Position numbers and translations under genes: made by a program. A DNA stretch of 64,000 bases, from contig CALVTS010000006.1 in assembly GCA_944363035.1 (NCBI GenBank), positions 14,382 through 78,381 on the forward strand. Direction: 5' to 3'. Below, in pieces: positions 1 through 64,000 of the stretch (the stretch's first letter is position 1; the number at the start of each line of letters is the position of its first letter). The notes below the pieces were generated by a model that made no database searches, was not told where the DNA came from, and saw nothing but the letters and a program-made list of their open reading frames with translations. This DNA is from an uncultured Clostridia bacterium. Lineage in GTDB: Bacteria; Bacillota; Clostridia; Christensenellales; CAG-917.

Positions 1-2511
1 GCCGCAGATGCCGAGGTGGATGTCGGGACGGGTGGCTCTGCCGAGTTCCGCCGCCATCTTGACGAGCTTGCCGACGCCGACCTGATCCAGTCTGGCGAAG
101 GGATCGGACTCATAGATCTTCTTGTCGTAGTACGCGCCGAGGAACTTGCCTGCGTCGTCGCGGCTGAAACCGAAGGTCATCTGAGTGAGGTCGTTGGTGC
201 CGAAAGAGAAGAACTCCGCCTCGGTCGCGATCGCATCGGCAGTAAGCGCGGCGCGGGGGATCTCGATCATGGTGCCGACCTTATATTTCATCTCGATGCC
301 TGCCGCCTTGATGCACTCATCGGCGGTCTTGGTGACGACGGACTTGACATACGCGAGCTCCTTGACCTCGCCCACGAGGGGGATCATGATCTCGGGCACG
401 ACATTCCAATCCGCGTGTCTTGCCTGGACGGCGATCGCCGCCTGGATGACCGCCTTGGTCTGCATGACCGCGATCTCGGGATAGGTGACAGCGAGTCTGC
501 ATCCGCGATGGCCCATCATGGGGTTGAACTCATGCAGGGAGGTGATGACGTCCTTGACCTCTTTGACGGTCATGCCCATATCCTTGGCGAGGGTCTTGAT
601 GTCCTCTTCCTCGGTGGGGACGAACTCATGGAGAGGAGGATCCAGGAAGCGGATGGTGACGGGAGTGCCTTCGAGCGCCTCATAGAGAGCCTCGAAGTCG
701 CCCTGCTGCATGGGGAGGAGCTTGGCGAGCGCCTTTTCTCTCTTCTCGACGGTGTCGGAGACGATCATCTCGCGCATTGCCATGATCCTGTCGGGTTCGA
801 AGAACATATGCTCGGTGCGGCACAGACCGATGCCTTCCGCGCCGAAGGAGCGCGCCTGACGGGCGTCCTTGGGGGTGTCGGCGTTGGTCCTGACATGGAG
901 GGCGCGATACTTGTCCGCCCACGCCATGATCCTGCCGAAGTCGCCCGTGACGGAAGCGTCGACGGTGGGGATGGCCTCGCCGTAGATGTTGCCGGTGGAG
1001 CCGTCCAGAGAGATCCAATCGCCCTCATGGAAGGTCTTGCCGCCGAGCGTGAAGACTTTCTTTTCCTCGTCGATGACGATCTCGCCGCAACCGGAGACAC
1101 AGCAGGTGCCCATGCCGCGCGCAACGACCGCCGCGTGAGAGGTCATGCCGCCGCGAACGGTGAGGATGCCCTGTGCGTAGTGCATACCCTCGATGTCCTC
1201 GGGAGAGGTCTCGAGACGGACGAGGACGACTTTCTTTTCGCCTTTGTTGGTGACCCAATCGGTGGCGTCTTCGGCGGTGAAGACGACCTTGCCGCACGCC
1301 GCGCCGGGAGAGGCGGGAAGAGCGCGTCCGATGGGCTTCGCCGCTTTGAGCGCCTTCGCGTCGAACTGAGGATGCAGAAGTGCGTCAAGCTGTTTGGGAT
1401 CGATCATGCAGACCGCTTCCTTCTCGTCGATCATGCCCTCGTCCACGAGGTCGCACGCGATCTTGAGAGCGGCGGTGGCGGTACGCTTGCCGTTTCTGGT
1501 CTGGAGCATGAAGAGTTTGCCTTCTTCGATGGTGAACTCCATGTCCTGCATATCCCTGTAATGCTTCTCGAGAGTCTCGACGATCTTGACGAACTGCTCG
1601 TACACCGCGGGATTGGTCTCTTTGAGGTGGGAGATGGGGGAAGGAGTGCGCACGCCTGCCACGACGTCCTCGCCCTGAGCGTTCATGAGGTACTCACCGA
1701 AGAGCCCCTTCTCGCCGGTGGCGGGGTTGCGGGAGAACGCGACGCCGGTGCCGGAGGTGTCGCCCATGTTGCCGAAGACCATCATCTGGACGTTGACCGC
1801 GGTGCCCCAATCGCCGGGGATGTCGTTCATGCGGCGATAGTAGATGGCGCGGGGGTTGTTCCAGCTGCGGAACACCGCCTTGATGGCGCCCATGAGCTGT
1901 TCCTTGGGATCCTGGGGGAAATCGGAGCCGATCTTCGCCTTATACTCGGCTTTGAACTGCTCGGCGAGCTCTTTGAGGTCGTCGGCGTCGAGCTCGGTGT
2001 CCTGTTTGACGCCCTTCTTCGCCTTCATCTCGTCGATGAGCTCCTCGAAATATTTCTTGCCGACTTCCATGACGACGTCGGAATACATCTGGATGAAACG
2101 ACGATAACTGTCGTATGCGAAACGACGGTTATTGGTCTTGACCGCGAATCTCTCCACCACTTCGTCGTTGAGACCGAGGTTGAGGATGGTGTCCATCATG
2201 CCGGGCATGGAAGCGCGGGCGCCGGAACGCACGGAAACGAGCAAAGGATTGTCCAAAGAACCGAACTCCTTGCCGACGAGCTTCTCGAGCTTGGCGATGT
2301 TTTCCATGATCTCAGCCTGGATGGCGTCGTTTATTGTCTCGCCGTCCTTGTAGTACTGCGTGCAGGCTTCGGTGGTGATGGTGAAGCCTTGGGGCACGGG
2401 CATACCGAGTTTGGTCATTTCGGCAAGGTTCGCGCCTTTGCCGCCGAACATTGCGCGTCTGTCGCAATCGGCTTGGCTCGCCTCTTTGAACTGGTAGACG
2501 AATTTCTTCAT
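1..2511 (-). CDS. ppdK: pyruvate, phosphate dikinase (3' end beyond window edge)
   Basis: Absent from the ORF track because it runs off the window. Reverse-strand translation from ATG at 2511 (RBS AGGAGG, 2518-2523) reads MKKFVYQFKEASQADCDRRAMFGGKGANLAEMTKLGMPVPQGFTITTEAC... and contains the phosphohistidine motif GGMTSHAAVVARGMG. The + strand ORF 16..2535 is its antisense shadow. Confidence 0.93.
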   Translation of the reverse strand, partial: MKKFVYQFKEASQADCDRRAMFGGKGANLAEMTKLGMPVPQGFTITTEACTQYYKDGETINDAIQAEIMENIAKLEKLVGKEFGSLDNPLLVSVRSGARASMPGMMDTILNLGLNDEVVERFAVKTNNRRFAYDSYRRFIQMYSDVVMEVGKKYFEELIDEMKAKKGVKQDTELDADDLKELAEQFKAEYKAKIGSDFPQDPKEQLMGAIKAVFRSWNNPRAIYYRRMNDIPGDWGTAVNVQMMVFGNMGDTSGTGVAFSRNPATGEKGLFGEYLMNAQGEDVVAGVRTPSPISHLKETNPAVYEQFVKIVETLEKHYRDMQDMEFTIEEGKLFMLQTRNGKRTATAALKIACDLVDEGMIDEKEAVCMIDPKQLDALLHPQFDAKALKAAKPIGRALPASPGAACGKVVFTAEDATDWVTNKGEKKVVLVRLETSPEDIEGMHYAQGILTVRGGMTSHAAVVARGMGTCCVSGCGEIVIDEEKKVFTLGGKTFHEGDWISLDGSTGNIYGEAIPTVDASVTGDFGRIMAWADKYRALHVRTNADTPKDARQARSFGAEGIGLCRTEHMFFEPDRIMAMREMIVSDTVEKREKALAKLLPMQQGDFEALYEALEGTPVTIRFLDPPLHEFVPTEEEDIKTLAKDMGMTVKEVKDVITSLHEFNPMMGHRGCRLAVTYPEIAVMQTKAVIQAAIAVQARHADWNVVPEIMIPLVGEVKELAYVKSVVTKTADECIKAAGIEMKYKVGTMIEIPRAALTADAIATEAEFFSFGTNDLTQMTFGFSRDDAGKFLGAYYDKKIYESDPFARLDQVGVGKLVKMAAELGRATRPDIHLGICG

Positions 2512-2753
2512 TTGAAACCTCCTGATTGGTCTTAAAATTTCTTTTAATCAAAGAGAGTCTAGCAAAAAAAGATATTTTGGGCAAGCGATTTCGGTTGCCT
2601 TGGGATTTTTTTTTTGCTAAGATGAGAGCGACGAAAAAATTTGAGGTGCGATATGGACTCCGACTATCGAAGTAGTCACAATCCCGCTTGATACGCACGT
2701 GTTTCGGGTTTTCTCCGACACGGCGTTTTCGGCGCGTCACCGGAGGAAACGAT

Positions 2754-3713
2754 ATGCTCCAGGTTTACAAGAAGATCAACAAAGCCACCATCTCGGTCGA
2801 TCCCGCCGTCGTGGACGAAAAGTACGATTTCCGCGACCATTGGGTCCATATGTCCAACCCGACGGACAAGGAGATCGAGCTCATTTCGCGTTCCACGGGC
2901 ATCGCGGAAGACATGATAAAAGCCGCTCTGGACGAGGAAGAGCGCGCGCGTGTCGAAAAGGACGACGACACCGGCGCCCTCCTGGTGGTGACGGACATCC
3001 CCTTCACCGAAGAGGACGACAACCACTACACCTACACCACTCTGCCCTTCGGCTTCATCTCCACTTCCGAAGTGATGGTCACCGTCTGTCTGGAAGAGAC
3101 CAGCCTCATAGACGATATGCTCTCGGCGCGTTTCGTCAAGGATTTCAACTTGCACAAACGCACCCGCTTCCTCATACAACTGCAATACACCATATCCAAA
3201 AAATTCCTGCACTACCTCAAACAGATAGACCGCGCCAGCCAACGCGTCCAGAACGTGCTGGAAAAGTCCATGAAAAACGGGGAACTCATCGAGATGCTGG
3301 ACCTGGAAAAATCCCTTGTCTATATCTCCACTTCCCTGCGCTCCAACAGCGTGGTGCTCGACAAGCTCCCCAAGATGATGAAGTTCTTCGAAGAGGACGA
3401 GGACCTGTGGGAGGACGTGGTCATCGAAAACAAGCAGGCCATCGAGATGTCAAACATATACCGGGACATACTCTCGGGCACCATGGACGCCTACGCCTCC
3501 ATCATCTCCAACAACCTCAACGTGGTCATGAAGGTGCTCACCTCCCTCACCCTGCTCGTCGCGATACCGAGCATGATAGGCGCGTTCTGGGGCATGAACA
3601 CAGGGGTGCCCTTCGAGGACGAGAGCTGGGGATTCTGGGTGGTCATCGGCATATCCGTGGTGGTGTGCCTGGTCGCGGGGATAGTGCTCTGGAAAAAGCG
3701 CTTCCTGAAATAA
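2754..3713 (+). CDS. corA: CorA-family magnesium/cobalt transporter
   Basis: GMN signature (AFWGMNTGVPF) followed by two C-terminal TM helices. Start moved to ATG 2754, which follows GGAGGA at 2742-2747. Confidence 0.9.
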   Translation: MLQVYKKINKATISVDPAVVDEKYDFRDHWVHMSNPTDKEIELISRSTGIAEDMIKAALDEEERARVEKDDDTGALLVVTDIPFTEEDDNHYTYTTLPFGFISTSEVMVTVCLEETSLIDDMLSARFVKDFNLHKRTRFLIQLQYTISKKFLHYLKQIDRASQRVQNVLEKSMKNGELIEMLDLEKSLVYISTSLRSNSVVLDKLPKMMKFFEEDEDLWEDVVIENKQAIEMSNIYRDILSGTMDAYASIISNNLNVVMKVLTSLTLLVAIPSMIGAFWGMNTGVPFEDESWGFWVVIGISVVVCLVAGIVLWKKRFLK

Positions 3714-3792
3714 GAAACCCGCAAAACAAGAAGCACGAGAAGTTTCCCCGACGCTCCGAATACGCGCTCGAAAACATTCGAAAACACACTTC

Positions 3793-3825
3793 CGAAACCG
3801 CCGTCATCGGCGGTTTCGTTTTTGA
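3793..3825 (+). terminator. Rho-independent terminator (corA)
   Basis: CGAAACCGCCG-TCAT-CGGCGGTTTCG followed by TTTTT. Confidence 0.8.
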
Positions 3826-3944
3826 AAACCGTTCGGTTAGATGACAGAAAATCGCTTCATCGGATGACAGAAAAAAGCGCGCGGACACAAAGCTCCGCAC
3901 GCATACGCCGAGGGACGCGCACCCCGCGTCCGAGATCATTTCGA

Positions 3945-3989
3945 CCGAAAAAGGCTACGCACACATCCGCGCAACGCGCGGATGTGTGC
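3945..3989 (-). terminator. Rho-independent terminator (gene 4011-5687)
   Basis: 14-bp GC-rich stem GCACACATCCGCGC/GCGCGGATGTGTGC. A T-run follows on the minus strand after a 5-nt gap. Confidence 0.55.
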
Positions 3990-4010
3990 AGGGTCTGTCC
4001 GAAAAGGGGG

Positions 4011-5687
4011 TCACTCCGCCGCTTTGTCTGCCGCCGCCTGAGCTTCGGCGGCTTCCTTTTCCGCCTTGGCTTTCGCCGCCTGTGCCGCCGCATGATCCGC
4101 CATGAGCACTCTCATGATCTTGGTCAGACACTGGATGACGATGGCTTTGTTCTCGGGACTGTTCTGGAACACGGAGTACGCCTGGAGCATGAGCATCGCC
4201 ACACGGATCTTCATGCTTCTGGAGAGGTTCATGGTCAGAACGTAGTCCACAAGATGAGGCAGCTTCGCGAGCCTGGGGGGCTTGACGTCCTCATCGCCCT
4301 CGTCGAGGTCCTCTTCCACATAGATGACTTCGGGCTCCAAAGAGACCGTCACGGAAGAGTCCGCCGCGGGGCGCGCCGCGATGTTGAGCCCTTCGAGGGA
4401 CTCGGGCGCGGAACCGCGCGCCATACCTGCGGGCGCGGGCTGTACGGACGTCGCCTGCGCGGGCGCGGGCTGTTGCGCATAGGGTTGCGCGGGTGCGGGC
4501 ATGGAAACGAGCTGTCCCACCTCGGCGCCGTCGCCGTTGTCGTCGTCAAGCACTTCCGCATCGACGACGAGATCGTCGTAACCGCGTGCGGTCAGCTCGG
4601 CATTTTGGAGTTTCTTTTTCTTTCTTCCAAACATAATTTCCTCATCCTCGTCATTTATTTCTATATCCTCCGCGTTCTCACCGCGGGCCTCTTCTGTCTC
4701 CTCTTGCGCTTCCTCTTCGGGGAGCGGGGCGCTCTCTTCGGCGCGTTCCGCCTCCTCGACAGCCTGTTCGATGGGAGTTTTCTCCTCCTCGGGAGCGTAG
4801 GTCTCGATGTGCTCCTCTTCGGGGAGGGTCTCAAAAACGCGCTCCTCTGCGGGTAGGCTTTCGATGACGCTCTCCTCGCTTTCGGGAGAGGGCTCTTCCT
4901 TTTCGGGGGCGGGCTCCTCTTTCACGGGGAGGGGCTCCTCCTCTCTCTCCCTTTCACGGACGACGGCTTCCAGCTCCTCCTTGGTGGGAGCGGGACGCGC
5001 GATATTGCGCGCGATGATGCCGTCCATTATCGCCGCCACCTGCAACAGCGGGGAGGCGTCCGTCGCATAGTCGCGCTCGGATTGCAGATCCACCTTGGAA
5101 TCCAGCTCCTCCTGCATGAGCGCGAACTTGCGCTTTGCGTCTATGTACTCCTTGCGGGCGATGAGCCACAGCGCCAGATATCCGACTCCGCCGATGAGCA
5201 GACCGAGCAGGAGCACCACGCCCACTTCGGAGGTCTTCATCGCGCCCAATCCCCAAAACGCAAAGACGGCGGTGAGCACCAGCGCTATCGCGATGAACAC
5301 GTTCGCCCTCACAGGGTCGGGACGTTTGACCTCTTTGTCGAAGACGGCGGACTCCGAAAGCACTTCGCTCGGATATCCGAACCGCACGCCGAGATAGCTC
5401 ACCCACGCTTCGCGCAGAGCGGCGGGAGCTTTCGCTCCGAAGCAGGATGCGGTGAAATCCGCCACGTTGTCGTCGTTGACGACCTCCTCGGAATCGAGAT
5501 AGGAGATCACCCTGCCGCAGGCGCGTCTCAGTTTGTATGCTTCGGAGGCGAGATATGTGAGCCCAATGACTACCGCAACGATCCCCAACGCGGCCGCGAC
5601 CACGATGTAGAACGATCCGATCTCTATCGTCGGGAGTTTTTCCGACAAATCGACCAAACCGTCAAAAATCTTGTTGAAGAAGTCCAT
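4011..5687 (-). CDS. hypothetical membrane protein with long acidic (E/P-rich) low-complexity linker
   Basis: N-terminal TM helices, then about 150 aa of E/P-rich sequence, then an Ala/Lys-rich tail. Start set at MDFFNK (ATG 5687). No family recognised. Confidence 0.6.
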   Translation of the reverse strand: MDFFNKIFDGLVDLSEKLPTIEIGSFYIVVAAALGIVAVVIGLTYLASEAYKLRRACGRVISYLDSEEVVNDDNVADFTASCFGAKAPAALREAWVSYLGVRFGYPSEVLSESAVFDKEVKRPDPVRANVFIAIALVLTAVFAFWGLGAMKTSEVGVVLLLGLLIGGVGYLALWLIARKEYIDAKRKFALMQEELDSKVDLQSERDYATDASPLLQVAAIMDGIIARNIARPAPTKEELEAVVREREREEEPLPVKEEPAPEKEEPSPESEESVIESLPAEERVFETLPEEEHIETYAPEEEKTPIEQAVEEAERAEESAPLPEEEAQEETEEARGENAEDIEINDEDEEIMFGRKKKKLQNAELTARGYDDLVVDAEVLDDDNGDGAEVGQLVSMPAPAQPYAQQPAPAQATSVQPAPAGMARGSAPESLEGLNIAARPAADSSVTVSLEPEVIYVEEDLDEGDEDVKPPRLAKLPHLVDYVLTMNLSRSMKIRVAMLMLQAYSVFQNSPENKAIVIQCLTKIMRVLMADHAAAQAAKAKAEKEAAEAQAAADKAAE

Positions 5688-5923
5688 TTTGCTCTCAGAG
5701 CCTCCGTATATAGCACTACAAATGTTATGGTAATTATACCACACGCGCGCTAAAAAGCAAGGCTTTTGCCCCTAAAAAGCGTTATAAGGGCACAAATTCA
5801 TCTTTCTCGGGAGGGAGAACGACGCCGAAGGGGGAGGGATTTTCGGCGGCTTCTCTCTCCCTTGCGGAGGCGGAGCGGGCGTCCCTTCCCGCCTCGGAGG
5901 CATTCGGAGAACTTCCTTTTCTC

Positions 5924-8900
5924 TTACAGCTCCACCGTCTTTCCCGTCTTGAAAGAATAGAGCACCACTCTGTCAACTTTTCCCAAAAACGAGTTTTCAA
6001 CCGCTTTTTTGTAAAGATAAAGCTGTTTTTTGTATTTTTCCATGGCTTCGGCATTCCTCAGCGCGGAGTTTTTGAAATCCACGATCACCCTCTCCTCGCC
6101 GTCTATCAGCAAGTCTATGACCCCCTGCACCAACACCTTGTCGTCGGGGCTCTCGCCGCCCACCTCGTTGGCGGGAAGATACATGAGGAAGGATCTTTCG
6201 CGATAGCATACGCTCTTTCTCGCAAGACGCATGACGGGGCTCGCGAGGCATTCGGCGATCGCGCCGACGTCCGTCGCGGCGCGCTCCGCCTCGGTGAGTA
6301 CGCCCTCGGATGTCATCCTGTCGAGCTCTGCTTCCACGCCCGCTCTACCCTCCGCCTCGAAGTCTATGTGCTCCATTATCTTGTGGTAGAGTATGCCCTC
6401 GTCCGCGCGGTCGGCAAACGCGCCCAACGTGAGCTCGTCCCCGCCCCCGTCAAGAGCGGACACGCTGTATTTCATGGAAAGTGAGGTCGCGGCGCGGTGC
6501 GGATATGAAAAGCTCATGGCCTTCTTTATCCTCGCAGAGGCGTCCTCGTCGGCATCCCCCACGGGAGGCAGCTCGCGGTATATCCCCAAATAGGGCGCGG
6601 GGTCCTCCGAATAATGCTTTTTGAGCACGAACATCTTGCCCTCGTATTTGGCTTCCCGTATGTGGTCGAGCAGAGAGACTGGAGGGTCAGGGAGGGGGAT
6701 CGCGCCGAAATTTTCCAATTGGCTCTTGGGACATCTGCCCGTGACGTAAAGGTATTGCTTCGCGCGCGTGAGCGCGACATAATATAATCTCGTCTCGTCC
6801 CTGCGCTCGCGGGCGGCTCTCATCGCAGAGAGCGCGGCAAGGGAGAGGGTCTTCTGTTTGGCGCGGCGTTCGAAATCGAAATACGCCATCCCGACATACC
6901 CTCTGTTGTCCGTCATGACGTCGCCGTACGCTCCCCGTCTTCCCGCCGCTCTGTCCGCGCCCGCCACGAAAACGACGGGAGCTTCCAGCCCCTTGTAGGC
7001 GTGATAGGTGGCGAACCTCACCTTATCCCCGCCCTCGGGACGGCTCGTCCTTCTCCTGCCCTCGGAGGACGCATAGGAGGAAAGGAACCTGCCTATCCCC
7101 GCATAGCTGTCCTTTGTCGCCTTTTCGGTGATGAAGGCGATCACTCTGTCCGAAGAACCCTCGCCCATTGCGCGCGCGCAGGCGTCGAAATCGAAATCGG
7201 AGACTATGCTCTGCAAAAGTTCCGGGACGCTCTTGAAACTGGCTTTGAGACGGTAGCCCGCGAGCATGGCGAGCATATCCGCTGTCTTTCTGCCTATGCG
7301 GCTCTCCTCTTTCGACGCGGCGAGCACGGCGTCGTAAAGGTCGCCGCCCTCGGGGCGCATACCCGCTATCACCGCGAGTTCCGATTCATCGAATCCGCCG
7401 AAGTACGAGAGCATGAACCCCGCGAGAGGTATGTCGTTGCGCGGGTTGTCCAATACGGTGAGGAAGCGGATGAGATCCTCTTCGGGACGGGAGCTCTCCT
7501 CCTCGAATATGCCCGCGTCCACGGGTATGCCCTCTTCCGCAAGATAGCCCGCGAGCTTTTTCATGTTGCGGGAGCGCGACCGCACGAGCACCACGCAATC
7601 GCCGTAACCTATCGGCGCGCCGTCATCCCTCTTCGCAGAGGAAGTGAGCTTCCTTATCTCGGAAGCGATGAACCGAGCCTCGGCGTAGGCGGCAGCCAAC
7701 GTCCCCTCCGCCGCGAAGAGATGCACCTCCGCGCCTCCCGAAAGGACGTTGCCGTCGATGTCCCTCCTGTCGTCCGTGACCTCGAACCGCCCCTCTTTTT
7801 GGTAGTCCACTCCCGAATTTTCCGCAGTCATGGCAACGTCGAAGATTCCGTTGACAAAATCCAGCACGGCGGGCACGCTGCGGAAATTGGCGTTGAATTC
7901 TATCGCCTTTCCCTCGCCGCTCTTTTCGTAGCGGCGCTTTCTTTCAAGGAATATCTCGGGGTCGGCAAGCCTGAACGCGTATATGCTCTGTTTGACGTCC
8001 CCAACCATGAACGCGTCTGCGGGGAGGAGCTTGCCGATGATGAACTCCTGCACGGGATTGACATCCTGATATTCGTCAACGAACACTTCTTTGTATCGCC
8101 CCGCAAAGTCCCCCGAGCGCACGAGTTCGGCGGCGTAATATTCCAGATCGGCGTAGGTCATAACATCGTCCGCACGCTTCGCCGCCGAGAACTCCGCATC
8201 CAGGTTTTCGACAATTTCCAACAGTTTATCGACAAATTCCGCGTTTTGAAGGTGCATTTTTGCGATCTGCGCCATGTCCGAAAAAGTCGCCTTCCGATCA
8301 GCGAAGAAGCTCTTTGCCGCGTTGACGGTCTGTTTCACGAGCTCCACCGCGTCGCTCTCGGAGCCTCTCTTTTTGGAGGCGCGGAAGGCGAACGCTTCCG
8401 TCGCCGCGTCCGCTATCCTGTCCACTCCTTCGAGATCCGCCCTCTCCGAGACTTTCAGGCTGTCCAGGAGGAGCATGACTTTTTGTTCATAGGAGGACTG
8501 CCCCTCGTCCCGCAATACGGGGAGGACGGACTCGAGGACCCTGCGCCAGCGCGACATCCTTTCACGGGCGTCGGCGGCGAGAGCTTCGGCATATCCGCCG
8601 TCCTCCGCTTCGCGGTAGCTCTCCCGCACCTTTCTCAGGAACTCCGCTCTGTCGGGCTGTATCTCCGTCACGCCGTAGAGTTCCTCCACGACCTTTCGGA
8701 AATTGTCCTCCCGTCTTCCCGCCGTGAGAGCGTCGGCGAGCTTTGCGAACACCGCGTCCCCCCTTTCGGAGTATCCCGCGAACACCGCGTCCATCGCCGC
8801 GGCTTTATAGCGCGCCTCCTCCCCCTCGCCTATGATGTCGAAGGAGGGCGACACCCCCAGTCTTTGGAAATTCGCCTTGATGAGAGCGCGGCAGAATGCG

Positions 8901-9262
8901 TGTATGGTGCCTATGGACGCAGAGGAGATGGCGTCGATATTGGAGCGCAAAAATTCTCTTTTGCTCCCGTCCGCCGCGCACGCCGCGTCGAAGAGAGCTC
9001 CGTGCAGTCTCTCTTTGAGCTCGCTTGCCGCCGCCTCGTTGTAGACGAGTATGAGCATATCCGAAAGAGGTATCCCCTTTTCCGCCTCGGCGATTATCTT
9101 GCGCACCATGGTGGTGGTCTTGCCGCTTCCCGCCGAAGCGGAAACCAACACTCTGCCGCGCGAGCATACCGCTTCGCGTTGCCTGTCCGTCAGCCCGATG
9201 AGGAGCCTCTCGGAGGGGGATCCCTTTTCATTCTCCCTTTCAGTCCACATATCTTTCCTCAT
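5924..9262 (-). CDS. addA: ATP-dependent helicase/nuclease subunit A (UvrD-like helicase + PD-(D/E)XK nuclease)
   Basis: Walker A ASAGSGKTT. C-terminal nuclease motif GVIDLLIDGEERVIVDFK. Overlaps the addB stop; the start could instead be ATG 9250. Confidence 0.9.
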   Translation of the reverse strand: MRKDMWTERENEKGSPSERLLIGLTDRQREAVCSRGRVLVSASAGSGKTTTMVRKIIAEAEKGIPLSDMLILVYNEAAASELKERLHGALFDAACAADGSKREFLRSNIDAISSASIGTIHAFCRALIKANFQRLGVSPSFDIIGEGEEARYKAAAMDAVFAGYSERGDAVFAKLADALTAGRREDNFRKVVEELYGVTEIQPDRAEFLRKVRESYREAEDGGYAEALAADARERMSRWRRVLESVLPVLRDEGQSSYEQKVMLLLDSLKVSERADLEGVDRIADAATEAFAFRASKKRGSESDAVELVKQTVNAAKSFFADRKATFSDMAQIAKMHLQNAEFVDKLLEIVENLDAEFSAAKRADDVMTYADLEYYAAELVRSGDFAGRYKEVFVDEYQDVNPVQEFIIGKLLPADAFMVGDVKQSIYAFRLADPEIFLERKRRYEKSGEGKAIEFNANFRSVPAVLDFVNGIFDVAMTAENSGVDYQKEGRFEVTDDRRDIDGNVLSGGAEVHLFAAEGTLAAAYAEARFIASEIRKLTSSAKRDDGAPIGYGDCVVLVRSRSRNMKKLAGYLAEEGIPVDAGIFEEESSRPEEDLIRFLTVLDNPRNDIPLAGFMLSYFGGFDESELAVIAGMRPEGGDLYDAVLAASKEESRIGRKTADMLAMLAGYRLKASFKSVPELLQSIVSDFDFDACARAMGEGSSDRVIAFITEKATKDSYAGIGRFLSSYASSEGRRRTSRPEGGDKVRFATYHAYKGLEAPVVFVAGADRAAGRRGAYGDVMTDNRGYVGMAYFDFERRAKQKTLSLAALSAMRAARERRDETRLYYVALTRAKQYLYVTGRCPKSQLENFGAIPLPDPPVSLLDHIREAKYEGKMFVLKKHYSEDPAPYLGIYRELPPVGDADEDASARIKKAMSFSYPHRAATSLSMKYSVSALDGGGDELTLGAFADRADEGILYHKIMEHIDFEAEGRAGVEAELDRMTSEGVLTEAERAATDVGAIAECLASPVMRLARKSVCYRERSFLMYLPANEVGGESPDDKVLVQGVIDLLIDGEERVIVDFKNSALRNAEAMEKYKKQLYLYKKAVENSFLGKVDRVVLYSFKTGKTVEL

Positions 9263-12200
9263 TCTCCTCCGCGCCCACGGACGGATTCATCAGACCGCGC
9301 GGGTCGTCCGCACAGAAATCCTCCGGCTTGACGGCGGGAGACTTGATTCCCTTTTCCCCCTGCCTCCACGCGCAGATGGAAGCATAGTCGCAGTAAAGAC
9401 ATTCCCTTTCGAGGGGTTCTGGCTCTATTATGCCGTTGGCTATCCACATCGCGCCGTAGGCGGCGAGCGCGCGGACGTACTTGCCTACCGCGGCGAACTC
9501 CTCCTCTGTGAGGTGCACGGGAGAGGACAGTCCGCCGTCCTTCCCTCTCTTGCACGGGAGTATGCCTCCCTCCTCCCCGAAGAGGGGATCTATCTTGCGC
9601 GCCTCCTTTTCGTCGCGGACGAGGTTGCCCTTATATCTCCTCTCTGCGCCTCCCTTTTCGAAATCGAACGCGAGCGGGAGATAAAACACTCCGACGGGGG
9701 TCATGCCCGTATCCTCGGCGATCGCCTCCATGTAAAGGTAGAGCTGTATCTTCTTGCCGGAGTACACGTCCGAGAGGGAGAGATCCGCGCTCTTGTAAGT
9801 CTTGTAATCCACGACATAAAACTTGCCGCCGCACGCGTCCACGCGGTCCACCCTGCCTTTCAGGAGAGAGACCCCGCCCTCCTCGTCTTTAAGTCTCAGA
9901 GCGGGAAGCTCCTTGCTCCCTATCCGCGCCTCCACGTAGACGGGCTTATACTCCGACCTTTCGGATGCGTCAAAGAGGGTGCGGCACACCGAACACGCCT
10001 CCGCCCTCAGTCTCGCGAGAGCGCGCGCGACCGCCGCGTCCTCCGCCGCAGAGACCAGCCATTCCTCCTCCGCAACGGCGGCGTCGAAGAGCTCGCCCGC
10101 CTTCTTTTCCGCCTCGCCGCTCTTTACCCTGCCCTTGGCGACCAGCTTGAAGAACCTTTCCAGGACGGTGTGCATCAGGACGCCGAAAGTGCGCCCGTCC
10201 ACCTTTGCCTCCTCCCTTTCCCTGAGCCCGACGATGTAGGCGAAGTAGTGCCTGTACGGGCAGGCGAAATAGGTCTCCAGCCTGGAAGCGTCCGTCCTGC
10301 CGCGGGTGCGGCGAAGAGCCGCCGCCGTCCCTTCGGAGTCCAGTTCGCCGACGGGAGAAGTCCTGCGGTATATCCTTTCCACTCTGACGAGATCCTCGTC
10401 GGACAGACATTTCATCGCGGCGGCAAGCCGCCCGCCGCCGTCTCCCGAGGGTATCCCCTTCAACACCTCGTGCATACAAGCCGCGGGAGTGACGAACAGG
10501 GCTGGTATCAGCCTCTCCGCCTCCTCTTCCGAAAGCGCCCGATAGGGCGGTATCTCGGCGCGCGCGACTTTGAGAGGCTCCCCTCCCTCGGAGAGCATCC
10601 CCTTGAGCTCGGACACCACGACGGAGGGACGCAATTCCCCCGATGGGTCGCTCTCGGGATAACACACGGTGAGGGTGCCTTTGGGACGTTTCATGATCTC
10701 GGTGACGGACATGAGCTCGGAATACACCCTCTCTTTCACGGTGGGCGCGACTCCCGCTCCGAGCGCGGCGAGCACCTCTTCGTCCCTTTCGGATATCACC
10801 GCTCCGCCCTCTGCGCCGCGAGGCAGTTTGCCCACGTTCGCGCCCAGGATATAGATGTCCCCTCCGCCCAAATATCTGTTGTCCGTATTCCCGACGTAGA
10901 CGCAGTCCAGCCAAGTCGGCACAAGAGCTATCTTGACAGTCTGCACGGCGGCTTTGAACATCTTCTCGAAGTGGGCGAGATCCCCCTCTCCGTCCAAAGT
11001 CTCCTTCATCTCGTCGAGCAAGGAAGCTATCTTTTCGTCAACTTGATCGGCACATTTTGCATAATAAAGGCTGGTTTCGGTGAGTTTCGCGGTATGGGCG
11101 CGCCATGCGTCCTCACACCTATCCAAAAACGCGGACACCCTTTTCACAAACTCTTCGACGCTTATCTCCCCCTTGAACACGAGCGGAGAAAGCGCCTCTG
11201 AAAGCCTTTGCCGCACCCTCTCTGCGCACTCCCTTTCCCCATCCTCGCCCAAGGTGAAGGGGCGGGTCATACGGGAGCGGTCCGCATTGTAACGAAGGCA
11301 GTAATTTTCAAATCTGAACACCTCGTCCTCTCCGTCCTCCGCCCCGTGATGGAAGAGAGGGTTCTTGACGAACTCCGAGACCTCGGCAAGCCGCATACCG
11401 CTCCTTACGGCGGCGATCGCGGCGAGGAGGAACCTGGTCTTGGTCTGCTCCGAGAGCAACTCCCGCGTGTCTATGAAAAAGGGGATGCCGCACCTCAAAA
11501 ACGCGCTCTTCAACTCCGCCTTGTATGCGTCGGTGTCCGAGAGCACCACTTCGAAATCGCGGTACCTCGCCCCCGCCGCGACCTTTGAGACTATCTCCCG
11601 CATGAGGAAGTCTATCTCTTCCGAGCGGGTACGCGCCGCGACAAGCCTCACCTTGCCGTCGCACTCCGTCCTCTTTTCGGCGGGTTCGTAGGAAAAGAGT
11701 CTGCGCGAGATGGCGTCGAGGGCGGGATGCAGTTCCTCGCGGCTTCTCTCGATATCCCCTCCTCCGCACGCCTTTATCAGTCTGCGGGCGGCGGCGTCGC
11801 AGTATATCCTGGCATTGGGCTCCCCCTCTCCGCTCACCATGCCTACGGTGAGTGAGAGCGCGGAACGCGCGAGCCCGCTCAAAACATCCAGCTCCGGCGA
11901 CTTGAAATCGTAAAAATCCACCACATAAAAGTGCGCGGGGATGCTCTCGCATCCGTCAAGATATTCGGCAAAAGCCTCCAATCTGGTGGAGGGATCGCTG
12001 TGTCTTTCCCCGAGCGCGGAGAGATACTCTTCGTATATCAACGCCATATCCGCGAATTTCCCCCTCACGTTTTCGGGAGCGCGGAGGGAGACGTCGCGCA
12101 GTTTTTCGGGGGTCACGCCGCTGTTCCTTATCGCGGTGAGAGCGGCGTAAAACTCCTCTGCGAATCCCGTCGTCCTTGCGGCGCGGGCGTAATAGCCGAG

Positions 12201-12494
12201 TTTTGCCGCGTTGCGTTCTATCACCTTGGCAAGGAGCAGGACGGAACCCTGAGGCGTGAGGCACTTCTTTATGCGCGCGCCGATCGTCTTTTCAGCAAGG
12301 CGGGTGAAGGAGGTCACGCTCACGTTGAACACGGAATCCAGCCCGAGAGTGGCGATGACCCCGCGCTCGGAAGAGGCGGTGAATTTGTCGGGCACGATGA
12401 CGATGTGTTCCCCGCCGTCGCCGAGCCTTTTTTTGAGCTCGCCGAGGACGCGGTGATAGGCGTCGTGAGCGGTGTTGGAAAAAACGATCTTCAT
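9240..12494 (-). CDS. addB: helicase-exonuclease AddAB subunit B
   Basis: Nuclease motif RVDRVD...YVVDYKT. Fe-S cluster cysteines CPYRHYF and CLYCDYASIC. Lies immediately upstream of addA. Confidence 0.88.
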   Translation of the reverse strand: MKIVFSNTAHDAYHRVLGELKKRLGDGGEHIVIVPDKFTASSERGVIATLGLDSVFNVSVTSFTRLAEKTIGARIKKCLTPQGSVLLLAKVIERNAAKLGYYARAARTTGFAEEFYAALTAIRNSGVTPEKLRDVSLRAPENVRGKFADMALIYEEYLSALGERHSDPSTRLEAFAEYLDGCESIPAHFYVVDFYDFKSPELDVLSGLARSALSLTVGMVSGEGEPNARIYCDAAARRLIKACGGGDIERSREELHPALDAISRRLFSYEPAEKRTECDGKVRLVAARTRSEEIDFLMREIVSKVAAGARYRDFEVVLSDTDAYKAELKSAFLRCGIPFFIDTRELLSEQTKTRFLLAAIAAVRSGMRLAEVSEFVKNPLFHHGAEDGEDEVFRFENYCLRYNADRSRMTRPFTLGEDGERECAERVRQRLSEALSPLVFKGEISVEEFVKRVSAFLDRCEDAWRAHTAKLTETSLYYAKCADQVDEKIASLLDEMKETLDGEGDLAHFEKMFKAAVQTVKIALVPTWLDCVYVGNTDNRYLGGGDIYILGANVGKLPRGAEGGAVISERDEEVLAALGAGVAPTVKERVYSELMSVTEIMKRPKGTLTVCYPESDPSGELRPSVVVSELKGMLSEGGEPLKVARAEIPPYRALSEEEAERLIPALFVTPAACMHEVLKGIPSGDGGGRLAAAMKCLSDEDLVRVERIYRRTSPVGELDSEGTAAALRRTRGRTDASRLETYFACPYRHYFAYIVGLREREEAKVDGRTFGVLMHTVLERFFKLVAKGRVKSGEAEKKAGELFDAAVAEEEWLVSAAEDAAVARALARLRAEACSVCRTLFDASERSEYKPVYVEARIGSKELPALRLKDEEGGVSLLKGRVDRVDACGGKFYVVDYKTYKSADLSLSDVYSGKKIQLYLYMEAIAEDTGMTPVGVFYLPLAFDFEKGGAERRYKGNLVRDEKEARKIDPLFGEEGGILPCKRGKDGGLSSPVHLTEEEFAAVGKYVRALAAYGAMWIANGIIEPEPLERECLYCDYASICAWRQGEKGIKSPAVKPEDFCADDPRGLMNPSVGAEENEERYVD

Positions 12495-12575
12495 GCAAGC
12501 AGTATATCACGTCCCGTCCCCCTTTTCAAGACGAGGCAGAGGTCGGACGCGATTTCCGCATTTTGGGCAAATCCG

Positions 12576-12604
12576 TTGCGCCGCGCGCGCATTTCGGTTA
12601 TAAT
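12576..12604 (+). promoter_or_regulatory. lipoprotein gene promoter (near-leaderless arrangement)
   Basis: TTGCGC (12576-12581), 17 nt, TATAAT (12599-12604). ATG at 12614 is only 9 nt after the -10 element, and no SD is present. Confidence 0.4.
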
Positions 12605-12613
12605 TACTTTATT

Positions 12614-13618
12614 ATGAAAAAGACAGCGACTTTTATCCTTCTCATCCTCGTGGTGACCGCGCTCGCGTTCGCGCTTGCCGCGTGCAACAACGCCACCACC
12701 CAGGGACAGCTCGTGGACGCGTGGAAAAACGCCCGTCCCTATGAACGCTACACCTACACCGTGGACGACAGCGCCTACGAGGGGACGGAAGGCACCTATG
12801 TCAGCGAGATAATCTATTACGCCGCCTACGACGCCGAAGAAAATACCGATAAAGTCACCGTCGGCGATTACTCATTCGAACAGCGCGAGGGCTATCTGAT
12901 AAAAAGCACCCTGAACGCCTCGATAGACGGCAAAAAACTGCTCTTCGAGACCGCGTGCTACTTCGCCCTGACGGACGGCAGGAACTATCTCCTCCCCTAC
13001 GCCACTTTAAGGAGCGAGACCGTGGACGGCAAGCAGACTTTCAGGATGAACGGCGTATACAGCGGCAGCACTCTTGAATACACTCTCACCGCCGACGGCG
13101 AGACGAAGAGCGGCTCGGTGGGTCTCGGCTCTCCGTACTACGACAACAACGAGTTCCACCAGAGCCTGCGCGGAGTCTCCACCTTCTCCTCCTCCTTCTC
13201 ATTCGGGTTCAGCACCGCCGCCGTCAACGCGACGGAACAGACCTCAGTCTCCCTCACCTTCTCGGTGAGCGGCACGGAGGAAGTGAAGGATCTCCCCTTC
13301 CCCTCCCTCGGCAAGGACGACGAGGACAAGGAAGTGCAAAACGCGACTACCGCCCTCAACTGCTACTGCGCATCTCTCTCCCGCGCGACGACGGTGGCGG
13401 GCGCCTCGCAACGCCTCTACTACACGGTGGATCCCGTCTACGCCGCGAAAAACGCCGAGGGGACGCACACCTCCCTCTCCACCTACGCGCGCGACGATAT
13501 GTGGGCGCTCCCCCACGTCCTCGTGAAGATAGTGGAGCCCTACAACGACGCCGACCGCAACGAACATACGGTCACCTACACCTTGCAGGACATCTCCCTC
13601 ATCCCCGACGCGGAGTGA
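12614..13618 (+). CDS. hypothetical lipoprotein
   Basis: Signal peptide with lipobox: MKKTATFILLILVVTALAFALAAC. Start set at ATG 12614. Confidence 0.75.
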   Translation: MKKTATFILLILVVTALAFALAACNNATTQGQLVDAWKNARPYERYTYTVDDSAYEGTEGTYVSEIIYYAAYDAEENTDKVTVGDYSFEQREGYLIKSTLNASIDGKKLLFETACYFALTDGRNYLLPYATLRSETVDGKQTFRMNGVYSGSTLEYTLTADGETKSGSVGLGSPYYDNNEFHQSLRGVSTFSSSFSFGFSTAAVNATEQTSVSLTFSVSGTEEVKDLPFPSLGKDDEDKEVQNATTALNCYCASLSRATTVAGASQRLYYTVDPVYAAKNAEGTHTSLSTYARDDMWALPHVLVKIVEPYNDADRNEHTVTYTLQDISLIPDAE

Positions 13619-13638
13619 GAAAAGGAGCATATGAAAGG

Positions 13639-13668
13639 AAAACGCACGGCGCGCCGTGCGTTTTTTTT
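13639..13668 (+). terminator. Rho-independent terminator (lipoprotein gene)
   Basis: ACGCACGGC-GC-GCCGTGCGT followed by T8. Confidence 0.8.
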
Positions 13669-13696
13669 GACAACATCTCATTCGCGCAAGTTCTCG

Positions 13697-13775
13697 TATG
13701 CCGGACCGTAATGATACGGATCGGATGTCGCGCCGCCGATCTCCGCCCGAACCGCGCCTTTCGCCTCGCCGATAT
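13697..13775. repeat. half-copy of the MITE-like element (one terminus plus about 55 nt)
   Basis: TATGCCGGACCGTAATGATACGGATCGGATGTCGCGCCGCCGATCTCCGCCCGAACCGCGCCTTTCGCCTCGCC aligns with the left half of copy A. Confidence 0.5.
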
Positions 13776-13808
13776 ACCATGCGTTCGGCGGGAGAGGACG
13801 TGCGCAAG

Positions 13809-14519
13809 CTATTTCCCGAGCCCGAGATAGCGGCATATCTCGGCAAGGCTCTCCTTGGGGTGCATCGCCTCTTCGAGGGAGAATCCCTCCTCCCCGATAT
13901 CCGCCGCCGCGCCCTCTTTGCGCGAGGGCTTCCCCGCCGCGAGTTTTTCCTCTCTCTCCTTGCGCTCGACGGCTTTCAGGAGCTTCTCTTTGAGCTCTTT
14001 CACCTGCCCGTCCTCCTCTGAAAGCCTGTCAGCTTCCTCCCTGAACGCCTGCTCTCTCTCGTCGGAGGGGTCTCCGCGATCCAGAGAAAAATCCTCTGCG
14101 AGGAAGCGCTCCAATTCCAGCTTGACAGAGAGCGCGACGCTCTCCATATTGAGCGCGTCCTTCGCGAAATCATACCTTTTCTTTATCTCTTCGTACGCGC
14201 CCGTCCATTTTGCGCGGAAGAGTTTGAGGCGGTCCAGCTCCATCGCGTAACGGAATTTCAGGTCCAGCACCGTCTTTTCCGCCTGTTCGCCCGCCGAGAG
14301 TAGAGCGCTCTTTATCTGCTCCTCCCTGCCCTTGAACACCGCCAGCTCCTCCTCCAAAGCGTCGCACCTGGCTTTGAGCACTCTGATACGCTCCTTTTGT
14401 TCCAACCCCGCTCTGTCCGCCTTTTCGCGTTCCATGGCGATGTACGCCTCCACGGAATCCATATCATACCCCTTGCGCACGACGGCGAAACGAGGCTGCA
14501 CCTTGCTCTTTCTCTTCAT
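13809..14519 (-). CDS. DivIVA domain-containing coiled-coil protein
   Basis: N-terminal F..VRKGYDMDSVEAYI motif followed by long coiled-coil. AAGGAGG lies just upstream of ATG 14519. Confidence 0.8.
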   Translation of the reverse strand: MKRKSKVQPRFAVVRKGYDMDSVEAYIAMEREKADRAGLEQKERIRVLKARCDALEEELAVFKGREEQIKSALLSAGEQAEKTVLDLKFRYAMELDRLKLFRAKWTGAYEEIKKRYDFAKDALNMESVALSVKLELERFLAEDFSLDRGDPSDEREQAFREEADRLSEEDGQVKELKEKLLKAVERKEREEKLAAGKPSRKEGAAADIGEEGFSLEEAMHPKESLAEICRYLGLGK

Positions 14520-14761
14520 AAGTCCTCCTTGCCACGAGTATAACCTCGCGTGAAGGACAAAAGATTTTCTCTTGCGGCGAAAAAGCGCGATTGCTGTCTT
14601 ATCCGACCTGCTCCTCACGCGATGTCGGACGGAACGCGGACGGGACGGACGCGCCCTCTCTCATACCTGCGACCCGATGCTCTTTTCCCGCCGCTGCTCT
14701 TGCTTTTTTGAAACCTCGGGCAAAGGGGAAACGCGCGTGAATAAAATGTTAGCAAAATGAC

Positions 14762-14789
14762 AAAAGCGCGGCGTGAACCGCGCTTTTTT
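14762..14789 (-). terminator. bidirectional terminator downstream of pncB
   Basis: AAAAGCGCGG-loop-CCGCGCTTTTTT. Confidence 0.7.
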
Positions 14790-14810
14790 GACGTACAACA
14801 TCGGTTTCGG

Positions 14811-16253
14811 TCAGTTCTGCGCCGTTGCCGAGAGGAGTTCGTTTTTGAGTTCCCACAGCTTTTTGCTGAGGTCCACCTTGTAATACTGCGTATTGACCAC
14901 GCGTTTGTATTCGGGGAAAAACTCCGCCCAGGACTCGTCGTGATGTCTGCCTATCTCCTCCAAAGAGGGGAGCGGCGCGACGAGCTCGCCGTCCTTTATC
15001 ACTTCGGTCATGAGCTCTTTCACGGTGAAATCCTTGAATGTGGTGCGCTTCCACGTATGCTCGGGGTGGAATACGGTGAGGGGACGGGAGGTGTCCACAT
15101 TCTCCTCTTTGAGGCAGATGAGATCCGCCGCCGCCATGCCGCCGCGATATATCCTCACAGTCTTTTTCACACCGGGATCCGTGGTCTTGTCATGGCTGTC
15201 GGACACCTTTATCTTGGGCACGAGCCTTCCCTCTTCTTCTATGGCGCAGAGCTTGTACACTCCGCCCAGGGAGGCGTTGGAGAAACTGGTGATGAGCTTG
15301 GTGCCTATGCCGTAGACGTCTATCTTCGCGTCTTGAGAATTGAGGGCGAGCAACACTTTCTCGTCAATGTCGTTGGAGGCGAATATCTTGCAATCGGAGT
15401 GCCCTGCCGCGTCCAACATCTTCCTGGCTTCACGGCTGATATAGGCAAGGTCGCCGCTGTCGAGACGTATGCCGACGGGCTTGTGTCCTGCGGCTTTTAA
15501 TTTGTCGAACACCTTTATCGCATTGGGCACGCCGCTCTTCAGAGTGTCGTAGGTGTCCACGAGGAGGAGGCAGTTGTCGGGATAGATGTCCGCATACGCC
15601 TCAAACGCTTCGAGCTCGGTGGGGAAGGTCATCACCCAGCTGTGGGAGTGAGTGCCCGCCACCGCTATGCCGAACATCTCCCCCGCGAGCACGTTGGAGG
15701 TGGAGCGGCACCCGCCGATGTACGCGGCGCGCGCGCCGTAAGTGCCCGCGTCGGGACCTTGCGCGCGGCGGAGCCCGAACTCCAATATCTTGCCGTCTGT
15801 GCACGCCGTGAGCCTCGCCGCCGTCGTCGCGATGAGGGTCTGATGGTTGATGATCGTGAGCAGAGCCGTCTCTATAATCTGCGCCTCGAAAATGGGCGCG
15901 GACACGGTGAGTATGGGCTCTGAGGGAAAGACCACCGTACCTTCGGGCACGGCGCAGATATCGCCCGTGAAACGGAACTTCTTCAACCTTTCCAGAAAGT
16001 TCTCGGGAAAGATGCCGAGGGAGCGCAGATAGGCTATGTCCCCTTCCTCGAAGCGGAGGTCTTTGAGATACTGCACCGCCTGTTCCAGCCCCGCCGCCAC
16101 GGCGTAGGAATAGCCGCCGCTACCCCTGTAAAAGAGGTCGAACACCGCCCTCTTTTCGCTCACGCCGTGTTGGAGATAGCCGTTTGCCATCGTGAGCTGA
16201 TAGAGGTCGGTGAGCATGGTAAGATTGCGTTCGGAAGAAAGCGGAGTCAACAT
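14811..16253 (-). CDS. pncB: nicotinate phosphoribosyltransferase
   Basis: N-terminal LTMLTDLYQLTMANGY signature. Length about 480 aa. GGAGG RBS. Confidence 0.9.
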   Translation of the reverse strand: MLTPLSSERNLTMLTDLYQLTMANGYLQHGVSEKRAVFDLFYRGSGGYSYAVAAGLEQAVQYLKDLRFEEGDIAYLRSLGIFPENFLERLKKFRFTGDICAVPEGTVVFPSEPILTVSAPIFEAQIIETALLTIINHQTLIATTAARLTACTDGKILEFGLRRAQGPDAGTYGARAAYIGGCRSTSNVLAGEMFGIAVAGTHSHSWVMTFPTELEAFEAYADIYPDNCLLLVDTYDTLKSGVPNAIKVFDKLKAAGHKPVGIRLDSGDLAYISREARKMLDAAGHSDCKIFASNDIDEKVLLALNSQDAKIDVYGIGTKLITSFSNASLGGVYKLCAIEEEGRLVPKIKVSDSHDKTTDPGVKKTVRIYRGGMAAADLICLKEENVDTSRPLTVFHPEHTWKRTTFKDFTVKELMTEVIKDGELVAPLPSLEEIGRHHDESWAEFFPEYKRVVNTQYYKVDLSKKLWELKNELLSATAQN

Positions 16254-16254
16254 T

Positions 16255-17340
16255 TCAAACCTCCGCGGCGGGGACGTCCTTCTCTTTGGAAGGCTTGGGA
16301 AGTTTCCACGCCGTTCTCACTTTTTTTATATAGTCGCCCTCGGCGAGCTTCGCCACGGGCACATCCGTGACCCCGTAGAATCTCCAAAGGAAGGAACTCC
16401 CTTTCGCGAGCATACGGGTGACGAACCTGTAATTCGCCACATCGAAGCGGCTGAGCTCCGTGATGTCCAGCCTCCCCTCCGCCGCGGCGGAGTTGACCAT
16501 GCGGAAGCTCTGACGGGTGAGGCAAACGAGGACGTACGCCGCGCCGAGCACGAGCGCGAGAGGCGCGACGACTATGCACGCCACCTGGGTGACGGGCACC
16601 GCGTCTATGCGCAGGGATTCCAGCCACCCCCTGCCCAGGAAGTACCAGAAGAAGTAGCAGAAACCGAGCAATCCCGGGAAGCGCCTGTTCTTGCGCCATA
16701 TCGCAAAGAAGATGACCGCGCCGATGGTGTTCCACACCATCTCGTAAAAGAACGTGGCGGCGAACCATCCCGGGGTGTTTCTCTCCACTATGGGACGGAA
16801 AGCCTCCTCCACCCCCTGGGGATCGTCTATCCACACCGCGAACGGGAAGGTCTGTAAGCGGGAATCCGTGATGGGGATGCCGAACGCCTCCTGATTGACG
16901 AAGTTCCCGAGCCTGCCGATTATCTGTCCCGTGAGCAGAGGCACCACGATGAGATCGACGATGTTGCCGAAGTTGCACTTTTTGCGCATACGGAAGGCGA
17001 ATATCCCCGCGCCGATGAGCCCGCCGACCAATCCTCCGATTATCGTTATGCCGCCGTCCCAGATCGCGATGACGTCCACGAAGTCGTCCCAGCTCTCCAC
17101 GGGGAAGTATCTGTCCGGACGCGCGCCGACGTAAAAGACGCGGCAGAAGATGACCGCAAGGGGGATGACCCACAAAAAGAGTTCCACGGCGTCGTCCACG
17201 TTGAGGTTGACCCGCTTACACTCCAAGCAGATGATGACGAGCCCCGCGATCATGCCTATCACGATGATTATGCCGTACCAGGCGACGGGGACATCGCCGA
17301 CATAAAAGGCTATTTTGTCAATTGCCGACAGCAGATTCAT
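16255..17340 (-). CDS. lgt: prolipoprotein diacylglyceryl transferase
   Basis: GRLGNFVNQEAFG motif and a polytopic membrane profile. The ATG overlaps the galK stop (ATGA). Confidence 0.88.
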   Translation of the reverse strand: MNLLSAIDKIAFYVGDVPVAWYGIIIVIGMIAGLVIICLECKRVNLNVDDAVELFLWVIPLAVIFCRVFYVGARPDRYFPVESWDDFVDVIAIWDGGITIIGGLVGGLIGAGIFAFRMRKKCNFGNIVDLIVVPLLTGQIIGRLGNFVNQEAFGIPITDSRLQTFPFAVWIDDPQGVEEAFRPIVERNTPGWFAATFFYEMVWNTIGAVIFFAIWRKNRRFPGLLGFCYFFWYFLGRGWLESLRIDAVPVTQVACIVVAPLALVLGAAYVLVCLTRQSFRMVNSAAAEGRLDITELSRFDVANYRFVTRMLAKGSSFLWRFYGVTDVPVAKLAEGDYIKKVRTAWKLPKPSKEKDVPAAEV

Positions 17341-18623
17341 TTTTCCTCCGTGAGAGGCACGCGGCACGCGCCCGACTCGCGAATCAAGAGTCTGAACACA
17401 TTATTTTTGCCGAACTCGGCGTTCAAGATATCGTTTACGGCGTCTGAACGGTCTTTTGCAACAAAGAGCAGTATCGTGCCCGCAAATCCGCCGCCGTGCA
17501 CGCGCTTTGCCAAGACCCCGTCTATCCCCGCCGCTTTTTCGAGAGCGAGCTCTATTGAGTGATCTCCTTTTTCGGAATAAAGATTTTGGAGTTTCTTTGC
17601 CGAGCTCTCGCCCGAGGCGTTGACAACGGCGAGGAATGCCTTTTCGTCGCCTGAAGCGACCGCTCCGAGAGCCTGCTCCACTCTGACGTTTTCCTCATAG
17701 AAATGCTCCGCGCGAAGGAGCGCTCTCGGCGGGAGGGTCCCGCGCAGGCTCTCCTCTGCGGCGTAAAACTTTTCGGCGGGGACATCCCTCAGCACCTTGC
17801 CGCCGAGCGCGGACGCCACGGCTTTCATCTCGGCGGGGATCGCCGCATAGTCGTCCGTGAGGTCGCTGTGGTCTCCGCCCGTCGCGACGACGTAGATGTC
17901 GAGGTCGTCAAAGCACCATCTCGCGCCCACCACTTCGGGGTCTTCGAAACTGCGGAAGTCTATCATATTCACCCCGCCCAGCGCGATCGCGCTCTGATCC
18001 ATGAGCCCGCTGGGTTTGCCGAAGTAGACGTTTTCGGCATACTGGGACGCCTTTGCCATGAATATGGGGGAAAGCTCTCCGCCGTTGTAATATCTGTTGA
18101 ATATCTCGGCGATGGCGAGCTCGAATGAGCTCGAAGAGGACACCCCGCTCCCCTTGGGGACGCTGGAATCCATGCACGCGGTGAAGCCGCCCGCCTTTTT
18201 CCCGGCGCGGATGAAATACTCCGCGACCCCCTTGATGAGGGCAACGGAAGTGCCCAACTCGGACTGTCTGAACGCGAGGTCGTCCAGAGAGACTTCGAGC
18301 ATGGGATAGTTTTCGGATTTCACCCTGATGCGCCCGTCGTCCGTGGGACGCGCCGCGGCGAGGGTATCCACCGTGATAGCGGCGGCGAGCACTTTGCCCG
18401 CGTTGTGATCGGTGTGGTTGCCCACGATCTCTATCCTGCCCGGAGAGGAGAAAAAGTCCGTGCTCTCTGTGCCGAAGGTGTCGAGGTGGCGCGCGGCGAG
18501 TTTGCCGTAGCGGTGCGCGTTCTCGGGCGCGGGATCGCCGTAAAGCGCGCGGAGCACCTGCATGGAGGAAGCATTCTTTTCAAAATAATCCGCCGAAATC
18601 GTTGCCATTGCCGTGAACTCCAT
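17337..18623 (-). CDS. galK: galactokinase
   Basis: GRIEIVGNHTDHNAG galactokinase signature and the GHMP motif PKGSGVSSSSS. Confidence 0.9.
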   Translation of the reverse strand: MEFTAMATISADYFEKNASSMQVLRALYGDPAPENAHRYGKLAARHLDTFGTESTDFFSSPGRIEIVGNHTDHNAGKVLAAAITVDTLAAARPTDDGRIRVKSENYPMLEVSLDDLAFRQSELGTSVALIKGVAEYFIRAGKKAGGFTACMDSSVPKGSGVSSSSSFELAIAEIFNRYYNGGELSPIFMAKASQYAENVYFGKPSGLMDQSAIALGGVNMIDFRSFEDPEVVGARWCFDDLDIYVVATGGDHSDLTDDYAAIPAEMKAVASALGGKVLRDVPAEKFYAAEESLRGTLPPRALLRAEHFYEENVRVEQALGAVASGDEKAFLAVVNASGESSAKKLQNLYSEKGDHSIELALEKAAGIDGVLAKRVHGGGFAGTILLFVAKDRSDAVNDILNAEFGKNNVFRLLIRESGACRVPLTEEK

Positions 18624-18701
18624 ATATAATGTAAATAGTATTTTTTATGATAACACAGCATTATTCCGTTTGCAAGGGAAATGCCCGTGTTAAGGGGTTT
18701 T

Positions 18702-20252
18702 ATGTCTCCACGCAAATCGTTTGAGGAACTTGCCAAGATCAACGTCTCCAACCTTGTGGACTACGCCGTCAACAACCTTTCTCTGGACGAAGCGGACGTA
18801 GTTTTCGCCACAAACACCCTGCTTGATATGCTCCGTCTCACGGAGCCGTCCGACGCGCCCGTGGGCAAATACGACTTTTACACCAGTCTTACCGCGCTTT
18901 CGGATCACGCGATACGCAAGGGCATCTGCGAGGAGAGCGACCGCGCCCTCTTCGAGACGCGCATAATGGGCGCGCTCACTCCCGCGCCGTCCAAGGTCAT
19001 AGAGACCTTTGACAACATCGCGGCGCGCGACGGGAGCATGAAAGCCGCCGAATGGCTGGAAGCGCTTTCGGAAAGATCGGCGTACATCCGCCGCCCCGAC
19101 ATAGACCGCAACGTGCAATGGGAATACGACAACCCCAGGGGGAAGATCGTCATCACGATAAATCTCGCGAAGCCCGAAAAGACCCCCGAGGAGGTCAGGC
19201 GCGCCAAGGAAGCCAAGACGGGCTATCCCAAATGCCTGCTCTGCGCCGAGAATGTGGGCTTTTGCGGCAACGCGGCTCATCCCGCCCGCCAGACCCTGCG
19301 CACCATCCCCTTTGAGCTGGACGGCGAGGACTGGTTCATGCAATTCTCCCCTTACGTCTACTTCGAACAGCACATGATAGCGGTCTCCCGCGAGCATCGT
19401 CCCATGAACGTCAACGCCGCGACATTCCGCCGTATGCTGGATTTTGTGGATCTCTTCCCGGGCTACTTCATCGGCTCCAACGCGGCTCTGCCCATCGTGG
19501 GAGGCTCCATCCTTGCGCACGACCACTATCAGGGCGGCAAAAAGGTGCTCCCCATCTTCTCGGCGGGAGCGCGCAAACGCTATCTGATGAAGGACTTCCC
19601 CGACGTCAACGTCTCCATCGCCGAATGGTACAATTCGGTGGTGAGGCTGGAAAGCAAAAACCGCGCCATGCTCCTGGACGCGGCTGAAAAATTCCGCAGC
19701 GCGTGGGAAAACTACTCCGACGAGGGCGCGGACATCATCTGCCGCACCGCGAATGCGGACGGCTCTTCCACTCCTCACAACGCGGTCACTCCCACCGCCT
19801 GTTTCAATGACGACGGCGAGTATCAGATAAACCTCATCCTGCGCAACAACCGCACGGACGAGAAGCACCCCTACGGCATCTTCCACCCCGCCGAAGAGCT
19901 TCACAACATCAAGCAGGAAGCCATAGGCATAATCGAGGTGCAAGGGCTCTTCATCCTGCCCGGCAGACTGCAACGGGAATCCGAACAGATAAAGGACATC
20001 CTGACGGGCAAGACCCCCCTGGACTTCAAAGCCATCGCCGAGGATGGACATCCCCTCAACAAGCACCTGGGCATGATAGCCCAGCTCGTCGCGGACGGCG
20101 GCACCGAAATGTCCGAGGAAAAGGCGGAAAACGCCATCACGGACTATATCAACTCTGCCTGCGAAAAGATCCTGGACACCACGGCGGTCTTCAAAAACAC
20201 AGAGGACGGTCAGGCGCGCTTTGACAAGTTCATAAGGTCGGTGACCGAATGA
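18702..20252 (+). CDS. galT: UDP-glucose--hexose-1-phosphate uridylyltransferase (type 2)
   Basis: About 500 aa. GGSILAHDHYQGG motif typical of Firmicute GalT. Divergent from galK. Start set at ATG 18702 after AAGGGG. Confidence 0.9.
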   Translation: MSPRKSFEELAKINVSNLVDYAVNNLSLDEADVVFATNTLLDMLRLTEPSDAPVGKYDFYTSLTALSDHAIRKGICEESDRALFETRIMGALTPAPSKVIETFDNIAARDGSMKAAEWLEALSERSAYIRRPDIDRNVQWEYDNPRGKIVITINLAKPEKTPEEVRRAKEAKTGYPKCLLCAENVGFCGNAAHPARQTLRTIPFELDGEDWFMQFSPYVYFEQHMIAVSREHRPMNVNAATFRRMLDFVDLFPGYFIGSNAALPIVGGSILAHDHYQGGKKVLPIFSAGARKRYLMKDFPDVNVSIAEWYNSVVRLESKNRAMLLDAAEKFRSAWENYSDEGADIICRTANADGSSTPHNAVTPTACFNDDGEYQINLILRNNRTDEKHPYGIFHPAEELHNIKQEAIGIIEVQGLFILPGRLQRESEQIKDILTGKTPLDFKAIAEDGHPLNKHLGMIAQLVADGGTEMSEEKAENAITDYINSACEKILDTTAVFKNTEDGQARFDKFIRSVTE

Positions 20253-20278
20253 GCGCGCAGGATATGACGCCATGAGCC

Positions 20279-20305
20279 GAAAGCCGCTCCCCCGAGCGGC
20301 TTTTT
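20279..20305 (+). terminator. Rho-independent terminator (galT)
   Basis: AAGCCGCTC-CCCC-GAGCGGCTT followed by TTT. Confidence 0.7.
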
Positions 20306-20457
20306 CATACCCTGCCGAAAAGCGGGAGACGTCCTCCGGAAGGGCGGAGCCCCTCCTCTTTTTCATCCACCCTCCTTTTGGATCATCTTCCGACGGGAGA
20401 GCATAATGTGTCTCCCTCCCGCGCCCGCAACGACTGCTCTCCCTATGCCCTTCCGGC

Positions 20458-20704
20458 ATGCCGGAGCGGAATAATACGGATCGGGTCCCGCGCCGCTGAT
20501 CTCATCTCGAAACGCGTCATTCGCTTTATCTCTCAGCCAATGATCGGGCGGCGCAGAACTGCTCGCACCTCAGAGCAAAAGATTTTCGGATGATTTTTTG
20601 CTGATGGGGCGCAGTCAATAGTATACATATTGGCAAGCCCCAACTGCGGAAAAGCGCCGAAAAGAATTACTCTGAGGCAGATCCGTATTATTTCGGCCCG
20701 GCAT
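20458..20704. mobile_element. MITE-like foldback element, full copy A
   Basis: Termini ATGCCGGAGCGGAATAATACGGATC and GATCCGTATTATTTCGGCCCGGCAT form inverted repeats. No ORF. Its reverse complement aligns along its length with 31044-31339. Confidence 0.6.
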
Positions 20705-20819
20705 CACAAAAAAAACGCATATTTCCGGGACGGGGGTTGAAAATAAACTTGGCGTATTATATAATATGTCACGAAAAAAACGGTTCGGCGTGCCGCGCCG
20801 TATCATGAGAGGTGATATA

Positions 20820-21341
20820 ATGGCTAAAAAGATCCAAACAACCGCCAAAATGACGGACAACAGCGTGATGCTTTGCCTGCTCTTCATCGTTCTGGGTGTG
20901 CTCTTCATCTGGCTGGAAAGCGCAGTCGCCGCCATCGCGATGATGACCATCGGCGTCATTGCCACAGTGCTCGGACTCTTTGAACTCTTCCACAAAAACT
21001 GGGTGATGGGCGTCATCGAACTGCTCATCGGCATAGGGCTCATACTTGTCGCGGCGCTTGCTCCCGATGTGGTCATCCTCATCCTGGGCATCGCGATAAT
21101 GCTCTTTGCGGTGCTTGTGCTCGTGATGGGGCTGAAGAGCTTCAAGGGGATGTCCACAGTCTCCAAAGTGCTGTATATCCTCACCATCCTGTTCGCGCTG
21201 GTCGTGGGCATCCTGTTCGTGGTCGCCTACGTAGAGGGCGGTATCGAGGGCATCTACGTCGCCATCGGCGCGATAAGCCTCGCGGTGGGCGTTGTCATGC
21301 TGGTGAAAGCGGCGCTCACGAGCGGACGCAAAGCGGTCTGA
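20820..21341 (+). CDS. small polytopic membrane protein (HdeD/DUF308-like, tentative)
   Basis: Five or six hydrophobic helices. RBS GAGAGGTGA. Followed by a strong terminator. Confidence 0.6.
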   Translation: MAKKIQTTAKMTDNSVMLCLLFIVLGVLFIWLESAVAAIAMMTIGVIATVLGLFELFHKNWVMGVIELLIGIGLILVAALAPDVVILILGIAIMLFAVLVLVMGLKSFKGMSTVSKVLYILTILFALVVGILFVVAYVEGGIEGIYVAIGAISLAVGVVMLVKAALTSGRKAV

Positions 21342-21357
21342 CCCGCAGACGCACATC

Positions 21358-21391
21358 AAAAAATCCCGTTGCGCTCGCAACGGGATTTTTT
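21358..21391 (+). terminator. Rho-independent (bidirectional) terminator
   Basis: AAAAAATCCCGTTGCG-CTC-GCAACGGGATTTTTT. Confidence 0.85.
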
Positions 21392-21419
21392 CTTTTGTAT
21401 TCGTTTCTTTCTTGTTTAT

Positions 21420-21479
21420 CGTACTCATGACCGTACTCATGACCGCGCGCATGACCGTGCGTATATCGCGTGTATATCG
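21420..21479. repeat. short tandem repeats (12-mer x3, then 11-13-mer x2)
   Basis: CGTACTCATGAC CGTACTCATGAC CGCGCGCATGAC CGTGCGTATATCG CGTGTATATCG. Confidence 0.75.
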
Positions 21480-21618
21480 TACGGGTAACGTGCTCTTATT
21501 ATACGGATATGGCGCTCGTATCGTACGCATACCGTGCGCATACGCCCGCTTTTCCGTCGCGAGCACGTCCGAGCGGACGGCGAAGGGGGCGGACACTCTC
21601 CCCTCCCGCCGCCGAAGG

Positions 21619-24354
21619 TCACTCGCTCCTGAGCGCCACGGTCGGATCCTTCTTGGACGCCACCCTCGAGGGGATGAACCCTGCAAGCACGCTGAGCACA
21701 ATGCTTATCCCGAACATCACCAGGCACTGCCACCACGACACCGCCATGAGCCCGCTTATGCCCAGCACCGCCGCGAGTATCGCGCTGCCCGCGAAGGAGA
21801 ACGCCACCGCGACCAGCACTCCTATCGCGCCCGAATACGCGCCGAGTATGGCGGATTCCGCAATGAACACTCGGGAGATATCCTTCTTTCTCGCGCCCAG
21901 GCTTCGGAGCACGCCTATCTCCTTGCGGCGTTCGAGCACGGAGGTATAGATGATGATGGCGATCATTATCGTGGACACGATGAGGGATATGGCGGCAAAG
22001 CCCACGAGCACCTGAGTGACGGTGTCGCTCATCTCCTCCACGAAGGACATTATGATGGCTAGCTGATCGGTGTACTTCACCGGTCTGCCCGTCTCCTCGG
22101 TGTAGTTTTTGAGGAAAGCCTCGATCTCAGCCTTGCTGTCGAACGAATGGCTGTATATCTTGATGGTCTGCGGAGTTTCGGGGTCGGCGACGCCCAACTT
22201 GCGCATGACTTCGGTGTGCATGGCAAAGGAAGTGATCTCGGTGCCCACGCCCACCGCGACGCCGTCCTCGGGCACGTTGTCGCCGTCGTATATCACGTTG
22301 CCGACGTTGACGACGGACTTATACTTCTTGAAATTCTGATAGGTTATCTCCGTCACGGGATAGTCGCCCGTGTTCTTGTTCGCGGCGGCGAGAGCGGCTT
22401 GGAGCTGAGACTGCGCGGCTTCGCTCTCCTCCGCCTTTTCGAGCATGAGCTCGCTCAACGCGTGCGTGTAACCTATATACCCGTTGATGGAGGTGACGGT
22501 GACTCCCTTTTTGGGACGGACAATGCCCACCACCTTTATGGGCACGGAATCCATCGCGTCCACGGTGGCTTTGTCAAGAGTGTTGCGGGGAAGAGGGGTC
22601 GCGGAATACACCCATTCGCCGTTTTCGTCCTGTTGCATATAATATTCCGCGTCAGAGACCACCTTGTATTCCTTGCCGATGAGGTCCTCGATGTCGAAAG
22701 ACTCATAAAATTCGCTGTTCTTATCCCCGCTTCCTATGACCGTGCCGAGATCGTCCTGAGAGCGGAGCCCCAGGATGAACATCGCAAAGTCGGGAAGGGA
22801 GTTGTACTTGTCCACCACGATGACCACTTCGTTGGCATTCTCGGGCCAGCGGGAACCGTCGCCGATGAGGTCGTACTGCCTGTCCAGCAGATCCCTGTTT
22901 GCGGAGATCTCGTCCCAGCCTGCGCCAAAGGTGCTCGCCATCGCCGCCATGTCCGAATTGAGCCAGGGAGGCATAGCGTCGGTGAAGGGATTGACCTTCA
23001 TATACTTGTCGTCATTCTTCGGGTCGTCGGTGTAGATGTTGAGAGTGGTCCCGTATTCATACTTGACCACGCCCATCTCGGACACCTCATCTTCATGCGC
23101 GTCGAGATATTTTTTGAGTTCTTTGAGGTTGTTTTTGGTGAGCAGATCGCCGTGGAGCAGCTCCTTGAGCACGTTGCCGAGCACGACGTCCACGTTCACT
23201 TTGTCGTCAGAGGGATATTCCTCCCCTTTCTCTCCCGTCTGCCCCAATACCATGTCGATGAGCTGACCGTAGTCTATGCCCTGGGACTCTATCGTGATGG
23301 GGTACTGCGAAAGAGCGTTCTCCTCAAGACCTGCGATATAACTGCCCACGCCGTTGGAGAGAGCGAGCACGACCACTATGCCGATGATGCCTATGCTCCC
23401 CGCGATGGAGGTGAGCAGGGTGCGACCCTTTTTGCTGAGCAGGTTTGTCCACGAAAGATTGACCGCCGTGCCCACGGACATATAGGATTGCTCCCTCTTT
23501 TTGATGGCGCGTATCCTCTCCCTTATGCGGGCAAAGAAGCCTTTTTTTGCGGCGGGCGCCTTTTCCTCGGCGGAGACGGGATTGCCGTTTTCGTCCAAAA
23601 CGATGTTTGAACTTGCGTTTTCTGTGCCGTCAACGTCCTCTTTTGCAAATTCCGCCACTTTGGCTTCCTCGGCGTGATCGTAGGGCATGGTGTCTCCCAC
23701 CACCTCGCCGTCTTTCAGTCTTACGATGCGGGTGCTGTATTCCTCGGCGAGCTGTCCGTTGTGGGTGACCATGATGACCAGCCTGTCCTTTGCCACCTCT
23801 TTCAGAAGCTCCATCACCTGCAGACCGGACTCGCTGTCCAGCGCGCCCGTGGGTTCGTCCGCGAGGATGATGTCGGGATTGTTGACGAGCGCGCGGGCTA
23901 TCGCCACGCGTTGCATCTGACCGCCGGACATCTGATTGGGCTTCTTTTTCGCCTGTTTTTCCAGCCCCACCTTTTTCAGGGCTTCCATGGCGCGCTCTCT
24001 GCCCTCCTCCTTGGACACGCCCGCGAGGGTAAGGCTGAGTTGCACGTTTTTGAGCACGTTCATGTGCGGGATGAGGTTGTAGGACTGGAAGACGAAACCT
24101 ATGCGCCTGTTGCGGTAGGTGTCCCAATCCTCGTCGCGGTACTGCTTGGTGGAGACGCCCTCCACCTGTATGTCGCCGCTCGTATAGCGGTCCAGTCCGC
24201 CTATGATGTTGAGCAGAGTTGTCTTGCCGCACCCCGAGGGTCCCAGGATGGAGACAAATTCGTTCTGCCTGAACTCGATGGACACGTTGCGGAGCGCGAG
24301 CACGCTCTCGTCCTCAGTCCTGTACTCTTTCGTGATGTCTACAAGTTTCAGCAT
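21619..24354 (-). CDS. fused ABC transporter ATP-binding / FtsX-type permease protein (MacB-like)
   Basis: Walker A GPSGCGKTT, signature MSGGQMQRVAIARA, Walker B ILADEPTGALD, C-terminal FtsX-like TM bundle. Start set at MLKLVDITKEY (ATG 24354, RBS GAGAGGTGA). Confidence 0.85.
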   Translation of the reverse strand: MLKLVDITKEYRTEDESVLALRNVSIEFRQNEFVSILGPSGCGKTTLLNIIGGLDRYTSGDIQVEGVSTKQYRDEDWDTYRNRRIGFVFQSYNLIPHMNVLKNVQLSLTLAGVSKEEGRERAMEALKKVGLEKQAKKKPNQMSGGQMQRVAIARALVNNPDIILADEPTGALDSESGLQVMELLKEVAKDRLVIMVTHNGQLAEEYSTRIVRLKDGEVVGDTMPYDHAEEAKVAEFAKEDVDGTENASSNIVLDENGNPVSAEEKAPAAKKGFFARIRERIRAIKKREQSYMSVGTAVNLSWTNLLSKKGRTLLTSIAGSIGIIGIVVVLALSNGVGSYIAGLEENALSQYPITIESQGIDYGQLIDMVLGQTGEKGEEYPSDDKVNVDVVLGNVLKELLHGDLLTKNNLKELKKYLDAHEDEVSEMGVVKYEYGTTLNIYTDDPKNDDKYMKVNPFTDAMPPWLNSDMAAMASTFGAGWDEISANRDLLDRQYDLIGDGSRWPENANEVVIVVDKYNSLPDFAMFILGLRSQDDLGTVIGSGDKNSEFYESFDIEDLIGKEYKVVSDAEYYMQQDENGEWVYSATPLPRNTLDKATVDAMDSVPIKVVGIVRPKKGVTVTSINGYIGYTHALSELMLEKAEESEAAQSQLQAALAAANKNTGDYPVTEITYQNFKKYKSVVNVGNVIYDGDNVPEDGVAVGVGTEITSFAMHTEVMRKLGVADPETPQTIKIYSHSFDSKAEIEAFLKNYTEETGRPVKYTDQLAIIMSFVEEMSDTVTQVLVGFAAISLIVSTIMIAIIIYTSVLERRKEIGVLRSLGARKKDISRVFIAESAILGAYSGAIGVLVAVAFSFAGSAILAAVLGISGLMAVSWWQCLVMFGISIVLSVLAGFIPSRVASKKDPTVALRSE

Positions 24355-24518
24355 AGTCACCTCTCTAGTCCGCCCCACGCGGACGAAACAAGCGTTTTTT
24401 CTCTCTCGTATCCCCCAAACTATTGAACGCAAAATATAATAACACAACAAGTGTTGAATTACCATTAAATTTCGCTTAAAAATACATCTTATTAAAAAAA
24501 ATAAAAAATACAAAATAA

Positions 24519-24559
24519 GCGTATGCGTCCGCGCGCATACGCAGACGGGACGCATACGG
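24519..24559. promoter_or_regulatory. inverted repeat plus third half-site in divergent ABC / Na-Pi transporter control region
   Basis: GCGTATGCG (24519-24527), spacer TCCGCG, CGCATACGC (24534-24542), then CGCATACGG (24551-24559). Confidence 0.35.
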
Positions 24560-24749
24560 GCTCGGACACGGGGAAGAGGAGCAAAACTATTTTCCCTCTT
24601 CGACGTCTTTTTACAATTTTGTGACAACTAAATGACATGTTCCGTGTTAGACTGAGACCGTAAGCGACAGAACACGGGCGCGGCGAAGCGGGCACGCGCC
24701 ATACGGGGCGGCTCCGCCTCGGTCCAAAAAACAGGGATAACGGTGAACA

Positions 24750-26459
24750 ATGGAATACGCATATGCTGTATTTGAGCTCCTCGCAGGGCTCGGCGCCTTC
24801 CTGATAGGCGTCAAACTGCTCTCCGACAACATGGAAAAGCTGGCGACGGGAAAGATGCGCTCGCTCTTCCACCGCGCTTCGGGCAAAGTCGAGATCCCCG
24901 AGGGCGCGACCAAAAAGGAAAAATTCCGCGCCAAGGCAAAAGAGTGGTCCGGCAATCTCGCGGGCGTAGGCATAGGCACGGCGGTGACGGCGGTCATACA
25001 GAGCTCCTCTCTGACGACGGTCATGGTCGTGGGTCTGGTCAACGCGGGGGTCATGACTCTGACGCAAGCCACCACCATCACGATGGGAGCAAACATCGGC
25101 ACCACCATCACGGCGCAGATAGCGGCGCTTTCGGCGTTCGACTTCGCGGCGTTCGCGATGGGGCTCACGGGCATAGGCGTCCTCATCGCCTACGCCACCA
25201 AAAAGGAGAAAGTGCAGACGATATGCTACGCCTTGGCGGGGCTCGGGCTCGTGTTCGTGGGCTTGGACGTCATGGACGCGAGCATGGATTTCTTTCAGGA
25301 AAGCCAGGTCATCGTGGACCTTTTCGCGAGCATAACCAATCCTTTCCTGCTCTTCTTCCTGGGCATGGCGGTCACCGCGATAATCCAAAGTTCGTCCGCG
25401 CTCACGGTCATCCTCATCGCGATGGCGGAGAGCGGCATCCTGATAGGCGGAGGCGGGAATGCGGTGCTCTACGTCGTGCTGGGCACCAACGTCGGCACCT
25501 GCGTGACGGCACTCCTCTCCTGCATAGGCACCTCAATAAACGCCAAGCGAGCGGCGATGATACACCTGCTGTTCAACGTCATCGGCTCAATAATATTCTT
25601 CATCATACTGGTGTGCTGGCCGGATATGAACAAGGTGACCCTCGAAACATGGCTCCCCGACAACCCCGGGATGCAGATCGCGATGTTCCACACCTTCTTC
25701 AACGTGATAAGCACCATTCTCTTCCTGCCCTTCACCAACGGGCTCGTCAAGCTCTCCGAGCTCATAGTGCGCCCGAAGAAGAAGCCCGGGACGGAGGAGG
25801 ACGAGGCTCCCTCCCGTCTGGACAAGCGTCTGCTCCCCACCCCCGCGCTCGCGGTGGACAGCGCCACGGAGGAAGCGGCGGTCACCCTGTCCAAGGCTGT
25901 CGGCAGTCTGCGTACGGCTGTGGAAGGGTTCATCGAACAGGACGTCGGCAAGACGGATCTCGTCATCGCGGAAAATACGGCTGTGGACGAGGCTCTCGGC
26001 AGGATAGACGCCTATCTGGTGCAAGTCTCATCCTACGACTCCACTCTGGACACCGAGAGGCGCATCGCCGCCCTGCACTCCTGCCTCGGCGACATCCACC
26101 GCGTGGGCGAACTCGCGCAGAACGTCACCAAATATACCCGCCGCACCCAGAAGGACAGCCTCTATTTCTCCCCCAAAGTCAAGGATGACGTCAGGGATAT
26201 GTACGAGCTGTTGGAAAGGATGTCGAAAAAGGCGGGCGAGATACTGACCTCGGGCGCGACGGAGGACATCGCATCCATAGACGAGCTGGAAAACGAGATC
26301 GACGCACGCCGCAAACGCCTCATCAAAGAGCACGTCGCAAGACTGGGCAGCGGAGAATGCCGCCCCGAAAGCAGCGGTGTGTTCGTCAACCTCGTGTGCA
26401 ACCTCGAACGCGTGGGCGACCACCTCAACTATATCGCTCACTCTTCCGAAACCAACTGA
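24750..26459 (+). CDS. Na/Pi cotransporter family protein with PhoU-like C-terminal domain
   Basis: Duplicated QSSS motifs (VIQSSSLTT, IIQSSSALT). Helical PhoU-like C-terminus. Confidence 0.85.
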   Translation: MEYAYAVFELLAGLGAFLIGVKLLSDNMEKLATGKMRSLFHRASGKVEIPEGATKKEKFRAKAKEWSGNLAGVGIGTAVTAVIQSSSLTTVMVVGLVNAGVMTLTQATTITMGANIGTTITAQIAALSAFDFAAFAMGLTGIGVLIAYATKKEKVQTICYALAGLGLVFVGLDVMDASMDFFQESQVIVDLFASITNPFLLFFLGMAVTAIIQSSSALTVILIAMAESGILIGGGGNAVLYVVLGTNVGTCVTALLSCIGTSINAKRAAMIHLLFNVIGSIIFFIILVCWPDMNKVTLETWLPDNPGMQIAMFHTFFNVISTILFLPFTNGLVKLSELIVRPKKKPGTEEDEAPSRLDKRLLPTPALAVDSATEEAAVTLSKAVGSLRTAVEGFIEQDVGKTDLVIAENTAVDEALGRIDAYLVQVSSYDSTLDTERRIAALHSCLGDIHRVGELAQNVTKYTRRTQKDSLYFSPKVKDDVRDMYELLERMSKKAGEILTSGATEDIASIDELENEIDARRKRLIKEHVARLGSGECRPESSGVFVNLVCNLERVGDHLNYIAHSSETN

Positions 26460-26470
26460 TCGGAGACGGT

Positions 26471-27121
26471 ATGGAAAAACTCGTTTATCTTCTCGAAGAC
26501 GACGACGGCATCGCGGACCTTGTCAAATGCACCCTGCAACTCGGGGATGTGGAATGCCGCACCTTCGGCACCGTGAAAGCATTCGAGGACGCCTCGGCGG
26601 AACGTCTGCCCTCCATCGCGGTGCTGGACATCATGCTCCCCGACGGCAACGGGCTGGACGTGCTCACCCGCATGAAACGCAGACACCCCGAAGTGTACTG
26701 CATCATGCTCTCCGCCCTCGGCAAGGAATCCGACAAAGTGACGGGGCTCAACCTCGGCGCGGACGATTACATAGCAAAGCCTTTCGGTATCCTGGAATTT
26801 TCCGCCAAGATAGCCGCCGTCTTCCGCAGGATAAAAAAGAGCCCTACCACCCTCTCGGCGGGAGAAGTGGTCATGGACCTCGAAAAGATGACCGTCACCC
26901 TGAAAGGGGAAGAGGTCTCCCTCTCGGGCAAGGAATTCAAACTGCTCAGATATTCCCTGGAAAACCCCGACAAAGTGCTCACCCGCGACGAGCTACTCTC
27001 CAACGTGTGGGGCTACGAGGGGGGAGAGACCAGGACGATAGACAACTACGTCAGCCACCTGAGAAAACTCGGTTTCAACTATGAGACCGTGTTCGGAGTG
27101 GGCTACAAATACAAAGCGTGA
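26471..27121 (+). CDS. OmpR/PhoB-family response regulator
   Basis: Receiver domain (LLEDDD...DIMLPDGNGLD) plus a winged-helix output domain. Start set at MEKLVYLLEDDD. Confidence 0.9.
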   Translation: MEKLVYLLEDDDGIADLVKCTLQLGDVECRTFGTVKAFEDASAERLPSIAVLDIMLPDGNGLDVLTRMKRRHPEVYCIMLSALGKESDKVTGLNLGADDYIAKPFGILEFSAKIAAVFRRIKKSPTTLSAGEVVMDLEKMTVTLKGEEVSLSGKEFKLLRYSLENPDKVLTRDELLSNVWGYEGGETRTIDNYVSHLRKLGFNYETVFGVGYKYKA

Positions 27122-28473
27122 TGAGAAAGCGCATCCTCCTTCTCACTCTTGCCGTCACTCTGCTGGGACTCGTGATATTTTCCGCAGTCTCTGCAAACAT
27201 TTCCTACCGCACCCTCATCGAAAACACCCGCAGGATAGCCTCCGCTCAGCTGAACGCCCTCACCGCAGAGGACGTGGGCGCGGGGGACGAAGCCGCGGCT
27301 CTCGCGCTCTCCCGCCATATGGGAGGTCTGCGCATCACCTTTTTGGACTCCGAAGGGATGGTCACGGGGGACAGCTTCGGCGTCGCCGCAGGGGACTCCC
27401 GCGCAGACAGGGAGGAAGTCTCCGCCGCCATGGCGGGAGGGGAAGGCTTTTCCACCCGCCACTCGGACACCACGGGGGAAGAGATGCTCTATGTGTGCCG
27501 CGCGCTGGGAGAGGGATATGTGCGCATAGGACTGCCCGTCTCCTCCCAGACGGACGCCTTTTTGGACTCCCTGCCCGCGCTCATAGGCTTCCTCGTCCTG
27601 GACATAGCGGTGTGCCTCGTGTTCTCCTACTTCGCCACCGACTACGCGCTGAGACCTGTCAAGGAGCTGGCTCTGCGCTCGCGAGGCGAGGAGCTCCTCT
27701 CCACATCCTATAAGGAGCTCTACCCAATAGCGGAGATACTCAACCGCAAGAATGAGGAGATCCGCGCGCAGATGAACGTGATCGGGGAGGAACAACAGCG
27801 CGTCGCGCGTGCGACGGAATCCAAAAACGAATTCATCTCCAACATCTCCCACGAGATGAACACCCCCCTCACGAGCATAAAGGGGTTCGCCGAGCTTCTG
27901 GAACACGGAGACCTCGACGAGGAGACCAAGAAAAAAGCCTACCGCATCATCAAATCCCAGGCGGACAGGCTCTCGGGGCTCATCGCGAGCATAATCAATT
28001 TCAACGAACTGGACAACGACGAACTGCCCTGCTTCGACTGCGACGTGGCTCTCGCCGCCAAAGAGACGGCGGAATCCCTGCGCGCGGACATAGAAGGCAG
28101 AGGGCTCACCCTCACCGTGGACGCCGAAGAACCTCTCATCGTCCCCACCCGTCCCGAGAGACTTCAAGAGATATTCGGCAACCTCATCCGCAACGCCACA
28201 AAGTATAACAAGGAAAACGGGAGCATCTCGGTGGTGGTCAGGGCGGGGCGCGCGCCTTACGCCGAAGTGTCCGACACGGGCATAGGCATTTCCGAGGAGA
28301 ACCTGAAACGCGTATTCGCCCGCTTCTTCACCGTGGACAGATCGCACAGCGGGAAGCACGGCGGATTCGGGCTCGGGCTCGCCGTCGTGAAAAAGCTCTG
28401 CGACCGCGCGGGTTGGCGTCTCAAAGTGGACAGCGAGCTCGGCAAGGGCACGACTTTCAGGATAGAATTCTGA
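27118..28473 (+). CDS. sensor histidine kinase
   Basis: Two TM helices flanking a sensor domain. H-box SHEMNTPLTSI, N-box IRNATKYN, G-boxes DTGIGI and GGFGLGLAVV. Overlaps the response regulator stop. Confidence 0.9.
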   Translation: MMRKRILLLTLAVTLLGLVIFSAVSANISYRTLIENTRRIASAQLNALTAEDVGAGDEAAALALSRHMGGLRITFLDSEGMVTGDSFGVAAGDSRADREEVSAAMAGGEGFSTRHSDTTGEEMLYVCRALGEGYVRIGLPVSSQTDAFLDSLPALIGFLVLDIAVCLVFSYFATDYALRPVKELALRSRGEELLSTSYKELYPIAEILNRKNEEIRAQMNVIGEEQQRVARATESKNEFISNISHEMNTPLTSIKGFAELLEHGDLDEETKKKAYRIIKSQADRLSGLIASIINFNELDNDELPCFDCDVALAAKETAESLRADIEGRGLTLTVDAEEPLIVPTRPERLQEIFGNLIRNATKYNKENGSISVVVRAGRAPYAEVSDTGIGISEENLKRVFARFFTVDRSHSGKHGGFGLGLAVVKKLCDRAGWRLKVDSELGKGTTFRIEF

Positions 28474-28507
28474 ACTGTTTATAACAAAAAAGCGACTTTC
28501 ATACAAC

Positions 28508-28534
28508 AAAAACGCCGCGTAAAGCGGCGTTTTT
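28508..28534. terminator. bidirectional terminator between the histidine kinase and epimerase genes
   Basis: AAAAACGCCGC-GTAAA-GCGGCGTTTTT. Confidence 0.8.
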
Positions 28535-28564
28535 GTCATTTCATGTGTTTGCCGTCTTTCCGGC

Positions 28565-29446
28565 TCATTCCACCGTTATCGTCCAGATGAGCTCATACGC
28601 CGCGCGGGGAGAGAGCTCGAACATATCCTGCTTGGTGGCGAGGTCGTCCACCTTCCCGTCGTATGCGGGGAGGGAGGTCCAGGGCTCTATGCAGACGTAG
28701 GGAGCCTGTTTTTTGGGCGCGTGCCATATGCCGAGATATTTCATCGCGTCGGGCACTTCCACCGTCACGCTGTGCGGGTCGGCGTCGCTTTTCAGGGTGA
28801 TGCGGCGGGATGCTCCCGAGAGTATCACCGCGTCGTGGTCGAACAGGGAGTGTTCGAGGCGGAGAATCTTGCCCTCTTCGAGGGGGAAGGGTACCCTCCC
28901 CTCCGTGGTGAGGCAGGCGTCGGACATCACCACCTGCTCGGGCGCGCAGTCGGGGCAGAATTCGAGATGCCAATCCTCGAATTTTCCATCCCCCGCGAGG
29001 GGGACGTTGAATCCGGGATGCCCGCCGATGGCGAAGGGCATGGTGCACTCGGAATGGTTGACCACCGAGACCTCCATCCTGACCGTGCTCCCCACCAGGG
29101 TATAGCAGATGTGATATTCGAAGTCGAAAGGATACATCGCCTTCGTCCTCTCGTCCGAACGCAGACCGAAATCCACTTTGTCGCGGGCGAGGACGGTGGC
29201 GTCCAACGTGCTCTTGCGCACGAAACCGTGCAGGTTCATCTCGTAGGTGTTGCCGAGGAAGGTATATTTCCCCTCGGCGAGCCTGCCGCAGATGGGGAAG
29301 AGGTTGTACGCCCTGCCCGCCCAGAATGCGGGATCCCCCTGCCAGAGATACTCCGTGCCGTCCTTTTTGGACCTTATCGACATCAGCTCCGCGCCGACGT
29401 CTGAAACCGTGACTTCGATGAGATCGTTGAAAATCGTGTAGTTCAT
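28565..29446 (-). CDS. aldose 1-epimerase family protein (LacX-like)
   Basis: About 290 aa. N-terminal region ...LWQGDPAFWAGRAYNLFPICGRL is typical of the LacX/mutarotase-like family. Confidence 0.8.
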   Translation of the reverse strand: MNYTIFNDLIEVTVSDVGAELMSIRSKKDGTEYLWQGDPAFWAGRAYNLFPICGRLAEGKYTFLGNTYEMNLHGFVRKSTLDATVLARDKVDFGLRSDERTKAMYPFDFEYHICYTLVGSTVRMEVSVVNHSECTMPFAIGGHPGFNVPLAGDGKFEDWHLEFCPDCAPEQVVMSDACLTTEGRVPFPLEEGKILRLEHSLFDHDAVILSGASRRITLKSDADPHSVTVEVPDAMKYLGIWHAPKKQAPYVCIEPWTSLPAYDGKVDDLATKQDMFELSPRAAYELIWTITVE

Positions 29447-29484
29447 AATCCTCCTGACCTTTGGCGGAAGTTGCCGCCGAGTAC

Positions 29485-29513
29485 ATTATACTCCAAAAAC
29501 GGAAATAGTTCAA
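29485..29513 (-). promoter_or_regulatory. aldose-epimerase gene promoter
   Basis: The minus strand reads TTGAAC (29513-29508), 17 nt, TATAAT (29490-29485). Confidence 0.5.
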
Positions 29514-29548
29514 CAGTAAATTTTTGACGCCCCCGATACGGCAAAAAA

Positions 29549-29637
29549 TGATGTCGTACCGGAATGATACGAAGAGGGTCCCGCGCGCCGATCTCCGCCC
29601 CGACTGCGGCATTCGTCTTGCCGATACGGTGTGGGTG
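29549..29637. repeat. half-copy of the MITE-like element
   Basis: GATGTCGTACCGGAATGATACGAAGAGGGTCCCGCGCGCCGATCTCCGCCCCGACTGCGGCATTCGTCTTGCCG aligns with the same half as 13697-13775. Confidence 0.5.
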
Positions 29638-29724
29638 CGGCGGCGACTGCCCGTCCTGCCCGAGGCGCGTCCTCCGCCCGACGGACGCCCCCTCTCCCGC
29701 ACTCTCCGCAGAGCGTAAACACAT

Positions 29725-29748
29725 GAAAAAACGCCCCCGAAAGGGGCG
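29725..29748 (-). terminator. Rho-independent terminator (alkylation repair gene)
   Basis: The minus strand reads CGCCCC-TTTC-GGGGCG followed by TTTTTT. Confidence 0.75.
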
Positions 29749-29758
29749 GTCGGAGAAG

Positions 29759-30451
29759 TCAGTCCCCATTTGACCTTTCGGGAGGAGGGAGGGTGCGGAG
29801 ATATCTTTTGAGCTCGAATGGGACTCGGAAGCTGTCACAGGCTTTCTGCACCGCTTTGACGTGCACCTCCCGAGAAAGTCTGCCCTCCTCGAAAAAGGGG
29901 AGAGCGTCCGCCCCGCGTTTGATGAGCGCGTCGCAGAAGAACCATGCCGCCGACATATCGAGATAATACTCCCCGCCTACTCCCGCCACGCGCCCGAGGA
30001 CCTCGGCGCGATAGGCGTCCCCGTCCAGACAAAAGCTCCTGAGGCAGTTCACTCCGAAACGCGCGGTGTAAAGACGCTCCTCTTCGAGGCACTCATATGC
30101 AAAGTCGCGCACACGAGAACTCTCTTTTGCGAAACATTTCGGCGAAAGCGCGTCGCACACCGCCCAGTTGTCGATATGAGGCAAAAACCCTTTCACTCTC
30201 GGCAGAGTCTCCGAAAACCCGCGCATCCCGGACAATAGCACGGAATGCAGCATATTTTCATCGTAGAACTCGTGCGGGAGCTCGCCGAGAAACGCGAGCC
30301 TCTCCTCATCCGTCATGCTCTTTGCCAAGGCGCGTATCGCGGGCACGCGCACCCCGAGCACGTTCTCGGGAGGAACGCCCGGGATGAGGCGCAAATGAAA
30401 AGCGCGGTAGTCCGCGTCCGCCAGTCTCAAAAGTCTGTCTTTCACGTCCAT
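29759..30451 (-). CDS. DNA alkylation repair protein (AlkD-like HEAT repeats)
   Basis: About 230 aa helical-repeat protein. N-terminus ...LADADYRAFHLRLIPG...LGVRVPAIRALAK resembles the DNA alkylation repair family. Confidence 0.72.
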   Translation of the reverse strand: MDVKDRLLRLADADYRAFHLRLIPGVPPENVLGVRVPAIRALAKSMTDEERLAFLGELPHEFYDENMLHSVLLSGMRGFSETLPRVKGFLPHIDNWAVCDALSPKCFAKESSRVRDFAYECLEEERLYTARFGVNCLRSFCLDGDAYRAEVLGRVAGVGGEYYLDMSAAWFFCDALIKRGADALPFFEEGRLSREVHVKAVQKACDSFRVPFELKRYLRTLPPPERSNGD

Positions 30452-30461
30452 ACCGCACTCC

Positions 30462-30545
30462 TATGTCCCGCCCAAACGATACCGACCTGTTTCGTTGCCG
30501 CAGGTCTCAGCCCGAGCCGCGTCATTCGCCTTGCCGACGCGGGCA
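30462..30545. repeat. degenerate half-copy of the MITE-like element
   Basis: TATGTCCCGCCCAAACGATACCGACC...CCGCGTCATTCGCCTTGCCGAC shares the GCGTCATTCGCCTTGC block with copy B. Confidence 0.4.
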
Positions 30546-30560
30546 AACATCATCGGGCAC

Positions 30561-30971
30561 TCAGCCCGCGTTTTTTACTTTCTCTTCCTCCGCGTTCTCT
30601 TCCTGCGGGATGTCCGCTTTTCCCGCCGAGGGGAACTCTGCGGCGCGCGATGAGCTTTGCTGTCTTTCGAGCTGTCTCTCTGCGCGGAGCATATCCGCCT
30701 CCCGTCTGCGTTCGGCGCGGCGGGCTTCAGCCTCTCTTTCCGCCTTTTCCTCCGCCTTTTGACGGAGTTTGTCAAAGTTGACGATGAGATACATCGTACA
30801 CGCGAAGAGCACCGTGATGAGCGCGCCCAAACCGACGAGCGCCCCGCCCGTCGCGTTGTCGGCGTCCGTGACCAGCAGGTATATCCCGCCCGCGAGCAAA
30901 GCGAGCCCTATGAGCAGACAGAATACCGCCATGACGGTGTTAGCGGTCTTGTTGATCTTTTGTTTCATCAT
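30561..30971 (-). CDS. small membrane protein with charged coiled-coil tail (hypothetical)
   Basis: Two TM helices followed by an R/E-rich tail. The start is uncertain (30971-30983). Confidence 0.5.
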   Translation of the reverse strand: MMKQKINKTANTVMAVFCLLIGLALLAGGIYLLVTDADNATGGALVGLGALITVLFACTMYLIVNFDKLRQKAEEKAEREAEARRAERRREADMLRAERQLERQQSSSRAAEFPSAGKADIPQEENAEEEKVKNAG

Positions 30972-31043
30972 CCACTTCCCCAAGCAAACTTGCGATGAGC
31001 GCGTCCGTTCCTGCGGACAGATCGAGGTAAGTCGCTTCGAAAT

Positions 31044-31339
31044 CCCCTGTATACCAGACAGGAATAATACGAACCAGCCTCAGAGCAATTCTTTTCGGCG
31101 CTTTTGCACAGCCGAACCTTGCCAATATGTATACTATTGCCTGCGTTCCGCCAGAGCAAAATCATCCGAAAATCTCTTGCTCTGAGGTGCGAGCAGTTCC
31201 GCGCCAACCGATTTTTGGCTGAACAAGGAAGTCGCTGCAGCTAATACTTGACTGTATTAGCAAGGCGAATGACGCGGTTCAGGCGGAAATCGGCGGCGCT
31301 GAACCTGATTCGTATTATTCCTGTCTGGCATACCAGGGG
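31044..31339. mobile_element. MITE-like foldback element, full copy B (opposite orientation to A)
   Basis: Termini CCCCTGTATACCAGACAGGAATAATACGAA and TTCGTATTATTCCTGTCTGGCATACCAGGGG. Inner inverted repeat CCTCAGAGCAA (31078-31088) and TTGCTCTGAGG (31177-31187). Confidence 0.6.
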
Positions 31340-31713
31340 TCGGCGACCTCGTGCGGCGAGCCCGTATATTCCGAGACGGCGTGTATCCTGTCCGCAGCCC
31401 CTTCCCCTAGGATGCGGCGCATTGCCCTGATGTTGTAGCTGTCCATGCCTATGAACAGATCGTATTTTTCCGCGTCCTCTGCGCGGAGGAGCACGGAACT
31501 TCTGCGGTATGTCGGCACTCCGTACTTTTCAAGGACGGCGAGGGTGCCCGGATGCACCGATCTGCCCTCCTCGCAAGCCGTTGCGGCGGACGCGACAAAG
31601 AACATTTCGCCGACTCCCGCTTTTTCCGCTCTGTGACGGAAGATGAACTCCGCCATGGGCGAACGGCAGATGTTGCCGAAGCATACGAACATTATCCCGA
31701 AAGGTCTTTTCAC
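31315..31713 (-). CDS. low-molecular-weight protein-tyrosine phosphatase, C-terminally short
   Basis: P-loop CFGNICRSPMAE and DPWY general-acid motif. The last codons and the stop lie inside the repeat terminus at 31310-31339. Confidence 0.8.
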   Translation of the reverse strand: MKRPFGIMFVCFGNICRSPMAEFIFRHRAEKAGVGEMFFVASAATACEEGRSVHPGTLAVLEKYGVPTYRRSSVLLRAEDAEKYDLFIGMDSYNIRAMRRILGEGAADRIHAVSEYTGSPHEVADPWYARQE

Positions 31714-31717
31714 TCTT

Positions 31718-32260
31718 TCATCTGAGATAGACGGCGATCTCCTCCTCCGCCTTTCTCTTTTTGGGACGGGGGACGGAAGAGACGGGCACGCCGACCGCGA
31801 TGACCAGCTCCACTTTGCGTTTGTCGCGCTTGCCGAGCCCTATGCATTCCTTGACCTTGCTCTCGGTGAACATACCGAGGATGCAGGTGCCCAACCCCCT
31901 TTCGGCGGCGGCGAGCACGATGTTTTCCACCGCCAGCCCTATGTCTATCGCGGAAAATTCCCTGCCGAAGAGCACCTGTCCCACTCTCTCGGAGTAATTG
32001 GGCTTTTCGCGGAACACCACGATGAACGCCGAGGCTTTCGCGGCGAACTTGTTGTTGCCCGCGATCTGCGCGGCAAGACGCATCTGCTCCATACGTTCGC
32101 CGCCGCTCATCACGACGTAAAACTTCCAGGGCTGCGAATTGCACGCGGACGGAGCGAGCCTGCCCGCTTCCACTATCTCGCGAAGGAGCTCGTCCTTTAC
32201 GGGTTCTCCCGTGAAAGAGCGGCAACTCTCCCTCTTTTTCACCAGTTCGAGAAGATCCAT
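31718..32260 (-). CDS. nitroreductase family protein
   Basis: ESCRSFTGEPV and APSACNSQPWKF motifs. Confidence 0.85.
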   Translation of the reverse strand: MDLLELVKKRESCRSFTGEPVKDELLREIVEAGRLAPSACNSQPWKFYVVMSGGERMEQMRLAAQIAGNNKFAAKASAFIVVFREKPNYSERVGQVLFGREFSAIDIGLAVENIVLAAAERGLGTCILGMFTESKVKECIGLGKRDKRKVELVIAVGVPVSSVPRPKKRKAEEEIAVYLR

Positions 32261-32364
32261 AATACTCCGATGCCGCCCGAGGTCTCCCGAGCGTCGGGAT
32301 AATTCTAGCCCAACTTTCCCTTTAAGTCAAATACAAAAGTTTCTCTTGCGACGTCGGTCCGACA

Positions 32365-32447
32365 TATGTCGGAGCGGAATAATACGAGCAAGCCTCGGAG
32401 CGATCCTTTTCGGCGCTTCCGCACAGCCGAAACTTGTCGATATGCAA
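32365..32447. repeat. half-copy of the MITE-like element (the other half)
   Basis: TATGTCGGAGCGGAATAATACGAGCAAGCCTCGGAGCGATCCTTTTCGGCGCTTCCGCACAGCCGAAACTTGTCGATATGC aligns with the left half of copy B. It ends 5 nt from the dtd stop. Confidence 0.5.
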
Positions 32448-32451
32448 AGAT

Positions 32452-32895
32452 TCAGCACTCGAAAACGAAGGAGAGAGGTCCGTCCTGCTCCTGCTCGATG
32501 AACATATGCGCGCCGAACACCCCCGTAGCCACGACGACGCCCTCCTCGCGCACCTTGCTCACCACTCTTTCGTAAAGAGCTTTGGCGCGGACGGGGTCTT
32601 CCGCATTGCCGAAATCGGGACGGTTCCCCGAGCCCTTGCCCAGCTTCCCCGCGAGCGAGAACTGGGAGACGAGAAGTATCTCTCCTCCCACGTCCAGCAC
32701 GCTCCTGTTCATTTTGTCATTCTCGTCGCGGAACACCCTCAGCCTGACCAGCTTGCGTGCGAAATAGTCCGCCTGTTCCTCGGTATCCCCACGGCATACG
32801 GCGAGAAACACCGTGAGACCCGATCTTATGCTCCCCTTCACCTCGCCGTCCACCGACAGCACGGAACGGAACGTCCTCTGTATCACCGCTCTCAT
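32452..32895 (-). CDS. dtd: D-aminoacyl-tRNA deacylase
   Basis: MRAVIQR N-terminus, SQFSL and GVFGAHM motifs, 147 aa. Confidence 0.9.
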   Translation of the reverse strand: MRAVIQRTFRSVLSVDGEVKGSIRSGLTVFLAVCRGDTEEQADYFARKLVRLRVFRDENDKMNRSVLDVGGEILLVSQFSLAGKLGKGSGNRPDFGNAEDPVRAKALYERVVSKVREEGVVVATGVFGAHMFIEQEQDGPLSFVFEC

Positions 32896-34085
32896 ATACC
32901 TTTCTCCTCATCGGAGGGCTTGTCCCCTCCATACGCGTCCTTCTCCCGCAGTCTCGCGGGCGGCGCGCCCAGAAATCTGTAAAACCTGCATTCCAGCTCG
33001 GAGTTGTAAAGCACCCTCACCCTGTCGGCGCGTCTGCCGAAATCCCTCTCGAAAGAGGGACATGAGGTGATGACGTACGCGCTCCATTCCTCCATGCGGG
33101 AAAACGCGCGTCCGAATGAGGCGTAAAGCTCGGAAAGTTCCCTGCCGCGCATCAACCTCTCGCCGTAGGGCGGATTGGTGACGATGACGCCGTGCGCGAA
33201 ACGCGAGGATATCTCCCTCGCGTCCTGACGCTGGAAGTGTATATATCCGCTCATACCCGCCCGCGCCGCGTGCTCTCTTGCGAGCGCGAGCGCGCTCTCG
33301 TCGATGTCTCCGCCGCGTATCCTCGGTTTTGCGGAGCGGTCTATCAGTTCCTCCGCCTCCCTGCGCACGCTCTCGGCTACGGGCGGCGCAAACGAAAATC
33401 TCTCGAAGGCGAACCCTCGTCCCAGCCCCGGCGCGGTGCGGGTGCCTATGAGCGCCGCCTCGATGGGGATGGTGCCCGACCCGCAGAAGGGATCGAGGAA
33501 GGGTCTGTCCGCCCTCCACACCGAGAGCAGGAGCATAGCCGCCGCCAAAGTCTCGCGGATGGGAGCCTCCCCCAGCTTCACGCGGTAGCCGCGCTTGTGC
33601 AATCCCGCGCCCGAAGTGTCCAGGGTGAGGGAACACAAGTCCCCGACTATGCTCGCCTCAACGTCATATCTTTCCCCTCTCTCTGACATATTCCCGAAGC
33701 GGGAAGCCATGCGCTCCGCGACCGCCTTTTTGACGGTTTTCTGGATGTCGCGCAAGGAAAAGAGCTTGCTTTTCGCGCTCTTCGCGCTCACCGCGACCGC
33801 TCCGTCGCGGGGGATGAGCTCCTCCCATGGAAAAGCGCGCGTCCCCTCGTACAACTCGTCGAAAGTGCGGGCGGGAAATTCGGCAAGCAGGATGCGCACC
33901 CGCCCCGCCGTGCGCAGGAATATATTGGCGCGCGCCACGTCCCTCATATCCCCGTTGAAGTCCACTCTGCCGAGGTTCGCGCCCCCGGGGGAATAGCCGA
34001 GGTCGATGAGTTCCCTTTTGAGCACCGCCTCGGTGCCGCTCGCCGCCGAGACGCGTATGGTGAGCCCGCCCTCGAAAAAGCTCAT
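32892..34085 (-). CDS. THUMP-domain class I SAM-dependent RNA methyltransferase
   Basis: DPFCGSGTIPIEAA SAM-binding motif and NPPYGERL catalytic motif. Confidence 0.85.
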   Translation of the reverse strand: MSFFEGGLTIRVSAASGTEAVLKRELIDLGYSPGGANLGRVDFNGDMRDVARANIFLRTAGRVRILLAEFPARTFDELYEGTRAFPWEELIPRDGAVAVSAKSAKSKLFSLRDIQKTVKKAVAERMASRFGNMSERGERYDVEASIVGDLCSLTLDTSGAGLHKRGYRVKLGEAPIRETLAAAMLLLSVWRADRPFLDPFCGSGTIPIEAALIGTRTAPGLGRGFAFERFSFAPPVAESVRREAEELIDRSAKPRIRGGDIDESALALAREHAARAGMSGYIHFQRQDAREISSRFAHGVIVTNPPYGERLMRGRELSELYASFGRAFSRMEEWSAYVITSCPSFERDFGRRADRVRVLYNSELECRFYRFLGAPPARLREKDAYGGDKPSDEEKGI

Positions 34086-34774
34086 ACGCCCTCACCCGTG
34101 ATGCGTCCGATCACATAGCCCGCGAGCATGAGCCCCGCGATCGCCGGAACGTAGGAGATGCTGGAAGGTACGCGCCCCTCCCCGCCCCTCGGCGTTTCGG
34201 TGGAAAACAACACATCCACTCCGCTTGTCACTCCGCGCTCGCGAAGCTGCTTCCTGACCGCCCTCGCAAGGGGGCAAACGGTAGTTTCGGAAATGTCCTT
34301 AATGACAAAATCGGCGCTTAATTTGTTGCCTGTGCCCATTGAACTCACGATATTGACATTTTGCGCCTTTGCTCGGCAGATGAGCTCCACCTTGGCGGCG
34401 ACGGTATCCACGGCGTCTATCACCCAGTCGTAACGGGTGAGATCCACCCTCTCCGCCGTGTCGGGGAGATAGAACAGGTCATAGGTCTCCACCTCGCATT
34501 CGGGAGACACCGAGAGCGCCCTCTCTTTTGCCGCCTCCGTCTTTTTCATGCCCAGCGTCCCGACCGTGGCGAGGATCTGACGGTTGAGGTTGGAGGGGGT
34601 GATGACGTCGCCGTCCAGCACGCCTATGCGCCCGACGCCCGCTCGCACGAGGGCTTCCAGCGCGTATCCTCCCACCCCGCCGAGCCCGCATACGAGCACG
34701 GAGGAAGCGCGGAGCGCGGCGACTCCTTCCCCGCCTATCAATGCCTTTGTCCTGTCTGTCGGAGTTTCCCGCAT
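34082..34774 (-). CDS. tcdA: tRNA threonylcarbamoyladenosine dehydratase (ThiF/MoeB-like)
   Basis: VCGLGGVGGYALEALVRAGVG nucleotide-binding loop and SNLNRQ motif. Start set at ATG 34774 after GGGGAGG. Confidence 0.82.
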   Translation of the reverse strand: MRETPTDRTKALIGGEGVAALRASSVLVCGLGGVGGYALEALVRAGVGRIGVLDGDVITPSNLNRQILATVGTLGMKKTEAAKERALSVSPECEVETYDLFYLPDTAERVDLTRYDWVIDAVDTVAAKVELICRAKAQNVNIVSSMGTGNKLSADFVIKDISETTVCPLARAVRKQLRERGVTSGVDVLFSTETPRGGEGRVPSSISYVPAIAGLMLAGYVIGRITGEGV

Positions 34775-34902
34775 GACTGCCTCCCCGCCCCCGTTCGGGG
34801 GCTTCTCATATGCGGATTTTAGCATTTTAAGCGCGTCTTTTCAAGCGCGGGAAGAGAAGAATACCGAGATGATATTTTTTCTTTAATGCTTGTCCCCGCG
34901 CA

Positions 34903-34956
34903 TTGACATTAGGGGGGTGCGTAAAGTATAATGTTTTTGTATTACATTTTAATGTA
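34903..34956 (+). promoter_or_regulatory. ABC transporter promoter plus palindromic operator-like site
   Basis: TTGACA (34903-34908), 18 nt, TATAAT (34927-34932), followed by the palindrome TACATT-TT-AATGTA (34943-34956). Confidence 0.5.
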
Positions 34957-35012
34957 GTATAGTCGCGGAATTTCGGGGGCTTCGGGCGCTTTTTGTCCGA
35001 CTGGTAGGTGCT

Positions 35013-38000
35013 ATGCTGAAACTCGTCAACATCATCAAGGATTACAAAATGGCGGATTCCGTCGTCCACGCGGTGCGCGGGGTCAATCTCAACTTCCGCA
35101 AGAGCGAATTCGTCTCCATACTGGGACCGTCCGGTTGCGGCAAGACCACCCTGCTCAACATCATCGGCGGGCTGGATCAATACACCGACGGCGACCTCAT
35201 CATCAACGACAGATCCACCAAGGAATTCCGCTCCCGCGACTGGGACGCCTACCGCAACCGTTCCATCGGTTTCATCTTCCAGTCCTACAACCTTATCCCC
35301 CACCTCAACGTGCTCCAAAACGTGGAGCTCGCGCTCACCATCTCCGGCGTCTCCCGCAAAAAGAAGAGGAAACTCGCCGTGGACGCTCTCGAACGCGTGG
35401 GGCTGGGCGCTCAGCTCAAAAAGAAACCCAACCAGATGTCGGGCGGTCAGATGCAACGCGTCGCGATAGCCCGCGCCATAGTCAACAATCCCGAGATAAT
35501 CCTCGCCGACGAGCCCACGGGCGCGCTGGACACCAAGACTTCGGAGCAGGTCATGGACCTTTTGCAGGAGATCGCGGATGACAGGCTGGTCATCATGGTC
35601 ACCCACAACCCCGAGCTTGCCCAGCGCTACTCCACCCGCATAATCGAGCTCATGGACGGCGAGGTGCAACACGACAGCAATCCCTACGACGGTATGCCCA
35701 CCATCCTCTCTCCCGTCACCGCGATGAGCGACGACGGCGTCACCCCCATCGAGGAGTACATAGCCAAGAGCGAAGAGGAGGAGGAGGCAGTCTCTGCTAC
35801 GGAACAGGAACAGAAAAAGGACAAGAAGGACAAAAAGGACAAAGCCAAGAAGGAAAAAACCAAGAAAAAGTCCAAGTCCGACCTCGTTGCCGACAGCGCC
35901 GAGCATGAAGAGACCTCTGCTCTCTCTCTGGACGGCGCGTCCGTGAGCGAGCCCGCAGGAGAGGAGAAAGCGTCGCTTGCGGACGCGACCGCCGACGCGA
36001 GCGCGCCCGCAGGAGAAGATACCGCCGCCGACGAGAAGTTCGTCGCCGTCGTCTCCCCCGAGGTCCCCGTGCTTACCCGCAAGCGAAGCGGCAAGCCCAA
36101 GCGCGAAAAGAAGGAGCGCACCTCGATGTCCTTCCTCACCGCGCTCTCCCTCTCTGCGCGCAACCTTGTCGCGAAGCGCACCAGGACATTCCTCACCGCG
36201 TTTGCGGGAAGCATAGGCATCATCGGCATCGCGCTGGTGCTCTCCCTCTCCAACGGCTTCGACATATATATGAACGACCTCGAAGGGAGCATCCTCAACA
36301 GTATGCCCCTCACCGTCAACACCGTTGGGCTGGACGTGGACGTGGAATCCCTCATGAATATGGAATTCCAGCAGGGTGAAGGCGAGCAGTACCCCGACAA
36401 AGACGACTATCCCTACATCAAGCCCTACAAACCCTCCGGCGTCATGGGCTTGGAGGGCATAGACTTCGGGCTCAACGTGCTGACGGACGAATATATGGAG
36501 TATGTGCAGAACATCCCCGACGAACTCCCCGGCACCCTCAACGCCATACGCTATTCCTACGCCATAGAAATGCCCCTGCTCCTTAAAACGGGGAGCGGCA
36601 ACACCAATTCGGACTATACCCTCATCGAGCCCACGGGTTCGAACGTGATAAGCGACGCCATGTCCTCCATGGGCATGGGCTCAAATCCCATAGGCTGGCA
36701 ACAGCTCCTTTGGGACGACTTCATGCTCTCGCAGTTCGACGTGCTCGCGGGCGGCTATCCCGGCACGGATACGGCGAATGCCGTCCTCGGCGAGTCCTAT
36801 GAAGGCGGCGAGACCTACGACGGCAACAAGGCTCGCTCCGCGGTGCTGGTCATCAACTCCTACAACATGATCGACTACTCCATCCTGGAAGCCCTCGGCA
36901 TGGAGCTGGAACAGGACGCGGACGGCAATTATCTGCCCATAGACTTTGAAAAGATACTCGGCACCGAGATCACCGTGGTGGGCAACAACAACTACTACAC
37001 CGTCCCCGAGATAGCCTATGCCGACTCCGAGACGGGCTTTGTGAGCGAGAGCGAGGTCTATGACGAAAACGGCTCCTTCAAATCGGAGTATCGCGCCTCC
37101 GTCAACGAGAACTTCGCAGGCTACGATCCCGAAGAGAACGTGACCGTGAAGATAGTGGGCGTCATGCGCGTGAAGTCCGAGATCCTCACCCCCCTCCTGC
37201 AAACGGGCGTGGCGTACACCGAGGATCTGGTGCAACTCTGCCTCGACAACGCGAAAGAGAGCGAGATAGTCAAATATCAGAGCGCTTTCTCGGGCGCCAA
37301 CGTGGTCACGGGCAAAAAGTTCACCTTCGATTTCAGCCAGATCACTTCCCTCATCGAGACGTTCGGTCTGACGGAAGCGAGCCTCATCGAGACCTTGTTG
37401 GATTCCCTTTTCGACGGCAGTCTCATCAAGGCGATCTGCAGCCAAGACGAAAACGGCAATTATTACATCGAGATCGACATCAACGGGATACCGGGGAAAC
37501 TTACGTACGATCAAATAATGAATATACTCAACGAGATGATCGACGAGGAGCTAAAAGAAGCGTTGTACGCCTGCAAGACCATCAACCAGTTGTTGGAGAC
37601 CATACAGTCCATCGACAACGTCGGACAGTATCTTTCGGATGCCAACATCAGGAAGATGCTGAAAGAGATGGACGACATCGCCATCCCCGGCACCTCCATC
37701 GCTCTGAGCGGGGCTTCCATCCTCGCCCTCATCGACAGCTCGTACGACACGGTGATGCAGGCGTTGGGCGGCAGCGATACCCCCACGGGCGCGTACATCT
37801 ATCCCACCACCTTCGAGGCGAAAGATCAGATCTGCGCCTATCTCGACGCGTGGAATGAGGAAAATCCCGGGATGTCCGTCAAATACACCGACTCCGCGGG
37901 CATGATCTCCTCCCTGCTCACGCAGGTGGTGGACATCGTGTCCTACATACTCATAGCCTTCGCCGCCATCTCCCTCGTGGTGTCCAGCGTGATGATAGCC

Positions 38001-38348
38001 ATCATCACCTACGTCTCCGTGCTGGAACGCACCACCGAGATAGGCGTGCTCCGCTCCATCGGCGCAAGAAAGCTGGACATCAGCAACCTCTTCAACGCCG
38101 AAACCGCGATAATCGGCGCGTCGGCAGGCATATTGGGCGTATTCCTGGCGTGGATCATCGACTTCCCGATAAACGCGTGGATAGCCTCCCTCGCAACGCA
38201 GGCTCCCCCGAACTTCGCCGTGCTCAATCCCCTGCACGCCCTCCTGCTCGTTGCGCTGAGCATAGGACTCACCGTGCTCTCCGGTCTCGTCCCCGCCATT
38301 GCCGCGGCAAGAAAAGACCCCGTGAAAGCGTTGAGGTCGGCGGGATGA
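35013..38348 (+). CDS. fused ABC transporter ATP-binding / FtsX-type permease protein (paralog of 21619-24354)
   Basis: Same Walker A, signature and Walker B motifs as the paralog. K/E-rich linker. Large extracytoplasmic domain. C-terminal FtsX-like TM bundle. Confidence 0.85.
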   Translation: MLKLVNIIKDYKMADSVVHAVRGVNLNFRKSEFVSILGPSGCGKTTLLNIIGGLDQYTDGDLIINDRSTKEFRSRDWDAYRNRSIGFIFQSYNLIPHLNVLQNVELALTISGVSRKKKRKLAVDALERVGLGAQLKKKPNQMSGGQMQRVAIARAIVNNPEIILADEPTGALDTKTSEQVMDLLQEIADDRLVIMVTHNPELAQRYSTRIIELMDGEVQHDSNPYDGMPTILSPVTAMSDDGVTPIEEYIAKSEEEEEAVSATEQEQKKDKKDKKDKAKKEKTKKKSKSDLVADSAEHEETSALSLDGASVSEPAGEEKASLADATADASAPAGEDTAADEKFVAVVSPEVPVLTRKRSGKPKREKKERTSMSFLTALSLSARNLVAKRTRTFLTAFAGSIGIIGIALVLSLSNGFDIYMNDLEGSILNSMPLTVNTVGLDVDVESLMNMEFQQGEGEQYPDKDDYPYIKPYKPSGVMGLEGIDFGLNVLTDEYMEYVQNIPDELPGTLNAIRYSYAIEMPLLLKTGSGNTNSDYTLIEPTGSNVISDAMSSMGMGSNPIGWQQLLWDDFMLSQFDVLAGGYPGTDTANAVLGESYEGGETYDGNKARSAVLVINSYNMIDYSILEALGMELEQDADGNYLPIDFEKILGTEITVVGNNNYYTVPEIAYADSETGFVSESEVYDENGSFKSEYRASVNENFAGYDPEENVTVKIVGVMRVKSEILTPLLQTGVAYTEDLVQLCLDNAKESEIVKYQSAFSGANVVTGKKFTFDFSQITSLIETFGLTEASLIETLLDSLFDGSLIKAICSQDENGNYYIEIDINGIPGKLTYDQIMNILNEMIDEELKEALYACKTINQLLETIQSIDNVGQYLSDANIRKMLKEMDDIAIPGTSIALSGASILALIDSSYDTVMQALGGSDTPTGAYIYPTTFEAKDQICAYLDAWNEENPGMSVKYTDSAGMISSLLTQVVDIVSYILIAFAAISLVVSSVMIAIITYVSVLERTTEIGVLRSIGARKLDISNLFNAETAIIGASAGILGVFLAWIIDFPINAWIASLATQAPPNFAVLNPLHALLLVALSIGLTVLSGLVPAIAAARKDPVKALRSAG

Positions 38349-38375
38349 TCGCAGGCGCAAGGCACTTTTCGCTCA

Positions 38376-38400
38376 AAACCCACGGCAATGCCGTGGGTTT
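38376..38400 (+). terminator. terminator-like hairpin after the ABC transporter gene (weak U-tract)
   Basis: AAACCCACGGC-AAT-GCCGTGGGTTT. Confidence 0.5.
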
Positions 38401-38466
38401 CGTATATATGCGAATAACTCGCCCAAAGAGTACGGAGTGCTCGGGGAAATAAACAAGCTACCGTCC

Positions 38467-38803
38467 TCTGACATGGTAGTAAGATACCCCCTCCTCCCCT
38501 TCGGGACTCCTCCCCCACTCGGGATAGAGGACTGTCCTCCTAAAATGCGGGATATACTTTTTCATAAAGGCGCAAACCGCGCCTTTATGAAAACACCTCT
38601 TGAAAAAGGTTTGAGTCTCGCACTCACATAATCAAGCGGATACCAGTATCAACTGAACGTCGCTCGCGGGGCGAGGAGGGCGACTCGACGCGCACCGAGC
38701 CCGTGTCTACTTAATTTTTCGCCTAGCTTGCGAGATCGCAGATTCGCGCCGCGACTTGCAAAAGCGGGCGCAAACGCCCGCTGTGCAAGTTTGGCTGAGC
38801 GGC
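38467..38803 (+). ncRNA. candidate structured noncoding RNA / multicopy noncoding element, copy 1
   Basis: Shares long near-identical blocks with 52370-52888, in the same orientation. Several conserved hairpins. No coding potential. The strand call is tentative, based on G-U wobble preservation. Confidence 0.4.
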
Positions 38804-39043
38804 GCGTAATTCCGTCTCCGAAAATGGGCACATCGTACTCGGGGACGCTCCGAATAAGTGTTCATCACAATGATGCCCCACCCTCCCGCCCTATGGCGGC
38901 ACCTGCGCGAGTGTACCCTCGCGCAGATGCCGCATCTTTACTAACTTACTCTTCCCTTACACTCGTTTTGTCAAGGAACCCCGCCGAAAAATTTAGCTGG
39001 CAACGCCCGCTAAATTTTTCGCGCCCTTGACAACGACGACAAG

Positions 39044-39084
39044 TTAAAATAAAAACACGCGCGGAGCGGTCTCCCGCCCCGCGC
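39044..39084 (-). terminator. orphan strong minus-strand terminator inside gene-free region
   Basis: Stem GCGCGGAGCGG/CCGCCCCGCGC with one mismatch. On the minus strand it is followed by GTGTTTTTATTTTAAC. No annotated minus-strand gene lies upstream of it. Confidence 0.45.
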
Positions 39085-39494
39085 CTTGATTGCAAACTAC
39101 ACACCCTGTTTATTGCTGCCACCTTATCTTTTGATGTGTGCTTGTTTCCTTCTCACTTTTCCGTTTGTTGACGGTTCCCTTTTGCCCCCTTGGACAAGGG
39201 GGCGAATGTTGCGCTCGTTCTAAATATTCCCTTGTGGGGGTATGAGGAGTTTTCGGGTTGCAAGGGGCGGACTCGGAAAACAGCCCCTTGCCGCTTTTGT
39301 TTCTTTTGGCGTCCAAAAGAAAACATATTTTCCTTATCCGCTTGCAAACAAACTCTGTCTTTGTTTCTTTCAAAGTGTAAGAAAGAAACCCTCCTCCCTT
39401 TGCGCACAAAAGGAAGTCCTGCACGGTATGCGAAAGCACCCCTCTCCTCGGTCAGAGTTTCAAGCAAATTTTTTTAACAAATTCGCGATGATAC

Positions 39495-39555
39495 TTGACT
39501 TATCCGTGCGACGGGCATATTATGTGAACGACGGTTCATATGAATGTGCGTTCAT
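39495..39555 (+). promoter_or_regulatory. arsR-family operon promoter with two tandem palindromic operators
   Basis: TTGACT (39495-39500), 17 nt, TATTAT (39518-39523). Palindromes TGAAC-GACG-GTTCA (39525-39538) and ATGAA-TGTGCG-TTCAT (39540-39555). Confidence 0.6.
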
Positions 39556-39603
39556 TTGACCGCTAACGCGAGGCGCAAACGCGCTCCGCAAAAGGAGAAA
39601 GAT

Positions 39604-39945
39604 ATGGCTGTTCATTCCTGCACGATGCATCCCGAGGTGGTGGATGAGGTCGCAAAGCGCATGGTGCGCGGCGAGACCTTGACAAAGATGTCCGCCTTCC
39701 TCAAAGTGGTCGCGGACCCGACAAGGCTCTCCATCGTGAGCGCGTTGCTCATACGCGAAATGTGCGTATGCGATCTGGCGAAGCTCCTCGGCATGGAGCA
39801 CTCCGCCGTCTCTCATCAGCTTGCGGTGTTGCGAAAGAGCGACATCGTAAAGGTGCGGCAAGACGGCAAGGTCAAATACTACTCTCTCAGCGATGAACAC
39901 ATAAACACCGTGTTCAGCGTCACATTTATGCACGTAAACGAGTGA
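39604..39945 (+). CDS. ArsR/SmtB-family metalloregulator (CadC/CzrA-like)
   Basis: wHTH with EMCVCDL metal-site motif and HSAVSHQLAVLR recognition helix. RBS AGGAGA. Lies upstream of the metal ATPase. Confidence 0.88.
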   Translation: MAVHSCTMHPEVVDEVAKRMVRGETLTKMSAFLKVVADPTRLSIVSALLIREMCVCDLAKLLGMEHSAVSHQLAVLRKSDIVKVRQDGKVKYYSLSDEHINTVFSVTFMHVNE

Positions 39946-40007
39946 TACGTGCATTTGCCGCGCGGGAGACGACTTTCCCGCAAGGCGCCCGCAAAGGAGA
40001 TATCGCA

Positions 40008-40226
40008 ATGAAAAAGACTTTCCCCCTTGAAGACCTCGACTGCGCGAACTGCGCCGCTAAGATGGAACACGCCATCTCCAAGATAGACGGAGTCAACGAA
40101 GTGAGCGTCAGTTTTTTGATGCAACGCATGACCATTGACGCCGACGACGATCGCTTTGACGACATCCTGAAAGAGGCGGTCAAAAAGTGCCGCAGGATAG
40201 AACCCGACTGCAAGATAAAGCTGTGA
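40008..40226 (+). CDS. heavy-metal-associated (HMA) domain protein
   Basis: CANCAAKME metal-binding motif in a beta-alpha-beta-beta-alpha-beta-sized (72 aa) protein. RBS AAAGGAGA. Confidence 0.8.
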   Translation: MKKTFPLEDLDCANCAAKMEHAISKIDGVNEVSVSFLMQRMTIDADDDRFDDILKEAVKKCRRIEPDCKIKL

Positions 40227-40241
40227 CATCGGAGGCACCGA

Positions 40242-42164
40242 ATGAACGCTAAACAGAAAAAAGAATTGCTCCGCATCGCGGTATGTCTTGCCGCATTCCT
40301 CGTCCTTCTCATCACGGACAAGTGCATTGACGGCGGTCTTGCGGGAGCGGCGGGCGGAAAATACGGGTGGTTGCTCCCCTTCGGGCTCTTCCTCTCCGTA
40401 TATCTGGCGATAGGCTACGACGTGTTGTGGCGCGCTCTGCGAGGAGTGCTCCGCGGTCAGATGCTGGACGAAAACTTCCTGATGTGCATCGCCACTCTGG
40501 GCGCCTTTGCGCTCGCGATATACACCGGGGTGACCACGGGACATCCCGAGGGCTTCGACGAGGCGTGCGCGGTGCTCCTGTTTTATCAGGTGGGAGAATT
40601 TTTCCAGGATTACGCCACGGGGAGATCCAGGCGGTCGATATCCGAGCTCATGGACATCCGTCCCGACAGCGCGCACGTCCTGCGCTGCGGCGAGACGGTG
40701 ACGGTGGAGCCATCCGAGGTCGCCGTCGGCGAACGTATAGCCGTCAACCCCGGGGAAAAAGTGCCCCTCGACGGCGTTGTCGTGAAGGGCTCCTCCTCTT
40801 TGGACACCCGCGCGCTCACGGGAGAATCCCTCCCCCGCGAGGTGACGGAGGGCGACCGCGTGGTGAGCGGTTCGGTCAACGTGACTTCACGGCTTGAGAT
40901 CTCGGTGGAAAAGGCGTTTTACGACTCCACGGTGTCCAAGATACTCGACCTTGTGGAACACGCCGCCTCCCAAAAATCCAAGGCGGAAAATTTCATCACC
41001 AAATTCGCGAGATGGTACACCCCGATGGTCGTCACGGCGGCGATACTGCTTGCCGTCATCCCGGGGGCCGTCACGGGAGACTGGATGGACTGGGTATATC
41101 GCGCGCTGAGCTTTTTGGTGGTGTCCTGCCCCTGCACGCTCGTCATATCCGTACCCCTCTCCTTCTTTGCGGGGATAGGCGCGGCGTCTGCGGCGGGCGT
41201 ACTCGTGAAAGGCTCCAACTATCTTGAAAAATTCGACAAAGCGGACATCTTTGTCTTTGACAAGACGGGCACTCTCACCAAAGGCAATTTCGCCGTGGTG
41301 AAAGTCACTCCCGAGCGGGACAGAGAGCGCATACTCGCCCTCGCCGCCTCGGCGGAAAGGGATTCCTCCCATCCGATAGCGCGCTCCATAGCGGCGGCAT
41401 ACGGCGGGACGCCGAAGGAGGGATATGTCCTGACGAATATAGCGGGGGAAGGCATATCGGCGAACAAAGAGGGCTCAGAGGTGCTGGTCGGCAACGAAAA
41501 ACTCATGCGCAGACACCTTATCGACTTCCTCCCCGAGGAGGGCGCGGGCACCGTGGTCTATGTCGCCGAGAACGGAAAATTCCTGGGCTCTCTGCTCGTT
41601 GCCGACGAGCCGAGACCCGAAAGCCGCGATGTCGTCGCGTCGCTGAACGCCATGGGCTGCAGAACTGTGATGCTCACGGGAGACAACGAGCGGATCGCAA
41701 AGAGCGTCGCGGCGGACGCCGGCGTGACGGAATACAAAGCATCCCTCCTCCCGCAGGACAAAGTGGCTGAGGTTGAACGCGCCCTCTCCTCCAAAAAGCC
41801 CAATGACGTGCTGTGCTTTGTGGGCGACGGCATAAACGACGCTCCCGTGCTCATGCGCTCCGACATAGGCATCGCGATGGGCGGCGTGGGGAGCGACGCG
41901 GCGATTGAAGCCTCGGACATCGTGCTCATGCGCGACGACCTGAAAGGGATACCCGTCGCAAAGCGCATAGCGCGCAAGACCATGCGGGTGGTCTACGAAA
42001 ACATATGGTTCTCCCTCATCGTCAAAGTCGCCATACTGATACTCTCCGCCGTGGGACTTGCGGGGATGTGGCTTGCGGTGTTCGGGGACGTCGGAGTCGC
42101 GGTCATCGCCATACTCAACGCGATGAGAGTGAACTCCAAGCGCAGACAAGAACGCGCGATATAA
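40242..42164 (+). CDS. cadA: heavy-metal-translocating P1B-type ATPase (Cd/Zn/Co type)
   Basis: CPC in a TM helix (VVSCPCTLVIS), DKTGTLT phosphorylation site, GDGINDAP hinge. Confidence 0.92.
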   Translation: MNAKQKKELLRIAVCLAAFLVLLITDKCIDGGLAGAAGGKYGWLLPFGLFLSVYLAIGYDVLWRALRGVLRGQMLDENFLMCIATLGAFALAIYTGVTTGHPEGFDEACAVLLFYQVGEFFQDYATGRSRRSISELMDIRPDSAHVLRCGETVTVEPSEVAVGERIAVNPGEKVPLDGVVVKGSSSLDTRALTGESLPREVTEGDRVVSGSVNVTSRLEISVEKAFYDSTVSKILDLVEHAASQKSKAENFITKFARWYTPMVVTAAILLAVIPGAVTGDWMDWVYRALSFLVVSCPCTLVISVPLSFFAGIGAASAAGVLVKGSNYLEKFDKADIFVFDKTGTLTKGNFAVVKVTPERDRERILALAASAERDSSHPIARSIAAAYGGTPKEGYVLTNIAGEGISANKEGSEVLVGNEKLMRRHLIDFLPEEGAGTVVYVAENGKFLGSLLVADEPRPESRDVVASLNAMGCRTVMLTGDNERIAKSVAADAGVTEYKASLLPQDKVAEVERALSSKKPNDVLCFVGDGINDAPVLMRSDIGIAMGGVGSDAAIEASDIVLMRDDLKGIPVAKRIARKTMRVVYENIWFSLIVKVAILILSAVGLAGMWLAVFGDVGVAVIAILNAMRVNSKRRQERAI

Positions 42165-42205
42165 AGACTGCAAAGCAATATATCCGTTCGGTCTCGATAC
42201 CGACC

Positions 42206-42250
42206 AAAAGGGGAAAACGGGCGCTTAGATGCCCGTTTTCCCCCTTTTTT
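42206..42250 (+). terminator. Rho-independent terminator (cadA)
   Basis: GGGGAAAACGGGC-GCTTAGAT-GCCCGTTTTCCCC followed by TTTTTT. Confidence 0.85.
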
Positions 42251-42336
42251 GTTCACATGGTCATCCGAACATATGTCGAGGCGGAGCGCCCGCACCGCCC
42301 TCATCCCCTCCGCCTCTCCCCCGCGCAGGGACATAT

Positions 42337-42496
42337 GCGCACATCTTCGCATTTTGATATTTGCCAACGCGCACATATCGGCATTTACATCCTCCCGTAT
42401 GCGCACATATATCGACATTTACGCCATCGGATGCGCACATATTCTTGTTTGATACGTTTTGTTTGCGCATATGTTCACCGACGACCGAACGGATAT
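42337..42496. repeat. degenerate 32-bp tandem array (5 units) with conserved GCGCACAT(AT) box
   Basis: The box starts at 42337, 42369, 42401, 42433 and 42465 (the last is GCGCATATG). The period is exactly 32 bp. Confidence 0.8.
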
Positions 42497-42610
42497 ATCC
42501 GCGACTTCCCTCCGCGCCTCTCACCGAAAAGCTGCCGACGCGACCTTTAAGAGCAAGCCCGCGCCGTACTTCACAGAGACTCCTGCGGCTAAATAAACAC
42601 TAATCGTGTG

Positions 42611-42639
42611 TTGACAAAACGGAACGGGGAGGATATAAT
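42611..42639 (+). promoter_or_regulatory. consensus sigma-A promoter of XRE gene
   Basis: TTGACA (42611-42616), 17 nt, TATAAT (42634-42639). Confidence 0.6.
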
Positions 42640-42668
42640 ACACTTATCGTACACAAAAGAGGTGCTTT

Positions 42669-42881
42669 ATGCTGAAAACCTGCTTCCCGGAAAGACTCAA
42701 ACAGCTCCGTCGCGACAATGGGATGTTGCAAGCCGATCTTGCAGAGCATTTCAAGGTGTCCAAGTCCGCCGTGTCCGGCTGGGAAGTGGGCAGAAACCAG
42801 CCTAATTACGACATTCTGATAGAGATGAGCATACTTTTCGGAGTGAGTGTGGACTATCTCATAGGAAGAAGGAACTACTGA
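42669..42881 (+). CDS. XRE-family HTH transcriptional regulator (70 aa)
   Basis: HTH_3 pattern (LKQLRRDNGMLQADLAEHFKVSKSAVSGWEVG). Consensus promoter and RBS AAGAGGTG upstream. Confidence 0.8.
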   Translation: MLKTCFPERLKQLRRDNGMLQADLAEHFKVSKSAVSGWEVGRNQPNYDILIEMSILFGVSVDYLIGRRNY

Positions 42882-42951
42882 AAAGCAAGACCGTTAAGGC
42901 AGGACAGTCTCCTCCCGCGAAACTCTCCTTCGGCAGACGGCAAAGCAAGAC

Positions 42952-42984
42952 AAAAGCGCGCCAAAAGGCGCGCTTTCCTTTTTC
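42952..42984. terminator. bidirectional terminator between XRE gene and uvrA
   Basis: AAAGCGCGCC-AAAA-GGCGCGCTTT followed by CCTTTTT. Confidence 0.75.
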
Positions 42985-42991
42985 ACGAAGG

Positions 42992-43028
42992 GATGCCGGA
43001 CAGGAATAATACAAACCTAGGTCGGCAT
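42992..43028. repeat. minimal remnant of the MITE-like element (termini only)
   Basis: GATGCCGGACAGGAATAATACAAACCTAGGTCGGCAT: one terminal repeat plus the last 6-7 nt of the opposite terminus. Confidence 0.45.
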
Positions 43029-43047
43029 ACGCAATACTTTTCGTGTT

Positions 43048-45870
43048 TTATGCCTTTGCTTTCGGCAATATCTTTCTCAAAAACTCCGCAGTATAGCTCT
43101 TCCTGTTTTTCGCCACCTCTTCGGGTGTGCCCGCCGCGACGACCTTTCCGCCGCCCCCTCCTCCGTCGGGACCCAGGTCTATGATGTAGTCCGCCACCTT
43201 GATGACGTCCAGGTTGTGCTCTATGACCACTATGGTGTTGCCGGCGTCTGCGAGGCGGTTGAGGATCGCAAGAAGTTTCGCCACGTCATGGGTGTGCAGT
43301 CCCGTAGTGGGCTCGTCCAGGATGTAGAGGGTCTTTCCCGTACTGCGTTTGCTGAGTTCGGTGGCGAGTTTCACCCTCTGCGCCTCTCCCCCCGAAAGAG
43401 TCGTGGAGGATTGCCCGAGCTTGATATAGCCCAGTCCCACGTCGTAGAGGGTCTGGATGCGGGAGCGGATGCGAGGCACGTTTTTGAAAAAGTCCAACGC
43501 CTCCTCCACCGTCATATCCAGCACTTCGGAGATATTCTTCCCCTTATACCGCACTTCCAGAGTCTCGCGGTTGTATCTTGCGCCCTTGCACACCTCGCAG
43601 GGGACGTAGATGTCGGGGAGGAAGTGCATCTCGATCTTGATTATGCCGTCGCCGTGACAGTTCTCGCACCTGCCGCCCGAGACGTTGAAGGAAAATCTGC
43701 CCGACTTGTATCCCCTGGCTTTCGCGTCGGGAAGTGCGGCAAACAGCTCCCTTATCGGCGTGAATACGTCTGTGTACGTCGCGGGATTGGAGCGCGGGGT
43801 CCTGCCTATCGGGCTTTGGTCTATCGCTATCACCTTGTCGAAATACTCCACGCCCTCTATGCCGTCGTATTCCCCCTCGACAAGGTTGCTCCGCATGAGG
43901 CGGTTGGACATGGCGGGATAAAGTATCTCGTTGACCAAGGAGGATTTGCCGCTCCCGGACACTCCCGTCACGGCGGTGAACACTCCGACGGGGAACTCCA
44001 CATCCTCTCCTTTCAGGTTGTTTTGTCTCACTCCGCGCAGGATCAATTTTCTATCGGATATGGCGCGGCGCATTTCGGGGACTTCTATCCTCAGCTCGCC
44101 CGACAGATATTTGCCCGTCACGGAATCGGGCGCGGCGATGATGTCCTCCACGCCGCCCGCCGCCACGACCTCTCCGCCGTGCACGCCCGCGCCGGGACCT
44201 ATATCCACAATGTAGTCCGCCTCGCGTATGGTCTCCTCGTCGTGCTCCACCACTATGAGGGTGTTGCCGAGGTCGCGCAGTCCTTTCAGGGAATTTAGCA
44301 GTTTCCGATTGTCCTTTTGATGCAGACCTATGCTGGGCTCGTCCAAAATGTAAAGCACTCCCGTGAGCCCGCTCCCTATCTGCGTCGCAAGCCGTATGCG
44401 CTGGCTCTCTCCGCCCGAAAGGGAGGAGGAGGATCGCGCGAGAGTGAGATAGCCGAGCCCCACGTCCGAAAGGAATCTGAGCCTCGCGTTTATCTCTTTC
44501 AGGATGCGGTGCACGATGAGTTGCTGGGTGTCCGTAAACTTGACCTCGGACAGAAACTCGGCAAGCTCCACCACCGTCATACAGCACGCCTCGTAGATAT
44601 TCTTGCCGCCTATCGTGACGCTGAGAGCCTCGGGTTTGAGACGTTTGCCTCCGCACGCGGTGCACGGCACCTGTTTCATATAGCGGGATATCTCCATCTT
44701 GACCATCTCGGAATCCGTCTCATTGAAACGGCGCAGAAGGTTGTTGGCGATACCCTCGTAGGCGCTATGGAATCTGCCGCTGAAACTGCCCGTGGAGTAC
44801 TCCATTGGAATCTTGTCCCCGCCGTTGCCGTAGAAGATGAGGTCGAGCACCTTCTCGGGGAGATCCTTGACGGGCACGTCCAGCGAAAAGCCGTACTCCT
44901 TGGAGAGCGCACGGAACTGCATCTGCGACATTTTGCCCGTGTCGATATACCAGCCGCTCGCGCGTATCCCGCCCTCGCGCAGAGTGGCGTTCGGATCCGC
45001 GATGAGCTTTTTGGTGTCTATCTCGTTGGTGAAGCCCAACCCCGCGCAGACGGGACAGGCTCCGTACGGATTGTTGAAGGAAAACAGTCTCGGAGTGAGC
45101 TCCTCGATGCTTATCTCGCAGTCGGGACAGGCGTAGCGCGTGGAATACAGCACCTCCTCGCCGTCGTAGTCCGCGATGACGAGCCCGTCGGCGAGCTTTA
45201 TCGCGGTCTCGAGCGCCTCGGTGAGACGGCGTCCCGCGCCCTCTTTGACGACGAGCCTGTCCACCACAACGCCGATGTCGTGCTTGACGTTTTTGTCGAG
45301 GTCTATCTCCTCGTCAAGGGTATAATTTATGCCGTCTACGCGCACGCGCACGAACCCCGCGCGCTTATAGGTCTCCAACTGCTTGACGTACTCCCCCTTT
45401 CTGCCGCGCACCACGGGAGCGATGATCTGAAGTTTGGCGCCGAGGCGGGTCATGACTTTGTCCGCGATCTGGTCCACCGTCTGACGCACTATCTCCCTGC
45501 CGCATTTGGGACAATGAGGAGTGCCCGCACGCGCGTACAGAAGACGCATATAGTCGTATATTTCCGTCACGGTGCCCACCGTGGAACGGGGATTGTGGGA
45601 GGTGGTCTTCTGGTCTATGGAAACGGCGGGGGACAGCCCCTCTATATACTCCACATCGGGTTTCTGCATCTGCCCCAAAAACTGGCGCGCGTAGCTGGAC
45701 AGGCTCTCCATATACCTGCGCTGTCCCTCGGCGAATATGGTGTCGAAGGCGAGGGAAGATTTCCCGCTCCCGGAAAGCCCGGTGAACACCACCAGCTTGT
45801 CGCGGGGTATCTCCAGGTCGATGTTTTTGAGATTGTTTTCCCTTGCGCCTTTTATGAATATCTCTTTCAT
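43048..45870 (-). CDS. uvrA: excinuclease ABC subunit A
   Basis: [53 protein letters not shown]. 940 aa with duplicated ABC modules. Confidence 0.95.
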
Positions 45871-45962
45871 ACTCTCACTTCCGAAAACCGCGCTCTGCGC
45901 CTCTGCGCCGAGACGCGGCGTCCGCCGTCACGCCCTCATCCGAAGAGGCTCGGCGACGCCGT

Positions 45963-47921
45963 CTATTTCAGTTTCTTTATCTGCTTTTTTAATTCGTTCA
46001 TCTCGTCGCGGAGCAGGATCGCACGCTCGAAATCCAATGCCGCAGATGCGGTCTTCATCAGTCCTTTGAGGCGTTCTACTTCACGAACAAGGTCTTTAGG
46101 CGACAATTTTGCGTTGTCAACTTTCTTTTTGGTGATTTCGAGGGTGTTCTTGAACTCGCTCTTTATCGTGCGCGGCACTATGCCGTGCTCCAAGTTGTAC
46201 TCAGCCTGTATCCCTCGTCTGCGGTTAGTCTCGTCGATGGCTCGGCGCATACTGTCAGTCACCTCGTCGGCATACATGACCACCCGTCCTTCGGCGTTTC
46301 TCGCGGCTCTGCCCACCGTCTGGATGAGCGCGCTCTCGCTCCTCAGGAACCCTTCCTTGTCCGCGTCGAGGATGGCGACGAGCTCCACTTCCGGAAGGTC
46401 CAGCCCCTCGCGCAGGAGGTTGATGCCCACCAGCACGTCGAACTCCCCTTTCCTGAGGTCTCCGACGATGTCGATGCGTTCAAGCGTGTCGATGTCGGAG
46501 TGCATATATCTCACCTTTATCCCCACCTCTTTGAGGTAGTCCGTGAGGCTCTCCGCCATCTTTTTGGTGAGGGTGGTGACGAGCACTCGTCCTCCCTTTT
46601 CGGTGACGCGGTTTATTTCGCCGATGAGGTCGTCCACCTGTCCCTTGACGGGCTTGACCGCGATCTCGGGATCCAGAAGCCCCGTGGGGCGGATGAGCTG
46701 TTCCGCCACTTCATCCGCTCTTTCCAGCTCGTAGCTCCCGGGGGTCGCCGAGACGCACACCATCTGCCTTATCCTGCTGTCGAACTCCTCGAAGTTGAGG
46801 GGACGGTTGTCGTAGGCGGCGGGGAGACGGAAGCCGTAGTCCACCAGATTCTTTTTGCGGGCGCGGTCGCCGTTGTACATCCCTCTGAGCTGCGGCAGAG
46901 TCATGTGGCTCTCGTCCACGAAGCAGATGAAATCCTTGGGGAAGAAGTCCAGAAGGGTGTAGGGAGGCTGCCCCGGTTTTCTGCCGTCGAAGTAGCGCGA
47001 ATAGTTCTCTATCCCCGAGCAGTAGCCCATCTCCCTCATCATTTCCACGTCGTAGTTGACGCGCTCGTCTATGCGCTGGGCTTCGATGAGTTTGCCGCTC
47101 GCGCGGAAGAACTCCACCCTTTCCTGTTTGTCGGCGAGTATGCGCGCGAATATCGCCTCCCTGTCCCCGCTCATGACGTAGTGGGTGGCGGGGAAGATGA
47201 CGGTGTGTTTCAGGTCGTTGACAACGGAAGCGGTGAGCGCGTCTATCTCGCTTATCCTCTCCACGGTATCCCCGAAAAACTCCACTCTTATCGCGATCTC
47301 GGAGCTTCCCGCAGGGAAGACGTCCACCGTATCCCCTCGCACGCGGAAGGTGGAACGCACGAAATCGAAGTCCGCCCTCTTATACTGTATGTCCACCAGA
47401 CGGCGCAAAAATTCGTCCTGATCCAGGGTGTCCCCCTCTCTCACCGAGACCGCCTGCGCGTAATAGTCCACGGGCGCGCCCAGGCCGTATATGCAGGAGA
47501 CGCTCGCCACGACTATGACGTCCCGCCTCTCGCAGAGGGATGCCGTGGCAGAGTGGCGGAGCTTGTCTATCTCATCGTTGATCTCCAGCTCCTTCTCGAT
47601 ATATGTGTCCGAGCGCGGGATGTACGCCTCCGGCTGATAATAGTCGTAATAGCTGACGAAAAATTCCACCCTGTTGTGGGGGAAGAACTCCCTGAACTCG
47701 TTGCAAAGCTGAGCGGCGAGGGTCTTGTTGTGGGCGATGACGAGGGCGGGACGCTGGAGCCTTTGTATGACGTTCGCCATAGTGAAAGTCTTGCCGCTTC
47801 CCGTCACACCGAGGAGCACCTCGGTGGAAAAGCCGCTCTCGAGCCCCGCCGCAAGTTTTTCTATCGCGGCAGGCTGATCCCCGCAGGGAGAATATTTGCT
47901 GACCAGCTCGAAAGGTCTCAT
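45963..47921 (-). CDS. uvrB: excinuclease ABC subunit B
   Basis: [12 protein letters not shown] Walker A and a C-terminal UVR domain. Start at ATG 47921 overlaps the upstream stop (ATGA). Confidence 0.95.
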
Positions 47922-48316
47922 AGCCCCGAAAGTTGCTGAATGAGCAGTTTCACGCCCCATGCCGCCGCGCCCGAGCATATCCCTCCCGCGACGGCAAGCA
48001 GAATCTTGAATTTGAGATTGCTCCTGAACGCCTTTTCGACGCGCGCATACGCGAGCCCTTTGCGGTGCATATTGATGCAGTAGACGAGCTCCCCCTTTTT
48101 GTCCGAGCGAGTCACGTCGAAATAATCGTCCAATTCCAGACTGTCCAAAGTGACGTCCAACTCCTCCTCGTCGAAGTCGAGATCGAGGGAAAGTTTGTCG
48201 AAAAGCTGTATGGGCGACATGAGACAGACCCCCGACTTTTTGTCGGCTGCAAGATACACCGCGCGCATCACCGCGCGCTCCTTTACGGTGAGGACGTGTT
48301 GTCTCTCAGGCGCCAT
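47918..48316 (-). CDS. hypothetical protein, small soluble N-domain + C-terminal TM anchor
   Basis: Translationally coupled to uvrB. Same architecture as the next gene upstream. No family recognised. Confidence 0.55.
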
Positions 48317-48369
48317 ATCTTCTCCCGTTATTTTGCGCAAAACTCATGTTTATACGCCAAAATTTGTCA

Positions 48370-48807
48370 TTAAAGCGCGAATTTTTGCAACAGTATTGCG
48401 ATCGCCGCCACTATCGCGCCGCCCAGCATCCCGCCGAAGAACGCGGCAAGGAGCACCTTTTGCAGAAGCCGCGGAGGAGGCGTCTTTTCCTCTCTTTCGC
48501 TCTTTGAAGGGGCGGGCGCCGCCTCCTTTTCCGGGAGGGGATCCTCCTCTCTCGGTTCGGGGCGGAAGAGCTCCGCGGCGCGGCGGGTCACCAGCAGACA
48601 ATATTCGTCCGGCGTGAAATATTTCACCTCTATGCAACCAAGCCCGCGCAGGTCGCGTATCGCCGTCCCGAGGGTCTGTTTGTCGGGGCGGTCCCCTTCG
48701 GGGAGGCGCTCCAATATCTCGTCCGCCTCCACCACTTTGTACACGTCGCCCGTGCCCGTAAGTTCGATGAGAGCCTTGGCGACTTTCCCTGTGATATCTT
48801 CTTGCAT
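48370..48807 (-). CDS. hypothetical protein, small soluble N-domain + P/E linker + C-terminal TM anchor
   Basis: RBS AAGGAGAG upstream of ATG 48807. Architecture parallels 47918-48316. Confidence 0.55.
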   Translation of the reverse strand: MQEDITGKVAKALIELTGTGDVYKVVEADEILERLPEGDRPDKQTLGTAIRDLRGLGCIEVKYFTPDEYCLLVTRRAAELFRPEPREEDPLPEKEAAPAPSKSEREEKTPPPRLLQKVLLAAFFGGMLGGAIVAAIAILLQKFAL

Positions 48808-48893
48808 GACTCTCTCCTTGAACCACTTGATTTTAGCATACCGCCGCATGATAGGCAAATATTTTTTCAAAACGCTACACAAACGTGCCCGCG

Positions 48894-48905
48894 TATGATA
48901 TCATA
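48894..48905. promoter_or_regulatory. perfect 12-bp palindrome in divergent intergenic region
   Basis: TATGATATCATA, between the gene start at 48807 (-) and the gene start at 48961 (+). Confidence 0.3.
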
Positions 48906-48960
48906 TATCAAATGTCATTCATCGGACCTCGGGTCCGCGCAAAGGCTTAAAAAGGACGAT

Positions 48961-50610
48961 ATGGATCTTCTTCACAAATTTCTCAACCGCACGGATTTCA
49001 CCGACTACGACGATTTCGCGAAAAACGTGAAGTTCTCGGTGCCCGAAAATTTCAATTTCGGCTACGACGTGGTGGACGAATACGCTCGTCTCGCCCCCGA
49101 AAAGCGCGCCCTCGTGTGGTGCAACGCCGCCGGCGAGGAAAAGATCATGACTTTCGCCGATATGAAGAGGGAAAGCGACCGCGCGGTCAATTTCCTCATC
49201 GCGTCCGGCGTGAAAAAGGGCGATTACGTGATGAGTATGCTCAACCGCAGATGGGAGTACTGGGTGCTCAACATCGCGTGTTGCAAACTGGGCGCCGTCA
49301 TCATCCCCGCCACTCATCTGCTCACCGCTAAGGACATCGTATACCGTTGTGATTCCGCCTCCGTCAAGCTGCTTGTCGCCACCGCGGAAGAGGACGTCAT
49401 AGAGCACATCCGCCACGCCCTCCCCAAGTGCAAGACCCTGAAAGAATGCGTCTTCACCACCCCGGTGGAAGGGTTTCGCAGTTTTGACGAGTGCCTCGCC
49501 GACATGAGCGACGTTATCCCCGCCCTCCCCAGAGCGGCGTGGGACGATCCCATGCTCTGCTATTTCACCTCGGGCACTACCGGCATGCCCAAGATGGTGC
49601 AACACAATTTCGAATATCCCGCGGGCTTCGTCTTCAACGCGTGCTTCTGGCAGAAAGTGGTGGACGACGGTCTGCATTTCACCGCCGCAGAGACGGGCTG
49701 GGCAAAGTGCAGTTGGGGCAAGCTCTACGGACAATGGATAGCGGGGAGCGCGGTCTTTGCCTACGACTACCACGGCAGGTTCACCCCGACCGACCTCCTT
49801 CCCCTCATCGCGAAGTACAGGATCACCACCTTCTGCGTGCCTCCCACCATCTACCGTTTTCTGGTCAAGGAGGATCTCACCAAATACGACTTTTCCTCCC
49901 TCACCCACTGCACGACGGCGGGCGAAGCGCTCAACGCCGAGGTGTACAGGCAGTTCTACGAGGCGACAGGGCACAAGATCTATGAGGGATTCGGTCAGAC
50001 GGAATCCTGCGTCATCCTGGGCACCTTCCACTTCATGGAGCCCATCAGCGGTTGCTCCGGAAAACCCTGCCCCCTCTACGACATCGACCTCGTGGACGAC
50101 GAGGAAAATCCCGTGCCCACGGGCGCGGAGGGAGAGATCGCCATCCGCCTGCGTCCTCACCAGTACGGGCTCGTCGCAAGCTACAAGAACGATCCCGAAC
50201 GCACCAAAGCCGCTCGCGGCGGGAAGTACTACCACACAGGCGACCTCGCCAAAAAGGACGAGAACGGGCTCTATTGGTTCGTGGGAAGAAAGGACGACAT
50301 AATCAAATCCAGCGGCTACCGCATCGGACCCTTTGAGGTGGAATCCGCCCTCATGGAACATCCCTCCGTCCTGGAATGCGCGATAACGGGCGCGCCCGAT
50401 CCCATACGCGGCACCGTCGTGAAAGCCACCATAGTGCTGGCAAAGGGCTACGAGCCCTCAGACGAGCTCAAAAAGGAGCTCCAAAACCACGTCAAACGCG
50501 CCACCGCACCCTACAAATATCCCCGCATCATCGAGTTCGTCAGCGAGATGCCCAAGACCATTTCGGGCAAGATCCGCCGCGTCGAAATAAGAGAAAAGGA
50601 CAACAAGTAA
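48961..50610 (+). CDS. AMP-binding acyl-CoA synthetase (medium-chain/acetyl-CoA synthetase-like)
   Basis: YFTSGTTGMPKMV AMP-binding motif, GYRIGPFEVE, C-terminal ISGKIRR. Start set at MDLLHKF (ATG 48961). Confidence 0.88.
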   Translation: MDLLHKFLNRTDFTDYDDFAKNVKFSVPENFNFGYDVVDEYARLAPEKRALVWCNAAGEEKIMTFADMKRESDRAVNFLIASGVKKGDYVMSMLNRRWEYWVLNIACCKLGAVIIPATHLLTAKDIVYRCDSASVKLLVATAEEDVIEHIRHALPKCKTLKECVFTTPVEGFRSFDECLADMSDVIPALPRAAWDDPMLCYFTSGTTGMPKMVQHNFEYPAGFVFNACFWQKVVDDGLHFTAAETGWAKCSWGKLYGQWIAGSAVFAYDYHGRFTPTDLLPLIAKYRITTFCVPPTIYRFLVKEDLTKYDFSSLTHCTTAGEALNAEVYRQFYEATGHKIYEGFGQTESCVILGTFHFMEPISGCSGKPCPLYDIDLVDDEENPVPTGAEGEIAIRLRPHQYGLVASYKNDPERTKAARGGKYYHTGDLAKKDENGLYWFVGRKDDIIKSSGYRIGPFEVESALMEHPSVLECAITGAPDPIRGTVVKATIVLAKGYEPSDELKKELQNHVKRATAPYKYPRIIEFVSEMPKTISGKIRRVEIREKDNK

Positions 50611-50664
50611 CTCCTCGTCCCCCTCCCGCTCGCCGTCGGAGATCACAAATACAGAAATCGTATA

Positions 50665-50700
50665 AAAAACGGAAACGCCATTTTACGTTTCCGTTTTTTT
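50665..50700 (+). terminator. Rho-independent terminator (acyl-CoA synthetase)
   Basis: ACGGAAACG-loop-CGTTTCCGT followed by T7. Confidence 0.8.
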
Positions 50701-50740
50701 GTTGTCAAAATGCGTTTTTGCCGATCGCCGTCCCTCACCG

Positions 50741-50846
50741 TACTGCGGACAGGATGCGGACGACAGCCCGATCATCCGTCGCTTTCGGCTGCAAAAGCAT
50801 CGAAAGAATGTCATGCGACGGCTCGTATCATTTCGTCCGTATATGT
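50741..50846. repeat. short, diverged internally deleted copy of the MITE-like element
   Basis: TACTGCGGACAGGATGCGGAC...TTTCGGCTGCAAAAGC...CGTATCATTTCGTCCGTATATG. Both diverged termini are present, about 105 bp in total. Confidence 0.4.
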
Positions 50847-50868
50847 CGGGTCTGCATATGGCGACTGT

Positions 50869-52230
50869 TCAGAACTTGCTCCCGCCGCGCGTATCGAACA
50901 CGAACTCGAACCAACCGTCCTCCTTGGTCCCGCCGGCATTAAAAATTTGATCCATCACGCCATACACGGTCACTCTGATGACGTAACTGCCGTTCGCGTC
51001 GGGCGCTATCACCACTTCCTCACCGTATGCCTCTACGGGCTCTCCGTCATTGCCCACAAGGCGGGCGGAGGAGGGATCGTAGGCAGGGTCGTTTTGGTTG
51101 TACATCTCATCCGCCCCGAATTCCTCGAAGTAATAGTCCTCGGGTCCGTACAAGGAGATGTGCAAGAGGCTTCTGCCCTCATCACCCTCGAAATAGTACT
51201 CCCCTCTGCACCAGTTGTCGTTCGCCGACATATCGGCGCCAGACCCGCCTATGTACATGATCCAATGTTTCTCTGAGACAAACGTCAGCGTGCCGGTGAT
51301 GATTCCTCTGCACGCGGAAGAATCTGCGGAATAGCTCACCAGCTCCACATCGGGATCGTCGGGATCTTCGCCCTCCTCCCTCACGGGCAAACCGTTTATC
51401 GTCTCCTCCGGGACTGCCCCGTCCTGATCGGAATAAACGCGGTAATACTCGCCGTATCCGTCCTCCGCTTTTTGGTAAATTACGCCATTGTAGTGAACAT
51501 AGTCCGCCCAGTCTGCGTCATACGCAAGAGCTTTCACCTCCTCGGGGATGACGACATCCGTCGCGTTGACTTTGCTGTACACAAACTCATAAGAATATGA
51601 AAAATAACCGTCTGTATCACTTTCCTTGTAAGTCCATCCGAAAGCCAGCCTGTCCCCTTCGAGGCGAGCATACGGATCAACGTAAGTCCCCTCGTCTCCA
51701 TCTAATATCTCGGTATTAAATACGATTTTCCCGCCTTTTTCCGTCAAATAATAAGACAATCCTTCAATGTAATAGTCAACAATGGGCGCGGAGTTTATCA
51801 GAAGGTTCTTCTCTTTCTTCGTCACCACCATCTCGTCGAGGGTCACATCATCAGTATCGTTTGAACGAGTTATATCATAAACTTCACCTTTTTCCGCAAA
51901 CTCAGCGTGATCCGCCCTATATATCTCGTTCCCCGCTCTTTCCGTGATGGTCTCATACACGGCATCTCTGCTCACCGTAGAGATATAATCGGATCCTTCG
52001 GAATACGTCTCTTCGCCGTATACCGCCGAATAGTTCATATTTCGCTCCAACGTAAAACTCTCCGCATTCTCGAGCGCGGCAATGACATCGTCTAAGGACG
52101 CACTCTCGGTGAAGATCTTTTTCCCGGCTCCGCCTCCGTCCTTACCGCCCTCGTTGCAAGCGGCAAGCCCTATCGCGGCGCACGCCACAAGAGCCAAAAC
52201 CAGCAACAACGCAACCGCCCTTTTTCTCAT
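50869..52230 (-). CDS. hypothetical lipoprotein
   Basis: MRKRAVALLLVLALVACAAIGLAAC lipobox signal. RBS AAGGAGGAG. D/E/Y-rich mature protein. Confidence 0.75.
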   Translation of the reverse strand: MRKRAVALLLVLALVACAAIGLAACNEGGKDGGGAGKKIFTESASLDDVIAALENAESFTLERNMNYSAVYGEETYSEGSDYISTVSRDAVYETITERAGNEIYRADHAEFAEKGEVYDITRSNDTDDVTLDEMVVTKKEKNLLINSAPIVDYYIEGLSYYLTEKGGKIVFNTEILDGDEGTYVDPYARLEGDRLAFGWTYKESDTDGYFSYSYEFVYSKVNATDVVIPEEVKALAYDADWADYVHYNGVIYQKAEDGYGEYYRVYSDQDGAVPEETINGLPVREEGEDPDDPDVELVSYSADSSACRGIITGTLTFVSEKHWIMYIGGSGADMSANDNWCRGEYYFEGDEGRSLLHISLYGPEDYYFEEFGADEMYNQNDPAYDPSSARLVGNDGEPVEAYGEEVVIAPDANGSYVIRVTVYGVMDQIFNAGGTKEDGWFEFVFDTRGGSKF

Positions 52231-52274
52231 ATTCTCCTCCTTTCTCGGCGCACCCTGCGCCGATTTTTTTATAT

Positions 52275-52304
52275 ATTGTAAACTACCCCCCCCCCAGACG
52301 TCAA
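52275..52304 (-). promoter_or_regulatory. candidate sigma-A promoter of lipoprotein gene with G10 tract in the spacer
   Basis: The minus strand reads TTGACG (52304-52299), then an 18-nt spacer TCTGGGGGGGGGGTAGTT, then TACAAT (52280-52275). The start codon is about 45 nt downstream. Confidence 0.5.
52286..52295. repeat. homopolymeric C10 tract (G10 on the minus strand)
   Basis: Ten consecutive C. The only G/C homopolymer of 8 or more that I noticed in the window. Confidence 0.9.
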
Positions 52305-52339
52305 TACCTTTCTATATATTTCCCCGATTTAACCTTAGT

Positions 52340-52367
52340 TTGCTTTCCTTCGGGCAAAAGGTATCAT
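52340..52367 (+). promoter_or_regulatory. candidate promoter for noncoding element copy 2
   Basis: TTGCTT (52340-52345), 16-nt spacer, TATCAT (52362-52367). Predicted +1 near 52374, where conservation with copy 1 begins. Confidence 0.4.
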
Positions 52368-52369
52368 CT

Positions 52370-52888
52370 TCTGACATGGAAGTATTGTACCCCCTCCTCA
52401 CTATACCCCACAAAATCACCTTTGGTGATGTTTGCGGGGACCCCGACTTCGGGACTCCTCCCCCACTACGTCGCAGCTCGTGCTCGCCTGCGCGGCGGCG
52501 TAAACTTCGCCGCTTATCTATCGCACGGCTACTCCTTTCCCCCTTCCGAATATCCATTCGGCGGGGACCCCTTGATTGGACTGTCCTCCTAAAATGCGGT
52601 ACTTACTTTTTCATAAAGGCGCAAACCGCGCCTTTATGAAAACACCTCTTGAAAAAAGTTTGAGTTTCGCACTTGCATGATCAAGCGGCGACCAGCACTT
52701 ACCGAACGTCGCTCGCGGGGCGAGGAGGGCGACTCGACGCGCACCGAGCCCGTGTCTACTTAATTATCCGTCTAGCTTGCGAGATCGCATTTTTACCCCA
52801 CCGAAAATACTTTCGGCGGGGACCCCGGACGCGCCGCGACTTGCAAGAGCGGGCTCAAACGCCCGCTGTGCAAGTTTGGCTGAGCGGC
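52370..52888 (+). ncRNA. candidate structured noncoding RNA / multicopy noncoding element, copy 2 (with insertions)
   Basis: Same conserved blocks as copy 1, interrupted by four insertions. A TTGCTT-16-TATCAT promoter ends 2 nt before the first conserved base, putting the predicted +1 a few nt inside the conserved block. Confidence 0.42.
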
Positions 52889-52916
52889 CCCCTCACATCG
52901 ACACCTCTCTCTCTGA

Positions 52917-52987
52917 TTTGGACACTTGGGGACGTGTTTATTTTGTCCATTTTTTGGACATTTTAAACACGTCCCCAAATGTCCAAA
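52917..52987. repeat. 71-bp palindrome, copy 1
   Basis: TTTGGACACTTGGGGACGTGTTTA-(TTTTGTCCATTTTTTGGACATT)-TAAACACGTCCCCAAATGTCCAAA. 24-bp arms with 1 mismatch. The inner loop is itself palindromic. Confidence 0.85.
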
Positions 52988-53153
52988 ATTACAATATAAA
53001 TCGCTATCTTTCGCTTCATGTCTTTTTCTTTCTTTACTCTTCCCTCACGCTTGCGATTATCTTCAAAACTCTACTGTTTACTGACATTTCCTCCCCTGCT
53101 CTTCTCCTCCCTGAACCAAACATTCGCCCTATTATAGACATTTCTCTCTCCAA

Positions 53154-53224
53154 TTTGGACACTTGGGGACGTGTTTATTTTGTCCATTTTTTGGACATTT
53201 TAAACACGTCCCCAAGTGTCCAAA
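53154..53224. repeat. 71-bp palindrome, copy 2 (direct repeat of 52917-52987)
   Basis: Same sequence, with perfect 24-bp arms. The roughly 20 nt upstream are also similar (GACAyyTCTCTCTC). Confidence 0.85.
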
Positions 53225-53258
53225 TCGGAAAGGTGATTTTAAAAGTATTGTGAAAATA

Positions 53259-53291
53259 GAAAAAAGAAAAAGCCGCTCGCAGGAGCGGCTT
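53259..53291 (-). terminator. Rho-independent terminator (glyQS)
   Basis: The minus strand reads AAGCCGCTC-CTGC-GAGCGGCTT followed by TTTCTTTTTTC. Confidence 0.8.
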
Positions 53292-53317
53292 CCTGTTGGT
53301 TCGTTGAAAAGCGAAGC

Positions 53318-54703
53318 TCAGTACACGAACTGTTCCGCAAAGTAATCTTTGAGGTTCTCGACGGGGATGCGCACCTGCGCCATGGTGTCGCGCTCGCGCA
53401 CCGTGACCGCACCGTCCTCCAAGGTGTCGAAGTCCACGGTCACGCAATAGGGGGTGCCTATCTCGTCCTGACGGCGGTAACGTTTTCCGATAGAGCCCGT
53501 GGCGTCGAAATCGCAAGCAAAGTGCTTGGTGAGCTCGGCATAGATCTCCTGCGCCTTTTCGGCGAGCTGTTTCTGGAGAGGGAGCACCGCGACCTTGACG
53601 GGAGCGACGGCATGATGGAAGCGGAGCACCACCCTGGTGTCTCCTTCGCCGACCTCTTCCTCGTCGTAGGCGTTGCAGAGGAGCGCCAGCACCATGCGTT
53701 CCACACCGAGGGAGGGCTCGATGACATAAGGCACATACTTTTCATTGGTCACGGGGTCGGTGTAGGAGAGGTCCTTACCGCTGGTGTTGATGTGCTGAGT
53801 GAGGTCGTAATCCGTGCGATCCGCGACCCCCCAAAGTTCTCCCCAACCGAACGGGAAGAGGAACTCGAAATCCGTCGTGGCTTTGGAATAGAAGCAGAGC
53901 TCTTCCGCGCTGTGATCGCGCAAACGGAGCTTTTTGTCATCGAAACCGAGCCCTAAAAGCCATTCATGGCAGAATTGACGCCAATAGGCGAACCATTCGA
54001 GGTCGGTGCCCGGCTTGCAGAAGAATTCCAATTCCATCTGTTCGAACTCGCGCACACGGAAGATGAAGTTGCCTGGAGTGATCTCGTTGCGGAAGGATTT
54101 GCCTATCTGTCCTATGCCGAAGGGCACGCGCTTTCTCGTGGTGCGCTGGACGTTCTTGAAATTGACGAATATCCCCTGCGCCGTCTCCGGGCGAAGGTAT
54201 ATGGTGTTCGCGCTGTCCTCGGTGACGCCCTGGAAGGTCTTGAACATGAGGTTGAATTTGCGGATGGAAGTGAAATCTGACTTGCCGCACACGGGACACA
54301 CTATCCCGTTCTGTTTGATGTAATCTTCCATCTCGGCGTCCGACCAGCCCGCGACTGAGCCGTCGATGCCCTTCTTTTTCATGTAGTCCTCGATGAGGTT
54401 GTCCGCGCGGTGGCGGGTCTTGCAGGACTTGCAGTCCATGAGGGGGTCCGAAAAACCGCCTATATGCCCCGAAGCCTGCCACACCGAGGGGTTCATCAGG
54501 ATGGCGCAGTCCACGCCCACGTTGTACGGGCTTTCGGTGACGAACTTCTTCCACCACGCCGCTTTGACGTTGTTTTTGAGCGCCACGCCGAGAGGACCGT
54601 AATCCCAGGTGTTGGCGAGCCCGCCGTATATCTCGCTGCCGGGGAATATGAACCCGCGGTTCTTGCAGAGCGCGACCAATTTGTCCATTGTGAGTTTTGC
54701 CAT
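53318..54703 (-). CDS. glyQS: glycine--tRNA ligase (homodimeric class II)
   Basis: N-terminal [26 protein letters not shown]. 461 aa. Confidence 0.95.
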
Positions 54704-54790
54704 ATATCATACCCTCTTCAGAAATTGATTCGGAGTGAAAGCCGCTTCGGCGGCGCGCGTCCGCCCGCGAAAGGACGGTCGCTTCAATAA

Positions 54791-54819
54791 ATAATACATA
54801 TAAGGACAAAGGATGTCAA
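54791..54819 (-). promoter_or_regulatory. glyQS promoter
   Basis: The minus strand reads TTGACA (54819-54814), 17 nt, TATTAT (54796-54791). The leader is only about 85 nt. Confidence 0.55.
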
Positions 54820-54933
54820 TCGCGGCGGCGTATCTTGAAAATAATGGCTTTCCCGCGCGTTTCGGCGTTATCCGCACATCGCGGCGCACCGCCGATGCCG
54901 CAGTCCTCCCCTCTCCTCGTCGGGCGTACCCTC

Positions 54934-55158
54934 TCAGTAATCGCGCACGCCGAGCAGGAAATCCACCGAAAGATTGTAGACCTTTGCGATGAGGTAGAGA
55001 TTTTCGGCAGTAGGCTGTTTCTTCCCGCTCCTCCAATAGGACACGCAGGCGGCAGTCACGCCGATGTTGGCGGCAAACTGTCGTTGCGAGATCTTCTCCT
55101 CCCTCAAAAACTCCGACAAACGCTCCGAAAACTTATTGTTCATACCGATGATTTTCAT
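54934..55158 (-). CDS. XRE-family HTH transcriptional regulator (74 aa)
   Basis: HTH_3 pattern (ISQRQFAANIGVTAACVSYWRSGKKQP). C-terminus resembles the regulator at 42669. No clear RBS. Confidence 0.72.
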   Translation of the reverse strand: MKIIGMNNKFSERLSEFLREEKISQRQFAANIGVTAACVSYWRSGKKQPTAENLYLIAKVYNLSVDFLLGVRDY

Positions 55159-55476
55159 TCAAGTGTTAAATAAAGTGATTGTTATTAACTATAATTTACA
55201 CCGTTTTAATGATGTGAAATTTTTATTTATTTTACGCTCCGTCCTGCCCGCGTCGAAGCGGAGGATCTTACCCTCCGACCCTCCCGTGCCGAATGGGGGA
55301 TTACGGGGCACACATCCTGCTCCTCCGCCTCGGGAGGTGACGGGTCGGGATGATGGGGGCGCCCCTTACGGATATTCCGCCCGCATACATACTCGCCGTC
55401 TCTCTCGGAAAACGACAAAAAAAGGGCTCTTCGCCCCCTCGGACATACGCGTTCCTCCCCGAGCATATCCTTTTTT

Positions 55477-56739
55477 GTGTGGCGCGCGGCTAAGGTATGC
55501 TTTCTTTATATAGGTACGGTGATCGGCGCGGGGTTCGCCTCCGGGAGGGAGATCGCTCTCTTTTTCGAGGACACCGCGCCCCTCGGCGTGGCGCTTGCCG
55601 CGCTGTTCATGGCTGTGCCGCAGGCGCTCTTCCTTATCGCGGGAAAAACGGGAGCCCTCCCCTCGGGAACGGTGGTGAAGACAGGGGTGTTCCTCGCCGC
55701 GTTTTCCTCCGTCGCGGCGATGCTGGCGGGATGCGAGACCGCGCTTGCCGATCTCACGGGAGTCGCGGGCACGGGAGTGGTGGCGGCAGTCGCCGCAGGA
55801 CTTTTGGTGACGGGCGGGACGGAAAAGATGAAGCTGGCGAACGCCGTCCTCATCCCCCTCCTGCTCGCTCTGCTCCTCCTCATATATCTCAAATGCGGGA
55901 CTCCCATCTCGGGCGGGAGCTTCTCATTGCTCAAACCCGTGCACTATGCGGGGCTGGACGTCCTGATGGGCGGGATGATAATTTCCCGAGAAGGGAAACG
56001 ACTCGGAAAACGCGAGATATTCTTCACCTGCGCAATGAGCGCGCTCTTCCTCGGGATAGTGCTGTTTGTGCTCCAAAACATAGTTTTAAGCGACAAAATG
56101 AACTCGTCAATGCCGGTTTTGGCTGTTGCCGAGAAAGTAGGTTTGAAGACGGCGGCAGGAGTGCTCATAGTCATCGCGGTGTTCACCACCCTTGTTTCCT
56201 CCCTTGACATCCTCACCGAAAACCTGCGCGGAGCTCTGTCCTCTTTCGCCTCGGCGGGAGGGGGCGCGATGTGTCCCGCACGTAGGGCGGCGGCATTCCT
56301 TGCCGCCCCCTCGCACAGAGCGCTCACAGTATTTTTCTGCCTTGCCGCGCTCTACCCCGTGAGCTTTTTCGGCTTTGAAAACATCGTGGACACCCTCTAT
56401 CCTTTCGTCGGGCTGTGCGGAGTCGGGATGACGGTCCTGACGGCGTACGAACTGCTCCGCCGCGCATTGAGAGGACGCACGCTCTCCTCCTCGGACGGAG
56501 ATGACCCCTCGGGCGCAAAGAAAAAGCGCTCCGAAGAGCGCTTCGCATCCGTATATCGCCGCGGCGGGGAGCAACTTAGCGATGATGGTCGTGACAGTCG
56601 CAGTCCTCGTCATCGCACTCGTCGCCGTGGCTGTCGCCGCAGTCGCATCCTTCCTCCTCGTCGTCCTCCTCGTCCTCGCGGGCGAACATCCCCTCGAAGG
56701 GAGAACGGCGGCTGTCCTCGGGCTCATCCAGACCTTTGA
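55477..56739 (+). CDS. YkvI-like polytopic membrane protein with anomalous Arg-rich C-terminal extension
   Basis: IGTVIGAGFASGREI N-terminal motif and about 10 TM helices up to about aa 330. GTG start without a clear RBS. The last 90 aa or so are low-complexity and overlap the convergent gene. Confidence 0.62.
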   Translation: MWRAAKVCFLYIGTVIGAGFASGREIALFFEDTAPLGVALAALFMAVPQALFLIAGKTGALPSGTVVKTGVFLAAFSSVAAMLAGCETALADLTGVAGTGVVAAVAAGLLVTGGTEKMKLANAVLIPLLLALLLLIYLKCGTPISGGSFSLLKPVHYAGLDVLMGGMIISREGKRLGKREIFFTCAMSALFLGIVLFVLQNIVLSDKMNSSMPVLAVAEKVGLKTAAGVLIVIAVFTTLVSSLDILTENLRGALSSFASAGGGAMCPARRAAAFLAAPSHRALTVFFCLAALYPVSFFGFENIVDTLYPFVGLCGVGMTVLTAYELLRRALRGRTLSSSDGDDPSGAKKKRSEERFASVYRRGGEQLSDDGRDSRSPRHRTRRRGCRRSRILPPRRPPRPRGRTSPRRENGGCPRAHPDL

Positions 56740-57187
56740 GATATCTGTAAAACGGATCCTCAGAATAGTCCTTATCGTCCGTCCAATCGCCGCCAAGCTG
56801 TTCGACGGCGTTGCGGACCTCCATATACTCGTTGTAATCGAGCTCGTATTCTTCGGCGAAACTTTTCAAAAGATCGACGGCTCTCTCGTCCCCGTAGCTC
56901 CCGAGCAGACGGGCGAACAGAGCGACGTCCTCGCCCTTGTAAAGATAGCTGACCAAGCCCATGTATATCGCGGGGTTCCCTTTGTAGCCCGCAAGTATCT
57001 CGATGAGCATCTGTCCCGTCTCGCCATCTGAGACGTAGAACCTCGCGAGCATATCGTCAACTATCTCCTCGCAGTCTTCGAGGAGGTACTCATACGCTTC
57101 CAGCCTCTTCTCGTAAGGCATGGACTCGTCCGTGAGGACATCCAGCATTTTGAGCATTTCCTGCTTAGTCTTCATAGCTCTCGTCAT
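56576..57187 (-). CDS. hypothetical acidic helical protein with Cys/His/Asp-rich tail
   Basis: The ORF ends ...EEEGCDCGDSHGDECDDEDCDCHDHHR. Overlaps the upstream gene's stop. Start could be 57187 or 57175. Confidence 0.55.
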   Translation of the reverse strand: MTRAMKTKQEMLKMLDVLTDESMPYEKRLEAYEYLLEDCEEIVDDMLARFYVSDGETGQMLIEILAGYKGNPAIYMGLVSYLYKGEDVALFARLLGSYGDERAVDLLKSFAEEYELDYNEYMEVRNAVEQLGGDWTDDKDYSEDPFYRYLKGLDEPEDSRRSPFEGMFAREDEEDDEEEGCDCGDSHGDECDDEDCDCHDHHR

Positions 57188-58847
57188 CCCCGAAGAATAT
57201 CTTTTTGTATTTATAGTACGTCCTCTCGTTGAGGTCGTAGCGTCCCATGGCGTCCTCGTCGGGGTCGGGGTCGTCGAAGTAGACGCGGGCGAGCAACACG
57301 CCCACCATGGTCTCCTCGCTGCGGAGCATACCTATCTTCCTGCCGTTTTTGCATTTCCAGACGAGCTCCCCGTCCGCGTCGGTGGCTGTCATATCGTTGA
57401 CGATGGTGGCGAGCCTTTCGAGATAGGTGGTGGGATCCTCGTCCGTATAGACGATGTCGCAAGTGGAGCGGTACACCGCTCTGCGCAGGTGTTTGGGGAG
57501 GGCGTGGAAGGTGCGCGGCAATATGAAATCCACGGGTTTGTAGCGGTTTTGAGTGACGATGTCGAACTCCATGCTTATCCCGCCGCCGAGCAGATAATCC
57601 AGCATTATCGCCATGGCGTCGAAGGAGACGTCGCCTCCTATCAACCTCTCGCGGAAGAGCTTCTCCACGCTCCTGTTGCGGACGCGCGCAAGGCACATCA
57701 GGGTGGGACACGCCACGAAATCGGGCGCATACCAAAGCACCCACCGCAAAGCCTCGTTGAAGTCCGCGTCGTACGCGAGCGCGGCGCGTATCTTGCCTAT
57801 ATCCTCTGTGTCGCACGCCTTCTTGACCCTGTTGACGAACTCCAAAGTGGCGACATTCGGCCATTCGTGCCCGTACGGCACCCTCTCGGGCTCTGTGCGG
57901 TAGAGCTTTATGTAATATCCGGCGGGAGAATACTGCCCGTAAATGTTGTTGAGCACCCCCATCACCCGCAGGGCTTCCTTGCGTCTGCCGAGGTTGTAGA
58001 GCGCCTCTGAGCGATACATCTCGCTGAACTGCTTGAAATGCGTGCTCCCGCTCACCTTTTCCGCGGCGGCGAGCACGTCCTCGTCGCGCTGTCTCGCGAT
58101 GAGGAGGGGGAGGACTTTGAGCGCGATCTCCACGCTCGGACCATCGCCCGACATGATGTCGTCGAGGAGCGCGTCCGCCTCTGCGTCCCTCTCCTGCACG
58201 CTGTACGCCGTGGCGAGAGTGGCTTTGTTGTCGTCGGAGGGATCCTCTTTCACCATCTGTTCGGAGAGGGCGACCACTTTGTCGAAATCCCCTTTTGCGA
58301 AGAGGCAGAGTGTCTTTATCTTCTGCGCGGTGGTGCGGAAGGGCTCGGGAGCGTCCTCTATCTCCTCCACAGAGCGCAACGCGCCGTCCAGATCGTTTTC
58401 TGCAAGAGCCTCGTTGGCGCGGTATATCTGCGTCTCGTAGTATTCGATGTCCGAGCGTTTCGCCATACGGAAGCGTGGGGCACCCCCTCCCTCTGCGGCA
58501 TTGAGCACGGCGCTGTCGTCCTCGCCGAGATAGCGCAGATAGTATGCCGCCGCCTCTGCGTCCCCCTCTTCGAGAGCGTTGGAACACAGTTGCCAGAGCG
58601 CGGGAGTCTCGTCGTCCTCGCACTTCGCCTTGCTCATCGCGGTATACAAAACCGCGTTGGATATCTCCAACGCGTGAATTTCGGCATAAGCGCACCCGAG
58701 CGCCGTATATGCGGCGCTGTCGTCGTCGAGACCGCAGGCAGTCTTGAGATAGCCTATCGCCTTCTCGACCTCGCCGCGCGAAAGTGCGCGCGCGCCCAGT
58801 TCGGTATAATCCGTACCGTCGAGCTTGAAATCTATCCGTTTAGCCAT
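57165..58847 (-). CDS. TPR-like repeat protein (hypothetical)
   Basis: 560 aa, helical-repeat character in the N-terminal half. No enzymatic motif seen. Confidence 0.6.
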   Translation of the reverse strand: MAKRIDFKLDGTDYTELGARALSRGEVEKAIGYLKTACGLDDDSAAYTALGCAYAEIHALEISNAVLYTAMSKAKCEDDETPALWQLCSNALEEGDAEAAAYYLRYLGEDDSAVLNAAEGGGAPRFRMAKRSDIEYYETQIYRANEALAENDLDGALRSVEEIEDAPEPFRTTAQKIKTLCLFAKGDFDKVVALSEQMVKEDPSDDNKATLATAYSVQERDAEADALLDDIMSGDGPSVEIALKVLPLLIARQRDEDVLAAAEKVSGSTHFKQFSEMYRSEALYNLGRRKEALRVMGVLNNIYGQYSPAGYYIKLYRTEPERVPYGHEWPNVATLEFVNRVKKACDTEDIGKIRAALAYDADFNEALRWVLWYAPDFVACPTLMCLARVRNRSVEKLFRERLIGGDVSFDAMAIMLDYLLGGGISMEFDIVTQNRYKPVDFILPRTFHALPKHLRRAVYRSTCDIVYTDEDPTTYLERLATIVNDMTATDADGELVWKCKNGRKIGMLRSEETMVGVLLARVYFDDPDPDEDAMGRYDLNERTYYKYKKIFFGDDESYED

Positions 58848-58853
58848 TTGCGC

Positions 58854-60026
58854 CTATTTTTTCTTTTTCTTCTTTTTAGGATTGACGTAGGGCTTCGGCG
58901 GCTGTTTGGGCTGAGCTTTCTTCTGCCCGGGCTGAGCCGAGTATGTCGTATCCCCCGCGTTTTTGCCCTTTTCACCGCCCTTTGCGGCGCTGTTTTTCCC
59001 GCCGCCCTTGCTGTTGCGGAGGGCAATGAGTTTCTTCTTGTCCGTATACGCTTTCAGAGCCTTGCACTTCGTCATGCCGCGCTCGGCGAGAGCGGTCCAG
59101 CACTGCGCCCAGTAGATGAACCCGACAAGCAGCATCGCGATGCAGATGATGATGGCAAAGATGTTGTTGATCATCAGGAGCAGGAGTGGCGCCGCGGAAA
59201 GTATGCCGCAGAACACCGTCGTGAAGGGATTGTTGGCGATGAGCACGAGCGCGTCCTTGAAGGTGTCTTTGAGGGACATCCCGTAGGTGGCGAAGAGGGA
59301 CATCATCACCATGGGCACGGTGAGCAGAGGCGCGCCGAATATGAAGGACAGCACCACCGCCGCCATGCTCCCGGCGTTGTCGTCGCCGAGCTCCTGCAAT
59401 CTGAGCTGATTGATGAGCGCGGTGCCCATCGCGAGCGCGATGAGTATCCCCACCGTCGCGGTGAGCAGATATTTCCACCAATATTTCGCAAACCCCATGA
59501 AGAAGGTGCGGGTGACTTTGGAATAATAGTCCTGATAATAGGAGCGCTTCGCGCAGTAGAACAACCCCGAGATAAAGGGGGCGGCGATGATGCCCGCGCC
59601 CGCCAGCATCATGAGGAAGGGCTGATACACTTCCCAGTAAAGTTTGGCGACGCTTTTGGCGATGCTGTCCCCGCCGGGGTGCATCCCGATGCCTATGCCC
59701 TGCATGAAGTTGTAGCCGCCGCCCATCACGAAGTCCTCAAAGAAGGGCTCCGCGACCAAAAACACGAGGATGAACACCAGCGCCGCAGGGGCGAACCACA
59801 GCGAACCTCTGAGCAACAGAGAGAAATTGGCGCGCAGGACCGCGCCCGCTTTTTTGAAATGACCTTCGGGGTACTCTTTTTTGATGCGCGCCTCCGTCAT
59901 CCCGGCGACGACTATCTTTGCCGGCTCCTCGGGTTCGACGACGACGTCTGCGTCAACGAAGAATTTCCCGAGCAGGAAGCGCGGCTCTTTGGCGGGTCTG
60001 CCCGCCGTTTGGGTCTGATTTGCCAT
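58854..60026 (-). CDS. hypothetical polytopic membrane protein with Lys-rich tail
   Basis: RBS AAGGAG upstream of ATG 60026. About 6 TM helices. The tail ends NPKKKKKKK. Confidence 0.6.
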   Translation of the reverse strand: MANQTQTAGRPAKEPRFLLGKFFVDADVVVEPEEPAKIVVAGMTEARIKKEYPEGHFKKAGAVLRANFSLLLRGSLWFAPAALVFILVFLVAEPFFEDFVMGGGYNFMQGIGIGMHPGGDSIAKSVAKLYWEVYQPFLMMLAGAGIIAAPFISGLFYCAKRSYYQDYYSKVTRTFFMGFAKYWWKYLLTATVGILIALAMGTALINQLRLQELGDDNAGSMAAVVLSFIFGAPLLTVPMVMMSLFATYGMSLKDTFKDALVLIANNPFTTVFCGILSAAPLLLLMINNIFAIIICIAMLLVGFIYWAQCWTALAERGMTKCKALKAYTDKKKLIALRNSKGGGKNSAAKGGEKGKNAGDTTYSAQPGQKKAQPKQPPKPYVNPKKKKKKK

Positions 60027-60172
60027 AACAACTCCTTGGAGTGACTGCGTACATTTTACACTAACACACAACAAATATCAAATCAATAAAATGAATTGGG
60101 CAAGAATTGTGAAAATTTTCTCCCGCATTTCCCCGCCGAGGCAGAGAATTGGCGCGGGTTCGCGAAAATTTA

Positions 60173-60201
60173 TTGACAATCCGCGCCTGCGTACATATAC
60201 T
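60173..60201 (+). promoter_or_regulatory. asd-dapA-dapB operon promoter
   Basis: TTGACA (60173-60178), 17 nt, TATACT (60196-60201). The leader is about 35-40 nt. Confidence 0.55.
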
Positions 60202-60245
60202 TTTCTTTACAATAAGAATGTGGATAAGGGGTCACAGGAGGTAAT

Positions 60246-61256
60246 ATGAAAAAATTTAACATCGCCGTAGTCGGCGCCACCGGCATGGTGGGCAACAAGT
60301 TTTTGGAAGTGCTCACCGAAAGGCAGCTCCCCGTCGAGAACTACTATCTCTTCGCGTCCGCGAGAAGCGCGGGCAAACAGATAGACTTCATGGGCAAGCC
60401 CCACACCGTCATCGAGCTCACAGAGGAGAACGTGATGGCGCTGAAAGGCAAGGTGGATTTCGCCCTCTTCTCGGCAGGCGCGGGCACTTCGGCGAAGTTC
60501 GCCCCCGTATTCGTGGAGGCGGGCGCCGTTGTGGTTGACAACAGCAGTCAATGGCGTATGAACGACGACGTTCCCCTCGTAGTCCCCGAGGTCAACCCCG
60601 AGGACGTGAAATGGAATTCCGGCATCATCGCCAACCCCAATTGCTCCACCATCCAGGCGGTGGTCGCGCTCAAACCCCTCTATGACACCTTCGGCATCAA
60701 GCGCATAGTCTATTCCACCTATCAGGCGGTCTCCGGCGCGGGCGTCGCGGGCTACAACGACCTCAAAAACGGCATCGCGGGGGAAGCTCCCAAGAAGTTC
60801 CCCTATCCCATCGCGTTCAATATGCTCCCCCACATCGACGTGTTCCTCGACAACGGCTACACCAAAGAGGAATGGAAGATGATCGAGGAGACCAAAAAGA
60901 TACTGCACGATCAGTCCCTGCGCATCACCGCGACGACGGTGCGCGTGCCCGTCTATCACGGACACAGCGAGTCCATCAATGTGGAGTTCAAGAAGCCCTG
61001 CACCAAGGAAGAGGTGTTCAAGTGCCTTGACGGATTCCCGGGGCTCGTGCTCATGGACGACGTCAAGAACAACGTCTACCCCATGCCCATCCTCGCCGAG
61101 GACCACGACGAAGTTTTCGTGGGCAGGGTCCGCATCGACGAGAGCGTGGACAGCGGCGTGAACATCTGGTGCGTGGCGGACAACATCCGCAAGGGCGCGG
61201 CGACCAACGCCGTACAGATAGTCCAGCTTCTCATCAACAACGCTTTGGAGGCATAA
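60246..61256 (+). CDS. asd: aspartate-semialdehyde dehydrogenase
   Basis: VGATGMVG NAD(P)-binding loop and active-site NPNCSTIQ. RBS AGGAGG. Confidence 0.93.
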   Translation: MKKFNIAVVGATGMVGNKFLEVLTERQLPVENYYLFASARSAGKQIDFMGKPHTVIELTEENVMALKGKVDFALFSAGAGTSAKFAPVFVEAGAVVVDNSSQWRMNDDVPLVVPEVNPEDVKWNSGIIANPNCSTIQAVVALKPLYDTFGIKRIVYSTYQAVSGAGVAGYNDLKNGIAGEAPKKFPYPIAFNMLPHIDVFLDNGYTKEEWKMIEETKKILHDQSLRITATTVRVPVYHGHSESINVEFKKPCTKEEVFKCLDGFPGLVLMDDVKNNVYPMPILAEDHDEVFVGRVRIDESVDSGVNIWCVADNIRKGAATNAVQIVQLLINNALEA

Positions 61257-61257
61257 C

Positions 61258-62130
61258 ATGATCTTTAAGGGTACTGCAACGGCGCTCATCACGCCTTTCA
61301 CTCGCGACGGAGTGGACTTTGAAAGTTTTGACCGCATCCTGGACGACCAGCTTGCGGGCGGCGTGGACGCGGTGGTCGTGCTGGGCACGACGGGGGAACC
61401 CGCCACAATGACCGCGACGGAAAAGAAGTCCGTCATCGAATTTGCGGTGAACAAGCTCAAAGGCAAACTCCCCGTCATAGTCGGCACGGGCGCGAATTCC
61501 ACAGCCGCCGCCGTCGAGATGTCTCTCCTTGCCGAGAGCCTCGGCGCGGACGCGCTCCTTTTGGTCACGCCCTACTACAATAAGGCGACCCAGCGCGGGC
61601 TCATCGCGCACTTCACCGCTGTCGCGGACGCCGTGCATACCCCCATCATCTGCTACAACGTGCCCGGGCGCACGGGAGTCAACCTCCTCCCCGCCACTTT
61701 TGCGGAGCTCGCCGAGCACGAAAACATCGCCGCGATAAAGGAAGCGAGCGGGAATATGGAACAGATCGAGGAAGTCATCCGCCTCACGGAGGGGAAAGCC
61801 GTGGTGTACAGCGGCGACGACGGCATCACGATACCCGTCATGGCGATGGGCGGCATGGGAGTCATCAGCGTGGCGAGCAACGCCGCTCCCCGCTTCACCG
61901 CCGAGATGACCTCCGCATTCCTTTCGGGCGACCTCAAAAAGGCGGCGAAGATGCAACTTGAAATGCTCCCATTCGTGCGCGCGCTGTTCAGCGAAGTCAA
62001 TCCCATCCCCGTCAAAAAGGCGATGGAACTCAGAGGGCTGTGCAACGGTATCCTCCGTCTCCCCCTCACCGAGATGGGCGCCGAAAACGCCGCAAAACTT
62101 GAAGCTCTGCTTCCCTCTTTCGTGAAATAA
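61258..62130 (+). CDS. dapA: 4-hydroxy-tetrahydrodipicolinate synthase
   Basis: ALITPF...VVLGTTGEPATMT motif. 290 aa. Confidence 0.93.
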   Translation: MIFKGTATALITPFTRDGVDFESFDRILDDQLAGGVDAVVVLGTTGEPATMTATEKKSVIEFAVNKLKGKLPVIVGTGANSTAAAVEMSLLAESLGADALLLVTPYYNKATQRGLIAHFTAVADAVHTPIICYNVPGRTGVNLLPATFAELAEHENIAAIKEASGNMEQIEEVIRLTEGKAVVYSGDDGITIPVMAMGGMGVISVASNAAPRFTAEMTSAFLSGDLKKAAKMQLEMLPFVRALFSEVNPIPVKKAMELRGLCNGILRLPLTEMGAENAAKLEALLPSFVK

Positions 62131-63326
62131 TGATAAAGATAGCAATTTCCGGCGCGGCAGGTCGCATCGGACGCACGATGTACAAATCTCTCATCGGCTC
62201 CACGGAGTTCCAAGCCGTCTTCGGCGTGGACGTCAACGGCGCCGACGACCTTCCCTATCCCGTCTATAAGAGCTTTTCGGCGGCTCCTCTCGACGCGGAC
62301 GTGGTGATAGACTTCTCCTCTCCCGCCGCGCTCGACGACATACTCGCCTATTCCGCCGCCACCAAAGCCAAACTGGTGCTCGCCACCACGGGCTACACGG
62401 CGGAACAGGAAAAGCGCGTGGAATTCGCCTCCAAGGACGTGCCCGTGTTCAGAGCGAGCAATATGTCCCTCGGCGTCAACCTCCTCGGCAGTCTCGCCAA
62501 GGAAGCGGCGAAGTTTTTGGGGGAGGACTACGACATCGAGATAGTGGAGACCCACCACAATCACAAGCTGGATTCCCCCAGCGGCACCGCCCTCACCCTC
62601 GCGAAGGAGATAAATTCCGTGAGGGACGATTCTTTGGAATACGTCTACGGCAGGCACGCGGCGAAGCACCGCAGAGAGCCCCGCGAGATAGGCATACACG
62701 CCGTGCGCGGCGGCACCGTGGTCGGGAAACACGAGGTCATGTTCCTCGGCACGGGGGAAGTGATCACCCTCATGCACGAGTCCGAAAACAAGGAGGTATT
62801 CGTGCGCGGCGCGCTCCGCGCGGCGAAGTTCCTCATGGAAAAGCAGTCCGGGCTCTACGACATGACCTCCATCATAGCGCAGAATTACGCCGTCACCTCC
62901 GTCTCCTCCGAGACCGACGTGGCTCTCATCACCCTGCCACGCATCACATTCGACGGCTTCCTCTCCCTGCTCTCCTCCATAAAGAGCAACGACATCAACC
63001 TGGACATGATAAGCCATCACTACAATGCGGACGAGACCGTCGCGGTATCCTTCACTCTGGGCGGAGACGACCTCGGCAAGGTGGAAAGGCTGATCCCCTC
63101 GGACACCCTTTGCAAGACGGTGCGCGGAGCCGCGAAGATCACCGCAGAGGGCGCGGGGATGCAACACAGGAGCGGCGTCGCGGCGGACGTGCTCTCCATC
63201 CTGCGCGAAGCGGGCGCGGAAGTTTTTGCCATCACCACCTCTGAGACCCAGATCTCCTGCTGTATAGACGCAAAGTCCCTCTCCCCTGCGGAAGAGGCGG
63301 TCAAAAAATACTACGGCATAAACTGA
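62130..63326 (+). CDS. dapB: 4-hydroxy-tetrahydrodipicolinate reductase fused to aspartokinase-type ACT domain pair
   Basis: EIVETHHNHKLDSPSGTAL DapB signature within aa 1-250. C-terminal 145 aa or so resemble aspartokinase ACT domains (AKITAEGAGMQHRSGVAADVLSILREAGAEVFAITTSETQISCCID). Confidence 0.88.
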   Translation: MIKIAISGAAGRIGRTMYKSLIGSTEFQAVFGVDVNGADDLPYPVYKSFSAAPLDADVVIDFSSPAALDDILAYSAATKAKLVLATTGYTAEQEKRVEFASKDVPVFRASNMSLGVNLLGSLAKEAAKFLGEDYDIEIVETHHNHKLDSPSGTALTLAKEINSVRDDSLEYVYGRHAAKHRREPREIGIHAVRGGTVVGKHEVMFLGTGEVITLMHESENKEVFVRGALRAAKFLMEKQSGLYDMTSIIAQNYAVTSVSSETDVALITLPRITFDGFLSLLSSIKSNDINLDMISHHYNADETVAVSFTLGGDDLGKVERLIPSDTLCKTVRGAAKITAEGAGMQHRSGVAADVLSILREAGAEVFAITTSETQISCCIDAKSLSPAEEAVKKYYGIN

Positions 63327-63359
63327 CCCGCCGACGGTCGGACGCGTCCCGAACTTCAA

Positions 63360-63387
63360 CAAAAAACGCGGCTCATGCCGCGTTTTT
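63360..63387 (+). terminator. Rho-independent terminator (dapB)
   Basis: ACGCGGC-TCAT-GCCGCGT followed by TTTT. Confidence 0.8.
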
Positions 63388-63498
63388 GATTTGCTTTCGT
63401 TTGTGTTTTCCGTTCCGGACCGTTGCCCGTTTTCGCTTCCGTATGCGATCCGCTTTCGCTTCGCGCTCTGCGCGTTCTCTTTGCGGTCTGAGAGGATG

Positions 63499-64000
63499 TC
63501 AGTCCTCTCCCTCCTCGTCCGCCGCAGGAACGGGGACAAGTTCCTCCTCGGACTGCGGTTCCCGAGCGTCGGCGGCTTCAGCCCTCTGTCTCTCCACCAC
63601 GGGAAGGGTGATGACTCCGAAGGGGAACCCCGTCTTCTTGAACCCGAGGGTCTGATCCTTTTTGACCGCGAGGATGCCCGTGAGAAGAGGGAATGTGATG
63701 AACACCAGCGAGAGGATGAGCATGACGACCAGCACCACCCACATGAGAGCGCCGTCTCCGAACCAAGCCACAAAACCCTCGTATATCCTGTCCGTGCGCA
63801 TTATCGCGTCGACGGGGTTGAGCTGCTCGAAGGGCAGAGGATCCGCCGCATAGGGCATTATCGCGATAAAGACGTAGACGAGGGGGACGGTGAGCACGGT
63901 GGAAAACGCCGTGATGCCTATGGTCAGCCCGTTGCGGAGTTTCCTGTCCTCGACGGTGATGCCGACGTTGGAAAAGAGCATTATGCCGCACGCCATGGTG
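63499..64000 (-). CDS. membrane protein, partial (5' end probably beyond window)
   Basis: TM-rich ORF with an acidic C-terminal tail. No in-frame stop before the window edge. Family not recognised. Confidence 0.5.
   Translation of the reverse strand, partial: TMACGIMLFSNVGITVEDRKLRNGLTIGITAFSTVLTVPLVYVFIAIMPYAADPLPFEQLNPVDAIMRTDRIYEGFVAWFGDGALMWVVLVVMLILSLVFITFPLLTGILAVKKDQTLGFKKTGFPFGVITLPVVERQRAEAADAREPQSEEELVPVPAADEEGED

Follow-up and report, generated by a model that had tools for sequence, protein, structure and literature searches.

A lineage-specific interspersed intergenic repeat with a conserved multi-helix fold in uncultured gut Clostridia

The window analysed here, a 64,000-nucleotide stretch of a contig from an uncultured Clostridia bacterium, carries two look-alike elements, both on the + strand. 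The first-pass annotation had placed them in the only gene-free gaps longer than 1 kb, which is consistent with gene calls within ~10 kb of each copy; no tRNAs were found in the window. The 13.9 kb between the copies holds uvrA, uvrB, arsR, a P-type ATPase gene and other housekeeping genes and is syntenic in strains without copy 2; on both counts the pair is rejected as the ends of a composite transposon or island. A hypervariable lipoprotein gene has its −35 box directly downstream of copy 2. All six blocks by which the pair was first recognized are present, and the shared blocks are 92–100% identical: a repeat search delimits one of 212 nt (92% identity; 38529–38740 and 52578–52789) and one of 59 nt (97% identity; 38745–38803 and 52830–52888). 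The mismatches show no adenine-specific pattern and no target gene is present, which excludes a DGR template/variable repeat pair. The refined limits of copy 1 comprise a leader hairpin (38455–38481), a core (38487–38806) and two trailer units reaching ~38870. Copy 2 extends from 52343 to 52888, as set by comparison of filled and empty sites in other strains; it stops at GCGGC, 3 nt before completion of the outer stem, and is devoid of trailer units. The features of the two copies are as follows.

38455–38481, + strand: 5′ leader hairpin of copy 1, stem GCTACCGT / ATGGTAGT with loop CCTCTGAC in the MFE fold
38487–38516, + strand: invariant C-rich 5′ box of copy 1, made of tract 1 CCCCCTCCTCCCC, the turn TTCGGG and tract 2 ACTCCTCCCCC
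38745–38806, + strand: 3′ terminal domain of copy 1, in three tiers, the most conserved part across all subfamilies
38807–38870, + strand: two trailer units of copy 1, ~32 nt each and degenerate, CCGTCTCCGAAAATGG..CGTACTCGGGG and ACGCTCCGAATAAGTG..
38871–39110, + strand: module X, a separate repeat module with the TTACTCTTCCCTTACACTCG motif and a GTCAAGG..CCTTGAC hairpin
52343–52888, + strand: copy 2 (leader, core and 3′ domain), precisely present or absent among strains
52400–52446, + strand: nested insertion 1 of copy 2, a small hairpin module with GGGGACCCC at its end, interrupting C-tract 1
52468–52577, + strand: nested insertion 2 of copy 2, ~110 nt, with a GGGGACCCC hairpin module at its end
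52790–52829, + strand: nested insertion 3 of copy 2, ACCCCACCGAAAATACTTTCGGCGGGGACCCC, repeat family D16
52830–52888, + strand: 3′ terminal domain of copy 2, 97% identical to 38745–38803

The element is built in the order 5′ leader hairpin, invariant C-rich box, core of ~230 nt, 3′ domain and trailer units. Its ends are conserved and its interior is variable or deleted: the ~230-nt core can be exchanged or lost, the C-type subfamily has a different middle of ~190 nt, and a minimal version consists of leader, C-rich box and 3′ domain only. The leader hairpin is common to the type-I, type-3 and C-type subfamilies, being found also in the C-type consensus, and a homologous leader with varying stems lies upstream in alignments of 84 copies. 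A small ORF on the − strand over the leader loop (MSED..) was discarded, its start codon being lost or a stop following next in other copies. Almost every column of the C-rich box is invariant across 62 sequences. The trailer consists of 0–8 degenerate units of ~32 nt in a single orientation; in copy 1, nhmmer unit matches fall at 38816–38846 and 38848–38866. Of 172 unit matches across loci, 162 are no more than 500 nt away from a core; 143 of them are 3′ of it in the same orientation, with 1–8 units per copy. The units are head-to-tail and degenerate, with variable patches of 4–7 nt and no spacers, which sets aside a CRISPR- or TIGR-type guide array.

Indels tens of nucleotides long had been reported between the two copies; the length differences stand, and they are to be read as the three nested insertions in copy 2, each of which carries a small hairpin module with GGGGACCCC at its end. 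The long indels of copy 2 are nested small hairpin repeats. Neither copy 1 nor the ortholog of copy 2 at locus L010 has insertion 1, and two other family members (L026 and L098) carry an insert similar to insertion 2. The further motif TTACTCTTCCC noticed downstream of both copies is real and belongs to another repeat module that recurs at other loci; module X follows another element copy in L093 and is found in reversed orientation in L086.

Open reading frames across the element are short or not common to both copies, in agreement with its initial description as non-coding, and their products match no Pfam family at E ≤ 1. The Rfam covariance-model scan proposed at the same stage returned no family at gathering score anywhere in the window. 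The Rfam 15 families tested include riboswitches, RNase P, tmRNA, 6S, SRP, T-box, group I and II introns and ribozymes, as well as HEARO, ROOL, GOLLD, OLE, raiA and others. Permissive scans gave nothing at E < 0.1 within the core of copy 1, copy 2 or C-type, and a single match in type 0, to the ylbH leader (E = 0.087, 19 of 50 bits). When 15 family loci were compared with Rfam, the sole match was an FMN riboswitch in L085. Searches with blastn of plasmid and phage collections detected no similar DNA, viral contigs contain no match to the family pattern, and exact 20–24-mers from the window copies are unmatched in viral contigs, GTDB genomes and a metagenome contig collection.

The family is detected only by a degenerate, gapped pattern of the 3′ hairpin made from divergent copies. 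This pattern has 84 matches in GTDB genomes, 83 of them in a few related uncultured Clostridia MAGs, Ca. Limadaptatus (1–3 matches) among them; the counts per MAG are 34, 26, 17, 3, 1, 1 and 1. The odd match out is a Rhodopseudomonas locus that cannot be aligned to the core. Contigs from human-gut metagenomes add 35 pattern matches, bringing the homologous copies in the two collections to more than 100. The ~297-nt core is alignable over its whole length at 70–93% across the family. Dozens of copies occupy unrelated intergenic sites, many of them at contig ends. The picture of a two-copy RNA gene, as first drawn from the window, is refuted by these numbers: dozens of copies per genome make the element an interspersed mosaic repeat. 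Private substitutions amount to only ~1 per copy, a low load that points to recent spread or homogenization. Substitutions common to several copies strongly avoid conserved columns; among true singletons the depletion in conserved columns is not significant (p = 0.10), so that purifying selection on individual copies is unsupported.

The impression of a conserved, hairpin-dense element is confirmed by a fold far more stable than that of shuffled sequences (z = −7.6 on the + strand and −5.8 on the − strand). Covariation, which the first-pass annotation had named as a check on its stems, was assessed in an alignment of 62 sequences against two controls, shuffles and slid partners, and the homologues carry compensatory base-pair changes well above both. 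In the proposed helices 92.5% of cells are paired, compared with 33–53% for slid partners; double changes occupy 149 cells, compared with 55 in shuffles, and no shuffle among 500 attains the covariation score of the real alignment. Fifteen pairs show double changes, which correspond to few independent events, roughly 8–10. A naive all-pairs covariation scan is too noisy because G–U pairing is permissive, and RNAalifold returns no more than 42 pairs, owing to misalignment of variable segments from different subfamilies. The sequence is under constraint to preserve a defined fold, which includes helices between segments ~160–215 nt apart. Its elements map on copy 1 as follows.

38507–38516, + strand: H1 5′ arm, CUCCUC and CCC, pairing with 38668–38678
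38668–38678, + strand: H1 3′ arm, the invariant purine motif GGGnnGAGGAG
38518–38521, + strand: P6 5′ arm, CUCG, in long-range pairing with 38731–38734
38731–38734, + strand: P6 3′ arm, CGAG
38546–38553, + strand: H2 5′ arm, UGCGGGAU, pairing with 38615–38622
38615–38622, + strand: H2 3′ arm, GUCUCGCA
38559–38593, + strand: optional perfect 15-bp hairpin in the core (equivalent in copy 2 at ~52608–52642)
38665–38705, + strand: alternative hairpin P4, CGCGGG (38665–38670) with CCCGUG (38700–38705)

Helix H1 is paired in 99.8% of cells, and its pair 27/202 changes from U–A to C–G in 12 sequences. P6 is predicted to cross H1 in a pseudoknot-type topology; at three of its four pairs both bases change from one subfamily to another (U–A/C–G 31:25, G–C/U–A 34:25 and C–G/G–C 30:28) with almost no broken cells. 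The inner 5 bp of H2 are invariant, including a conserved G–U (pairs 67–71/142–146, in 60–62 of 62 sequences), and this helix, showing no covariation, is weakly supported. Hairpin P4 competes with the CCC:GGG portion of H1; it is paired in 93% of cells and its changes are one-sided only (A–U/G–U 37:25). The 3′ terminal domain has an outer stem of 8 bp (CGCGCCGC/GCGGCGCG) and a 7-nt bulge (UGGCUGA), both invariant, together with a middle stem of 8 bp that shows three compensatory pairs (10–13 sequences each) and a variable inner stem-loop for which at least five different helices substitute. Two hairpins singled out from the window alone fare less well across the family. The 14-bp CATAAAGGCGC stem, listed above as the 15-bp hairpin, is indeed present in both copies but is an optional insertion carried by 9 of 62 members and is no part of the 297-nt consensus; the TGAGT/ACTCA stem is paired in only 67% of cells family-wide, no better than in shuffles. 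The + sense that had been read from the latter for a putative RNA is only moderately favoured, on other grounds (198 G–U compared with 101 A–C cells).

Copies are present, absent or swapped for another subfamily between strains of one species. L001 and L010 have copy 2, and it is precisely missing from L005 and L008, the flanks being 98.7–99.6% identical; where both strains have it, the copies differ by ~9% and bear a different 3′ hairpin type. At the copy 1 site, other strains with flanks 97–99% identical have type I, C-type, or type I together with an inverted type 0. The empty site of copy 2 reads TTAGTTTG^CTTCCCATATCGAC and the filled one TTAGTTTG[CTTTCC...GCGGC]CCCCTCACATCGAC. No convincing target-site duplication is seen at this one clean junction, and there are no terminal inverted repeats, the 5′ end CTTTCCTTCGGGCAAAAGG being unrelated to the reverse complement of the 3′ end GCCGCTCAGCCAAACTTG. 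Since the filled/empty comparison comes from a single clean junction, a deletion instead of an insertion may account for it; further junctions were sought in L086 and L093, where the sites are rearranged or have extra modules. Unit arrays change in length through indels flanked by 29-nt direct repeats.

The neighbouring genes are unrelated from locus to locus (ABC transporter, arsR, GlyRS, lipoprotein, IspDF, peptidase S58, thiamin pyrophosphokinase and others). Upstream genes are evenly split in orientation relative to the element (29 same, 29 opposite), and downstream genes are opposite in 41 cases and in the same orientation in 25. The element has neither the consistent co-oriented upstream position nor the coherent gene set of a cis-regulatory leader or riboswitch. 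When 426 ORFs from 76 loci, each an 8-kb stretch around a match, were clustered all against all, no recurrent real protein family emerged. No sigma-70-type promoter was found upstream of either copy in a scan for that type, and no intrinsic terminator at the 3′ domain. GC skew of the flanks on the element strand is negative for 54 copies and positive for 33 (p = 0.04, the loci being partly non-independent), a bias too weak to indicate a strictly lagging-strand ssDNA mechanism.

The element is new and unclassified, of mobile or repeat type and possibly made into RNA. The explanation we place first, at somewhat less than even confidence, is that the two copies belong to a lineage-specific, non-autonomous mobile mosaic repeat selected for its folding as a single strand. 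Such a selfish element would be copied or exchanged between intergenic sites; its moving form would be a folded single strand, either ssDNA or a + strand transcript, which an enzyme encoded elsewhere would recognize by its conserved ends. The copies would be kept similar, and their parts reshuffled, by gene conversion among them, and effects on neighbouring genes would be by-products. Several observations count against this mobile repeat. No transposase, integrase, reverse transcriptase or nuclease recurs beside any copy, the loci include no long version whose ends enclose an ORF, and in a MAG of another species (L080) the copy 1 site has an 83%-identical match. The lack of terminal inverted repeats and of a clear target-site duplication, the single clean junction and the weak GC-skew bias count against it too. 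The fold is also unusually complex for a DNA transposon end, with long-range and crossing helices, invariant unpaired motifs and conserved G–U pairs, and looks more like that of a functional RNA. A more specific proposal, that the core is a novel large (~300 nt), pseudoknotted, self-propagating nucleic acid (RNA or folded ssDNA) with no linked protein gene, served by a trans-encoded enzyme, of a type so far unlinked to mobile elements, that would recognize the C-rich box and the 3′ domain, and carrying its interchangeable middle as cargo, is rather unlikely.

Alternatively, the element may be the multiplied gene of a large structured non-coding RNA that belongs to a new class and is expressed from the + strand. 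This reading is a serious one, if still unlikely. The RNA would be a pseudoknotted scaffold binding a protein or SD-like sequences, the latter by pairing with its three CCUCC-type tracts, and the trailer hairpins and 3′ domain would protect its 3′ end. The covariation behind the long-range helices fits such a molecule, as do the numerous invariant unpaired positions, the UUCG-like turn within CCCUUCGGG, the stronger z score on the + strand and the two conserved G–U pairs (60 of 62 sequences), G–U cells being twice as frequent as A–C cells; the 101 A–C cells, however, would be G–U on the opposite strand. The polar architecture, in which trailer units lie 3′ and share the orientation, a T-run after one unit in low-copy lineages and the same-site match to copy 1 in another species point the same way. 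Against it, the ends have neither a sigma-70-type promoter nor an intrinsic terminator, and orientation to the upstream gene is random (29:29), so that read-through would yield the wrong strand half the time. Copies are moreover dispensable within a species, the middle is swappable or deletable, and conserved columns show no significant depletion of private substitutions (p = 0.10).

A passive, BIME- or NIME-like mosaic of DNA repeats, shaped by homologous recombination and gene conversion only, would dispense with a mobilizing enzyme altogether, its hairpins acting locally as stabilizers of mRNA ends or as transcription barriers. Other repeat modules do occur between the genes of these genomes, variously combined (GGGGACCCC hairpins, CCCCGTCCCC palindromes, module X and the D6 module), unit arrays vary by indels between 29-nt direct repeats, copies exchange subfamily parts, and variation is mostly shared and less often private. 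Recombination alone nevertheless leaves unexplained a 550-bp block at a site without flanking homology and the double changes that preserve helices 160–215 nt apart, and the 3′ domain is no terminator; we consider this account improbable.

Still less probable, to the point of being a marginal candidate, is a guide-RNA scaffold or transposon end that has no protein of its own, of the HEARO/omega-RNA (IscB/IsrB/TnpB), IS200/IS605 PATE or IS110 bridge RNA kind. Multiple copies, a complex ~300-nt fold, a precise boundary without terminal inverted repeats or an obvious target-site duplication, a sub-terminal 3′ hairpin and the weak orientation bias relative to GC skew would suit it. HEARO and IS-associated Rfam models, however, are unmatched even at E ≤ 10, none of more than 100 loci has an IscB-, TnpB- or TnpA-like or other recurrent ORF, and both flanks are conserved (GCGTnnnnCCGTC and the leader), with GCGTnnnnCCGTCTYCGAA on the 3′ side and the leader on the 5′ side in place of a copy-specific guide. 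Lastly, a decayed protein gene, an IS remnant or chance similarity, with which only short ORFs (≤64 aa) would agree, is effectively refuted by the empty Pfam search at E ≤ 1, the lack of similar DNA in the phage and plasmid collections, indels that are not multiples of three, conservation that tracks base-pairing and more than 100 homologous copies.

Comparison with known systems places the element, read as a mobile mosaic repeat, near several families of bacterial intergenic repeats. Neisseria intergenic mosaic elements (NIME) consist of RS blocks flanked by dRS3, and the basic unit of REP and dRS3 is a palindrome of 20–40 nt. With enterobacterial REP/BIME and with NIME the element shares high copy number, strictly intergenic location, modules in variable number and combination, the absence of coding capacity, and a role as a hot spot of strain variation and recombination; it has no sequence similarity to them. 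Mosaic repeats of these kinds and of BOX type are based on short units (20–60 nt), imperfect palindromes or hairpins bounded by terminal inverted repeats, and the element differs from all of them in a main module that is a ~297-nt core with nested and crossing long-range helices and invariant unpaired positions. Pneumococcal BOX (boxA-boxB(n)-boxC) and the Correia elements of Neisseria are likewise modular with variable tandem sub-units, non-autonomous, highly structured (as predicted) and insertion polymorphic, and may adjoin promoters. Terminal inverted repeats, TA duplications and folding into one long hairpin characterize both, whereas the present element has no terminal inverted repeats, a polar, asymmetric architecture and a multi-helix fold. 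A classical MITE is also multi-copy, non-coding and insertion polymorphic but has terminal inverted repeats. HEARO/omega-RNA, a mobile structured RNA often found without a protein gene, is associated with the IscB–IsrB–TnpB proteins of the IS200/IS605 superfamily and resembles the element in copy number, size (~300 nt) and pseudoknot-type long-range pairs; it is set apart by the absence here of a covariance-model match, of a nuclease or transposase ORF at the loci and of a variable guide segment. Finally, ‘Mobile/repeat sequence candidates' (MRSC) from the intergenic surveys of the Breaker laboratory often accompany transposase, integrase, nuclease or helicase genes (PMC11109978). Like these, the element has several copies per genome in inconsistent orientation to their neighbours (PMC11109978); unlike them, it shows no such gene association and is much larger than typical MRSC hairpins.

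If the mobile, mosaic reading is true, the element would be a new and unusually elaborate bacterial interspersed repeat. It is restricted to one clade of uncultured Clostridia from human and chicken guts. It breaks assemblies, as the many copies at contig ends attest, and diversifies intergenic regions between strains that are otherwise ~99% identical; it may also land near promoters, as with copy 2, just upstream of the promoter of the hypervariable lipoprotein gene. It would offer a case for studying how a non-autonomous element can move in the absence of inverted repeats and what purpose a conserved 300-nt fold serves. Should it prove to be an RNA, it would represent a new class of large non-coding RNA, with more than 100 natural variants ready for structure work.

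Copies 1 and 2, two look-alike non-coding elements of the window, contain on their + strand all the blocks quoted in the first-pass annotation. A repeat search resolves the shared sequence into a block of 212 nt with 92% identity (38529-38740 and 52578-52789) and a second of 59 nt with 97% identity (38745-38803 and 52830-52888). The + strand of copy 1 folds at -149.7 kcal/mol (z = -7.6 versus dinucleotide shuffles), compared with z = -5.8 for the - strand. Open reading frames spanning the element are short or differ between the two copies, and no Pfam family matches them at E <= 1; decayed coding sequence is excluded. The repeat is thus real, non-coding and hairpin-dense, as first described. 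Its presumed absence from known RNA families is borne out as well: Rfam 15 gives no match in the window at gathering score, and permissive scans of both cores give no family with E < 0.1. An ordinary FMN riboswitch at locus L085 (2846-2964, - strand), the sole gathering-score Rfam match in 132 kb of family loci, indicates that the search worked. No tRNA was found in the window, and plasmid and phage collections hold no DNA resembling the element.

A profile search of the window recovers copies 1 and 2 only, and exact 20-24-mers from the window have no match in viral contigs, GTDB genomes or a metagenome contig collection. Nevertheless, the element, described at first as present in two copies, belongs to a large family. 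A gapped pattern drawn from the most conserved part of divergent copies, GCCGC N6-7 CAARAG N6-26 CTGTG N5 TTGGSTGRGCGGC, yields 84 matches at 77 loci in GTDB species representatives, 35 matches at 33 loci in contigs from human-gut metagenomes and nothing in viral contigs. Of the 84 GTDB matches, 83 come from a few related MAGs of uncultured Clostridia: CASDRL01 (34), CALWAF01 (26), CAAEDU01 (17), Ca. Limadaptatus stercorigallinarum (3), Ca. L. stercoravium (1) and two further MAGs (1 each). The sole outlier is a Rhodopseudomonas locus at which core alignment fails. Alignment to copy 1 covers the whole core at ~70-93%, beyond the 3′ hairpin alone. These counts are lower bounds, because 18 more starts of the C-rich 5′ box (C-box) lack a regex-matching 3′ domain downstream. 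Many matches lie at contig ends, as is typical when repeats break an assembly.

The usual member measures ~297 nt from C-box to 3′ end. A perfect 15-bp hairpin (38559-38593), present in just 9 of 62 members, lengthens the window copies to 330 nt; the 14-bp stem initially taken for a conserved hairpin is accordingly optional.

Parts and helices of the element (+ strand, copy 1)
38455-38481: leader hairpin, the first part
38487-38516: invariant C-box, CCCCCUCCUYCCC-UUCGGG-(C)UUUCCUCCCCC
after the C-box: core, with several invariant unpaired motifs
38745-38806: 3′ domain, with invariant 8-bp outer stem, invariant 7-nt bulge, 8-bp middle stem and inner stem-loop
3′ of the 3′ domain: degenerate trailer units of ~32 nt, CCGTCTCCGAAAGAG..CGTGCTCAAGG
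38507-38516 : 38668-38678: H1, long-range helix
38518-38521 : 38731-38734: P6, long-range helix
38665-38670 : 38700-38705: P4, helix

The inner stem-loop varies in sequence and length by subfamily. Five subfamilies have this common plan; in a sixth, the C-type, ~190 nt in the middle are different while leader, C-box start and 3′ domain are the same, and a minimal version consists of leader, C-box and 3′ domain only. Such a pattern, in which the ends are kept while the interior varies or is lost, would be expected if the ends are what counts in cis. Trailer units are closely tied to the cores, 162 of 172 unit matches falling within 500 nt of one and 143 of these 162 lying on its 3′ side with matching orientation, at 1-8 per copy; visual inspection also shows unit-like sequence upstream of many leaders. 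An 85-nt indel in the array, bounded by 29-nt direct repeats CCGTCTCCGAAAATGGGCACATCGTACTC, separates L011 from the window (38807-38840), and such length change between strains suggests slipped or unequal recombination within arrays. A short repeat of 25-80 nt, ATGCCGGACAGGAATAATACGAACC..GCCTCAGAGCAATTCTTTTCGGCG, with five window copies (13698, 20458, 31051, 32366 and 42993), also occurs in L015, at the distal end of an array of trailer units.

The search for homologues and covariation proposed in the first-pass annotation proved worthwhile. Helices were taken from RNAalifold, per-sequence MFE folds and subfamily comparison, and pairs were counted in a 62-sequence alignment. In the proposed structure 92.5% of cells are paired, versus 33-53% when partners are slid by 1-3 columns; 149 cells are changed on both sides, versus 55 +/- 8 in shuffles, and the covariation score is 0.131 versus 0.061, a value reached by 0 of 500 shuffles. 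The sequences are not independent events, and independent compensatory events are estimated at roughly 8-10 in all. Support is best for four features: H1, in which 99.8% of cells pair and one pair switches from U-A to C-G in 12 sequences; P6, which crosses H1, has nearly no broken cells and switches both sides of 3 of its 4 pairs between subfamilies; the middle stem of the 3′ domain, three of whose pairs show compensatory changes, each in 10-13 sequences; and the inner stem of that domain, where at least five different helices substitute for one another. P4 is 93% paired and competes with part of H1. The G-U argument for a + sense RNA first built on the TGAGT/ACTCA stem fails, as this stem is 67% paired in the family alignment, not above shuffles. 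Across the supported helices, 198 G-U cells (pairing only on the + strand) stand against 101 A-C cells (only on the -), and two G-U pairs are kept in 60 of 62 sequences; together with the fold z-score, these features favour the + strand, though not decisively.

The window derives from a 97-kb ENA human-gut-type metagenome contig (BRZ_DE NODE_223), and both copies lie among ordinary chromosomal genes.

Genes around the two copies
ends 38348: ABC-FtsX fusion, flanking copy 1
starts 39604: arsR, HMA-domain gene and P-type ATPase, flanking copy 1
between the copies: uvrA and uvrB
50869-52230, - strand: lipoprotein gene (453 aa), flanking copy 2
53318-54703, - strand: GlyRS gene, flanking copy 2

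Because the flanking and intervening genes are of this kind, the 13.9 kb between the copies are ruled out as a mobile island. Syntenic contigs for the copy 2 site, fetched via the lipoprotein and its homologues, show copy 2 to be present in L001 (the source) and L010 and precisely absent from L005 and L008. The empty site reads CCTTAGTTTG^CTTCCCATATCGAC and the filled one CCTTAGTTTG[CTTTCCTTCGGG...GGCTGAGCGGC]CCCCTCACATCGAC, a comparison that sets the bounds of copy 2 at 52343-52888. The four strains are 98.7-99.6% identical across GlyRS, an AMP-binding gene, uvrB and 4.5 kb upstream, and the polymorphism is therefore within-species. Within copy 2 itself, L001 and L010 differ by ~9%, with unlike 3′ hairpin versions. 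The lipoprotein, with a signal peptide with Cys and no Pfam domain, is hypervariable within the species: its amino-acid identity is 69-92% among strains sharing 98.7-99.6% nucleotide identity in the flanking genes. It resembles a surface protein subject to diversifying selection or to frequent replacement of alleles.

Three small REP-like hairpin modules, ACCCCAC-[variable stem-loop]-GCGGGGACCCCGA, occur in the window, all nested in copy 2 (52400-52446, 52536-52577 and 52790-52829); MAG loci hold 75 per 769 kb, versus 12-27 for control 9-mers. The first is absent in L010, and such modules therefore insert or excise independently. The long indels between the copies represent nested small repeats rather than divergence. 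Beside copy 2, a palindromic repeat of 98 nt, GGACACTTGGGGACGTGTTTA...TAAACACGTCCCCAAATGTCC, is present in two places (52890-52987 and 53127-53224, 140 bp between); L008 has a single palindrome without the 140 bp. These repeats interrupt contigs from other samples and give spurious microRNA-precursor matches in Rfam, and related palindromes, CCCCGTCCCC, are common in MAG loci.

The copy 1 site was compared among strains with identical ArsR protein and flanks 97-99.4% identical, and its contents vary: the window version, a 95% version plus extra units, a 92-93% version with an inverted copy 74% identical and, in L013, an element whose body is different but whose leader and 3′ end are unchanged. 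In L080, a MAG of a different species, an 83%-identical match to copy 1 occupies the same site between flanking genes of 75-89% identity. The downstream TTACTCTTCCCTTACACTCG motif of the first-pass annotation does recur, as part of a module X (window ~38871-39110; L093 4517-4745; L086 ~3240-3370) that also contains a long GTCAAGG...CCTTGAC hairpin; module X lies 3′ of an element copy, in the same order, at a separate locus in another species, and has the opposite orientation at a third. Directly downstream of the 1.2-kb repeat mosaic, the promoter-like site of the arsR operon (TTGACT-17-TATTAT, within 39495-39550), followed by TGAAC...GTTCA-type inverted repeats as putative operator, is intact and kept in all strains.

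The structured-RNA reading is supported as regards a conserved fold with compensatory changes; transcription and any role as RNA are putative. A true large structured non-coding RNA class that has multiplied would fit the complex fold, its invariant unpaired motifs and conserved G-U pairs, the polar architecture and the same-site match in L080. Set against these, neither copy has a sigma-70-type promoter or an intrinsic terminator at its ends, upstream genes are co-oriented and opposite equally often (29 and 29) and downstream genes mostly opposite (41, versus 25 in the same orientation). Moreover, neighbouring genes are functionally unrelated, no protein family is found repeatedly next to the copies and no version with an ORF between its ends occurs among the loci examined. 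All this speaks against a stand-alone RNA gene, and we regard such a class as possible though doubtful. BIME/REP, NIME, BOX and Correia repeats are nearest in behaviour (copy number, location, modularity and strain variability). However, their defining short palindromic or TIR-bounded unit is missing here, and sequence or model similarity to them is nil; a BIME/NIME-like mosaic driven purely by recombination appears improbable. A derivative of omega-RNA, PATE or bridge-RNA lacking its protein is very unlikely, given no covariance-model match, partner ORF or guide segment, and nil sequence or model similarity to HEARO/omega-RNA.

With respect to flank GC skew, the copies show just a weak orientation bias (54:33, p = 0.04). 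Private substitutions amount to ~1 per copy, their depletion in conserved columns not being significant (p = 0.10), which points to recent spread or gene-conversion homogenisation rather than demonstrable per-copy purifying selection. We tentatively assign copies 1 and 2 to a new mosaic repeat, non-autonomous and lineage-restricted, whose conserved ends and fold would act in single-stranded form during copying or exchange, the folded strand perhaps being recognized by a trans-encoded enzyme, while gene conversion would reshuffle its parts. A more novel possibility, that the family represents a structured RNA or ssDNA of a new, self-propagating class, is conceivable, if rather unlikely.
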